From Octopus vulgaris (Eukaryota), in assembly GCA_951406725.2 (NCBI GenBank), contig OX597816.1, positions 90,086,001-90,150,000 on the forward strand: DNA of 64,000 nucleotides, read 5' to 3'. The number at the start of each line of letters is the position of its first letter. Positions within the stretch are counted from its first letter, which is position 1. The position numbers were made by a program, and so were the translations under genes. Of this stretch, positions 1 to 64,000 are shown one piece after another. The notes below the pieces were generated by a model, which saw only the letters and a program-made list of their open reading frames with translations, had not been told where the DNA came from and did not search any database.

Positions 1-720
1 TGCTAATGCTTCTAGTTAGATTTGATGCCCACAAACTTTTAACAGGTTTGTACATTCTATGATTTACATATGACCCAAAAGACTGCTTGAAATGGACAGG
101 TACATTTTACACTTGTATCCCATTAATTCATCAGAACTTAAGAAAATTGGGGAAGCCTACAAATACAAAATGATTTCTACTTCTTGACAACTGTAGGACC
201 CACTCACACAAACAAAATTATTGTCAGAATGTTGAATGTTTTTGCATGCTATTTGTCACTAAACATAATATCATTAATTCAACCCTACAGAATTTCAATG
301 CAGTGTGCAATTAAAGATGCAATATTTTTACTTGTGACTGCATATGATGCAGCCAATCCTGAAACACTCTTAAGAACATGGAAAAAGTTATGGCTGAGTG
401 TAATATTAGCAGTGCAAGAACTAATAAAAACTGTTAAATAATCTGTGGAAGTCAACACTATATACAAACTGAATGTTGCTGACAGAAGAATGGATACACA
501 CTGAAGATACTATCAAAGCTGTAATCACTTTCACTGAACATGAAATCATTCAAAGCATTACAGCTCCTGATAAAATAGAAGAGAGAAGATAACTGAGACA
601 ACAAAACTGAAAATAATATCTTAGGCCACTGTGGAAAATGTGCATCAATAAATTTGTGGAACAAGACTTTGGCTTCAACCTTCAAAATGCCAAGTAATCT
701 TATCACGTACTACAAGAAAA
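1..720 (+). mobile_element. Degenerate Tigger/pogo (CENP-B/DDE_1) transposase remnant
   Basis: Fragments LLLDNCRTH...IISLIQP...IKDAIFLLVTAYDAANPETLLRTWKKLW resemble the Tigger DDE_1 C-terminus; broken by stops and frameshifts. Confidence 0.65.
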
Positions 721-976
721 AAGAAAAGAAGCTATCCCACAAAGCAAACACAAATTTAAAGTAATAGAAAGTAAAGTAATAGAAGTACCCAGTAAAGTAA
801 TAGAAGTACCCAAAAGTACAGTAAAGATACAAAGTTGTAAAAATGAAAAAAAAATGTATTTGTTATTTTATACTATTCATTAATAGAATAAAAATAATCA
901 ATTTGAATAAAATAAGTTTCATTTCTTTACTGTATTTTTGTTTTACAATGTTCATTTTTAAAAGCAACATTCGTTA

Positions 977-1014
977 ATTCCTGAAGAGGGAGTCATAACC
1001 TTGAAATATTGAAT
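977..1014 (+). ncRNA. Degenerate minimal hammerhead-ribozyme-like motif (Penelope type)
   Basis: ATTC-CTGAAGA-GGG(agtcataa)CCTT-GAAA-TA-TT-GAAT: stem I ATTC/GAAT, CUGANGA and GAAA cores, short stem II, vestigial stem III. Confidence 0.4.
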
Positions 1015-1880
1015 GCAAGGTAAGTCACCGTTAATTCATATGCCTGTTTTCTTGTGATTTACCTTGGATTTATTTCACATTGTTCCGGCCTTACCCATGA
1101 ATTTTTATATAATATATATATTTTCATATACATTATTAGATGCCAGAGACTCTTTCGAGTTTTTATGCCCTGTGACAAGATTTTTCATCTCACAGCATAT
1201 CCAAAATTCATCCTCCTCACCAAGCAAGCTAGTGGGGTAGCTGGTTTAATTGCCAATCACCCAACTGTGCATAGTCAATCTTGCTAACATGGTTACCAGT
1301 AGCAGTTGGTTTGTATGTGTGTGTTTTAATTATTTTTCCATGCTTGCATGATGTGTCAGATGGAATTTGAGATTGATTTTTTTTATGGTTAGATGCCCTT
1401 CATGTTGCAAACACTCACCTGTTTCCAAATAAGGTGATAATCCCATAATCTATCAAAGAATGAACCCTTTGTTTACTATTGTGTGTTTGAGAGCAGTCCA
1501 AACTGACTTTGTTTATACTTTTTGTCTACAGCAAGAATTTTTCTCCATGACAAAATGCAGTGTTCGAATATATCTCAAGCATATTAGAATTAGTAAAAAG
1601 TTTATATTTATATAAATCATTGCTTAGTATTCATATATGTATTTTATGGGGCAGCAGGTTAGTACAACCAGTCACAATAGTTTGACTGGAATTTAATAGA
1701 CCTAGTTTCTCAGTCAGTTCAGAGTTGCCTCTCTTGCCAATGTTCAATTCTAAGAGGAGATAACTACTCTTAAAAGCATACATTTCTCGATATGGACAGA
1801 GCGCTTTGAACTGACTGTGTTTACACCATTTTCTCTATGACAAAACTCAGTGAATGGCATTTTTTACAAGTTCAAATACG

Positions 1881-2288
1881 GGATCTTTTCGGTTTGAACG
1901 GCAATTTTTTTAAATAATTTCCACGTAACTAAACACTTTTAAACTTCGTATACTGGTAGAATGTGTTTATAAAACATCTTTTTCTCTTGGCTTTATTGAG
2001 AAGATTCTATAGTTTGTAAGATATTTGGGTTTTTTTCTTCAATTTCTGCAATTTCAACCAATCAATGACGTCTATTGAGGTGAAAACATTTTGTGCCGTA
2101 TGAATATGTCCCTCGTTTAAGAAACAGATTGGGTTTATTAACATTTCTGAAGAAAAAAGATACCTTTCCCCCCACCCCTAACCCTAAAACAGATTGAAAT
2201 GCAATAGATCGATACTAGGGTCATAATTATGGGTGACAATTTCATATGACACCGCTAGAAAAAACTGCCGTTCAAACCGAAAAAATCC
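1881..2288. mobile_element. Non-autonomous DNA transposon (MITE), copy 1
   Basis: ~28-bp TIRs GGATCTTTTCGGTTTGAACGGCA; highly similar copy at 46568-46981. Confidence 0.9.
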
Positions 2289-2439
2289 CAAGATAATTTT
2301 TTTAAAATAAAGTAAATAAAACACAAAGTAAGGATCGACTAGTCACGACTAGCTAGCACGGATCCGCGAGTACGCGCACCAGGAGCACTCTTCTTAAATA
2401 GTACCCATATCTGAACTGATAACAAGTTTATATATAAAC

Positions 2440-2611
2440 CACATAAAAAGCACCCATTACACTCTGCAGTGGTTGGCGTTAGGAAAGACACCCAACCGTA
2501 GAAACCAAGCCAAGACTATGGATCCTTGTGCAGGTCTTGGCCGTATCTGGTCCTATCAAACTGTCCAACCCATGCCAGCATGGAAAATGGACGTTAAAAG
2601 GTGATGATGAT
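2440..2611 (+). mobile_element. RTE LINE 3' end fragment
   Basis: ccaacccatgccagcatggaaa...(gat)n tail shared with RT-bearing copies at 60274-62160. Confidence 0.75.
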
Positions 2612-2858
2612 CCACACACTATTTATTAAACCAGTGATTCATAACAGCTGGGTCTTTTTGGCTAATAGCTTGTCAAACTTTGCAAAACGGATAGACCGTT
2701 TGTCACAAATCCCTACTTTTATAATTATTTATTTTTAAAGTATAACACCATCTTGACTACTTTGCTTGAAGAACTTTCTGACATGTATAACTAATGAGTA
2801 TACTTATTCTCATAGCATTCACAACTAACATTCATCTCCACAACAACAGTTATATATA

Positions 2859-3180
2859 GGTGCAGAAGTGGTTGTGTGGTAAGAAGCTTGCTTCCCAACC
2901 ACAGCGTGGCACCTTGGACAAGTGTCTTCTATTATAGTCTCAGGCCAACGAAAGATTTGTGAGTGGATTTGGTAGACGGAAACTGTGTATCTGTGCTTGT
3001 CCGCGCACCATCATTTGACTCCAATGGTGGTGTGTTTAGGTCCGCATAACCTAGCGGTTCGGCAAGAGACCGATAGAATAAGTACTAGGCTTACAAAGAA
3101 TAAGTCCTGGGATCAATTTGTTCACCTAAAGGTGATGCTCCAGCATGGCTACAGTCAAATGACTGAAGAGTAAAAGAAAA
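2859..3180 (+). mobile_element. tRNA-derived SINE
   Basis: A-box-like head gtggttgtgtggtaag, body ggcaccttgg.caagtgtcttct; several related copies in window. Confidence 0.8.
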
Positions 3181-3778
3181 TGCTCCATTTCCATTTGTCA
3201 CCCATAACCCCTCAGCCCCACTTTTTTTCTTTTTTTTTTTTTTTTTTTGGTTTATTCTGCTCTTGAAAATGCAGGCACAGAGATTCTGGATCTGATAACA
3301 TAACCAAAATATTGCAGTTTCCACCAGCTGACCATCGTCACCAACTTTATTCTGCTCTGATCTCTACCAGGAATGAATCATTCCTTTTACAGACCACCCA
3401 ACTGATCCATAGCACTTACTTGTAGCGTGCCATCTCAAATGCCTTCGGTTTCTTGATGATGGCCAGGGTTTTCAGAAGTTTCAGCTTGATACTTATGCTG
3501 AAGTTTTATTTTGAATGACCTCAGGGTGATCTTGCACCAAGTCTTGGTCTGATTTTTTGACTGCACTCCACTATTTGGTCAACAATGAAGCCTAAGTATT
3601 CAAACTTATCAACCTAGGCTAAATGGACCATATGGTAAGCTACTCTGAGGGCAGCCATGAGCTTGTCTTTTTGGTGCTGATCTTTACCTGAAACTCACTA
3701 AAGACTTGTCTAATTTATCAATCAGTCCCAGGAACTTAGCCAGCTAAGTAGTTATCTGCACAATGTCATTAGCATGCA

Positions 3779-3842
<64 letters not shown>

Positions 3843-4124
3843 CACAAGATTTTTTTCATACAATTGGATATAAATGCACAATATGATAGTAAAACTTTTG
3901 CTATACTAATTTAAAACAGACATTGAATCTTGAGAATATACCCCAAATTTTCAGCAAAGGAGCATAGGTGCTAGAATGTCAATTTCTGGCTCTGTTGAAC
4001 CTTGCTATTCTGTTGAGAAATTATACCTTAGGCTATATAAAAAATACAGTTTAGCTCACAGTTGTATATGCTGAATGGTAATGAACAGCCACATTATTCT
4101 GACCACTCAAATGTCTAATGGAAG

Positions 4125-4567
4125 TTGCTTGTGAAGACCTGTTGAGGCAAGTGAAATCACAATCAAAATCAAATTCGCTGACATGACCAATGACAACACC
4201 GCCTGACTGGCACCCGTGCCAGTGGAACATTAAAATCACCATCCGAGCGTGATCATTGCCAGGCCTGCTGACTGGTTCCCATGCTGGTGGCACATAAAAA
4301 GCACCATTTGAGCGAGGTCGTTGCCAGTGCCCCTGGACTGGTTCCTATGCAGGTGGCACATAAAAAACACCATTTGAGCATGGCCATCACCAGTACCACC
4401 TGACTGGCCCTCGTGCTGGTGGCACGTAAAAGCATCCAGCCATAGAAACTCTGCCAGATCAGATTGGAGCCTAGCGCAGCCATCTGGCTCGCTAGTCTTC
4501 AGTCAAACCGTCCAACCCATTCCAGCATGGAAAGCAGACGTTAAACGATGATGATGATGATGATGAT
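4125..4567 (+). mobile_element. RTE LINE 3'UTR (5'-truncated)
   Basis: ~55-bp subrepeats ggtggcacataaaaagcacc and terminal gttaaac(gat)n. Confidence 0.85.
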
Positions 4568-5397
4568 ACAAAAGGCCTGTCACGAAATAGTGTAGACACG
4601 ACTGTGTGGTTTAAAATTTCATTTCATACCTATACGGGCTCATGTTTAATACCTTCTACCATAGCCTGAAGCTAATCAAGGCCTTATGAATGAATTTTGG
4701 TCAGCAGACATCATAGTTCACAGGAGGGATCTTCTTATTTTTGAAATGGTATATTAATAATATGCTTTACTGAGGGTATCTACTAATAGAATGATCATGG
4801 GTGAAATGCCTTTGATCATAGATTTGGTCAATCAGAATTTATCTGGAGTTCAAGATATTTTGAAGAATTTGTGTCCTTTTATGTGTCCCAGACCAGCAGT
4901 GCATTGTGTTCTTGTGCAAAGCACTTCATTCTATGTTGGTCCAGTCCACTCATCTGTAAATGGCATCCTGTTCACAATAAATGTTAGCCTGCCTACTCAT
5001 CAACTGGGCTGGCATTGTTGGAAAGCTGCAAGATTGCAAGGAAGAGCATTGTGACCAGTGGTATATAACAATATCCGATTGTCTGGTCAATATATATATA
5101 TATCAATATATAAAGAATTGAGAATGTGTGTCAGTGTGATTTACTGAAACTTGAGAACTACTCAATTGATTTCATTCAAATTTTACAACATACCTTACTT
5201 CAGGTCCATGCAGTGTCATGGGCCAAAAATATTTTGAACTGCTTGCCTAATGCGAGCCTGGAGTAATATCTTATCTCTTAATATACTCTTACATTACATG
5301 TCAAAAGAGAAACAATAACATCGCTATTGTAATGTAAGATAATACTTTCAGTTTGTATATGATATATACAGAGTGAAACAATACTGAAACAATAGAC

Positions 5398-5398
<1 letters not shown>

Positions 5399-5472
<74 letters not shown>

Positions 5473-5524
5473 CATGTATGTGTATATATATGTATAGATT
5501 TATATGTAGATCTATGTGTATATA

Positions 5525-5556
<32 letters not shown>
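5399..5556. repeat. (TA)n/(TG)n microsatellite
   Basis: Direct reading. Confidence 0.95.
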
Positions 5557-5557
<1 letters not shown>

Positions 5558-6025
5558 AATGTATAAGTGTGTTTGTGTGTTAAAATATCAATTTATTGAA
5601 TAGCAGTAGTGAATGTTTTAATGATTTTCTTTTCCAACTGATCTATATATTCTATAATGCTGCCTCTTTGCATATCATTTTCATTTTGAAATTTTTCAGG
5701 CTATGAAAACAGATGTTACAGTATTTAACATGTTATCATGAAGTTTGCAGCTTGTTTAAATTGAAAGCAGTATCATGTTGACTATTTTCATTTGTTTTAA
5801 GCTTTTGTATTTGTTAATTATCATGCTGTTTCTTATAGTAGTGAGTGTATGTGTGTATTTATCTTTTATTTGTTTCAGTCTTTGGACTATAGCCATGCTG
5901 GGGCACCACCTTGAAAGGTTTATTTTAAAGCCTGGTACTTATTCTGTTGGTCTTTTTTTGCTGTACCACTAAGTTACAGCAATATAAATAAACCAACAGC
6001 ATGTTTCTTTTTTCATATAATTATA

Positions 6026-6381
6026 CATCATCATCATCATTTAGCGTCCGCTTTCCATGCTAGCATGGGTTGGACGGTTCAACTGGGGTCTGTGAAGCCA
6101 GAAGGCTGCATCAGGAGGTCCAGTCTGATCTGGCAGTGTTTCTACGGCTGGATGCCCTTCCTAACGCCAACCACTCCGTGAGTGTAGTGGTTGCTTTTTA
6201 CGTGCCACCTGCACAGGTGCCAGACGGAGCTGGCAAACGGCCACGATTGGATGGTGCTTTTTACGTGCCACCGGCACTGGGGCCAGGCGAGGCTGGCAAC
6301 GGCCACGAATGGATGGTGCTTTTTACGTGCCACCGGCACAGAGGCCAGTCGGGGCGATGCTGGCAACGGGTCTTCACAAGT
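6026..6381 (-). mobile_element. RTE LINE 3'UTR inserted in left arm
   Basis: (cat)n...cgtccgctttccatgctagcatggg plus subrepeats; absent from right arm. Confidence 0.85.
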
Positions 6382-6497
6382 GGAGATACACACACACACA
6401 GACACACAACAGAATTTAGTTCCTGTTCAGATTTCTCTTCTGTCCACATACATTTCAATGCATGTGTGCACACCATTTGAGATATATGCTATATACT

Positions 6498-7233
6498 TGT
6501 AATGGGAAAGGTGTAGCAAGAGATGTTAAAGTAGCAAATGAAATAGACATGTGGGCGATGTCGAAGTAAAACAATGGGAAAACATCATATTGTAGTATAA
6601 ATAATTTATTTAATGACACTTGCATTTACATGTTGTATACACCAAAAATCTCACTACGTGACATTACCAACTTACTTCAAGCTGGCCAAGAAGAAATTAA
6701 CAGGGTAAATACTGTGTTGATATGATGACTTATAAACGGACGTTTTGGGTCAGTGTGTGTGTTGGTCATTCAGTGGTGTCTGTTAATGTTTGGCGTCAGC
6801 TACTGTGCTGGGTATTTCATGCTGAATATCTGGTTCTCTGTTTGGTTGCTTAACTGGCAAAGTTACTTGCTGGCCATCTCGCCTCTGGTTATCTCTCTCT
6901 GCCATCCCTTGACGGATTGCTGTATTTATAATGGTCGTGACAGCTAGAAGGACAGACATACCACAGGAGAAATTCCTACCAATGTATGTTGCCTCCTGTC
7001 CACTTGAACTTTAAATGACACGGCTGAGGTCGTAGGTCAAAAGGAAAAACCATCCGTCATTTTTTTGACAGGACAAAGACATTTCTTTCGCACCTGTTTG
7101 GCCAGTGGTGGATCAGACAAGCGAGAATCCTTAGATTCGGTTTCGAATCTCGGCTCAGAAAAAGGAAGTGTTAGTTTTTATATACTTTTATACACACATA
7201 GAACACACTCATAAATCAGCATACATCCTCACA
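6498..7233 (-). mobile_element. Probable solo LTR
   Basis: TGT...ACA termini; minus-strand TATAAATA (~6923-6930) upstream of AATAAA (6605-6610); present in only one arm of the inverted duplication; no clear TSD. Confidence 0.55.
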
Positions 7234-7238
7234 CACAC

Positions 7239-7285
<47 letters not shown>

Positions 7286-8136
7286 TGAGTGCGTTGGAAA
7301 GTGCATATTTAGTTCTTTTACTATTTCTGATATTGAAATATTAGTTAATAACCAAGAACATTTCATTAACAAACCTTTTTTTATTTTAATTATCATAAAA
7401 CTAGGATATCACCTTAACAGTTCAACAACCGAGAGTTATCTCCTCTTGATTTTCTGATATTTATTGCACAAATAGAATATATAATTTATGGATTGTTTTC
7501 TTCCATTTACACACATAGCACTGTGTAACTTGAATGATTTAGCTATGTAAGCCACCATTATCTGATCAATGATACAATATTCTATTTATATAGATTTTCA
7601 AATATTAGTTAATAATCAAAAACATTTCATTAACAAACCTATTTTTTTTAATTATCATAAAACTGAGAACTTCAGTCCAACAATCAAGAGTTATCTTCTC
7701 TTGTTTTTCTAATTTTTTTTTCTTTTTCTTTTCTATGCATTACTTCATTCGATGCACAAACATAATATATAATTTATGGATTGTTTTCTTCCGTTTACAC
7801 ATATCACTGTGTGATTTAAATGATTTTGGGCGAGACTTCCTTTTATACCCCCAACCCCACCTTTTTATTCATTCTTTTTTTTTATGTTTTCTACACAAAT
7901 GGCGGTGCCCCAGCATGGCCACAGCTCGTGAGCTGAAACTAGATAAAATAAAAATAAAAAATAAAAAAAAATCCCGGTTTTCGGCTACGGAAAATACGAA
8001 TCTGCAAAAAAAAAAATTTATAAAAATCGTTTATTGACTCTTGTCGATCAGATGTACCTGAGAGGGGTAACCCCGAACGAACTGAGAAAGTTTATATATA
8101 AAGCTATAAACTTTGTTAGTTCGTTCAGGGTTTAGT

Positions 8137-8964
8137 TGCCAGGTCTTCATAATCACAGCATATCTCTAAAGGTCTCGGTCTCCGGTCATTCCCTCTGTGA
8201 GACCCAATGTTCGAAGCTCATGTTCACCACCTCATCCCATGTTAGTGTGGCACTTTCTCACACAGCTGTCCTCATTCATACGTAACACATAACTATACTA
8301 GCGCAGTCATCTTTTGCACACCACAATTGAGGATTCCAACTTTTCTCTCAGGGTGCTCACACTCTTGTCATGTACGCACACTGACATTACACATCCAGCT
8401 TCATTTCTTTCAAGCCTACACATTTCCTCAGCAGTCATAGCCCGTGTTTCACTGCAGTGTAGCATAGCAATTCGCACACATACATCATACAATCAACCTT
8501 TCATCTTGAGCGAGAGGCCCTTAGATGCCAGCAGAAGTAGGAGCTCCCTGAACTTTACCCAGGCTATTCTTATTCTAGCCGCTACACTCTCAGAGCAATC
8601 ACTCCCACTACAGACTTGGTTTCTAGGTAGCGGAAGCTATCAACTTCCTTTAGCCCCCCCCCCCCCTCGCAGCATGTGATGGAATCTGTTTTCTGTGCTT
8701 CTTCAGTGTTTATTGCCTCTGCGCATCTGCCACGCACAAAAACTATCTTCCCGGTTAAGAGGGGGCTGAGGACCGATCTTTGGCGAACCCCTACTTCTTC
8801 ACTATACTCGTTGCCAACTGTCACCTTACTGGTAGCATCCCTGTACAGGGCTTGTATAGCTCTTACCAACCACTCGTCTATCCCCAGTTTCTGCATTGAC
8901 CACCAAATAAGGGATTAGGGGACCCTGTCAAAGGCTTTCTTCAAGTCAACAAAAGCCAAGTACA
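8137..8964 (-). mobile_element. RTE LINE reverse-transcriptase fragment
   Basis: YLAFVDLKKAFDRVP, KLGIDEWLVRAIQALY, GVRQRSVLSPLL, VDSFRYL; internally deleted. Confidence 0.9.
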
Positions 8965-9264
8965 TGTGTGTGTGTGCGTCTGTGTTTGTACCCACCTCCA
9001 TGACAACCGATTTTGCTGTGTTTACGTCCCCATAACTTAGCTGATTGGCAAGACAAACCGATAGAATAAGTCCTGGGTCAATTTCTTCGACTAAAAACGG
9101 GGCTCCAGCATGGCTGCAGTTACACGACGGAAACAAATAAATCAATAAAAAACTAAGCCATTTTAATCTCAAGCAATGCCGGGCATCTCTGCTAGTATAT
9201 ATATATATATATATATAAATGGGGGGGGGGGGGGGTGACAATAAAATTATTTAAATCTATATAA

Positions 9265-10513
9265 TTAGAATATTGTATCATTGATCCAATAATGATGGCT
9301 TACATAGCTAAATCATTCAAGTTACACAGTAGTATGTGTAAATGGAACAAAACAATCCATAAATTATATATATATATGTGCATTGAATGAAGTAGAGCAC
9401 AAGAAAAAAATATCAGAAACACAAGATAACTCTTGGCTGTTGAACTGTTAAGGTGATATCTTAGTTTTGTGATAATTAAAAAAAACTTGGTTTGTTAATT
9501 AAATGTTTTTGATTATAGACTAATATCTCAACATCAGAAATAAAAAAAAACTGAATATGCACTTTCCAACACACTCATACATATATCTCAAATGGTGTGC
9601 ACACATATTTGAAGGTGGTGGGTTTGGAAGGAAATGTCATCAGTTCACTTGCACACATGTGTTGAAATGTAAGTGGGGAGAAGAGAAATCTGAACAGGAA
9701 CTAAATTCTGTTGTGTGTGTGTGTGTGTGTGTATATTCATGAATTTGTCTTTATGTATAATTATAAGCAAAAAAAAACATTGAAAGATTGCTCAATACTT
9801 TTCAGTGGAGTAACATTCTGATGAAAGTTATGTAATTAAAACTTCAAAGTAACTGCAGTTTTCTCTGTAAAAATTATATATACACATATGTACAGAGGTA
9901 TGGCTGCATGGTAAGAAAACTATTTCCTAAGCATGTGGTCTTGGGTTCAGCCCCATTGTAGTGCCTTGGGCAAGCATCTACTATAGCCCCAAGCTGATCA
10001 AAGCCTTATGAGGAAACTGAAAGAAGCCTGTTGTATGTGTGTCTTATTTTTTGTCCATCACCACAGCTTGACAATGCTGTTGTTTTATTTACATCGCTGC
10101 AACTTAGTGGTACAGTGAAAAAAGATCAACAGAATAAGTACCAGGCTTTAAAATAAGTGCTGGGATCAATTAAACCTATCAAGGTGGTGCCCCAGCATGA
10201 CTACAGTCCAAAGACTGAAACAAATAAAAGATAAATACACACATACACTCACTGCTATAAGAAACAGCATGATAATTAACAAATACAAAAGCCTAAAACA
10301 AATGAAAATAGTCAACATGATACTGCTTTTAATTCAAACAAGCTGCAAAGTTCATGATAACATATGTTAATTCCTGTAACATCTGTTTTCATAGCCTGCA
10401 ACTTTCAAAAGGAAAATGATATGCAAAGAAGCAGCATTATAGGATATATAGATCAGTTGAAAAGAAAATCATTGAAACATTCACAAATGCTATTCAATAA
10501 ATTGATATTTTAA
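9265..10513. repeat. Right arm of large inverted duplication
   Basis: Reverse complement of segments within 5581-7590; includes SINE 9895-10235 whose tail is mirrored at 5860-6002. Confidence 0.9.
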
Positions 10514-11499
10514 CACCTCACAACACACACCAAATAAAATTTTGTAAATGTTAAACAATTTATATGACCTCGAAACTTCAATAAAACTCATGTCAGGAAA
10601 ACAAAATATGTACCTGGTAACATGAAAAATAAATGAAAATAAATTTCTGTAGACAGTTTGAAAAATATCTATGTATAAAAGACAAGCTGTCACTCCAAAA
10701 CTCACTCTCACTTTCTCTCCCACCACCAACATAGTTTCTACATAGCAACTATGCATGATATATAATGTATTAAACAAAGAAATTTGTTTAATATTCTTTC
10801 TACTGCAAATGTACAGCAAAGTACAGTGGGTCATTTAAGTGTTTGGGTCTATGACAAGGAGCCATATTGATTATAAGATTATAAATTTCTGATTGACCTT
10901 AATAGCCTAAAACCCATTTATCCCATCCATCTGCTGTTTTCACATAAGGTAATCATTGAATTTAAGACACTGTGACTAGGGAAAACAAAATATATGGAAC
11001 ATCATGACTGGAATGTCTACAATCACAGATTTGCTCAATCAGGTATGATCTGCAGCTGAACAGCTGAACTACATCAATATGCAGATAGACTGAGGATCAT
11101 GAGAAAAATATACTTATGTCATTATTTGAAGGAATGCTATGAAAATCAGAGGGGAAAAAAGCTTCAGCAATACAGAGAACAACCATTGAATTCATATAAT
11201 TCATTCAGCATCTAAGATGTCCTGCTTCACAACTGCATATTGTCTCATCTTTGGCTAAGCTCAGTTAAAGCTAATTACCTTCATCATCATTTTATAATAT
11301 TCACTCTTCCATGCTTACATGAGTCACGCAGAATTTACTGAGGCAGATGTCTTTCATGGTACCAACAGACTTATTTCCAAACAAGGTAATATTTCTACTA
11401 TTACCAAGCAAGGTAATATTTCTACTAGCAAGGTAATATTTCTAATATTACCTTCCAAGCAAGGTAATATTTCTACTATATATATATATATATATAAAA

Positions 11500-11660
11500 T
11501 GATGGGCTTCTTTCAGTTTCTGTCTACAAAATCCACTCAGATTTTGGTTGGCCAGGGGTTATAGTAGAAGACACTTGCCCAAGGTGCCATGCAGTGAGAC
11601 TGAGCTCAAAATCACATAGTTGGAAAGCAAACTTCGTAACTACACAGCCACACTGTGCCT
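11500..11660 (-). mobile_element. tRNA-derived SINE
   Basis: Reverse complement of the SINE head/body (gaagacacttgcccaaggtgcca...cacagccac). Confidence 0.75.
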
Positions 11661-12267
11661 ATATGTGAAAATAATATAAGGCTCACATCTGGGAGATTGA
11701 GTATAAAGCAAAAAATTATCTTAAAACCATTCATTGAAAGATTCAACACAGAAGTGTAAATACAAATATATATATATTATTCTATTTTTGATAAATTGCT
11801 TTTTATGAGAAATAATCTATCTGAATGGAAAGGTATTCTGTGTCTATATTATGTTTAACCTCATTCAAATATGTCTACTAAATACGAGAGGTCAGATTTG
11901 ATTTTAAACCCTTCAAAATGTGCACATAGAAATGTGTAGTACTGTCCAATTCCATTGCAAGAAAGTTGTAATTGTTAGCCAAATATCCAAACACTTTCAT
12001 TCAGATATATACATACAAATCATATTTTTATAGCTGTTTCAGACAACCAATGGCTGGTTGACAAAACCATGAATAAATTGCAAGGAAATCCTATACTGAA
12101 TAAATATTATACGTATAAATAAAAGCAATGGAAAAGTATCAGTTAGTACAGATTTTGATAATCCCATGCAGCAAAGTGATATCTTTATACATACATACAT
12201 ATATCTATATATTTGTACACAGACACACACATAAATATGTATCTATATCTGCAAACACACACAGATG

Positions 12268-12635
12268 AATGGCTGTGGTTAAGAAGTTTGCTTCTGAACT
12301 ACGAAGTTTTGGATTCAGTCTGTGGTACTTTGGGCAAGTATCTCCTACTATAGCCTGGACTGACCAAAGCCCAAGTGAGTGGATTTGGTAGATGGAAACT
12401 AAAAGAAGTCTGTTGTGTGTGTTTCCTTGCCTAGACATTACATGAGAGTTGTAAATGACTGTTACTGTCGCACAAGCAGTATCATTCACTTCCAGTATTC
12501 TCTAAGAACACAGGTCATGGAGAAATATTACCTTGCTTGGAAACAAATGAATGCTGGCAACAAGAGTGCCTGACTGAAGAAAACCTGACAAGCAGGGAGA
12601 AGTGGTCATTAAAACAGTAGTGATGATGATGATGA
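12268..12635 (+). mobile_element. tRNA-derived SINE with (GAT)n tail
   Basis: atggctgtggttaagaag head, gggcaagt body, gatgatgat tail. Confidence 0.7.
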
Positions 12636-13017
12636 CTGTGTCTACTTTCATATTATGTTGGTGCCTTTGCAGAAATGGATGTATATAATTCCAGTTGCAC
12701 AAATTACAAATAAAATGTACACATTCTTTAACTCAAAGCTCTGTGATTTTTATTTCTTATTACAAACTATCTAAGCCTGAACGACAGAATTAGTTGTCTT
12801 TATCTTTGTACTTGAAGACATTTTTGCATTAAATAGAAGAAAATTCGTAAGTTAAATATCTTCCAAAGATACCACAAAGGGAAAGTAGAGAAAGAATTGT
12901 CACATAATTCAACAATTTAATTCATTCTGAAGATGATTACACCAAGTGATTATCGAATACAACAGCTAGACAGATTTACACAGCAAAAGATGAATGTTTA
13001 AAATGGTTGTGCGAGCA

Positions 13018-13160
13018 TAACAAGTAAATATATAAAAATAGCTATACTTTATAACTTTACATGGTTGTAATGGTAAATATGATGAAGACAGCAGTGTAAG
13101 AAAACCATTATAACTATGTAAACTTATAAAGTATAGCTATTTTTATATATTTACTTGTTA
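13018..13160. repeat. Long near-perfect inverted repeat (57-bp arms, 29-nt loop)
   Basis: taacaagtaaatatataaaaatagctatactttataa...ttataaagtatagctatttttatatatttacttgtta. Confidence 0.9.
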
Positions 13161-14315
13161 ACGTCAGGACAACTGTCTCTATTAGAGAAAACTTGTCAAG
13201 AGTTGATACTATGAGTTGTGTTTCACAGGGAGTTACAAGAAATATGTCTCTATTAGCCCTTTAGCATTTAATCTGGCTGGATCCATCCTCTCACACCTAT
13301 CCTACAATGTTAGACTAAAAAATTTACAATCATATAATTTAAATCTCAAGGCTACAAGACAATGCAGGATAAATTCAAAACAATGTGACTAAATAAGAAG
13401 CATGTAAGTGAACTGTATAGGTGGTCTATCCAAATATTACCAAGCAGAGCAATATTACTGAAACAGGAATTCAGTTCAAGACAAGAGATGGTGAGCGATC
13501 TATCAAGGCAATCTGCTACACATTCATTAATAAAAATACTAGCAAGATATATTCAATAAAATGTAACGCAATAGTGAAAGCTATTTTAAAAAATAGTACG
13601 AAATACACACAACAAACAAGAATTTTGAAATCTTAGGTGAAAAAATCACAGAAACAGGCCAGATTTTAAAATTTTATTCGCATAAATATTCTGAAAACTA
13701 ACCATGGGTGATCCATGTAGTATGATTAAAAACTATCTAGACATAAAGTTTACCAGCCAAGTGCTATTTATGGTAGCTCGTATCCGGTTCAGAACAATTT
13801 TTACAGGCTTTCTTTGCCTTTTAGTAGGCCTTTGATATCTTTTATTCTTACTGAAATCAAAAGTACTAATGTTCCTACTGTCGAGGACACGACAACCTCT
13901 CTAGCACTGATGCCGTGATAAAATGCACCAAATACACTGTAAAGTGACTGAAGAGCATCCAGTCGTAGAAACTATGCCAAAATTTAAACTACGATCCAGA
14001 CGTGCTGTCTGCGGTCGTCCAGACGGATAGTTGTTCCGAATAAGAACTAATTAGGTGACGGCACATTTAAAAAGTAAAAACGATTGATTGATTGATGGAT
14101 GGATGGATCTTATTGGTATATGTTCTCATAAATTGGCGATTCGGTAAAAAAAAACCACAAAATAAGTACTGGGCTCAAAAAAAAAAAAATACTGGGGTCG
14201 TTTTGTTCGTCTAAAGTTTTCAAGACGGTGCCCCTGCATGGCCGCAGTCGAATGATAGAAACAAGTAAAATATGAAAGATATACACACACATACATGTAT
14301 GAAAATCTTGGATTG

Positions 14316-14529
14316 TAGAGTCCGATTCATTTTTGTTTTTGCGCATGCAGTACTACTTTACAAAATTTAGTACAATTTATGACACGTAATATTGGACAGA
14401 ATTAAGATTTAGGGTACACAGCTAAAGAAAGGGTGGTTACGGCTGGAAAGCCACAGCTGTGATGAAATTTGCGAGCAGGCGCATGACTCATGTTTGACAC
14501 ATGCGCAAAACCCCGAATGAATCGTACTA
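14316..14529. mobile_element. Short MITE-like element
   Basis: Imperfect TIRs cgattcatt..ttttgcgcatg / catgcgcaaaa..aatgaatcg. Confidence 0.55.
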
Positions 14530-16080
14530 TTTTTTTTGGCTCAGTTTTTGTTTTAGGATGTCGGCTTTGAGCACATAAAAATTAACCGATACATATGTAC
14601 AGGTTTGTTTGTGTGGTAAGAAGCTTGCCTCGCAACCATTTAGTCTCGGGTTCAGTCCTACTGCGTGGTACCTTGGGCGAGTGAATGTAATAAATGGAAA
14701 CTGTAAGAAGCCCGTCGTATGTGTGCCTTTGTTCGACTAAACCCTTCAAAGCGATGCCCCAGGTTGGCCAGTCGAAAGACAAACAAATATATATGATTTC
14801 TATAGAAGAGTCAAGAAATTATCTATTGCGCCAAAAACTGATATCTTCGCATGTGTCTATTTTAAGAAAGATAGATAACGATAATTCACACACAAAAAAA
14901 AAAAAAGAAAAAAAAAACTAAAGAGATAAGTAGAAGGGTGTCACTCCCATTCCCGGAATTTCGTATTGACATTTATCACAGTTTCCCACCTCTCAGATTT
15001 ATGCTCACTTGAGATTATGATTTTCAAAAAGTATGCATAAATGCATAACATTTTTTGTTTTCATTTTCGACTTGCTTCGATTTTAAGATATTTTTGAAAT
15101 TTTGAAAACATAAAAAAAAAGTAAAAATGAGAAGAAAAAAAAAAAGTCGCAGGGAGAAAAAAAATTCTGAAAAACTAAAATTTTGAAACTCCATCAAATA
15201 ACTGAATTTGTGAAAATTTTTCGAAAAAGTCAAAATCGAAAATTTTGCGGGAAAGGAAGAGATGTTTTTCCCACCTGCATTTTTCTATTTGAAGTAATCG
15301 TAATCTACGATATTTATAACACACCTCCAAACAACGGTTTTTGGCGCACGAAATAAGATTGTTGTATACGTACGCCATATATATATATTTTCACACACAC
15401 ACATTTCTTTATTAGCTATAAGCTATAAAACCTAATAGTGTCGTGCATATATAGCACTTACTGAACTTGAGGCCATTATACATACAGGCACATATACATA
15501 TTACGTACGTGCGTACACATTTTCTAGAGATCAGCTGTAATGCGTAAGCAAATGCATCACATAAATTATGATGGACTGATGCGAAACTTAGTTGAGAGAG
15601 ATGTACACCCATCACAAGACTGCACGTGTATTCATACATACATCTATATATATCCATTCATGAAACTTATTCACATTCTAAAGGATCCGTGAAACTGTCT
15701 AGAAGCCAACAAAGTCACTTTGTGGGCAGCTAAAATTTTCTGTACAAAACTTTACAGCTCATTAAAAAAAGTATATGGATATATACATACATGTGCATGT
15801 ACAAACATACAATACTGTACCTGCACATCTTATGTGTGCATATGCTGATACATGCATATATATATATATATATTTGCAAGAATTTATGTGCACACACACG
15901 CATCGTTTTTTATTGAGATACATTGAAGATCTATACAAAATTGAAACTGATGACGAACAAAAGGTCGTTAAGAATCAAGACAGTTTCAGAATTGTGAATA
16001 TACTTGCAATCTTGAATGTACACGTCATTCTAGGAAGCTCATAAGTGTCTGAAATGTTTCCTAATTCTTCGGTGTGATAT

Positions 16081-16212
16081 TTAAGGATTAATATTTAGGG
16101 GATTGCAAGTGGATATCGTTTGTTCTTTCTGGAAACGCCAAACATTTTTAGTTATTTGTGCATATCTGTTGTTACATAGCCCAGTGCAGTAAGTGCAATG
16201 GGAAACTATAAA
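16081..16212 (-). CDS. Putative exon 2 (terminal) of an uncharacterised ~134-aa protein
   Basis: Branch point cttaac and acceptor cctttattctag; phase 0 matches exon 1; encodes FIVSHCTYCTGLCNNRYAQITKNVWRFQKEQTISTCNPLNINP*; AATAAA at 15909-15914 (minus). Confidence 0.45.
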   Translation of the reverse strand, partial: FIVSHCTYCTGLCNNRYAQITKNVWRFQKEQTISTCNPLNINP

Positions 16213-16401
16213 CTAGAATAAAGGAGCTGTTAAGGTTTGCTTTTATTAACCATAATGTAGGTGAAACATTTGCATATGACCTCTACAACGTATGCATGTA
16301 CCTATGTATGTGTTGATATGAACATAAATAGATCTCCGGTTTGGTGTCATATACGAAACTCTCGACCAGAGTTGCTTATGTGTGACATCAGAGCATATAT
16401 A

Positions 16402-16610
16402 TATGAGAAAACAAAAGTTAGGGTGAGCACACTTATGTAGTATAGCGACATATTCATAAGTATGTATGTGTGTGTATATACATACAAACAAACATACATA
16501 TATATATGCATGTGTGTATGTATGTATGTATGTATACACATACATATGAATATGTCGCTATATATGGCACAGCTACATAAGTGTGCTCCCTCTAACTTTG
16601 TTTCCTCATA
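16402..16610. repeat. Foldback/MITE-like hairpin inside the putative intron
   Basis: gagaaaacaaaagttagggtgagcacacttatgtag / ctacataagtgtgctccctctaactttgtttcctc and tatagcgacatattcat / atgaatatgtcgctata. Confidence 0.85.
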
Positions 16611-16809
16611 ACCCTCAGAAAAAGGGATATCACAATACATATATACATGGATGTAATATTAAAATACCAAGTAGGTATTCATATATCCAGTTTGCTCGAG
16701 AATGAAAAGAAAACAGCTTACTAACAAAAAGAAAATGCAAATAGTGCTTTAGCCTGATGCGATTGCATAATGATACAATGACAATTTGTTTGGCGTAAAA
16801 TGGTGTTAC

Positions 16810-17082
16810 CTGTGGTCTGCCTAAAACTGGCTTAACATCCTGAAAATCCGTAAAGAACGTTGATGCTGTACTGTTATTTGGCGTGTGTCCCTCAAACTGT
16901 ATAGTAGTCTGATCGAAATGTTGATGAAAAAAGTCATTGCTTTGGCTACCAATACTGGTATGATTCGGTTGACTGTAAATACTGGTTAAATTCATGATCT
17001 GAGGTGATTCTTGCTTAATATAAACTGGATCCCTTTTGCTTATATATTGTCGTCCTTTAGTCAGGGTCGCTCCACGGGGCAT
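16810..17082 (-). CDS. Putative exon 1 of an uncharacterised protein (MPRGATLTKG...DVKPVLGRPQ)
   Basis: 91 codons of non-repetitive, protein-like Q/S/T/N-rich sequence; aaaATG context; CAG|GTAACA donor where the protein-like composition ends; promoter motifs upstream. Confidence 0.6.
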
Positions 17083-17378
17083 TTTCAAAGAAATATTTAT
17101 ATATAAAATTTTAAAAAAAAACTTCCCGAAGATTTGGGACAAATACTCTCTTTAATTAATTACTTTTGAATCGTAGTTTAGGAAACTTTTAAATAGAACT
17201 GTTTAAAAATATATAGTTAAATTAATGGGGATAATAAATAATTTGTTGAATTTAACAATTTTTTAACAGTTAAATGGCATTTAGATACAGGATGATTTAC
17301 GATAGCTTATCACAGTCAATAATGGAACGTAATGGTAGCAAGTAGAATAAAGAGCTGACAACAAAGATAAATTGAAAT

Positions 17379-17561
17379 GGCGCGAAATCATATTTCCCGC
17401 GATTTGACATCACGTGAACACGCTATGAACCTGGATAAAGTAATGTCTATATCCAGCAGAAACAATGGGAAATCTCGAGTGTTGTTATGCTTGTTTATAC
17501 TCGGAAAGTTTACAGACAAAAAGTTTGGGAATTGAAATCGAAATTGCATAAATTTACCAAT
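17379..17561. promoter_or_regulatory. Motif-dense promoter region
   Basis: E2F-like GGCGCGAAA 17379-17387 and TTTCCCGCG 17393-17401; TCACGTGA 17410-17417; kB-like GGGAAATCTC 17467-17476; CCAAT 17557-17561; locally CpG-rich. Confidence 0.55.
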
Positions 17562-18760
17562 CAAATCGGTTTTTCTTTGTTTTTAAAAAAACTTATCAAC
17601 AAATAAGTATAGAAATATTATTTTCGGAATATTGATAAAAGTATTATATTTCGGATCATATAATTTATGAAAATAATTTTCATTTAATGCATTCATAACA
17701 CATTCGAATTTTTCTGAACGTTATTCATTGTCTTTTTATTCCATTAGTCATACTGTTATTTCTAGAGATTAAGTTGTATATCTTTTTTACATTTTAATGT
17801 ATGATGTGCAATGACAAATTGAACCTAGTTTTTTTTTTTTTTCTGTGGTTACTGTATATTTGACGTTCCCAACAAAGACACGAAATTAACAGATCAATTT
17901 AGTATGTTAATCAAATTCAAGCATCCTAATTCATATCTGCTACGCGTTAATCATTTGGTAGCATTATCCCTAAGTGTCGTATGAGACAATTGACGCCTCT
18001 CGCCCGCCATATCCTTTTCATAATAACAGCAGAAAACTACCATAGCAGAACAGTTACAAACCTTTTTCTTAAAATTTTCTTTAAAATTATCATGAAAGTA
18101 ACACAAAATTCAAAGTTATAATTGTTCAAGAACAACAAAGGACGGAAACAAAAGAGTTGTTTAGCCTAAGATCAGCCCTTATCTTACAGACCATAAAAGA
18201 TCAAAGAACTTCCAATCATGACCATCCCATTTTTACAAACTTTTTATAGGATTTATTGAGTTTGTCATCCCTTTTCTCTTATAAACGACAGTAGGGTAGT
18301 TTAACTGCTATTTCTAGCAAGTCTCCCACGCTGACTTAGACTGAAATTTTGGAATATCCAAGCGACAACAAAATGTGAATTCGGTTTCTTAAAAATTTAC
18401 TTAGCATGGTTGATTACTCAATAATACATACTTATTGTTAACTCCATATGTGTATTTGATGTTATAACTTAGATGCTTTTTATTTTCATTTTTAGTCAAG
18501 CAACTGGGACAAAATTTTTAAAAAAGCGAAGATCACTAAAATTTAAATGAGCGTGCGATAAAAATAGTTTTCGCTTAAACTGGAACAATACTAATCTCGA
18601 CTGATGATTCAACATATGAAAGAGAATAAGAGTATCGTCGTATGTTAAATAACCGGCCCAAAGTCACAAAAGTGACTCAACGGCTCGACGCTAACATTCT
18701 GACCTGCTATATCACTGCCATAACCAGTAATATATTGCTTAACAATGTATATATACTTAC

Positions 18761-18810
<50 letters not shown>

Positions 18811-19080
18811 GTATAGGGCTCACACGAGTAAGCACATAAGTGCAAAATAATATATACATACATACGTACGTAGATGCATACATATAAATATATATATATA
18901 TATGTATATGTATAGGGCTCACACGAGTAAGCACATAAGTGCAAAATAATATATACATACATACGTACGTACATGCATACATATATATATATATATATAT
19001 GTATAGGGCTCACACGAGTAAGCACATAAGTGCAAAATAATATATACATACATACGTACGTACATGCATACATATAAATA
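18811..19080. repeat. Three tandem copies of a ~91-99-bp unit with (TA)n spacers
   Basis: gtatagggctcacacgagtaagcacataagtgcaaaataatatatacatacatacgtacgta at 18811, 18910, 19001. Confidence 0.95.
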
Positions 19081-19160
19081 TATTTTCATTTCCTGAGCGC
19101 CTATTAATAATAATACTGTAATTGTTCCATTGTTGTTGTTTTTTGTTTCCCGTTTGGATT

Positions 19161-19224
<64 letters not shown>

Positions 19225-19229
<5 letters not shown>

Positions 19230-20509
19230 GTCATCCCATAAGTTCTGTCCGATTTTACCTTTTTTTAAATGAAATGAAATTTAATAGTATTTTAGAACGT
19301 CTAATGGAATTTAAAATTATTTTTATGCATTTGTGTACATTTAAACTAATTAAATATTATTTTACAGAATAATAGAATTAAAATTTCTTTGATTAAAACC
19401 CTTTCTAACATGAAAGTATCCAAAGAGCATTTGAGACACATAATGCTTTATGAGTACAAAAAAGGAAATTCTGCAGCCGAAGCGACTCGAAACACATTCA
19501 GTTTATGGGAAATAATGCTTGAATGAAAGAACTTGCAGAAGATGGTTTGCAAAATTCACAAGTGGAGATTTCAGCCTTGAAGATGAAGATCGAACAGACG
19601 TCCAGTTCAGTTTGATGATAAGCTCCTTGGGGCATTACTTGAAGAAAATCCTGCATTATCAGTTGAAGAATTGGCAATAAAACTTAGTTCAAACCATACA
19701 ACTATTCATCGTCATCTCCAACAACTTGGAAAGGTTCCTAAACTTGGAAAATGGGTGCCTCATGAATTGTCCGAAAGCAACCGCAAATCCCGAGTTGACA
19801 TCTGCTCTTCTCTCCATTCTTGCGAACTCATTTCACCCTTTTTGGATAGACTTGTGACTGGTGACGAAAAATGGATCTTCTATCGAAATGTTAAACGTCG
19901 TAAACAGTGGTTTGGTAAAAGGGAAAAGGCTCAACCACAACCGAGAAGGGAACTTCATGGGAAAAAGGTTCTTCTCTCTATCTGGTGGAATTGCAAAGGA
20001 GTAATTCACTTTGAATTGTTACCACCTATTGCAACAATCAATGCTCAAGTCAACTGTCAGAAATTAGAGTGTTTGAACCAAACTCTGAAGAAAGAAAAGA
20101 CCCGCTTTAGTGAATCGAGGAGTGATGTTTCATCAGGGCAATGTGCGACCCAACACTGCAAAGATCATATCACACAAGATCGAAGAGATTGGTTGGGAAA
20201 AAATTATTGATCCACCTTATTCTCACGACCTTGCTCCTTCGGACTACCATTTGTTTTGTAGTTTACAGAATCAATTGAGGAACATAACTTTCGCCACCCA
20301 GGAAGAGGTCGAAACTGCTATTTCAGAGTTCTTCGCTTTGAAACCCAAAGAGTTTTAGATTGATGGGGTTAAAATGTTTGTAAATAGATGGAAGAAAGTC
20401 ATAGATAATCAGGGAAAGTACATTGATGATAAAATTTCAATTAAATATAACATTTGATCACTTGCATTCTTAATTCAAAATTTGGACTGAACTTGATATA
20501 TGACTTGAT
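19225..20509 (+). mobile_element. Full-length defective mariner transposon
   Basis: TIRs tcaggtcatcccataagttctgtccgatttt / aaaatttggactgaacttgatatatgacttga in TA context; ATG 19410; WVPHEL, TGDEKW, PPYSHDLAPSDYHLF; frameshifted. Confidence 0.95.
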
Positions 20510-20551
20510 ATATACATACATACATACATACATATATATACATATACATAC

Positions 20552-20594
<43 letters not shown>

Positions 20595-21394
20595 ATGTAT
20601 ATATAAACACACACACTTCTTTATTAAGCCTTCAAAAACAGAAAAAGTTGCAGCTTTAATAAAAGAGCCTATTGCTCTACCTTCGGTATTCGAGTAGTGT
20701 GCTTATTCGTGTAAGCGATATGTGTGTGTGTGTATTATATTATATCACCTGGTAATTTTGCTTTATATTACGATAGCGTTTCCTTGTTATGAAATGCGAC
20801 ATAATTCTAGCTTTCACACAGCATTCTGTGGTGAAAACACTATTTTATTAAGCACAGATTCTAATTGCAAAATCAATTACCAGAAAAACGAAGACTTATT
20901 GTTATTTTTCAAGTAGACGTCCTAAGATCAACGGTATTCTAGATGTGATAGGCCTGTATACTTTCAGTCGTAGAGAAAGCTATGACTACATAATCGAACG
21001 ATATTCCTTTGTCCTTTTCTTTACTTCTCTCTCACTTTTTCATCACTTTTTTTAAGACAGAAGGGCGATATTTGAAAGAAATTTAGATGCTTTTTCTCAC
21101 TTTTCGAGCGATTACTTACTGGTTGTAAGACCTTGAACAGACAAATAGCATTTAAACAATATAACTAATGAAACAATATTTTTCTAATCACTTCCCCTAC
21201 AAATACAGCTAGTTTTAACATTCTTAAAAATAAGTGTGTTAGAAAACAATTTTAAAATTTATTAAAAAGTAAATAGGGGCAAGTCATATAGAAAGTGAAA
21301 ATGATTGGTTGATTCAGAAAGGCCTATCACAACCGTGTGTGTATGTACGTGCGTGCGTGCGCAGGGGGGGGGGGAGCGCGCGCACACACACATC

Positions 21395-21654
21395 TTTTAC
21401 CTTGTTTCAGTCATTAGACTGGAGCACCGCCTCGAAGAATTTTTAGTCGAACGAATCGACCACACTACTTATTTTTAAGCCTGGCACTTATTCTATCGGT
21501 CGCTTTTGCCGAAACGCTATGTTATGGGGACGTAAACAAACCATCGCCGGTTGTCAAGCGGTGGTGGAGGGCAAACACAGACACAAAAATACCACACACA
21601 CTAGATATATATACAACGGGCTTCTTTCAGTTTTCGCCTACCAAATCCACTCAC
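21395..21654 (-). mobile_element. SINE (3' part)
   Basis: Reverse complement of SINE body and tail (gtttcagtcattagactg...gggcttctttcagttt). Confidence 0.7.
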
Positions 21655-22262
21655 AGAGAAAGTTTAAGCAAAGAATCTGCATCAAATTTGGCCAAAAGCT
21701 TGACAATACCTGCTCAGAGGCCAACGCAAAGTTGCAGAAATTTATGGAAAGGAATGTATGCATCGCACACTAGTGTATGAATGGTTCAGACATTTCCGAG
21801 ATGGCTGAAAAATGTCAATAGTGATGAACGTTCTGGGAGACTTGCAACTAGCAGAACTGAGAAAAATATCGTTGGTGTGCATGTAGCTGTGAGGGGAAAT
21901 TGTCGAATCACCATACATGAATTATCAGAAGATATGCAGATTAATTACAATTCAGTTCAGTCCATTAACCCTGAAGATTTAGGTATGAGACACGTGTCTG
22001 CCAAAACTGCTTTCAGCTGACCAAAAAGACACTCAGATTTCAGTTGCACAAGATCTCTTTGATTGGGTTGAGAACAATGAAAACTTTTTGAAAATGGTCA
22101 TAACAGGTGATGAATCATGGGTCTGTGGCTATGACTCCAAAACAAAGGCTCAGTCTGCATTGGAAGACCCCAACCTCTCCAAGACAAAGAAAGCACAAAT
22201 GAGTCAAAGTAATGTGAAGATACTGTTGACCATTTTCTTCAACTACAAGGGGATTATCCCAG
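21655..22262 (+). mobile_element. Truncated mariner transposase pseudogene (second subfamily)
   Basis: QRICIKF, DERSGRLATSRT, VITGDESWVCGYDSKTKAQS; stops and frameshifts. Confidence 0.85.
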
Positions 22263-23374
22263 AAAATGAGAGGTGGGGGAGATAAACAGATAGGTATGTA
22301 TAGATGTATATATATAAATGTGTGTGTGTATATATATATATATACACTCTTGGAGTGGTTGGCATTAGGAAGGGCATCAAGCTGTAGAAACTCTGCCAGA
22401 TCAAGATTGGAGCCTGGTGCAGCCATCTGGTTCACCAGCCCTCAGTCAAATCATCCAGCCCATGCTAGCATGGAAAGCAGACGTTAAACGATGATGATGA
22501 TGATGATATATATATATATATACATATATATATGATGATAATGATGATGTTGGTTTCACAGTATCGCCTATCAGATGCTGTTATATACTGCTGGTGTCAA
22601 TGCGCTTGCAATTTTGTCATGATTGTGCCATTCTTTTCCATCTTGACCCAAATTGCCTGACCTAAATTGTTTTCCTATCATTGAGAAAGCTTTCCAAGTG
22701 GTCTTTTCCAATTTCTTGGATATCACTTGGCAACTACACATAGATATCTTTTACATACCTTTTTCTGAATCACTGTTGCCCTAATGAAATTTCTTACACA
22801 CAAGCAGATACTATATACTTTCATAAAGAATGAGAGTGAAGTAAAAATGTATAGAGAGAGGGAAAGTTTACCATGAGAAAAACAAAATACGAAAGTGATA
22901 AATGAATAGTGAACCTCTCTGTTGCTGTTTACAGATTTTGAAATTTTTCAAATTTGATATTTACGTTTTCCTGTAAAATCTATTCCAGAAAAAGTTTTGT
23001 AAAATGTGAGAGAGGTTTAGCATGTGATCATTTTTACCCAATTAGAAAACAGGATTTTTGTATGCAATAGCTATGACAAAATGAAAGTAAACATGAGATA
23101 ACCAGGTTTTAAACAAAATGAAAGTAATGCATGAGAGTTAATACATATGAAAAGAAAGTGAGTGGCAAAGAGTATGGAAAATTACAGAGAGAGAGAGAGA
23201 TTTATGGTGATAGATAGAGAGTGGGAGAATTGTCGATCTGAAAGTTGAGTTATTTGTGGTAGAGGACTATATTTTTCTGTTCTTTGATTTTGAAATCAAA
23301 TTCGTTTTTCTTGAGGACACATCATTTCAAAGCCCCTCTGGACTAAACACACATACATGACCACATACACTCAC

Positions 23375-23705
23375 ATACCAGTGCTGGTGGTACGTAAGAG
23401 AACCATCCGAACGTGGCCATTGCCAGCGCCACCCCAACTAGCCTCGTGCCGGTGGCACGTAAAAAGCACAATCCAATCGTGGCTGTTTGCCAGCCTCGTC
23501 TGGCACCTGTGCCAGTGGCATGTAAAAAGCACCCACTACACTCACGGAGTGGTTGGCGTTAGGAAGGGCATCCAGCCGTAGAAACATTGCCAGATCAGAC
23601 TGGGCCTGGTGCAGCCTTCTGGCTTTCCAGACCCCAGTTGAACCGTCAAACCCATGCTAGCATGGAAAGCGGATGCTAAACAATCATGATGATGATGATG
23701 ATGAT
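23375..23705 (+). mobile_element. RTE LINE 3'UTR
   Basis: Subrepeats and (gat)n tail; a shorter copy lies at 22345-22507. Confidence 0.85.
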
Positions 23706-23771
23706 TGTATGTGTATGTGTGTGTATGTATGTATGTTTGTACGTACATATGTATATATATATATATATATA

Positions 23772-23930
23772 AGGATTAGAATCGAAGGGCCTTAGAGTCA
23801 ATCTAGCTAAAACCAAAGTCCTAATAAGTAGGAAGGTAGACAAATCACAAACGCTTTCAGGTAGATGGCCCTGCTCGATCTGTAGAAAAGGTGTAGGTAG
23901 AAACTCTATAAGATGCACCAAGTGTAAGCT
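23772..23930 (+). mobile_element. RTE RT fragment
   Basis: GLESKGLRVNLAKTKVLISRK...GRWPCSICRKGVGRNSIRC. Confidence 0.85.
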
Positions 23931-24199
23931 TTTGTTTCTTCTTTGCAGAAGTGTCTGCTAAAACACTTAGTCAATTTCTAAATGACTTCACACATATGTG
24001 AGGAGATAGTGGAAAATGATTATTCAGTTGAGATATAGCATATTTTCAAGTGTTTTACCAGTGAAATAAAAATTCAATTAAAATGAGCCACTGCCTCTGT
24101 TTAAGTCCCTGACTTCCACATCATCTGGAAGTTCATTGGAAACTTCTAGAATGTTTTAGATCCTTGTTTTGTTTTGCTTTCCTGCTTAACCGCCAGGGG

Positions 24200-24430
24200 T
24201 CACTACATAACTCAGACAAGAAGTCGATAAGCAAAATCATAGTAGTGATCTATGTTGTGTTTGCGGTGCACGTGGCAGTGTTGGTGTAGGAGTGAATGTG
24301 CGTGGTATGTCAGGTTCTGGAATGAGATTTTCTGAGAAAGCCTTTTTTATTCTCTTGATGGATATTGTTTCTATTCAACCATTGGAAGCTGGGTGATAAT
24401 TTGTTGTATGAATTGATTTTATCCTATTTT
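24200..24430 (-). mobile_element. Gypsy-like integrase remnant
   Basis: Minus-strand IKSIHTTNYHPASNG*IE resembles the integrase TTAYHPQSNG.VE motif; followed by ISIKRIKKAF. Confidence 0.5.
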
Positions 24431-26984
24431 CCTACATGTTTTGCAAGCACATGTTTCTTCTACCTCATTTTGCTTTGTATCTGCCCTGGATCACTACACT
24501 TTCATCATTAATTGTTTGTTTTTGAGTGGAATTATAGAGGGCATGGACAAGTGTCCACTATATTTTCCTGTCTAACTTCTCTTTGTTATTCTATATATAA
24601 ATTTAATGATCAAATTTCAAATGTTTGTGGTAATGTCTAAGCAACAATTTACAGCAATCTCATTTGCTTACAATAAAAAGTGACAGTTACATATGTTAAT
24701 AACACTTCAGATCCTGATTACAAGGTTAAGAAAGTCTAGAAACACAGATGTCAGATCCAGGAACTTCATTATTTTAAATGAAATACAAGGCACTCTTATG
24801 AAAATACGAAAAAAATTTTATAGAAAAAGTCAAAATGAAATCATAGTTATACTTTTAATGCTTGTCTAAAAGAAAACCCGTTCCCAGCATACACACACAC
24901 ACATCAGAGAATGTGGTGGAGGTGAGCAAGCCAAAACTTCAAAGTCACTGTCAACCTCTTCCTTGTTAAAAATAACGCTGTGTGTGTGTGTGTGTGCGCG
25001 CATGTATGTGTGTGTGTGTGTGTGTGCGCGCATGTATGTGTGTGTGTGTGTGTGCATGTTGGGAACAGCTTGTATTTTGCTGAAATGTATTGAGTAATAT
25101 TTCAGTTTAATGTTAAACTGTTTTTATATATAACTAAAAATAACAACAAACATTAGGATAGATGACGATGATAATCTGGTTATCAGGCAGGTTCCTTGGA
25201 TCACTATGCTTTTCCATCTTTCTCTGTCGATAACTTGAAACCACTTTGTGCCACAGCTGTGCAAGTCATGTTTTAAGGTGTCTCTCCTGGTTTTCTTTGA
25301 TCTCTTCCCATCAGCTGATAATCATGCCATTGTCCCCTATACATACGACATGCCTTGCTAGCTGCATTCTTTTACTCTTGATGACAAGATTCAAACATGT
25401 GTCATCAACTCTTTGAAACACTGCCTCGTTTATGATCTAATGCCCTGGATTTTTCAGTTGCATCTTTGTTGGAAAGTATCAATTTGGTTTTCAATTCTGG
25501 CAATACTCTTCCATGTGTTAGTAGCATAGGTTGTTGTTGAGATAACAGTTGACCAGTATAACATCAATATGGTTTGTGATGTGAGCCTCTTTCATTGCTA
25601 TATTGATTGAAGTTTGTTGAATACCCTGGCAATTTTGGTTATCCTTCATTTTACATTAATTTTAGCATTGCCATTTCCTGTCTGAATACTACTAAGATAT
25701 GTGAAGTGTTCAATCTCTTCTATCTTTTCCCCCATTCATTGAGACATCATGTGCTTCACTGCAGGCAACTTTCTTGCCTGTCCTAAGCCAGATTGAGAAA
25801 GGAGGAAGGTTGGGAGTGGGACAAGCACCTCTACTCTGTAAAAAGACTCACCACAGAAACCACTTTGAACATTCCAAATTTTGATGATGATGATGATAGA
25901 TATACAGTATTATAGATCCATTTGAAATCATTTTACCAATCAGTTTTGCACACAATAATTAGGGAAAACCCCTAAAAATCCCTGTGCTCATAAGGACTAG
26001 TACAAAATGTATGCTACTGGGGGTATGGAAATATCACCTCTGGTTTATGTGTATTGTGAAAAACTGGAAAGAAAACCCATGAGAGCTCAAAGGATTAAGT
26101 CATCTAGAGTTATTCCCCTTGCATGAGGGCTAGAGTGTCTTCATGATGTAAGGAGTAACTAAGTACTTTTCCTACAGCTGTTCCATTAACAGAAAACCAA
26201 ACAAAATGTCATGCAGGATAATTCTCTACCTAATAAGCAGTGCTCTAATTCTTCCAGTAATTTTCATAGCCAGATCTATCAATTTGATATATCTGTAATT
26301 TCCTCTAATTTGTTTCCTTTGCCTTTGTATCATATTATTGTTACTCTAGCCATTGGGTATGATCTTTCCTATACCACCTGACTAACTTTTTCTCTGTCCT
26401 ATTCTTTTGTATCTGTTAAAACCTTTAATCATATCAGCAACTATTCTTGATGTCTCGGCCATCACATTTTTAATTACTTTATCAACTGTATTGCTGCCAA
26501 CTTGTATAGCTGGATCCCCAATTGAATCTACTTGGTAGGCCTTATATTTCCCATGAATTCTGTACACTTAACAAACTCTTGTAGCACTCCCTTTTCACCA
26601 AAAGCAAATGCACAGCTATTATTCCATATACAAATCAATTTTCTCTTGCACAGTCTTGCAGTTCAGAATACTTCAATCCTCTGATCCCTATGTTGCAGAA
26701 CATGCGAGATCCTTTTATTTTCTTTTTCCCTCTTAGCTAAATACACTTAATGCCTAACTTTTTTTCTAGTTCCTAGATATTACTCTCAGCTGACTTATTC
26801 TTCCAGTCTTTTCAAGCATATCTCTTTGTTTTTATAGTTTTGTCTATCTCAGTATTCTACATCACATCACTCTCAGTATGGCTGTACCTTGCACCAGCTA
26901 CAAGTTTGGTAAGCAGCTCTCATCATCATATATGCCTTAAAGTGTTAGCCCACTTATGCATACCTTTCCTTCATTGAACACTAA

Positions 26985-27437
26985 ACTCTGCTTGCGAAGA
27001 CCTGTTGAGGCAAGTGAAATCGAAATCAAATTCAATGACAGCACCGCATGACTGGCATCCATGCTAGTGGAACACTAAGAGCACCATCCAAGCATGATCA
27101 TTGCCAGGGCTGCTGCCAGCATCGCCTTACTGGCATGTGAAAAACATTCAAGCGAGGTCACTGCCAGTGCTGCTGGACAGGCTCCCATGCAGGTGGCACA
27201 TAAAAAACACCACTTGAGCATGGCCATTGCCAGTACTGCCCCTCGTGCCGGTGGCATGTAAAAACAGCCACTACACTCTCGGAGTGGTTGGCTTTAGGAA
27301 GGGCATCCAGCAGTGGAAACTCTGCCAGATCAGATTGGAGCCTGGTGCAGCCATCTGGCTCGCCAGTCCTCAGCCAAGCCGTCCAACCCATGCCAGCATG
27401 GAAAGCAGACATTAAACGATGATGATGATCATGATGA
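26985..27437 (+). mobile_element. RTE LINE 3' end (left member of tail-to-tail pair)
   Basis: Subrepeats and (gat)n tail. Confidence 0.85.
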
Positions 27438-27440
27438 TAT

Positions 27441-28155
27441 ATCATCATCATCATCATCATCGTTTAACGTCCGCTTTCCATGCTAGCATGGGTTGGACGG
27501 TTCAACTGGGGTCTGGCAAGCCCGAAGGCTGCACCAGGCCAGTCTGATCTGGCAGTGTTTCTACAGCTGGATGCCCTTCCTAACGCCAACCACTCCGAGA
27601 GTGTAGTGGGTGATTTTATGTGCCACCGACACAGGTGCCAGACGAGGCTGGCAGACGGCCATGCTCGGATGGTATTTTTTATGTGCCACCGACACAGGTG
27701 CCAGACGAGGCTGGCAGACGGCCATGCTCGGATGGTGTTTTCTTATGTGCCACCGACACAGGTGCCAGACGAGGCTGGCGAACGGCCACGCTTGGATGGT
27801 GTTTGTTACGTGCCCTCAGCACGGAGGCCAGTCGATGCAGTACTGGCTACGGTCACGTTCGGATGGTTTTCTTATGTGCCACCGGCGCTGGTACCACAAG
27901 GATACAAATTCCATTGATGTTCATCTATTTTGATTTGGTTTGATTTGATTTTCACTTGCCTCAACAGGTCTTCACAAGTGTCACAAGAAGGAAGGTATGC
28001 ACAGGTGGACTGACTACGTCCCAGGTAGGGGCCACGGGTTATGGCTTCACTAGTCTTGCCGGGTCTTCTCACGCACAGCATACTTCCATAGGTCTCGGTC
28101 TCTAGTCATTTCCATGGTGAGACCTAACGTTCGAAGGTCGTGCTTCACTACCTCC
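27441..28155 (-). mobile_element. RTE LINE 3' portion (right member of tail-to-tail pair)
   Basis: (cat)n, five ~57-bp subrepeats, ORF end EVVKHDLRTLGLT; CpG-retaining, so relatively young. Confidence 0.9.
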
Positions 28156-31100
28156 TTGATAATAGCTGATATGTTGGTTCATATGTTAGTTAGTACCCGC
28201 ACTCACTGTGAGAATTAACATAAGAGATGCAAGATGAGCGCACATACTAGGCTTGGTGGCAGGCTACACACATGCATTCAGTGAGAAACAAAGAGTCACA
28301 GAAACATGATATTACCCATTATGGCAAAATTATACCTCTAAAGTTACACATCATATGATGGGTAACACTCTTTCTCTTTATATATATTATACATAATTCA
28401 AACATATATATTATACATAATTCAAATATTGAGAGAACAGATATGCTTATTTTACCAAAAAAAATTACTGTCATCTCAAGTCATGATCAGCCAAAGTGAA
28501 ACACAATAAACTGTCATTTTATATAAACACACATAATTTTAAATGGATTATTTGAAATAACTCAACTGGGCTAATGGCATGAATTTGAATAATTAAGTAA
28601 AAGGGTGATATATTGAATGCTATACAATTAACTGAAATTTTCTTCTTAGTTGAAGAAATATATTAAAAATCTAGTTGCATTTACCGGTGATGCTCAAGGA
28701 AAAGGGAGAGATAATCTCAAGAAATTATTAAGATGTTAATTTCTCCAGTGAACTTACAAGCTTAAGAAAAGGTTGCTCTAATCTTTGTTTACAGGCAATG
28801 AACAACTGTGAACATATTTCAGTATATTTGGCCTCATCAACATAGTAAAGTCAAAGCAGGTCAGTTGATAGTTCTTGCTAAAAGAACTATAGAAAGAGAT
28901 GTGAATGAGTTTTGGTTAAAAGAATTTGCAAAACTAAAAGAAATATGAGCAAAGGGAATAATTCAAGTGGGCCAATGGCAAGTATTTGGATAATAAATTT
29001 TAAGTATGATGTACTGAATGCCACAGATATTAATTAGAATTTCCATTTCAATTGGATGAAAGGAGTGAGAGTTTAATGAGAGGGACACTAATTTAGCTGA
29101 AAGGAGAGTAAAGACAGGAGTAATGGAAGTGTGACAGTGTGAGAGGAAATTATGGAAGAAAGGCAATGATGGCAGCTATATATTTGCTGCTGAGAGAGAG
29201 ACTGAGCAGTATATGATAATATAGAGATGAGTGATGATAAAGGAGCAAGATGGATGTCACTAATGAGTAGTCTGCAGGAGAGGGAGTGATTGATGGCAAA
29301 ACAGAAAACGTGTGGTAGAGTGTATTGGTTACCAAAAGATCAGATTCTATCCTTCATATATCAATGTCTTGATGTAAGGCAGATAAACTGATAAGAGTTA
29401 TGGGAGAATATGCATGAGTCCAAAGCTGATCTTACATATACATATTGATGAAAGAAAGAGATGTCAGCACAGAAAAGGTGTGGTAGCATTTAAACAGCAA
29501 ATCTGATTCTATTCCTCATACATAGGCATCTTGATGTGTGTGTGTGCAAGAGCAAGAGAGAGAGACAGACAGACAGACAGAGAGTGATGTGGGTGATGGT
29601 AGAATATGCATAGGGCCAAAGTTATTCTTCATATACATGCACCTTGATGGAAGAGAGGGAAGTAATAAGGGAGTTGGTAGGATATACACACATCCAGTGC
29701 CATCTGTTTTTACCTGAACAATATGGTACAATGAATAGGAGAGAGGGTGAGTGATAGATATGAGTAATGGGGGAAATAAATTATAGCGAAAAGAGATGTT
29801 GCCAAAGAAGGTGAGTGAAGACAACAGATAGAAAGTTTACAATGGCATATTTAGCAGGAGCCTGTATACCTCTTAGATTCCATCATTACCACCATTTAAA
29901 GTGTAATTTGCCATGCCTGCACTGGAGGACAAGTTTTATCTATCATCATGTAAAGGCAGTTTTCACATTCTTTTGTTGTAAAGCTTAGCATTCTGAGGAA
30001 GGGCTTCATCACTTCATCTCATGTTTTTTTAGATGTCACTCTTCCAAAAGTTACATACACTTTGAACACTCAGTAGTTCTTTCTATGGCTGTCATTCTGC
30101 ATACACATTACATGTTCACAACAGCAAAATATTTTCTTTTGTTCACTACATTTGATTCCTTTCATGTCCAGCTTTTCTCCCATTTTATTTATACTCTGTC
30201 TTTCATCTATACTAACATTACACATCTAGAGAAATATGCTCACTTCATTTCTTTGTAATCTTTTCAAGTCCTCTGAATTCAAGACCCATGATGCACTATC
30301 ATACAGCAACACACTTTTGTACACAAGCACCATGCAATCTGGCCTTCACTCTGAGTGAAAAGCTTTGTTGCTAGCAGAGGTTAAAGTTTCCTGAAATCTA
30401 TCTAGCTTGTTTTTGTTATTATGCTTTCAGAACACCCATCCCTGAAGTTAATTAGGTCAACTGAGTGACAAAAGTTGTCAACTACTTTTAGAAAATCTAT
30501 TTCTCATGTGCTATTGTTGCTTACTGCTCTGGTGCACCTGCTGCATATGATATCTACCTTCTCTGTCAGTAAGTTCACAACACCTCTTATGTGTCCATAC
30601 TTTACATTGGGTATATCATATGTAATTTCTACCTACTTACTTTCTGTAAATTTATAAGGTGGGTCAAACTGGTCCAGTGCTAACCCTTCTTACACTGGCA
30701 GCATAGTACAGTGGCTAAGAGAGATCCACTGTTATCCTTTGTTATATATATAGTATGATACTATTATTAGTAGAGATGGTGAGTGCAACAAGAATGAACA
30801 ATAGTGAGAGAGATCAGTGATGAAAATATGAATTACAGACAAAAAAGAGGGTACCAAAGAGGTTAGGGGCAACAGATGGAAGGTCAACAGCAACAAATCT
30901 GGAGGAGACCATATCCCTCTTAGCTTTCATCACTACCACCTTCTGACATTTGCTTTGTCACAATTGTACTGGTAGATGGGTTTTCTCTAGTGCTGCATGT
31001 CAATAATCATCACAGTCTTTTGTAATCTCCTTTGTAAGGTTCAATCTACTATGCACTAACATGTGCAAACAAATTTGTTTTAGAATACAACTTGGCAAGT

Positions 31101-32049
31101 TCATACTCATTAATACTTTTCAACCACTTGTTAACTAGCAAGCAACATCCTCCCCTATCTTTTATTGAAACTAGAACAACATGTGTTCAGTTAAACCTTA
31201 AGACAGTGCTGTCTTAAAGCAGGGGCTTATCGGCTGGTTGTCTAGGGGCTTCTTGTGTCCAGAAGGCCCAGTGTTAATCTATGTATAATGTAGTTGTGTA
31301 TATAGAAGCCTTGGTGCATTGTCTTGCTCAAGGGCCTATAATGCCTTAAGGTTATGCATACACTTTTCCTCTTCATATCACACCAATATTTCATACCTCA
31401 GATACCATTCTAAACACTTTCCACAATCTTTCTTATCTATAAATGGATTTCTCTGCAACTCACTTTCCACCCTCATATTCTTTTATCAATCAGCTTGCAA
31501 CAATCCAGACATCAACCATACTAACTTTATTTAGTTATACAAGATGTTTAGCCAGGAAGTGGGCCTAAGTAATGTTTATGGGCACTGTCCTGCTACATCA
31601 GACTAACAAACAAAAGTTTATAGTTAGAATGATTTATAAATTTATTTTGACTGATGATGAAACAAACACTGATAAAAGGTTTCACAGCTGTAGCTTGTAA
31701 GGCACAATTTGGTTAAGTTTTAAGTTAAATTTACTTCAACTTCAGTAGAAAGGATCCACATGACTGCTGCTGTAATGATACATGAAATAAATATTAATTT
31801 CTTTTCAGAAAATTTACCAGTTTCACATATTTACAAAAATATATAAACATAATCAAAATATTTAACACTACACAGAAATATTTTTGCATGAAAGAGTCAA
31901 GATAAATCTATATGAATTAAGTAAATAATTACAGGAATAATAAATTTTAATCATAGAAATACAAAAATCCAATGTTTCTTTACAAAATAATTATTCCAGA
32001 TTTCATAAATCAATATTTAAAAAAAAACTTTTAATATTAAAATAATAAC

Positions 32050-32290
32050 TAAGGCTGCAAGTTGGCAGAATTGCTAGCATTCTGTGCAAAATGCTTAGTG
32101 GAAATTTCAGAGGAGTTAAGTTGATTACATCGACCCCAGTACTCAAGTGGTATTTATTTTATCAACCCCTAAAGGATGAAAAGCAAAGTCGACCTTGGCA
32201 GAACTTGAACTCAGAATGTAAAGATAGATGAAATGCTGCTAAGCACTTTGCGTAGCATGATAATGATTCTGCCAGCCTGCCACCTGAACA
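32050..32290. mobile_element. SINE of a second family
   Basis: tcgaccccagtact...aaaggatgaaaagcaaagtcgaccttggcagaacttgaactc with self-complementary ends ggcagaatt / attctgcc. Confidence 0.6.
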
Positions 32291-33670
32291 CATCAACTAA
32301 TATTAAAGTAATTAGTTATTTTTCAATCTTATACTTGAGGATATAGAGGAAAATAGAATGTATTTAAGTCATCATCATCATTTAATGTTTGCCTTCCATA
32401 CTGGTAGAAGCTGGATGGTTTCATGGGATCCATCAAATTGGAGAACTACATCATGCTCCAATGTCTGCTTTGGCATGGTTTCCATAGCTGGATGTCCTTC
32501 ATGACATCAACCATTTTACAGTGTCTACTGACTATTTTTCTCAAGTGGCATCAGGTTTCCATGTAATTTGCAAAACTAAGGGCCCAAAATGGCTCTTATA
32601 ACTGAAAAGGAATAGAAGAGAGAGGGTGCAATGTTTCTTGATAGGATGATGAGAGAGGGTATGTTATCATGAGAGGATTAGATTTATAGTTGCGAGTGGA
32701 GTGAGTAACAGTGTTATATGGAAGTGACAGGGGAAAAGAGGTTAGTGAGAAAAGGAAGGACAGAATGGGAAAATGATAAGATGTTTTGGTAGGTGGGGTC
32801 CAGTGCTATCACACATTATAAGGGCAAATATAGATAGAAGATATGAAGGAAAGGAGTTATTGAAGGAAAGAGTGATGTGGAGACAGGCCAGAGAGGGAGA
32901 TGAAAAAGGATGTTGAAGAGGCAGAGAAGCAGTGAGAAGAGGGCAGTAAAAGAAAGCAAAGCAGAAGGTAGGAGAACAGTGGGCAAATGCAGCAAGAGCA
33001 ATGAGGAAAAGAGAGGCTGAAGAGCAGAATGTGAATGTACAAAAAGTATCCCAGATGGGAAGGCTGTGTAGAAATGATGGTGAGAAAATGGGAGAATGCA
33101 GCAAAAGGAGTGAGAGGAAGAAAGAGTGGGGGGCATCCTAGATGTGTAAAAGCAAGAGGTGTTGAGTGAGATGTGTTAGTTGGCAGGACAGTAATAAAGG
33201 TGACCCGAGTGAGTGTGTTGATTGGTAGTATAGCAAGGCAAAGCTAGAATAGTGTATTTGGAGGGTGAGAAGGGAATCCAAACCAACCTCTTATAAGTGA
33301 GTTGAGGCAAGGAAGAAGGTGTCATAATGAGGTGAAGTGGATAGTGTTGGGAGATGAGAGATGGGGAGAGTCTATGAATGGTGAAGAGATGAAAGTCAAG
33401 CAATTATAACATTGTGTATGTGTGTGTGCGTGAGAGAGAGTATCTATAATCATTAATGGTTCTAGGTTCAGCGCTACTGCATGACGCATTGGGCAAGCAT
33501 TTTCTCCTATAGCCCAGGTGAGGGTTGGAGACAGGAAGTGCATTTGGCTGTAGAAGATCCACCTCCACAAATTCTGAGCATGGAAAAGTGAATGTTGAGA
33601 CCACAATGATGATGATGATGATATATGCATGTAGGTATATAAAACACATAGAAAATAAATAATATTGTTC

Positions 33671-36214
33671 TTACGATTCAATGTCAGATCTTTCAGAAGA
33701 TAAATCTTCAGAAGAGAGTAGATCAGCTGATGGCAACAACATAGGCATCCTCATGGTACACAAAGGGTCAGCAACATAACCATTTTTATCAACTTGTGTT
33801 AATGGAAAACGTCTTCGAAGTTCTTCAGATTGAGCTCCACTATTTCTCGAGGCTTCCATTTCCCAACGAGTTCTCATAGCAGTTACATGACCAGTTAGTG
33901 GAGGAGTTGTACGTCCTTCATTATCAGAGTCTTCAGAAAGTGCATTCAATTCTGAGATAGGATCATTCGTAATGGTATTTCCATTACTTATTAACATCAC
34001 AGCTTGGGATTGTCTACATTCCTCTAAAATAGGAACTATATTTTTGAAATCAGGTCTCTCTTCGGCATTGGCATGCCATCCTTTTTGTAAGATTCCAATA
34101 ATAGGTTTTGGAAAAGTGATAGCAATGGGAGGCCTAGTATGATGATATGCCATTTCGGCAGCAGTGGCAGCTGGTTTAAGATGTGCAAATGGCATTTCAC
34201 CTGCTAATAATTCCCAGAGACATAAAGAATAACTAAACATATCTGCTCTAATACTATACTTTGTACACTGAGTAAATATTTCAGGAGCCATCCAGCGTAG
34301 ATTTCCAGGTTGCTTTGTCATGTTATCTTCTTCATCAGATCTTAAAAAACGTGATTCTCCAAAATCAGCAACAACAGCATGGCAATCTTCTTCTAAGAGA
34401 ATATTATGACTATTAAGATCTCGATGGATAATGGGTTGTGGCAAATTATGTAAATACTCCATCCCTTTGGCAACATCCACTGCAATTGTCAGTTTAGTGT
34501 GCATATCTATTAGACGTTTTTGTTCATGTAACAAACCGAAAAGAGATCCACCTGATACAAATCGTGTAACAATGGCAAATTGACTAGGATCATCTAAACA
34601 TGCACCAACAAAATGTATAACATATGGGCTATCTAATCTTGCCAAAATTGATACTTCCCGACAAAACATATCTACATCAGATTTTGAACCAAATGAGCTT
34701 GCACGATATCTTTTAATAGCAACAACTTTACCTCGGCATTTACCCTTAAATACTTTTCCAAAAGAACCACTACCAATAGTTTCTTGAGATTCAAGGTCTG
34801 TAATCTGTAAATGGAAGTAATGTGGTAGAGTAGCTCTCAATTGGAGAACATCAATTTTTTCTCTGGTAACACTACGGAGTTTTCCTATAGGTGAAGGTAC
34901 AGATACATAACTGCCATCACCTCCAGGTTGAGTGTAGTCCCCACAAGCAGATTCATCTTGAGGTCGTTTGTGATGTTTCAATAATGTGACAATTGAATCA
35001 TGACCTTTTTCATATGCCCACATTAGTGCTGTTTGTTCCTCTTTCTTTTCACTACCACCATTTTGATCACTGACTGATGCGACCAAATTAACATCAGCTC
35101 CACTTTCTAAAAGAAAATGAACAACTCGTAAATGTCCATGGTAACAGGCACTGTGTAAAGCAGTATGTCCATCTTTTCCTTGATAATTAATATCAACATT
35201 TTGTTGTTCAAGTAAAAATTTTATTAATTCTATGCTTTTTCCTGTTGTACAAGCAGCATGCAGTGGTGTTTCACTGAAAATGTTCTCAATATTAAGACTT
35301 GCAGACCCAGTGTGTAATGTCAATGCCTTACAGATTTCCAATTTACAATAATAACAAGCCAAATGTAATGGTGTATCTCCATAGATATTAGTGATATGTG
35401 TATCAGCTTTATGTTCTAGTAGTAAACTTAAAATCTGAAGGTTTCCTGCTTTACAGCAAAAATGTATAGGACGATGTTCTTCATCATCTTTTACATTCAC
35501 ATCTACTTTTTGGTCAGATGTGCCTTGAAGAAGCAACTGTGTAATTCGGAGGTAACCTTTAGCACAAGCTAAGTGAAGAGGACGATCACCAACACCTCCA
35601 CTGATATTTATGTTGGCACCATTTGTAATAAGACTTTCAACCATTTTATCATGACCAAAAAAACTTGCAATATGTAAAGGAGAAAATTTGACAGCATCGC
35701 CGGAATTGATGCGTGCTCCATGTTCCAGTAATATCTGAGCAATTTCAAGATGCCCACACATAGCTGTAATATGAAGAGCTGTCATTCCACTGTTGCCGGT
35801 TACATTGACATCAATGTTTGCCTCACATAAAGCAACCACTGTTTCTACATCACCTTTATAAGTAGCTAGATGAAGAGCCGAAAACTGGTTCTTGGTGAGA
35901 TAAATAGCTTTTATTCCTTGTTGTAAAAAATAGTTTATAAGTTCTTTTGAATCAGCCCCAGCACCACTAATACAACAAATGTGCAATAAAGTATGTCCAG
36001 TATCAGTCTTCTCATTGACATTATCTTCATTTAAAAGTTCTTTCACTCCTGCAAGATCGCAGCGGCTGCATGCCAGCTGTAACTCTGACCATTCGGAATC
36101 CCGAGGCCGAAGGTCTTCTATAGCTTTAGAACGAAACAGTGAATAGCTTTCACTAATTTTTTTCTTAAGTTCATCAGCACATGAAATTGTTGGCCGAGAT
36201 TTATAATTACCCAT
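33671..36214 (-). CDS. TNNI3K: Serine/threonine-protein kinase TNNI3K orthologue, single-exon CDS, 847 aa
   Basis: N-terminus [19 protein letters not shown] matches vertebrate TNNI3K; ~10 ankyrin repeats; kinase motifs [26 protein letters not shown]; [15 protein letters not shown]; uninterrupted ORF. Confidence 0.97.
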
Positions 36215-37293
36215 TTCAGAAAAAAAAAAAAATTCTTTTCAAGAATTCCTTTAAAGCTCAGTGAAATATTTTATTATAGCAGTCGAGATAATTGTATGAT
36301 GATTTAAAGAGAATAATTTCCACATACTGTGAAGAAAACATTAACTTGTGGGCATTAACGCGAATAAGTAAGCATTTTCTCGACATGAGTAAGCGACATT
36401 ATAAAATTAACTTTTCTTGTACACCACTGCTTGAATTTAAAACAATTCTTTTTTTTTAGGTAACATCAAAGCCCAGCATGGTTGCATTACAATAAAAGAA
36501 AACAGGAAAATAATCAAATGAAATTTGTTGCCCTCGCAGACCATAATAATTGAATAAGGTCGTAAGGATTATTACGATATCCTAAAAACATCTTCAATCG
36601 AATATGTCGCAATGAAAAGTGCCACAAAGTAAACGCAAAATATCAGCAGTGCAATAAGAAAGTGCTGAATCTAATAGCATGCAAATATCAATAGTAAAAA
36701 CCTTTCAACTTCGATAAATATTTTCTTTCGGATATTTGTTGCTGTAAAAAAAAAAAATAGTAAGTGATGTATGGAAGTCTAAAAGTGCATCAAAATATTT
36801 ACCTCAGCCTCACTTTCAGTAGAACAACGTGAGAAAAAAAACTCAGTTATTGTAAATGTATATCATAGTTTCTATTTCGATGGTTTAAAGTTTTTACCTT
36901 ATGTAATTCATTAAGTCAACTGTGAAAACATTAAGAATGTAGTATTATATATTATTAAAATAATACTGTTATTATTATTTTTTGTTTCACAAGAATCCAT
37001 TCGTGTTACAACCTATAACCTACTATAAAGTTATATTAGTTGTTTGCATCATTCCTTTCACGAAGTTGAAGTATGGGTTAAGTAAAAAGTAAAAAAATAA
37101 TAAAAAACTCTTCTGATATAATACAAATTACACCACTGTATTCTTCACTGCATTCTTCCCGTATAATTTCCTAGCGGTTACGTTTGGTGACGGACTTGTT
37201 GGATTGAGATCTCAATGTAGGTTTCTCAAGAGGTATTGTATTTGATCTTGCCAAAATGTTGAAATAAAACAATCTCTAGTCATTAATTATATA

Positions 37294-37834
37294 TCTATTA
37301 TATAAAATCCGTTCTGTGTGTGTGTGGGGGGGTGTCTTCTAGGATCTCGGGCATCCTCCATCTGATGGCGCTCAAATTTGATATGTAGATACCGACGGTA
37401 TCAGGGCAGGTATAAGTCTTGAAAAAATAACAAAAATCGATTCCAGGTGAGAATGCGATCGATAAAGCCGTGGGAACGTACATTTGTACGCGCAAGTACA
37501 TCAGCTGTTGCGATCGATACTACGCATACGCGAGAAAAATGCACGTGCAGTTTGCACACAAAAAAAGCCAGCTGGCTTGAAATAATGCCATAAAAAGCAG
37601 TATATTTAAGAGACCAAAAAAGTAATATGCAAAAGAGATATTTTCTTCAAACTTGGCATGAGGGAAGGAAAAACTATTTGGTTTCTCAAGGAGTTTTTTT
37701 TTTTTTTTTGCTTTAACTTCGTTTTAACAAAACCAAAAATTTTATTGAAATAAAGGCATGCTTAATTATTGCTTTTTATTCAGCAGATACGATTCAGCAC
37801 TGTCCATTGGACTGGGGAGGGGGCGTTTTGCTCG
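37294..37834 (+). mobile_element. Probable non-autonomous Helitron
   Basis: A|TCTATTATATAAA start, microsatellite near 5' end, ends GCTCG|T; no TIR or TSD. Confidence 0.5.
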
Positions 37835-37852
37835 TATATATATATATATATA

Positions 37853-38432
37853 TCATCATTATCATCATCATTTAACGCCTGCTTTCCATGCTAGCATGGG
37901 TTGGACGATTTGACTGAGGTCTGGCAAACCAGACTCCAATCTGATCTGGCAGAGTTTCTACAGCTGGATGCCCTTCCTAACGCCGACCACGCAGAGAGTG
38001 TAGTGGGTGCTTTTACGTGCTACTGGCACGAGGGCCAGTTTGGTGGTACTGGCAACGGCCACGTCCAAATGGTGCTTTTTACGTGCCACCTGCACTGGCG
38101 ACAACCTCACTCAAATGTTTCATGTGCCACCAGCACAAGTACTAGTAAGGCAATGCAGTAACAATCACGCTCAAATGGTGTGCTTAACGTGCCATTGGCA
38201 CGAAGGCCAGTCCGGTACTCTGGCAACGATCTCACTCATATGGTACTCTTAGCACTCCACTAGCAACGGATGCCAGTCACTGAGTTTGATTTTGACTTCG
38301 ATTTCACTTGCCTCAACTGGTCTTCGCAAGCAGAGTTTAGTGTCCAATGAAGAAAAGGCACACATAAGTAGACTGGTTACACCCCTAGCATAGGCTACAA
38401 GGTTATGGTCACACTTGTGTTTGCCGAGTCTT
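37853..38432 (-). mobile_element. RTE LINE 3'UTR
   Basis: (cat)n tail and subrepeats. Confidence 0.85.
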
Positions 38433-38809
38433 ATATATATGTATATATATATATATATATTATGAGCCCAATGAAGCACATGCAAATAGGAAGAGTCTCT
38501 CATTACTTTGGGTGATGTGTCAAAATAACAAGCTGATGCCTCAAGGGCATTTGGAAGCACCAACCCCAACATTTTATGTAGGTTTAAATAGTGCTTGGTC
38601 CTGCTTTCAGTGTGTGCTGAAATTCCATCTGGCCATTACTTTGAGGGTTTTATCTCATAGTTTTGCAAACAACAATATCCCTACATTGCAGGTAATCAAA
38701 ATGTTTTTAGACATAAAAGAAGACTCAGGATTAAATTGTATGAACTCATCTAACTAATGCTAAAGAATTTTTCTAATTCTGTGCTAAGCACAAATGATAC
38801 AGCTTTATG

Positions 38810-39268
38810 GTCTATAATGGATGAGGACAGCTGCATAAAGAAGTGCTAAGCTCTAATTGTAGAGGGAACCTGTGGACCAGGAAGACATGGGATGAAGTGG
38901 TTAGAAAGGATCTTTAGATGCTGGGCCTCACTAAGGAAATGACACGTTGTGGCGATTTGTTCTACTCGAGAAGATGTGCCAAGTTGAGTAAAATCACTGC
39001 AATCCATACATACAGGCTTGTCCTTTACAGGTACTGGTGCTACATAAAGTGCACTTGTGCTGGTGCTGCATGAACACACCCATGCCAGTGGCACATAAAA
39101 AATACCCAACACAGTCTGTAAAGTGGTAGGTGTTAGCAAAGGCATCCAACCACAATAAATCATGCCACAACAGACAACTGGAGTCTGGACAGCTCCCCAG
39201 CTGGCCAGTTCCATGTCAACCTGTCCAACTCATGCCAGCATGAAAAATAGACATTTGATGATGATGAT
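38810..39268 (+). mobile_element. RTE LINE 3' fragment
   Basis: MDEDSCIKKC...WDEVVRKDL followed by 3'UTR and (gat)n. Confidence 0.8.
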
Positions 39269-40017
39269 AAATCAGTAAAAAAAGGAAAAGAATAAAAAAC
39301 TCTGCCAGCTGCCAACAATATATTTTACTTGTTTCAGTCATTAGACTATGGCTATGCTGGACACTGCCTTGTTTTTTCTCTCCATCCTCTGTCCTCCGTT
39401 TCCATGGCTTGGAAGACAGCCACCTCTTCACTTCCAACAAGGACAGCTGTCACAATCCAAGCCACTTCTATATCAGGTGGGATTCCTTCTACCCTCACCT
39501 TAGAAGTCTTTCTTCCAAGGTACGTGGGTAGAAGTACCACTTCCTCCATTCTTATCATTGTATTCGCCAGCCTCTTTGACTCCTCCTATACTGGACAACC
39601 ACTGTCCCTTATCCATTTCTTTCCGCTATGTGTATCACTTCCTTTGAAAGCCCCTTCCATGCTTTTTCTACTTTTTCCATCTCCATCTGTTCCACCATCC
39701 TACAGATGTATCATTATTTTAATATTTTGATTTTAATGTTTTTCATGTTCATTTTCCTGTGTCATTTATAGCATCATATTTTATTTTAATTGTTATATGT
39801 CCCTACATGTGTTGTAGTGTCCCCCTCTATGTAATACCTTTATGGCAATTTAAAAGAAATAAAGAAGCTTGCTCCCCATCCACATGGTTCAGGGTTCAGT
39901 TCCACTGTGTGGCTAATGTCTTCTACAATAGCCACAGGCCAATCAAAGCCTTGTGAGTGGATTTTGTAGATGGAAACTGAAAGAAGCCCATTATATATAT
40001 GTGAGTGTGTATGTGTG

Positions 40018-40345
40018 GTCACCAACCACAAAGAGAAGGTCCCTGTCATTCGTCAATGAGGTAGTCTGCAAGAGAGTGTCATAAAATCGGTCTTTCTGTT
40101 CATCAGGTAGCCCTGACTGAGGGGCATAGGCCGAGATAATGGTTTCTAATCCATGTTGCAGCATTAGTCTAAGCTTAAGTATTCTGTCACGGATTCTGAC
40201 TGCCTCGATTAACTTATCAGCCCATTTCTCTGCAAGGAGTATACCCACACCCCCAACCCCCTCAGTGTTCCCTACTCAGAAAATCTTATACCTATGTCCT
40301 TTGCACGTGAGGAACCTAGCAAAACTTCCTCCCCACCTTATTTCT
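40018..40345 (-). mobile_element. RTE AP-endonuclease fragment (inverted relative to adjacent RT)
   Basis: GVGILLAEKW...IISAYAPQSG...KDRFYD...LFVVGD. Confidence 0.85.
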
Positions 40346-40379
40346 TGGATGCAGCACAAATCTACCTCAGCCCCCTCTC

Positions 40380-41740
40380 TTCATCATACTTCTCCAGGCA
40401 ATAGCAGAAGAATTCAAGACAGGCTGCTCCAGGGAGTTCCTCTATGCTGATGACCTTGTTCTAATAGCTGAGTCATTACCAGCATTAGAGAAGGAGTTTC
40501 AGGTGTGGAAGCAAGGATAGAATCGATGGACCTAAGAGTCAACCAAGAAAAAATCAAAGTCTTAGTAAGTAGGAAGGCAGACAAATCACAAATACCTTTA
40601 GGTAGATGGCCCTGCTCAATCTGTAGAAAAGATATAGGTAGAAACTCCATAAGATTTACCTGGTGTAAGCTATGGACACATAAGAGGTGCATCAATATCA
40701 AAGGAAGGTTAACTGAGAAGATAGTTTTTGTATGTGGCAGATGCACAGGAGCAATGAACACTGAAGATGTACAGAAAACAGATTCCATCACATGCCAGGG
40801 AAAAAACTAGAAGTAGTTGATAGCTACCATTATCTAGATGACCAAGTCAGTAGCAGGGGTTGATGTCCTGAGAGCATAGCTGTTAGAATAGCCTGGGCAA
40901 AGTTCAGAGAGCTCCTAGCTCTACTGGTGACAAAGGGCCTCTTCCTCAGAGTGAAAGGTAGACTGTATGATGCCTGTGTATGAGCCGCCATGCTACACGC
41001 CAGTGAAAGATGGGCTGTGATTGCTGAGGACATGTGTAGACTTGAAAGAAATGAAGCTAGTATGATTTGCTGAATGTCAGTGTACATATACAACAGAGTG
41101 TAGGCGCTCTGAGAAAAAAGTTGGAATAAGAAGCATCAGTTGTGGTATGCAAGAGAGATGACTGTGCTGCTATGGTCATTTGCTTCATATGGATGAGGAC
41201 AGCTGTGTGAAGAAGTGTTACACCCTAAGAGTGGAGGGAACCTGTGGAAGAGGCAAACCTAGGAAGACATAGGATGAAGTGATGAAACTTGACCTTTGAA
41301 TGTTGGGCCTCACAGAGGCAATGACATTTGACCAAGACCTTTGGAGAGGTGCTTGAGAAGGCCCAGCAAGCCAAGTGAGATCACAGGCATGGCCAATGCC
41401 AGTGTCATATAACTGGCCCGTTTAAAAGTACCTCTTCAATCACTGGGCAATATGCTGTGCTTGAGAAGACCTGTTGAGCCAGGTGAAATCGTAGTTGTGG
41501 CTGATGCCAGTTCCACCTGACTGGCACCTGTGCCAGTGGAACATAAAAGGCACTATTTGAGCATGGCTGATGCAGTGCCACCTGATTGGCTCCCATGCTT
41601 GTGGCACATAAAAAGCTCTATTTGAGCATGACCAATACCAGTGTCACCTGACTGGCTCCTGTACTGGTGGCATGTAAAAAGCACCATTTGTGCATGGTCA
41701 ATGCCAGTTCTACCCAAGTGGCTCGTAAAAACCACCCACT
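40380..41740 (+). mobile_element. RTE LINE RT C-terminal half and 3'UTR
   Basis: LYADDLVLIAES, GRWPCSIC, WTHKRC, subrepeated 3'UTR. Confidence 0.9.
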
Positions 41741-44348
41741 ACAACTTGACTATAATTTTCATGCAGTAACAGTAGAAATGTATTTTGAAAAGTTAATACA
41801 TGATTCAAACATCACCTACATAAGAACATCTCTTATTCACCAGCAGCTTTTAGGAAATGCTATTCTCACGTTACAAATCAATAAATCATTTTGCTCAGAG
41901 GGACAATGAAGTATTTTGCTTTAAAAAAAAACACTATCAACACTTGTTGGACAATCTTTTAAATCTGAAATGCTACTACTTGTGGTAAATACATTTTTCA
42001 CAGTTGGAAAGACTATCCTTCTTGTCATATAAACATCACTTGTGAAAAAAGGGCTGCATTTTAAAAGGGTAAATGTTAAATAAAACATTGCAAAACCATG
42101 AAAAAGGCAGGTTTCAGTTTTTATTTCTTATTACATATGTTTTGTACAATTAGTGTTACAGAATTACAAAGTTAAAATTTTGTAGAAGAGGTCCCAATTG
42201 ATAATTATTTTATCTATGCTTATGATTGCATTAGTTCAGGTAGCTTTAAAAGTGCTGCTGTGGGTGGAAAACTTTCTGTTGCTATACAACTAATTATGCA
42301 GGAGATCTTTATGGCACAGTGTGATCTGAACACTAAAATGACAAAGGTTACTGTGCTTCTGACATTTAGATAACTATTCTACCAATTTTGATGTCCTCAA
42401 ACTTTTCAAAAGCTATATAAACAACTCATAATTCACTAGTTCTTATCATTGAAAAATCAAAGACATCACACTGTTGCAACAGTCTCTAACTGAAATTTAA
42501 TGCTCTTTCCAAATTTCTAATATCACTCACCTCCACCTTTATCTACTTGCTTACTGCCAATCACTCCTTTTTTCCTCAACCACCTCTATATATACCCCTG
42601 TACTCTTCCCATCATATTCTCGTTCTCTTCACCCTCCTACCCATTCTGGTCCTTCTCATGTCATTGTTCTTTCTCTTCAACTCCCTGCTCCACTTGGTCA
42701 CCAGTGCAATGTACATGTTCTTATTTATTGAGTATTCTCTATCCCTACATCTACTTCCTTATCTTCAGTCCACCTCTCTAATACTCATTTGTGGCCTTTC
42801 TCTTGTAATTGTTCCCTTTCCAATTTTATATTTACTGTTTACAAGCCCCCACCCAACTGTTTACATTGTAAAGTGGTTAGCTAGAAAAGCATAGAAAGTG
42901 ATGTCCCTCTACTTCTGTCTCAGTAAGTGTTATTTAATCTTTCTAGCATTGGTTTTGTGAGAAAATGCACTCAATACACTGTAATGTAGTTGGCATCAGG
43001 AAAGCATCTAGCCATAGAAAACAAACCAAATGATACATATAAGCACTTAGACTTTGAGATCAGTAGCTCCAAATAGGAGACAACTCAGACTGTGATAACT
43101 TATCTAATCCATGTCAGCATGGAAAACAGACATAAAATGACAATGATGATGATGATGATGACTGCAACAAAATCTCAACAATTTAGTCACTTTGGCTAAT
43201 AGGTTATTTTCTGAAGGTGCCACTGAAAACAGCATGTCATCATGGCATGCAAAAATTGTAGTGATAATGGACGGGATTAACTGATGTAAGAAACATCTGT
43301 GTGTGGACTACTAATAAACAGTTAGATAAAGTAAATAGGCTATCTGCATACAGATTGTTTGGTACGACTTTAAAACATGTAATCTATCTGGCAGTTTACA
43401 CCTTAGCATGCAGTCTAAACCTAATGTTAAATTTAAGTTCTAAATCCTAACCCAGATCAGGTCATTCCACAGCAAGACTTTTGATGCTGTCATAGATTGC
43501 ACACTAAAGTAACACCAGTTATTCTCAATCTTCAATCTTAAGAAAGTATATCATCAAATACTTCTGCTGGAGTCTGACAGAAAATACACAGCATTTGAAG
43601 CAAATGGCAGATTTCCTCAATTTTATTATTTCATTTGTGTTACTATTCCCAGAAACTAGTTGCAGAACCGTGGTAGAAGACAGCTTGAAAGATAACCTAT
43701 CCCTATTTGCAAGACAAAACAAAGCCAAACATAATTTGAATGCTATGTCACTTCAATTTAAAGAGACAAGTTAAAATTGCATAACAACCAGTAGAATGCT
43801 TGTGCATGGGCAGAGAGGAAAATTGGGTGATGGATGCAATAGTATTTATTATGTGCTAATGCAGTGTTTCTCGTAGTGATAGTCCTCTCCTTAGAAGGGA
43901 TGCAAAAGAGCTGATAAATTGCTTTATTTTAATAAAATGAGATGATTTTAAACTTTTCAGACATCATGGAGAAGCAAGAATTATATGGATGCAAACTATT
44001 TTGTTTTCACACTCATAAAGAAGGATAGTAAAAACATTTCCCTAATATTTGTTAGGAGGTGGGATATTTATAAGTTCGATAAAAACTGTATTGGGTATTT
44101 CTTATTTCTGTTGGGTGAATGCCATTATTATCAAAAGCCATGAGAGGAGTTAATTAAAAACTGGAATTTTGAAAGAAAAAAAATCTTTTAGAGACGTAAT
44201 TTCTGTATTATTTGTTCACCTTTGACTATATTGTATAATATGTCTTTCTTTATATATATACTGTTTGAGATGTGTGGTTTGAGGGAGATTGAGACCTATC
44301 ATGGTAACTCTAAGTGTCGTCTGCTAGTTGTGGATTAGCATGCATCTA

Positions 44349-44358
44349 CGCATGCGCA
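44349..44358. promoter_or_regulatory. NRF1-like site CGCATGCGCA at edge of CpG-rich domain
   Basis: Close match to the NRF1 consensus; CpG density rises here; AG|GTGAAT donor-like site at ~44432. Confidence 0.35.
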
Positions 44359-44929
44359 AATGAAATGGACGAGTCCAAAAACTTCTGGAAGGTTGGTGTT
44401 GCATGTTCGTATACAGAAAACCGGGAGGGAAGGTGAATAACAAAAAAATTGAAATAGAAAAAAAAAAATTTCACAATCGTAATCATATTTTAATACTTAT
44501 AGAAAAAAAAATTGGAGAAAGTTAAAACAAGAGATTGTGAGAAAATTAAATTTTATACATCTGTTTTGTTTTATGTTGGCATAATTGTAATTTTCGTTGT
44601 TGAAAATGCAGTAATTTGAAAAAAAATTTCGAAAAAATTAATGGATGGGATGACAGTCTGACACGGGTAGCAAACCATTCGCAGAACGAAAATCAAGCTT
44701 AGAACGTAATAAATGAACACATCTTCAACAATATATATGGGACAGTGACTCTAGAAATACAGAAAACTATAAACAACACCATGTGAATATTTGGTTGAAA
44801 AACCCTTTTCGATAGAAAAAGTCTAAGGCTGTTCATGGGACACGAATCCACATCTACACATAAATGTACACACACACAAATACACATTCCTACATGCCTT
44901 ATTTCCTTCCATATCGGCTACATCTAATG

Positions 44930-45640
44930 GCATTCCTACATATGCGTGCCCCGACTTTGTCTCCCCGTAACTTCCAGAAATATTGATATTTTATTATGAA
45001 AAGTTTCAACAAATATGTTTCGGGGGTAGGGTAGATTCCGATTATATCGGAAATTGAGAAAAAAACAAAAACAAAAAACAAACTGTGTCATTAGGTGGAA
45101 ATATGAGTTTCGGAAAATTCACACGAGTTGGCTTGGTTTCGTCATAACGTTCAGAAAAATGGGTATTTTTTAATGAAATTTTCTACAAATGCCTTTCATT
45201 ACAAATTATATCGATAGTTAGTGTGAAAAGAAAAATAGTGTACACACACATTGTCAGGCATCACAATTTTTTCGAAATTTCAAGTTTCTTTTTGTTGATA
45301 TATGTGATGTGCATTAGTATGTGTGCAGGGCCCACCAATTTTTTATTTTCATATTAAATTCCGATATAATCCTGACACATTCTGAAAGGTATCTATTGAA
45401 AATTTCATTAAAAAAATTTATCCATTTTTCAGAAAGTTGTAAGTAAACAAAGCCGACTCGTGTGAATTTTCCGAAAATTTTCACCTTCACCCTCGGAAAA
45501 AAATTGTTCACCATATATCCCAATACAATCAGAATCTACACCTTGTGATGCATATTTGTAAAAAAATTCATTAAAAAATATTTTTCTGGAAGTTATGAGC
45601 CAAAAAATCGGGAGTGGGGGGTTAGCACACATGTAGAAAT
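44930..45640. mobile_element. Long palindromic (foldback/MITE-like) element
   Basis: aaaattcacacgagttggctt / aagccgactcgtgtgaatttt and taacttccagaaa / tttctggaagtta mirrored; related copy at 48830-49590. Confidence 0.7.
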
Positions 45641-46079
45641 ATTTAATTTATTTATAGGTTGTAAAGAATAAGGGCTGTGTCGATACAATTTTAAGGTCTT
45701 CTGCTACATATGTGGGACGCAGAGATGAATAGCAGAAGAGGTTAAATAATAACCTAAACAATATTGACAATACACAACTCAACTGTCCTTTTTATTAGCA
45801 ACAGATTTTCTTTTGTTAGCTTTTATTCTTTTATTGTTTATCCTCGGTCAACTCTGACCTGACAGACCAAATTCCAATCGTAAACAACCCGTCTCCTCAC
45901 TCCACCTAACTAATGTGTCTTTTTATATTTTTACATACGATTTGGTGTGGTTCGAGGCAGATTTGGCTGCTATTTCTACAACTCGGAAGCCCACATTGCG
46001 GCTCCCTCGTTTATTATGAAGGGTTGTGTTCAAACTGTCAATTGGAGAATTAAGTTTTTTTCTTTTTTTTTTTTTCGGA

Positions 46080-46490
46080 ATTGCCCTGTCAGGCACCCAA
46101 ACATCAGAGTCAGAAACACCCAATTTTCACTAATTGTTCATTGACGGTACTTGTGGAAACTTCTAACTTCTCTAGTCGTAATACTCGAGTTTTCTTCAAT
46201 TGTTACCTTTCAAATATTGTCATCTATGGTTGAGGGCCTTCCACAATGGTTTGCTACCCGTGTCAGACTGTCTTTTCAGCTGAAGTCACGTCTAAATTTT
46301 GTAAACCATCTTCGAACAGTTGATTCATCTACAACACCAACTCAACAAATGATTTTATACGTTTTCGCAGTATTTTCACTTTTTACAGAAGAAAAGCATT
46401 ATGTGACGAATATGCAATTTTTGGTTATTCATTTCAAACGACAATTAGGGCTAATTTTTTTAATACTGAAAGCAATTCTGAAATAAATCA
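46080..46490 (-). mobile_element. Mariner transposase 5' remnant
   Basis: VVDESTVRRWFTKF...GRPSTIDD...DVWVP on the minus strand. Confidence 0.65.
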
Positions 46491-46567
46491 TACCACGATT
46501 ATGATTGTTGTATTAAGGGCTTAAAGACACAAATTCTGAAATCGCTCAGAATGTTTGAACAATCTGA

Positions 46568-46981
46568 GGATCTTTTCGGTTTGAACGGCAGTTTTTTAAA
46601 ATAATTTCCACGTAACTAAACACTTTTAAACTTCGTATACTGGTAGAATTTGTTTATAAAACATCTTTTTCTCTTGGCTTTATTGAGAAAATTCTATAGT
46701 TTGTAAGATATTTGTTGTTTTTTTCTTCAATTTCTGCAATTTCAACCAATCAATGACATCTATTGAGGTGAAAACATTCTGTGTCGTATGAATATGTCCC
46801 TCGTTTAAGAAACAGATTGGGTTTATTTACATTTGTGAATAAAAAAGACACCCTTCCCCCACCCCTTCCCCTAACCCTAAAACAGATTGAAATGCAATAG
46901 ATCGATACTAGGGTCATAATTATGGGTGACAATTTCATATGACACCGCTAGGAAAAACTGCCGTTCAAACCGAAAAGATCC
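46568..46981. mobile_element. MITE copy 2 with intact 8-bp TSD
   Basis: GGATC...GATCC TIRs flanked by CAATCTGA at 46560-46567 and 46982-46989. Confidence 0.92.
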
Positions 46982-47410
46982 CAATCTGATATATTTGTTT
47001 TCCTTTCCCTTTTTTAACCTGCCGCTCGAAACTTCAGGTTATATATTTCCTTCCCTTCGCACATACAGTACTATGCACGAATTCCATTCACTACTTTATA
47101 AGCCGTATAAGAATAAATTAGTTTGCACAGACACATATGTTTAACCAATGAAATACCGTCTTTAGTAGAAAACGATAAATATCAGTTACTTACTAAATAT
47201 GATTGTTGAATTCTATAGTCCTTTCCGAATCTAGTGCTAATAACAGGTTACTTGTTGAGAAAGACTCTTGCCACTCCCCGTTGAACCAGTGAGTGGATTC
47301 AGTTGGAAAGTCATTTTCCTTCTGAAAAGACAATATTCTGGTGACTGTCAACTTGCTGAATAACTTGAAGAGATACTAGTCTGCGCAGTATCCTATCCCC
47401 TTTGGGAAGG

Positions 47411-47665
47411 ATGGCGGACACCGAACATGATTCTCCGAATAGCGGAGGTGGTCAACAGCATCAGCAACCTGCTCAAGCTGTGGCCGAATTAAGTGAATTT
47501 ACTGCATTTTTGGGACGGATGGTCTCTGTTGTTTTTGAAGATACTACAGCATCTATCACCGAAGCTTTTAAAAGGGCGTTGGTCGATAAGACGAATACAG
47601 ATTGCATTCGGAAGTTTTTGTCTGATCCCCAAATCCCCATTTTGCTTGTGCAGAGATCATCACCG
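47411..47665 (+). CDS. DYNC1H1: Cytoplasmic dynein 1 heavy chain exon 1 (3' boundary uncertain)
   Basis: MADTEH...CIRKFLSDPQIPILLVQRSS matches human MRKFLSDPQVHTVLVERST; no phase-compatible GT donor found. Confidence 0.85.
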
Positions 47666-47683
47666 GTTTCTTATTAGGAAGTG
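47664..47683 (+). repeat. 20-bp perfect direct repeat, copy 1
   Basis: CGGTTTCTTATTAGGAAGTG; identical copy at 48264-48283. Confidence 0.97.
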
Positions 47684-48263
47684 ATCCTTTATATATAATG
47701 AAGAGCATTTTTGTCACGCCTACTTAGGTAACTTTTAGGCATAATTTAGTCCCTACTAAAGTAATTATAATTTACTTTTAATTTGTATATTATTTAAAGT
47801 TTTATCTTATATATGGGACTGTTTTGAATATCTCTGTACTTAGATTTAATATATACCTCAATGAAGGGATATGACACTACAACCAAAAAAATAAATAAAA
47901 CGTAAATATCAGTTACTTCAATAATTGTTGAATTCTATAGTTTTCCAATCTAGTGCTAATAAAAATTATTGAATCCATTCCACATGAAAATCCAGTAAAA
48001 CGGAGATTCTGAGTTAACCTTTTGGTTTAATCTTGCGTTTCAAAAAAAAAAAAAAAAGTTGAAAAAATCGACATTACTCCTTTAGGTGCGTAGTTAAATG
48101 CGTTATCAATGCGGTATTTATTGAAGCAGACCGTATATGCATATATTGGGTTAATCATATATGCACCTAGTGTGGCAACCGCTTTATATATATGTATATA
48201 AAGCATGCAGTTGTTTTGGGGTTGAGAATTTGCATATAAGTTTGTCATAATCAGCTATGAGGA

Positions 48264-48283
48264 CGGTTTCTTATTAGGAAGTG
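48264..48283 (+). repeat. 20-bp perfect direct repeat, copy 2
   Basis: CGGTTTCTTATTAGGAAGTG, exactly 600 bp after copy 1; flanks differ on both sides. Confidence 0.97.
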
Positions 48284-48829
48284 CAGTAAAATATTTTAAA
48301 CACTTTATTCTGTGGCAATTATTTTGTGTGTATTCAATGCCTTTTTTTTATTAGTTTTTGGCGTGTTGGGTTATATTTTGTGTTAATATATAACAAAGAC
48401 AAAATTTAATACAAGACAAAAGCTCATCGGGATCGTGTGAATGACTAATTCCCCTATCCACAAAATTACGTAAAATGAGAGAAAAAATATTACGTTTGAC
48501 AAAAAGAATTTCTTTTAAAATGCTTCCAGTTCTTTGCTTTATGAAGAGAGTAAAATATTGAAGTAAAATTGTATTTTGTGTGTGTTTTTAAAATACGTAA
48601 TTTGAAATGACAGTATTGTCGCAACCAACGAAAGATGACTGCTGCCCTTCACAATCGCTATAATGAATGACATCAGTGCGTTGCGTCAGTAGAATGCGAA
48701 TTGATCCCAATTGGTTATCATTTTATTTCTGAAAGTATTAGTCAATTCGGACGACAAAGCGGCCTAAAACGAAAATTTGCGACAGTGTCAGCCAATAAAG
48801 TCACAGTTAGTCGGCTCATGAAGACTTCG

Positions 48830-49590
48830 GCATACCTACCCAAGTCCTCCCCACCGATTTTGTTTCCTCATAATTTTCAAAAAAAAAAAAAAAAAAAAAT
48901 CAAATCAAATCAAATGTCATTTTCTTCAAATAAATTCCAGACGGTGTACATTCGGATTATATGTGATTTTTTTTTTCTCTCTCGGAGTGTGGGTAACAGT
49001 AGTTTCACAAATTCACACGAGTCGACTGTTTTCTCTTCCAGAAAAAGTTTCTACAAATACCTTTCGAGCGGTGTCGATTACCTTTATATCGAAATTTATT
49101 GTGGAAAACAAAAGCAAAAACGGTGGGCGGGTACACATAACATACTAACACATCACATCACATACGTGTCTACAAAATAAAACTTGAAATTATGAAAAGA
49201 TCGTGATGTTTGTATGTGCGTCCGCCAATATTTTTTCATATTACATTTTGAATAAATTAGCACTGTCTGAAAGGTATTTGTAGAAAATAGCTATTTTTTC
49301 TGAAAGTTATGACCAAACAGTCGGCTAGTTGCGGTGGTGACGTCGAACTTGTATGCCAATTTTCGATCTTGCTACCTAATTGCGAAAATGCAACTGGTGG
49401 AATACAGGCCGACGTTTTAAATGGGTTTGCGGACGGTGTTTCAGAATAGCGTTTACTATCCCTCGGAGAAGAAAAAGGGCACGGAATTGGGGAGTAAAAT
49501 ATATAAATATGGAAATTTTGAAGGAAAAAAATTCGGCAAGACTTCATTTTGCCCCCCCCCCCCCCAATACCCCTTAATTTTTTTCTACAC
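48830..49590. mobile_element. Foldback-like element related to 44930-45640
   Basis: Shared aaattcacacgagt and ctacaaataccttt / aaaggtatttgtag motifs. Confidence 0.6.
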
Positions 49591-49879
49591 AAACCCAGTT
49601 TTCTGAATATCTACTTAATATCTCACAAAGATGCAACATTTCTGTACTTAATGATATTGGTGATGTAGAACTGCACTAAGCTTTTTTTTTATTCTAAAAG
49701 TATTTAGCTGTGTTGATCAACACCCTTGTAATTGCAAATCTATGTAGTTTACTAAAGTAGCCATGAAATTATGAATAATTGTAGCATTGGGGGTAGGTGC
49801 AGATATGTTTTCCATGCAAATGTCTTTCCAGAGAGTTTATGGACTTTCCTGTCTTAGATTTCTAAGATACAGATCAAGG

Positions 49880-50045
49880 GGATGATTAAGTTTGCTTTTG
49901 CATCAGTCAAATATTCCATTTGTTCTGGAACCAATTGACTTGTCTTCTCTTGATGGCAAAAGACCAGATATCATTGTTATTGGAATGCAAGACACTACTT
50001 TGAGATGTCACTGTGGTGGATATTTTTGCCAGACATATACTGAAT
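49880..50045 (+). mobile_element. Restriction-like endonuclease remnant of a CRE/R2-group non-LTR element
   Basis: IPFVLEPIDLSSLDGKRPD...(W)DVTVVD resembles the LEP..DGKRPD..WD.T RLE motif. Confidence 0.55.
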
Positions 50046-50529
50046 TGGGATCGTTTCAGCTGCTGTCACTAATTTTGCATTTTCTCAGTTTTGTTCCAAC
50101 TGTTTTCAAATTTGGTTTACCAATTTAGTTTTGTATGATAATTATGAAAATAAAATTCATTTTTGCCATGGATTAATAAAAAGCTAATGGTTCTGTTTTT
50201 TTTTATAAGCAGAACAAAGATTACTAAATATTCAGTGTTATCTACTAATTATCTCAAACAACTACTTTTAAAACTGCTGGTGTTTCCCTTTAACAGAATC
50301 ATTTTTATCTGATTTTAGTTTAAAGCTTGTGACAATTGGAGAGTGGTGAAAAGACACTAAACCTCCTAAATGATTGTACAAAGCAATGCTCGCAGTGTCC
50401 TTTCTTGTCTCTGCTATTTTCCTCCATGTACATAGAAATTTTAATGAAACAATTCGAAAGGAAAGCAGTTTAAAGATTTTTCATGCATACATACATTGGC
50501 TTTGTACATACATTGGCTTTGTACATACA

Positions 50530-51767
50530 TTGGCTTTGTAAGAAAGTAATTTCAGTTTTTTTAGTGTGAATTGAAATTTTTGTTTTTCATACAAAGAATG
50601 AACTTTAATCAATTATATATTTACCATTTTGTTCAATGACCTTTTGCCATCTTTCTAACTTCATGATTCTGTGCTCATAGAACTTCCGATTTTTATCAGC
50701 CAAAAACTGAAGCAAGTGTGATTTCAGGTCATCATCATTATTAAAAGTTTAATCATTCAGAGAATTTTGTAAACTTTGAAATAAATGGTAATCTGATGGT
50801 GCAAGGTTGGGGGCTATATGGATGTGACATCACTTCCCAACCAAGCTCCAGTAATTTTTTGTAAGTTAAGACGAGTGCGATCTAGTTCCATGGTGGAACA
50901 TGATTCCTTTACGATTTACCAATTCTGGCTGTTTTTCTTTGATTGCTTCTTCGAGTTTCATTAGTTGTTGACAGTAAACATCCGAATTGTTTGGTTCCTT
51001 GGAAGCAGCTCAAAATACACAACACCGTTGTAATCCCACCAAATTGACAGCATGATTTTTTTTTATTTTGATACAATTCAGCTTCAGTGTGATTTGTATT
51101 GGTTCATTACACTTGGACCATGATCGGATTCGATTGATGTTATTGTAGACAAACCATTTTTCATCACCAGTGATGATTCGTTTTAAAAAAAATGTTGATT
51201 TCACTGTGTTTGAGATGCATATCGCTAATACTGATTCGTTGTGTTATGTGAATCTCTTTCAATTTATGTGGAATCCAAATATTGAGATTCTTGATGAATC
51301 CAAGACATTTTAAATGGTTTTCAATTGTTGTGTGTGATACATTTAACCTCTTAGCAATCTCTCGAACAGTTATATGACAATCAGATTCAGTTATGACTTT
51401 GATTTGGTCATCATCAAATTCAGTAGGTTGACCAGAACGTAGGTCATCTTCGAAAAATCTCAAGAACGGAATTTTTTAAACCATTTCTGACAATGCCATA
51501 AACTTCACATATCTCTTTGTGAGTCTCGGCTGCTTTTTTGCATTTACGGAAATAAGAAAGCAAAATGTGTCAAATGCTCATTTTTGCACTCCATGTTAAA
51601 ATTGACACTCAACTATCAACTGTAAACAAAATTACGTGCAATTTGCTTCAAAAGTAAAAGCTAAAAGTCTGGCTATCAAATGTCAAAGGAAAAAATCATA
51701 AGCTTAACAAGTCATTAAAAAATTATAACTATTTGCAAAAAATAAAATTACTTTCTTGCCAACCCAA
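50530..51767 (-). mobile_element. Near full-length defective mariner in DYNC1H1 intron 1
   Basis: TIRs ttggctttgtaagaaagtaattt / aaattactttcttgccaacccaa; WIPHKL, ITGDEKW, HPYSPNLAPSDYHLF. Confidence 0.92.
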
Positions 51768-52048
51768 CACACACACGCACTAATCCTTTTTTTTTAATGC
51801 TTTGTTAGAACAAGTCTACATATGCTTTTACTACAGTTAATACTAAAAAGTATTTTGTCCTTTAATAAGCAGTTAACATAAATGGACAGATACTGCCAAT
51901 TACTTTCATTATAGAATAGTTACCTTCTTAGAAATAGTTTACTTTATTACGATGTCTGAAGAATTATATATATGTGTGAGAGAGATAGAGAGAAAGGTTT
52001 GATGATGCAAACAGTTAAAAATGTCCTGCTTTGAGTTCTGTTTTTCCT

Positions 52049-52115
52049 AATATTTAGCAGAAGCAACAGTGGTGCACAAAACCCTTAATCACTCTGTTGC
52101 TTCTGCTAAAATATT
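52049..52115. repeat. Compact hairpin of pre-miRNA size
   Basis: tttagcagaagcaacag / ctgttgcttctgctaaa perfect 17-bp stem, extendable. Confidence 0.8.
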
Positions 52116-53479
52116 AATAATATATATTTAGTGTCCAACCCATGCTAGCATGGAAAGCGGACGTTAAACGATGATGATGATGATGTGTTTGTCTTTTTCA
52201 CTTTCCCATCCTCAAATGTCCACGATATGAAATTGAAAGTAATGGTATCTGGTAGCCATTTTGAGTAACGAAAAATGGCTGTGAAGACTTGGTAACTTAG
52301 TTTAATTTTAGAAATATACTTCTTTTGAATAGCTGTTCAAAATTATGTATATGGGATGAAAGTTATTGCACTCTGGGCCTTGAACACGAAACGTAGGAGG
52401 GCAAAGCAAGTGTTTAAATAAACCAAAAGAAATAGCTTTTAATATTTTTGATTACTTTTTTTCAAAACCGTCTTCAGTTTTCCATGTTGTAAACATCAGA
52501 TTCCAACTGTTAAATATAAAATTAAAAACACTTTTACTGACATTCCTCAATTACACAAATTACCAAAATATGCAGAGTCAGAATCTCTGATGTTCAAAAG
52601 AAATCTGAAAAACTATTAGTGGAAGTGATTTACTGCTTTCCTCTTGTTTTACTGACTGAGCAATAATAAAATAGTTTCAGAACCACCACCCATTAGTTTT
52701 CTGTTTTAAATTTCATTTTTCAATTGACACAATTTCACTTTTTTACACTCCAGCTTTGTTATTAAGCTAAATCTTTCTCAAATTATATTCTGTGGTGGGT
52801 GGTGTGGTGTCATTACTGAAATGCCTGTCTTGAGGCTAAATTACATATAAGAACAAGCCACTCCATCCTTTAAAAAATTTTAAAGATGGAAACAAATTAA
52901 ACCAAAGTTGAAGTGAAACTAAAAGGAACTGAATTGTTTAAGTAAAAATGGAAGCTTCCAGATCGAATTGTGGATGGGTGCTGCTGTAAAGGAGATACAT
53001 GGTTACCTGACCAGAGGGAAGGAGAGAGAGTGATCAAGAATGAGGACAGAAACAGGTTTATTGCTGTAGAGGAGATACATGGTTATTTGGGCAGAGCAAG
53101 GGAGAGAGTAGGAGACAGTAGGAGAAGGATGGCGGCAAGTACCAGGGTACACTTACAAGGAACAGCGATCAGGACCAAAATGCCCCCCCCCCCCCGTAGA
53201 GTAAAGATAAGGGAGATGAATTGTAGTAACTGCTGGCTGGGCATCACCTAGGAGTGAGGAGTGGTGGAATGCAGTGACTGGTGAGAATTTGGGTATATAC
53301 AAAGGGAGGGGATGAAGTGGGAGTGGGAAACAGTCATAATGTATGAAGTGGAAATGTGAGGAAGAGAAGTGGGGGGATGTAGTTTGGTTTGTTGGGGTAG
53401 GGTTTGTGAAAGTTTTATTGTGGGACATATCTCTTCTAGAACTCAGGTTCACTGATGTGGGTGGGTCTTCTCTAGAACC

Positions 53480-54015
53480 TCATATCACCAGACATCTCTA
53501 GTGTCATTTCCTCTGTGAGCTCCAACATCTTGAGATCAGTCCTCACCACTTCATCCCATGTCTTCCTGGGTGCCATCCACTTTCGGTGACAGGCACTTGT
53601 CTTCATTCATATGCGTCACATGTCCAGACCAATGCAGTCCCCTCTCTTGCATGCTGCATTTGATTCCTCTTATGCTCAACTTTTCTCTCAACACATTTAC
53701 GCTTTGTCATTAATGCACATCCAGTGGAGTATACTGCCTTCATTTCCCTCTAGTCTACGCATGTCCCCCGCATTCAGAGTATGATGCACCAGCCTCATAT
53801 AGTCTACCTTTCATTGTGAGAGAATCCTTTTATTGTCAACAGAAGTAGTAGCTCTCTGAACTTTCTCCATCCTATTCATATTCTAGAAACAAATCTTTCA
53901 GAGCATCCACCCCCATTGCTAATTTGATCAACTCGGTAACAAACTATCTACTACCTCAAGAGAGCCTCCTAGACATTTCAGAGAGTCTAAGTCCTGTGTG
54001 CTCTTAGTGCTTATT
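53480..54015 (-). mobile_element. Old RTE LINE fragment
   Basis: LEVVDS, LREKLSIRGI, PRKTWDEVVR on the minus strand. Confidence 0.75.
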
Positions 54016-56304
54016 GTTTAAATATTTGCAGAAAACAAAGGACACAGTGTGTTGCAGTTTGTTGGATAGTGAAGTAATTTATTGTTAATGCGATTACTGT
54101 ATGTAACACCTGGTAAATTTTACCATGAACACATGTTTTTCATGTTTAGAAAATAAATAATTCAGAGATACCATCTGCCTAAAAAAAATATTTGAATTAG
54201 TGTTAGCATATTTCATGCAGGTAGCATTAAAAAGCTAACTAGAAATATTTATGCTTTTTTATTTTTATTGATTAACAGTTAACATGACACATAGTAACAT
54301 GACCTGTTATAACTAACAGTCAAGTCTCCATCTGATATCCCGTTGTACTAGAATAAGATAAACTGCATTAGGTAATGTAGTTTTAGATCTATTTCTTACG
54401 ATAAAAAAACTGGATAGTTATGGCTGGTGTCTCTCATAAATCTGCTCTTGATCAGTCTTATTTTGGATGTGATTAGCAGAAATCTAATTACCAATGTTGC
54501 TTGATAAAAATTAAAAAGTTTTGTTACCATATTTCTGTGGAAATAACATTGTTTGAATAAATTTTTTAACTGAAGAATTTAGTAAAATAAATTAAGCTGG
54601 TGTTAGGATCAATTTTTACAGGAAATTTTAATGGATGGTTATAATTTAGATCACTTAAAGTTTGTAACAACTAAGGACAGTCTCAAGTGGGTTGATATCA
54701 AAAGGGTTAATGTTTTTTATGCAAGTATTTTATGAGGACAGTTTCATTTCTAAAATTTTATAGTTATAAAATGTATCTCAGTTCGTTCTTGTGACTTGCA
54801 TTTTCCCTTTGCTGTCTATAGTTTTTATTCTCTCACCTTGAAAAGTTCTTTTCTAGTTATCCCTAGTATCATACCAAATCACTCTGAAGAAGACATTTAA
54901 TATTTTAATAGTCTCATTCTATAGTTTGCTAGATGTTTTGAAAACCAGGGATAAATGAATTTGGGAGCAAATTCAGTTAATTGTATGCATTGCAGTCTGG
55001 GAATATTGTACTCACTTCACTCAATCTTTTTACATGTCTAGACTCTGGTGGTGGGCAAGGTGAACTTGATCTGTATGTTGCCATTTCCTTGCATTTAAAC
55101 ATTAGTGTGGTGCATATGAGTATTTGGATCAGAAAGTTGTGACTTTATTTGGGTGTGTGCATTTGTTTGTCTTGACTTAGTAGGAGCTACAGCATTCTTA
55201 AGATGTCTTGTTCTGAAGTATTGATTTTTTTTTTTTTTTTGGATGATTGTATGTAGTAGCAGGGGATGCAAGAAGTTTAGACTTAGCTGCAATAAAAAAT
55301 TATGTCCCTTGCATATTAATGTGCACTTTCATTTTTAGTATTTTTGTTTTGATGTCCTGTGTGATCATGCCAGTTACCAGCTTTTCCATAGATTATTGAT
55401 TAATAATATTACTGATTTTTCTGTGGTGTTGCTGAACTTTGCTTTAGTCTATTGTTAGTTTTTATCAGGCTGAGTAGTTCAGTAGCGTAATTAGTTGTCT
55501 ATTTTTATGCTGCCTTTTTTTTAAAAAAAAAAAAATTTTTTTAGGCGTTATATTATCTTGTTGAATGTGTTCACTGCAGTGTCTATGTTGATGATGGAGT
55601 TGTTCTGCAAACCTAAATTTTTTTTCTGTAAGACATTCAACCAAGTCATTTGAATCTTGATTTTATTTTGTTCATTGATGTGTGTTACGATAAGTAGGTT
55701 TGGTTGTGATAGCTACATGTATGGAGTGAGCAATGATTTCTATAGGGGATTTGTAATTAGCTTGGTGAGGTGTGTTGATTAGAACACAAAGGTAGTTTAG
55801 TTGTGATGCTATTGTAGCACTCCTGTTGCCTATATTTTTATGGCTACACTAAAGTCTACTCCATTTGAATGGTGTTTTGATTTGTGTGTGAAGTTATTGT
55901 GTTTGGGACATTTTAGTGCCATAGTATGTAGACCAATTCTAGGGTATATTTTAGATTGCTAATTCCACCAAATATACCACTAGTTTTGCTTTATCAGCTC
56001 TCTCATTGCAAATGTTGTTTGCCTTTCTATAGGCTAATGTATTTTCTCTTGTGCTGATATTAGGAAATGCAATTGCATTATACATTAGATCTCTTAGAAG
56101 TTAGTCCTGTTCTTGTGTATCTTTGAGGTGCTAATTCCCAAAATATCAGTTCTTTTTCAGATCTGCTGTTTTAATACAAAAATGGTATTAATGCTATTAA
56201 TATATTTACATGCTATTAAAATTACCACATATTTCTAGATCAGTTTATTTCAGTACAAAAGCTTTGAGGAAAGGCATTGAACCAAGGTAGCTCACTTTTA
56301 CAAG

Positions 56305-56880
56305 TATTAGGCTGTCTGGAAAGTTATGAGCATTTTTTAATATGCAAGCAGGGATATAAATAATTGACCTTTCAATAAATTTTATTCAATGAAAATTTCC
56401 ATTATTATTAATGACCTTTACCCATCTATCAGTCAATTGAAATATTCCATCAGCATAAAATCTGACTGTTTTCGAAGAAAAAAAAATTATCTAGATGCAT
56501 GCTTTTCCTTGCAATGAGTTCTGTAGAGACGGAAACAAGTGGTAGTTGGATGGTGCAATATCAGGAGAATATGGTGGGTAGGGTAAGAGATCCCAGCCAA
56601 GTTCACATAACTTTGTTCAGATACCAAAAGACATGTGGTTGGGCATTGTCTTGTTGGAACACTACCCCTTTCTTATTGGTAATCTCTGGCCTCAGTTCTT
56701 TGATGTTTTTGGATCAAACTAGCCAGCCTATGACAGTACTCATCAGAATTAGGGTTTGGTTTTGTGGGAGAAGCTCATGCTTTTATGATCCCATCAAACA
56801 CAAACCATAGCTTTTTTGACATGGATATTCATCTTTGGTTGCTATTTTGGAGGATCTTTTTCACACTACCCCATTACAAT
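56305..56880 (-). mobile_element. Degenerate internally deleted mariner
   Basis: TIR-like tattaggctgtctggaaagtt; QQDNAQPH and HPPYSPDIAPS motifs on the minus strand. Confidence 0.7.
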
Positions 56881-57959
56881 TGATCTGGATCTAAACTACG
56901 ACAACCAGAACACAATGTACATCTCAGTAATCACTTGACCTGTCAGAGATAGCAGTTAATTCTACTTTAGATCACATCCTATGGGAGAATACATTTATGT
57001 TGCATTTTCATGATTACTTGCAGCTATTAAAAAAGACACATGATCTTTTAGGAATAGTAGCACATCTCAAATCGCAGCCCATCTTATGTCTAAATGTTAT
57101 ATACATTGGCTAGAAATAGCAGCCTTATCTCCTTCAAAGGACAGCCTACCATCAGCAAAAGCACATATTTGATAATGTAAGCCAGAGTCCTTTCACACAC
57201 CTGAAATGGGGGATACTCATAAGTTGAATACTTTTCATCACGAGTCTGCTCCATAATGAATGACCTGGAACTAAACCACAGGAGAATACACAACAAAAAT
57301 ATACATGAAATGAAGAAAAACCAATGCAGACAATACAACTATGCACAACATATATGTAGTCTTGTTTTGTAGCAATCTGTTTGTTTCTCATTTTCTCATT
57401 CACTCTATTTTACTGACAAATACATCATATATAATAGAAATATATTCACTTTTCACTATGTTAAATACCATGTCACTGCCAAATATGCAATCTTTAAAAT
57501 AGCATGTTTGTGCTAGTATTTGATGTATATTGTGCAGGTGTGAGTGTGTGGATATGGACTTTAATTTCAAACCATGTGGTTCTATCTCACCACATGGCTC
57601 CATGAGCCAACAAATACCTGTGAGCAAATTTGTTTGACAAACTGTATAAAAGCCTGTTTTGTTTGTGTGTGTGTGTGAATGTTTACATTCTGTATCTTTG
57701 TATGAAAGTTAATCAACAAATGGTGACATATTGACATTCTGTATCAACTCTCATGCTTTTGAAGACAAGTGGAATAAAAAAAGAAAATCCCTTGAAAAAT
57801 TGATAAGGGTTAGCAATAGGAAGGGTAATTGGCTCCTTAGGTTTTTATCCAACCTCCATTAGTTTGGAAAAACAGAATGGATAAATATGTGTTTGTGAGT
57901 GCATTGGCATGACCCTATGGTTAAGCTATGTATATCATATGTATATTAATTTCTTTTAG

Positions 57960-58068
57960 ATGATTCTGAAGATGTGGAAGGTGTATCAGAAAGTGAAGAA
58001 GGTCCTGAAGGAGCAGTATCTTACCTTATATCCTGTGAAATGCATTATACCAGTTCAAAGATGAGCAG
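57960..58068 (+). CDS. DYNC1H1: DYNC1H1 exon 2
   Basis: ttttag|AT GAT TCT...(D)DSEDVEG...VSYLISCEMHYTSSKMS; AG|gtaact; requires phase-1 entry. Confidence 0.9.
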
Positions 58069-58218
58069 GTAACTTAATTTTTCATTGAAAGAAAATCATT
58101 AAGCAATAAATTTGAAGAATTCTAACATAAAAGATAAATGCTTATCAATTGATTTAGATATATTTTAGAACATAAGTAAACAGGAATATTCTATATTTTT
58201 ATAATTTTTCCATTGCAG

Positions 58219-58392
58219 CATTATTTTCATTAAGAGAGGTCAAATTGTTGAGCAGGACAAAAGTTTTCCTTCCCAGCTCCGTATCATGAACTTCAGTGAA
58301 GGATCTCCTTATGAAACTCTTCATTCATACATCAGTCATGCTGTTGGACCATTTTTCAAGTCTTACATCAAAGAAACTGGAAAAGCTGAAAG
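58219..58392 (+). CDS. DYNC1H1: DYNC1H1 exon 3
   Basis: IIFIKRG...[41 protein letters not shown]; ttgcag| and |gtataa. Confidence 0.95.
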
Positions 58393-58533
58393 GTATAAAT
58401 GTTAAACATTTGCATGGTTAAACCTTAGTTTTTCATATTAAAATACAATATCTATTTTCATCTCTGAGATATATATCCTCTATTTCTTATTATTTTGCTA
58501 ACCAGGTTATACTTTTTAATTTTATTTCCTGAA

Positions 58534-58850
58534 GGTGCATGGCTTAGTGGTTAGTGTATTTGGCTCATGATCATAAGGTTGAGAGTTTGATTCTTGGTTG
58601 TATGTTGTGTCCTTGAGCAAGACATTTTATTTCACATTGCTCCAGTGCACTCAGCTGGCAAAAATGAACCTGTAGTTCAATGGGCCAGCTTTGTCACATT
58701 TGGTGTGTCACACTGACTGTCCTTGAGAACTACATTAAGGGTCTGTGGAGTGCTCCACTTGCACATTAATTTCAAGAGCAAAGTGTTCTTTTTAGTGAAT
58801 CAGCTGGAACACTTGTCTTCATAAATGGAGTACTCAGCCATCATTTGCCT
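58534..58850 (+). mobile_element. tRNA-derived SINE (third family) in intron 3
   Basis: tggcttagtggttag A-box, gtttgattc B-box-like, gtgtccttgagcaagac body. Confidence 0.65.
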
Positions 58851-59696
58851 CATTCAGTATCTGGAACAAATTTCATGTTGAATGAACACCAACCTCACCA
58901 GTCTGAGAGGGCTTATCAAAGCCTCAATTACTGCTTCTACAACTAAGTAATAAAATAATCAGCAATATGATTATTTTAAAGATAGGCATTTTTGTTTTGT
59001 GAATGCATTTTAACTGATCCTGTGTCATATATTACAATCATCCAGCTTCTAAAATTTTCATTTTAAATCCTGAATATTCTCTCTTTTCACTGTTTTGTTA
59101 AGTTTATGACATGAGATTCACCTAGTCTCTAAACTTAGATAAATGTACACTTTTCTAATTTCTGATAATTTTATGGAATGATAGTGTTTTATTGTTAAGT
59201 AAGTTATATTATGGGATTTATGTGTATGACTTTTAATATCCACTTGCTTGCATGGAAATTACAGGTTAAAATTATTCCTATAGACTGAGTGTCTATGCTA
59301 TTTTATTATGTATGCAAAAATATTAAAGCATGCATAAAAAATGCTTTTGTAATATTTTAATATGTGTTCAAAGAATATTTTGTATGATACTGAAGAATAT
59401 AGCAATAGATAATACATTAGCAAAGATAACACTAAAGAAGTATTTTAAGACAAAGCATCTATTATGAATATTGAACATCAAATTTGTTTCTCATCTCAAA
59501 CTATTACTAGGTTGTTACTAATCATATTGTCATATTCTTAAGCCCCTAATTTAAAATTTTTTGCACAGTTTGACTGATTATTACTTTTAAATTTCCAAAA
59601 TAAAATATCAGTTGATAATTTTTATTTTATTATATTCAATATGCTGTAATTGTCTACAAAATTAAACCAAAAAATATTTTTCAAACTTCAATAAAG

Positions 59697-59952
59697 GGAT
59701 GGTGACAAAATGGCTCCAACTGTGGAAAAGAAAATTGCTGAACTTGAAATGGGCTTGTTACATTTGCAACAAAACATCGATATTCCAGAAGTTAGTCTTC
59801 CTGTGCATCCAGCTGTTCAAAGTGTCATAAAAAAATGTTCAGAAGAAAACCGAAAGCCTAAAGTCGAAGATTTTGGGAATAAAGTTGAAGATCCTCAATT
59901 TCTCAATGCTTTGCAAAGTGGTGTTAACCGATGGATTAGGGAAATACAAAAG
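59697..59952 (+). CDS. DYNC1H1: DYNC1H1 exon 4
   Basis: [27 protein letters not shown]...[11 protein letters not shown]; weak aataaag| acceptor, |gtaatt donor. Confidence 0.95.
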
Positions 59953-60065
59953 GTAATTCTATTTCAGGGTCTTTTTTCCTTTCCATAATTAAAATTTTGT
60001 AAATTTATTTTCGAAATATTTCTATTGCATGTTTCATATATTTTTTTGATATCTTTGGAATATAG

Positions 60066-62160
<2,095 letters not shown>

Positions 62161-62292
62161 GCATGCAATATTATTTGTAATTGTAAAATTTTCTATAAAT
62201 CTTTTGTGCAATTTAAATTGATTTCTGATTTAAGAATAATTAAATTTCTCAAGTTAAAATTGTATTTTAATGGTCTAAAAAATATTTATTAG

Positions 62293-62513
62293 GTTTGAGG
62301 TCAGCCATGGTCACAGTCAATGACTATAACCAACTCATGAAAGATTTTCCATTGAATGACTTGTTGGCGGCAACAGAGCTTGATAGAATTCGAGCTGCTT
62401 TACAAGCCATTTTCAATCATTTAAAGAAAATTCGACCAACAAAATATCCAATCCAGAGAGCATTAAGACTTGTTGAAGCAATTTCAAGAGATCTCAGTAC
62501 ACAATTGTTGAAA
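62293..62513 (+). CDS. DYNC1H1: DYNC1H1 exon 6
   Basis: [25 protein letters not shown]...[12 protein letters not shown]; |gtaagt. Confidence 0.97.
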
Positions 62514-62629
62514 GTAAGTGAAAAATTCTGTTTTACACAATTTTTTTTTTTTGTAAATATTTGTGATGCTCATAAAATTTCAGTAGCTTGTCTTCCTTTT
62601 CTTAATTTTTGTATAATTTGCTCTTTTAG

Positions 62630-62680
62630 GTTTTGGGAACTCGAAGACTCATGCATATACCTTATGATGATTTTGAAAAG
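62630..62680 (+). CDS. DYNC1H1: DYNC1H1 exon 7
   Basis: [17 protein letters not shown]; ttttag| and |gtgagt. Confidence 0.95.
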
Positions 62681-62799
62681 GTGAGTTTGTTTTAAATTTT
62701 TTTTATTTGCAGTTATATACAGTTGCTATTGTTAAATTGGAAATAATCCTTCAAACAGAGTTACTGAAGTAAAATTAAAAAATTTTTTTTTTTGTTCAG

Positions 62800-62969
62800 G
62801 TTATGTCTGCTTGCTTTGAAGTATTCAGTACTTGGGATGATGAATATGATAAGCTTCAAGGTCTGCTGCGAGACCAAGTGAAAAAGAAGAGAGAAGAACA
62901 TCTTCGCATGGTGTGGAGAGTAAATCCTGCTCACAAACGCCTCCAAAGTCGTCTTGATCAAATGAGAAG
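62800..62969 (+). CDS. DYNC1H1: DYNC1H1 exon 8
   Basis: [20 protein letters not shown]...RLDQMR. Confidence 0.96.
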
Positions 62970-63842
62970 GTTTAACTTGGTTTTTAATTTTATTTTGTGA
63001 ATTTGAAAAATGTTGATTTTAAGATAGAAAAAAAGATAGTTACATTTCTTTAAATGCTGAAGATAATGCAGTAGATGAAATATTTGAGCTAGTTTGTTGT
63101 GGTTTTGCAGATTTAAATTTTTTGTAGAAATTGTCAAATTTCATCTACCATGGATATGATGTGCATAAGAAACAGTTTTGAAACACTTCAAAGCTGCAAT
63201 TGCTTATTGTTGCTTATATTCTAGAAATCTCTGAGACTTGATCATAGTTCCTATGGGAAACTTTAAAATTTTGTAATTTTACTGTAATAGTAGCTATTTT
63301 GAAATTATAATATAGTAATATCTTTATAAAAGTACTGTTTGATCTAAGATTGATTATGGAAGGACTAGTATATGAATGAGTACGATCTAAGTATGTTCTC
63401 AATTGCAAAATCTCAACAGAAAATTTAATTTCGTAATGAGATGTGAAATAAAATATCTTCTATTCATCATAAATCAAGAGATAATGCTAGTTATATGATT
63501 ATGAAGCAGTATGTTTCATTTCCTTGTTAGTATTGTGCCATCTCACATTCAAACTATGCTGAATCCCACTGTTTTCCTTCAATTGCTTCAATCTTGCTAA
63601 GGAAGTATATTTACATAATCATTTTAAATATTATATAACCTTTGTTTTGGTAAAGATATTGTCATTGTGAAATGAATGTCTTGTTTATTTTAATATTGTT
63701 AAAATAAGATGAGGTACACTAGTAATAAATTTTAAAAGTTGCTGTTTTAATTTGATGTGGAAAACTTTTTAATTTATCAGTTTTTATTTCTATATTTCTT
63801 TTCTTTAAAGTTTGTGAATCTACCAAATTTTGATTTTTACAG

Positions 63843-63996
63843 ATTCCGCCGCCAACATGAACAACTACGTCAAGTGATTTTGCGTGTGTTGCGGCCATCT
63901 CCCAGTAAAGCTCGTGCTGGTACACCCTCAACTGAAGAACCTGAACCCCAGATAGAACCAATGGTAGATGAAGCTGCTGATGCAAATGCTATTGAG
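63843..63996 (+). CDS. DYNC1H1: DYNC1H1 exon 9 (gene continues beyond window)
   Basis: FRRQHEQLRQVILRVLRP...AADANAIE; tttacag| and |gtaa. Confidence 0.95.
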
Positions 63997-64000
63997 GTAA

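Follow-up and report, generated by a model that had tools for sequence, protein, structure and literature searches.

A likely one-off replacement at the first splice donor of a cytoplasmic dynein heavy chain gene in an Octopus vulgaris assembly

Results

The window analysed here is a 64,000-nucleotide stretch of the Octopus vulgaris genome assembly (contig OX597816.1, positions 90,086,001 to 90,150,000 of the forward strand), and all coordinates below are counted from its first letter. It contains exons of a gene for the cytoplasmic dynein-1 heavy chain, read on the plus strand. The coding part of exon 1 lies at 47411..47664 (+). The frame that opens with the ATG at 47411 resembles residues 17–83 of human DYNC1H1, the likeness ending at the residues RSS (E 3.6e-06), and this extent agrees with that in other sequencing runs, where the five letters AAAAG follow before a GT donor. 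Exon 2 (57960..58068, +, 109 nt) is preceded by AG and followed by GT, exon 3 (58219..58392, +) corresponds to residues 117–172 of human DYNC1H1 (E 5.6e-19), and more dynein exons were found close to 59.7, 60.1 and 62.3 kb. Since exon 2 opens with two leftover bases, a phase-1 donor is required upstream of it.

About 11 kb from the dynein gene and divergent from it, an unbroken 855-aa frame (33671–36238, minus strand) resembles TNNI3K, with ankyrin repeats and a kinase domain (E 1.8e-166). Vertebrate TNNI3K has many introns, and the intronless frame seen here may result from intron loss or be a retrocopy. A MITE-like element occupies 46568–46981 (about 410 bp) and is bounded by perfect terminal inverted repeats of 29 nt; a near-identical copy of it lies 44.7 kb upstream, at about 1881–2290. 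Two frames (19587–20210 and 51010–51475) look like decayed fragments of transposases, presumably of the mariner type. Intron 1 of the dynein gene also carries a 17-nt unit repeated perfectly three times in tandem (50488–50540), and some five scrambled copies of a 16–24 nt unit, spaced by 20–78 nt, are found at 11377–11480, an arrangement that resembles repeated local templated synthesis.

At the end of exon 1 begins the 20-mer CGGTTTCTTATTAGGAAGTG, of which exact copies are present at 47664..47683 (+, copy 1) and 48264..48283 (+, copy 2), so that their starts are 600 nt apart. A search of both strands of the window with up to three mismatches returned exactly these two matches, whereas two matches were obtained in none of 100 shuffles, and none of 100 Markov-simulated windows contained an exact 20-nt repeat of any kind. 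The sequences flanking the two copies are unrelated (5/30 and 11/30 identical positions). A first-pass annotation of this DNA had described precisely such a pair, with unrelated flanks and no third copy in the window, and had placed copy 1 on the DYNC1H1 exon-1 splice donor, where the dynein likeness stops; each of these points was confirmed, the last by the protein alignment given above and by the native donor found in other runs. With just two matches in the window, the 20-mer was rejected as a repeat family.

Other properties of the pair were inspected. A search of 47000–48600 against Rfam gave no match, and no other copies were found in the window at offsets of 500, 600, 700 or 1000, the next longest run being 11 nt. 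Among 29 repeat pairs at most 3 kb apart, 600 was the sole spacing that is a multiple of 50. The imperfect palindrome pointed out in the 20-mer turned out not to be significant, as it folds with −0.1 kcal/mol (z −0.21 relative to shuffles), and a hairpin was discarded on this basis. A putative ETS-like motif is native at copy 2 alone. A 98-nt contig from another sequencing run (X1) resembles 48268–48302, and with 5 mismatches in 35 positions is too weak for use.

The segment between the copies (47684..48263, +) is native intron-1 sequence, present in one piece in record 1 of run X1 and record 8 of run X4, and from 47729 on in record 14 of run X5, with no match in Rfam. The first-pass annotation had noted in it no TIRs, poly(A) tail or convincing ORF. 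No pair of terminal inverted repeats bounds it among the 25 longest inverted repeats, but the segment is not featureless, as it holds a run of 17 A and a diverged copy of a block from the promoter region. The latter belongs to a direct duplication of about 70 nt, found in two copies in the window, one in the dynein promoter region (47168–47243) and one in intron 1 (47896–47962), 719–727 bp apart. Its intron copy is native, as X1 and X4 span it, and the duplication may date from an earlier event of local copying, or else be a small repeat.

The consequences of copy 1 for the reading of exon 1 were examined. In the window, no phase-1 GT is present between position 47600 and the in-frame TAG that copy 1 supplies at 47675..47677 (+), and the GT sites around the exon-1 boundary are in phase 0 or 2. 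Read-through is predicted to end after 88 residues. Other candidate phase-1 donors exist within exon 1, at 47442 (GC), 47448, 47451, 47493 and 47604 (GC), and as judged from the sequence their use would remove conserved residues in every case. The consensus for U12 introns is RTATCCTT, which GTGATCCTT resembles. No such motif lies near the site, where the native donor reads AAG/GTTTGT, and a U12 intron was rejected.

For comparison with the native state, 24 sequencing runs were listed, 20 of which share words with the window, none of these being recorded as RNA. Runs X1, X4, X5 and X20, from four studies and under three organism labels, were compared at 47250–48450; the word shares of the 16 others (0.41–0.70, and 0.39 for X19) are uninformative on copy 1. 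The runs were compared as contigs, which show presence and not absence, and in this form copy 1 was missing from all four. Runs X1 and X4 each cross the whole stretch in one contig, and they carry identical changes relative to the window at 47664–47681: four additional A, five substitutions, one additional C and one letter omitted. Run X5 ceases to match at 47664; from there its loose end has AAAAG, followed by GT and by a tract rich in T, and it rejoins the window at TGAT. The match of X20 (type “RNA?”) also ends at 47664, and continues with AAAAG and then with letters 1–25 of exon 2, which gives RSSPK/DDSEDVEG. X20 was taken as spliced on the ground that exon 1 runs directly into exon 2 in it. 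A normal phase-1 AAG/GT donor is thus present in the native allele, and it is in use. Its protein reading, PK/DDSED in X20, differs from the continuation of roughly KEDD that had been anticipated from homologues. Protein records P0151 and P0152 continue as RSSPKG, evidently by read-through of the donor. When exon 1 was searched against proteins of 148–2000 aa, a range too short to include full-length dyneins, no match was obtained.

Copy 2, in contrast to copy 1, is unaltered in the DNA runs. In X1, all nine substitutions and 16 gap letters of record 1 are located elsewhere, and the substitutions of X4 (14) and X5 (5) all fall outside it. Neither X4 nor X5 shows a loss of depth there, and the two share 14 inserted letters at unlisted positions, which might include copy 2. 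By these three DNA runs, copy 2 is ordinary intron-1 sequence, and the probable template of copy 1. Depth at the site was ordinary in the other runs (54–59).

The share of window words observed in X1 was 0.78, against 0.785 predicted from its own haplotype differences. A run from the individual that gave the window would be expected to contain about 0.96 or more of the words even if it lacked copy 1. The best share, 0.78, equals the haplotype expectation of X1, so that the source individual is apparently outside the listed runs. In the four runs compared, copy 1 occurred in no read or contig, and the 88-aa product was absent from a collection of 15 billion proteins. Two possible haplotype markers were noted near the site: the window carries a substitution at 47350 relative to 4/4 runs, and an extra base at 48014 relative to 3/3 DNA runs.

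Alignment of the window to the native sequence gives the anatomy of the change. Twenty-four native letters (C, 21 letters, TG) are replaced in copy 1, which is found in the window only, by 20 (C, 17 letters, TG), that is, a loss of 21 and a gain of 17, net −4. The 17 foreign letters (47665..47681, +) take the place of 21 native ones, donor included, between the shared C (47664) and the shared TG (47682–47683). All 17, or 20 with the junctions, are identical to native 48264–48283. The ancestral allele devoid of the insert and with intact flanks on both sides was seen directly, as none of the four runs has the insert and X1 and X4 span the site. Before the event, the start-to-start distance would have been 604 in the window haplotype, and it is 607 in X1; 600 is therefore not a conserved spacing.

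At the junctions, the identity extends over 1 nt on the left (C) and 2 nt on the right (TG). Of the 20-mers of intron 1, 1.2% show this 1+2 pattern and 5.4% reach at least 3 nt in total. Gapped likeness of copy 2 to the native tract was not significant, since 7–14% of random 19-mers score equally. The ungapped identity anchored on the right (11/20, GGTTT..TT.T) is reached at 2.2% of intron positions, and at 4.2% if either anchor is allowed, a comparison chosen post hoc. The junction and ungapped figures are mild hints of sequence-guided copying, short of proof.

Discussion

The structure is likely a one-off replacement in this sequence, and not a feature of the species or a genetic element. 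The explanation that we favour, with a probability of about one half, is that copy 1 is a private, probably heterozygous allele created by template switching in the lineage of the sequenced animal. The event would be one switch of template while DNA was being repaired or replicated: the 3′ end located at the exon/intron boundary would re-pair some 600 bp onward in the same orientation, copy 17–19 nt from copy 2, and then go back to its original site. At its junctions the switch would rely on the single shared C and the two shared letters TG, and possibly on the loose likeness between the two tracts. The allele of the window is predicted to be a null, given that no phase-1 donor remains at the boundary and that a stop follows residue 88. 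As the dynein heavy chain is essential, the allele would be heterozygous, and the assembly would display that haplotype. The replacement at copy 1 itself is without function.

Several lines of published work bear on this proposal. Templated insertions are known as germline variants, with 103 and 99 events of at least 25 bp described in two people (PMC8421209), and replication-slippage models expect templated DNA at junctions; against the proposal, the Drosophila survey that discusses them reports scant support for replication-based templated inserts (PMC4056370). In mouse Dync1h1 mutants, heterozygotes are described as mostly viable, whereas homozygotes die (PMC9687604). The local base quality shows no sign of trouble, as judged by the unbroken TNNI3K frame and the open dynein exons, and the older direct duplication of about 70 nt at the same promoter and intron may be counted as further support. 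Also against a private allele are that neither copy 1, in the four runs, nor its 88-aa product, in the protein collection, was seen outside the window, that the gapped likeness is not significant, that the spacing is a round 600, that selection would be expected to remove a null of an essential gene, and that a reach of 600 bp is far outside the norms of polymerase theta. For this enzyme, first tracts are reported to be rarely longer than 10 bp and typically templated within 30 bp, distal templates accounting for less than 0.1% of repair (PMC7165422).

Among known templated events, the lesion would be filed only under generic direct-orientation templated deletion-insertion, because its distance does not suit polymerase-theta TINS and its orientation suits neither MMBSearch calls nor four-point switches. 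With FoSTeS, MMBIR, serial replication slippage and MMB-TIs, as described in PMC8421209 and PMC4056370, it shares the replacement of native bases by a short nearby tract, the return to the original site, short junction identity and occurrence of the class in the germline. However, the MMB-TIs called by MMBSearch are inverted copies within 100 bp (PMC8421209), whereas the copy here is direct, 600 bp away, bounded by junctions of 1 and 2 nt, and known from assembled sequence alone. Polymerase-theta TINS, in the account of PMC7165422, similarly combine a deletion with a directly repeated flanking insert, in an orientation as if one broken end copied the other, in AT-rich DNA and with a very short first microhomology; their synthesis of at least 5 bp of direct or inverted repeat compares with 17 nt direct here, but their template lies by definition within 50 bp, and here at about 600 bp. 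Four-point template switches likewise produce, in one event, what mimics clustered substitutions and indels (five substitutions and three gaps in this case), but the fragment they copy is reverse-complemented (PMC5453318), and here it is direct. No report of this lesion or of an equivalent case was found in the literature searched.

The first-pass annotation had proposed as candidates a template-switch scar, an assembly error, an artificial edit, a recombination or excision cassette and a long target site duplication (TSD), of which the first three still stand. It had also pointed to the check now made against related sequence sets, and a normal phase-1 GT with no 20-mer at 47664 was indeed found in 4/4 runs. 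Its reading of such an outcome as the mark of an artefact does not follow, as a private allele predicts the same result.

An assembly or consensus error is a serious but doubtful alternative to the private allele. Here, both alleles of the animal would be normal, and a loosely similar segment of a read, originating 600 bp downstream, would have been written over the donor as the long-read consensus was built, polished or gap-filled. Such an error is consistent with the absence of copy 1 from 4/4 runs; it would escape selection, which fits a strike on an essential gene, and features such as the loose likeness and the short matching ends are those on which an aligner would rely. Window-based polishers do swap weak regions for read segments chosen by anchors, as outlined for HyPo (preprint 10.1101/2019.12.19.882506), cited by way of illustration and without implying that it was applied to this sequence. 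On the other side, the anchors described in that preprint are k-mers or minimizers, and no documented polisher route was found to a perfect 17-nt copy that returns through junctions of 1–2 nt; depth is ordinary elsewhere (54–59), and the neighbouring frames are clean.

It is unlikely that the sequence was edited after assembly, by file handling or as a planted control, 20 letters from 600 downstream being pasted over the site. That both numbers are round (20, and 600, which equals ten lines of 60 letters) speaks for it, as do the only round spacing among the 29 pairs and the fact that copy 1 was not seen beyond the window, in the four runs or in the protein collection. Yet a blind overwrite preserves length, and 24 letters have become 20 relative to sequences under three organism labels. 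An overwrite of the common allele that kept its length does not agree with the net change of −4, an argument weakened by P0151, which comes from a relative and is two codons shorter right after the donor, so that the length of this tract varies. In addition, a junction identity of at least 3 nt would arise by blind overwrite in only about 5.5% of cases, and no second event was found at offsets of 500, 600, 700 or 1000. Because copy 2 is native, the planting of one random motif at two sites is excluded.

That the 20-mers bound a functional or mobile structure (a recombination or excision cassette, a long TSD or a regulated splice switch) is close to untenable: it has in its favour the perfection of the repeat and nothing else, whereas spacer and copy 2 coexist with a normal donor in 3/3 DNA runs, no joint skipping the spacer is listed in the runs, collapse to a single copy leaves the donor unrestored, as had been noted before, the hairpin is not significant, no Rfam family was matched and none of the 25 longest inverted repeats is a terminal pair that encloses the spacer. 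The cassette and the TSD were accordingly rejected: the runs keep spacer and copy 2 and have other letters at copy 1, no empty allele free of the spacer was seen, and copy 1 replaces its target instead of duplicating it.

An extended version of the private-allele explanation, which we consider quite improbable, would have a wild animal carrying a dynein null made by a direct switch and return over 600 bp, guided by loose homeology, and would take this event together with the duplication about 720 bp apart as the mark of a recurrent signature of templated replacement over 0.5–1 kb in the lineage. If true, this signature would escape current detectors, as these are tuned to inverted copies no more than 100 bp away.

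Should copy 1 be missing from the source reads, the site would be a clean consensus or data-handling error worth tracing. In practice, the window gives a false picture of the species where the first splice donor of an essential gene should be, and gene models, probes or guides built on it would be wrong. For the biology of the octopus, copy 1 would be at most the damaged allele of one individual, and as such a tidy case of unusually long-range templated replacement.
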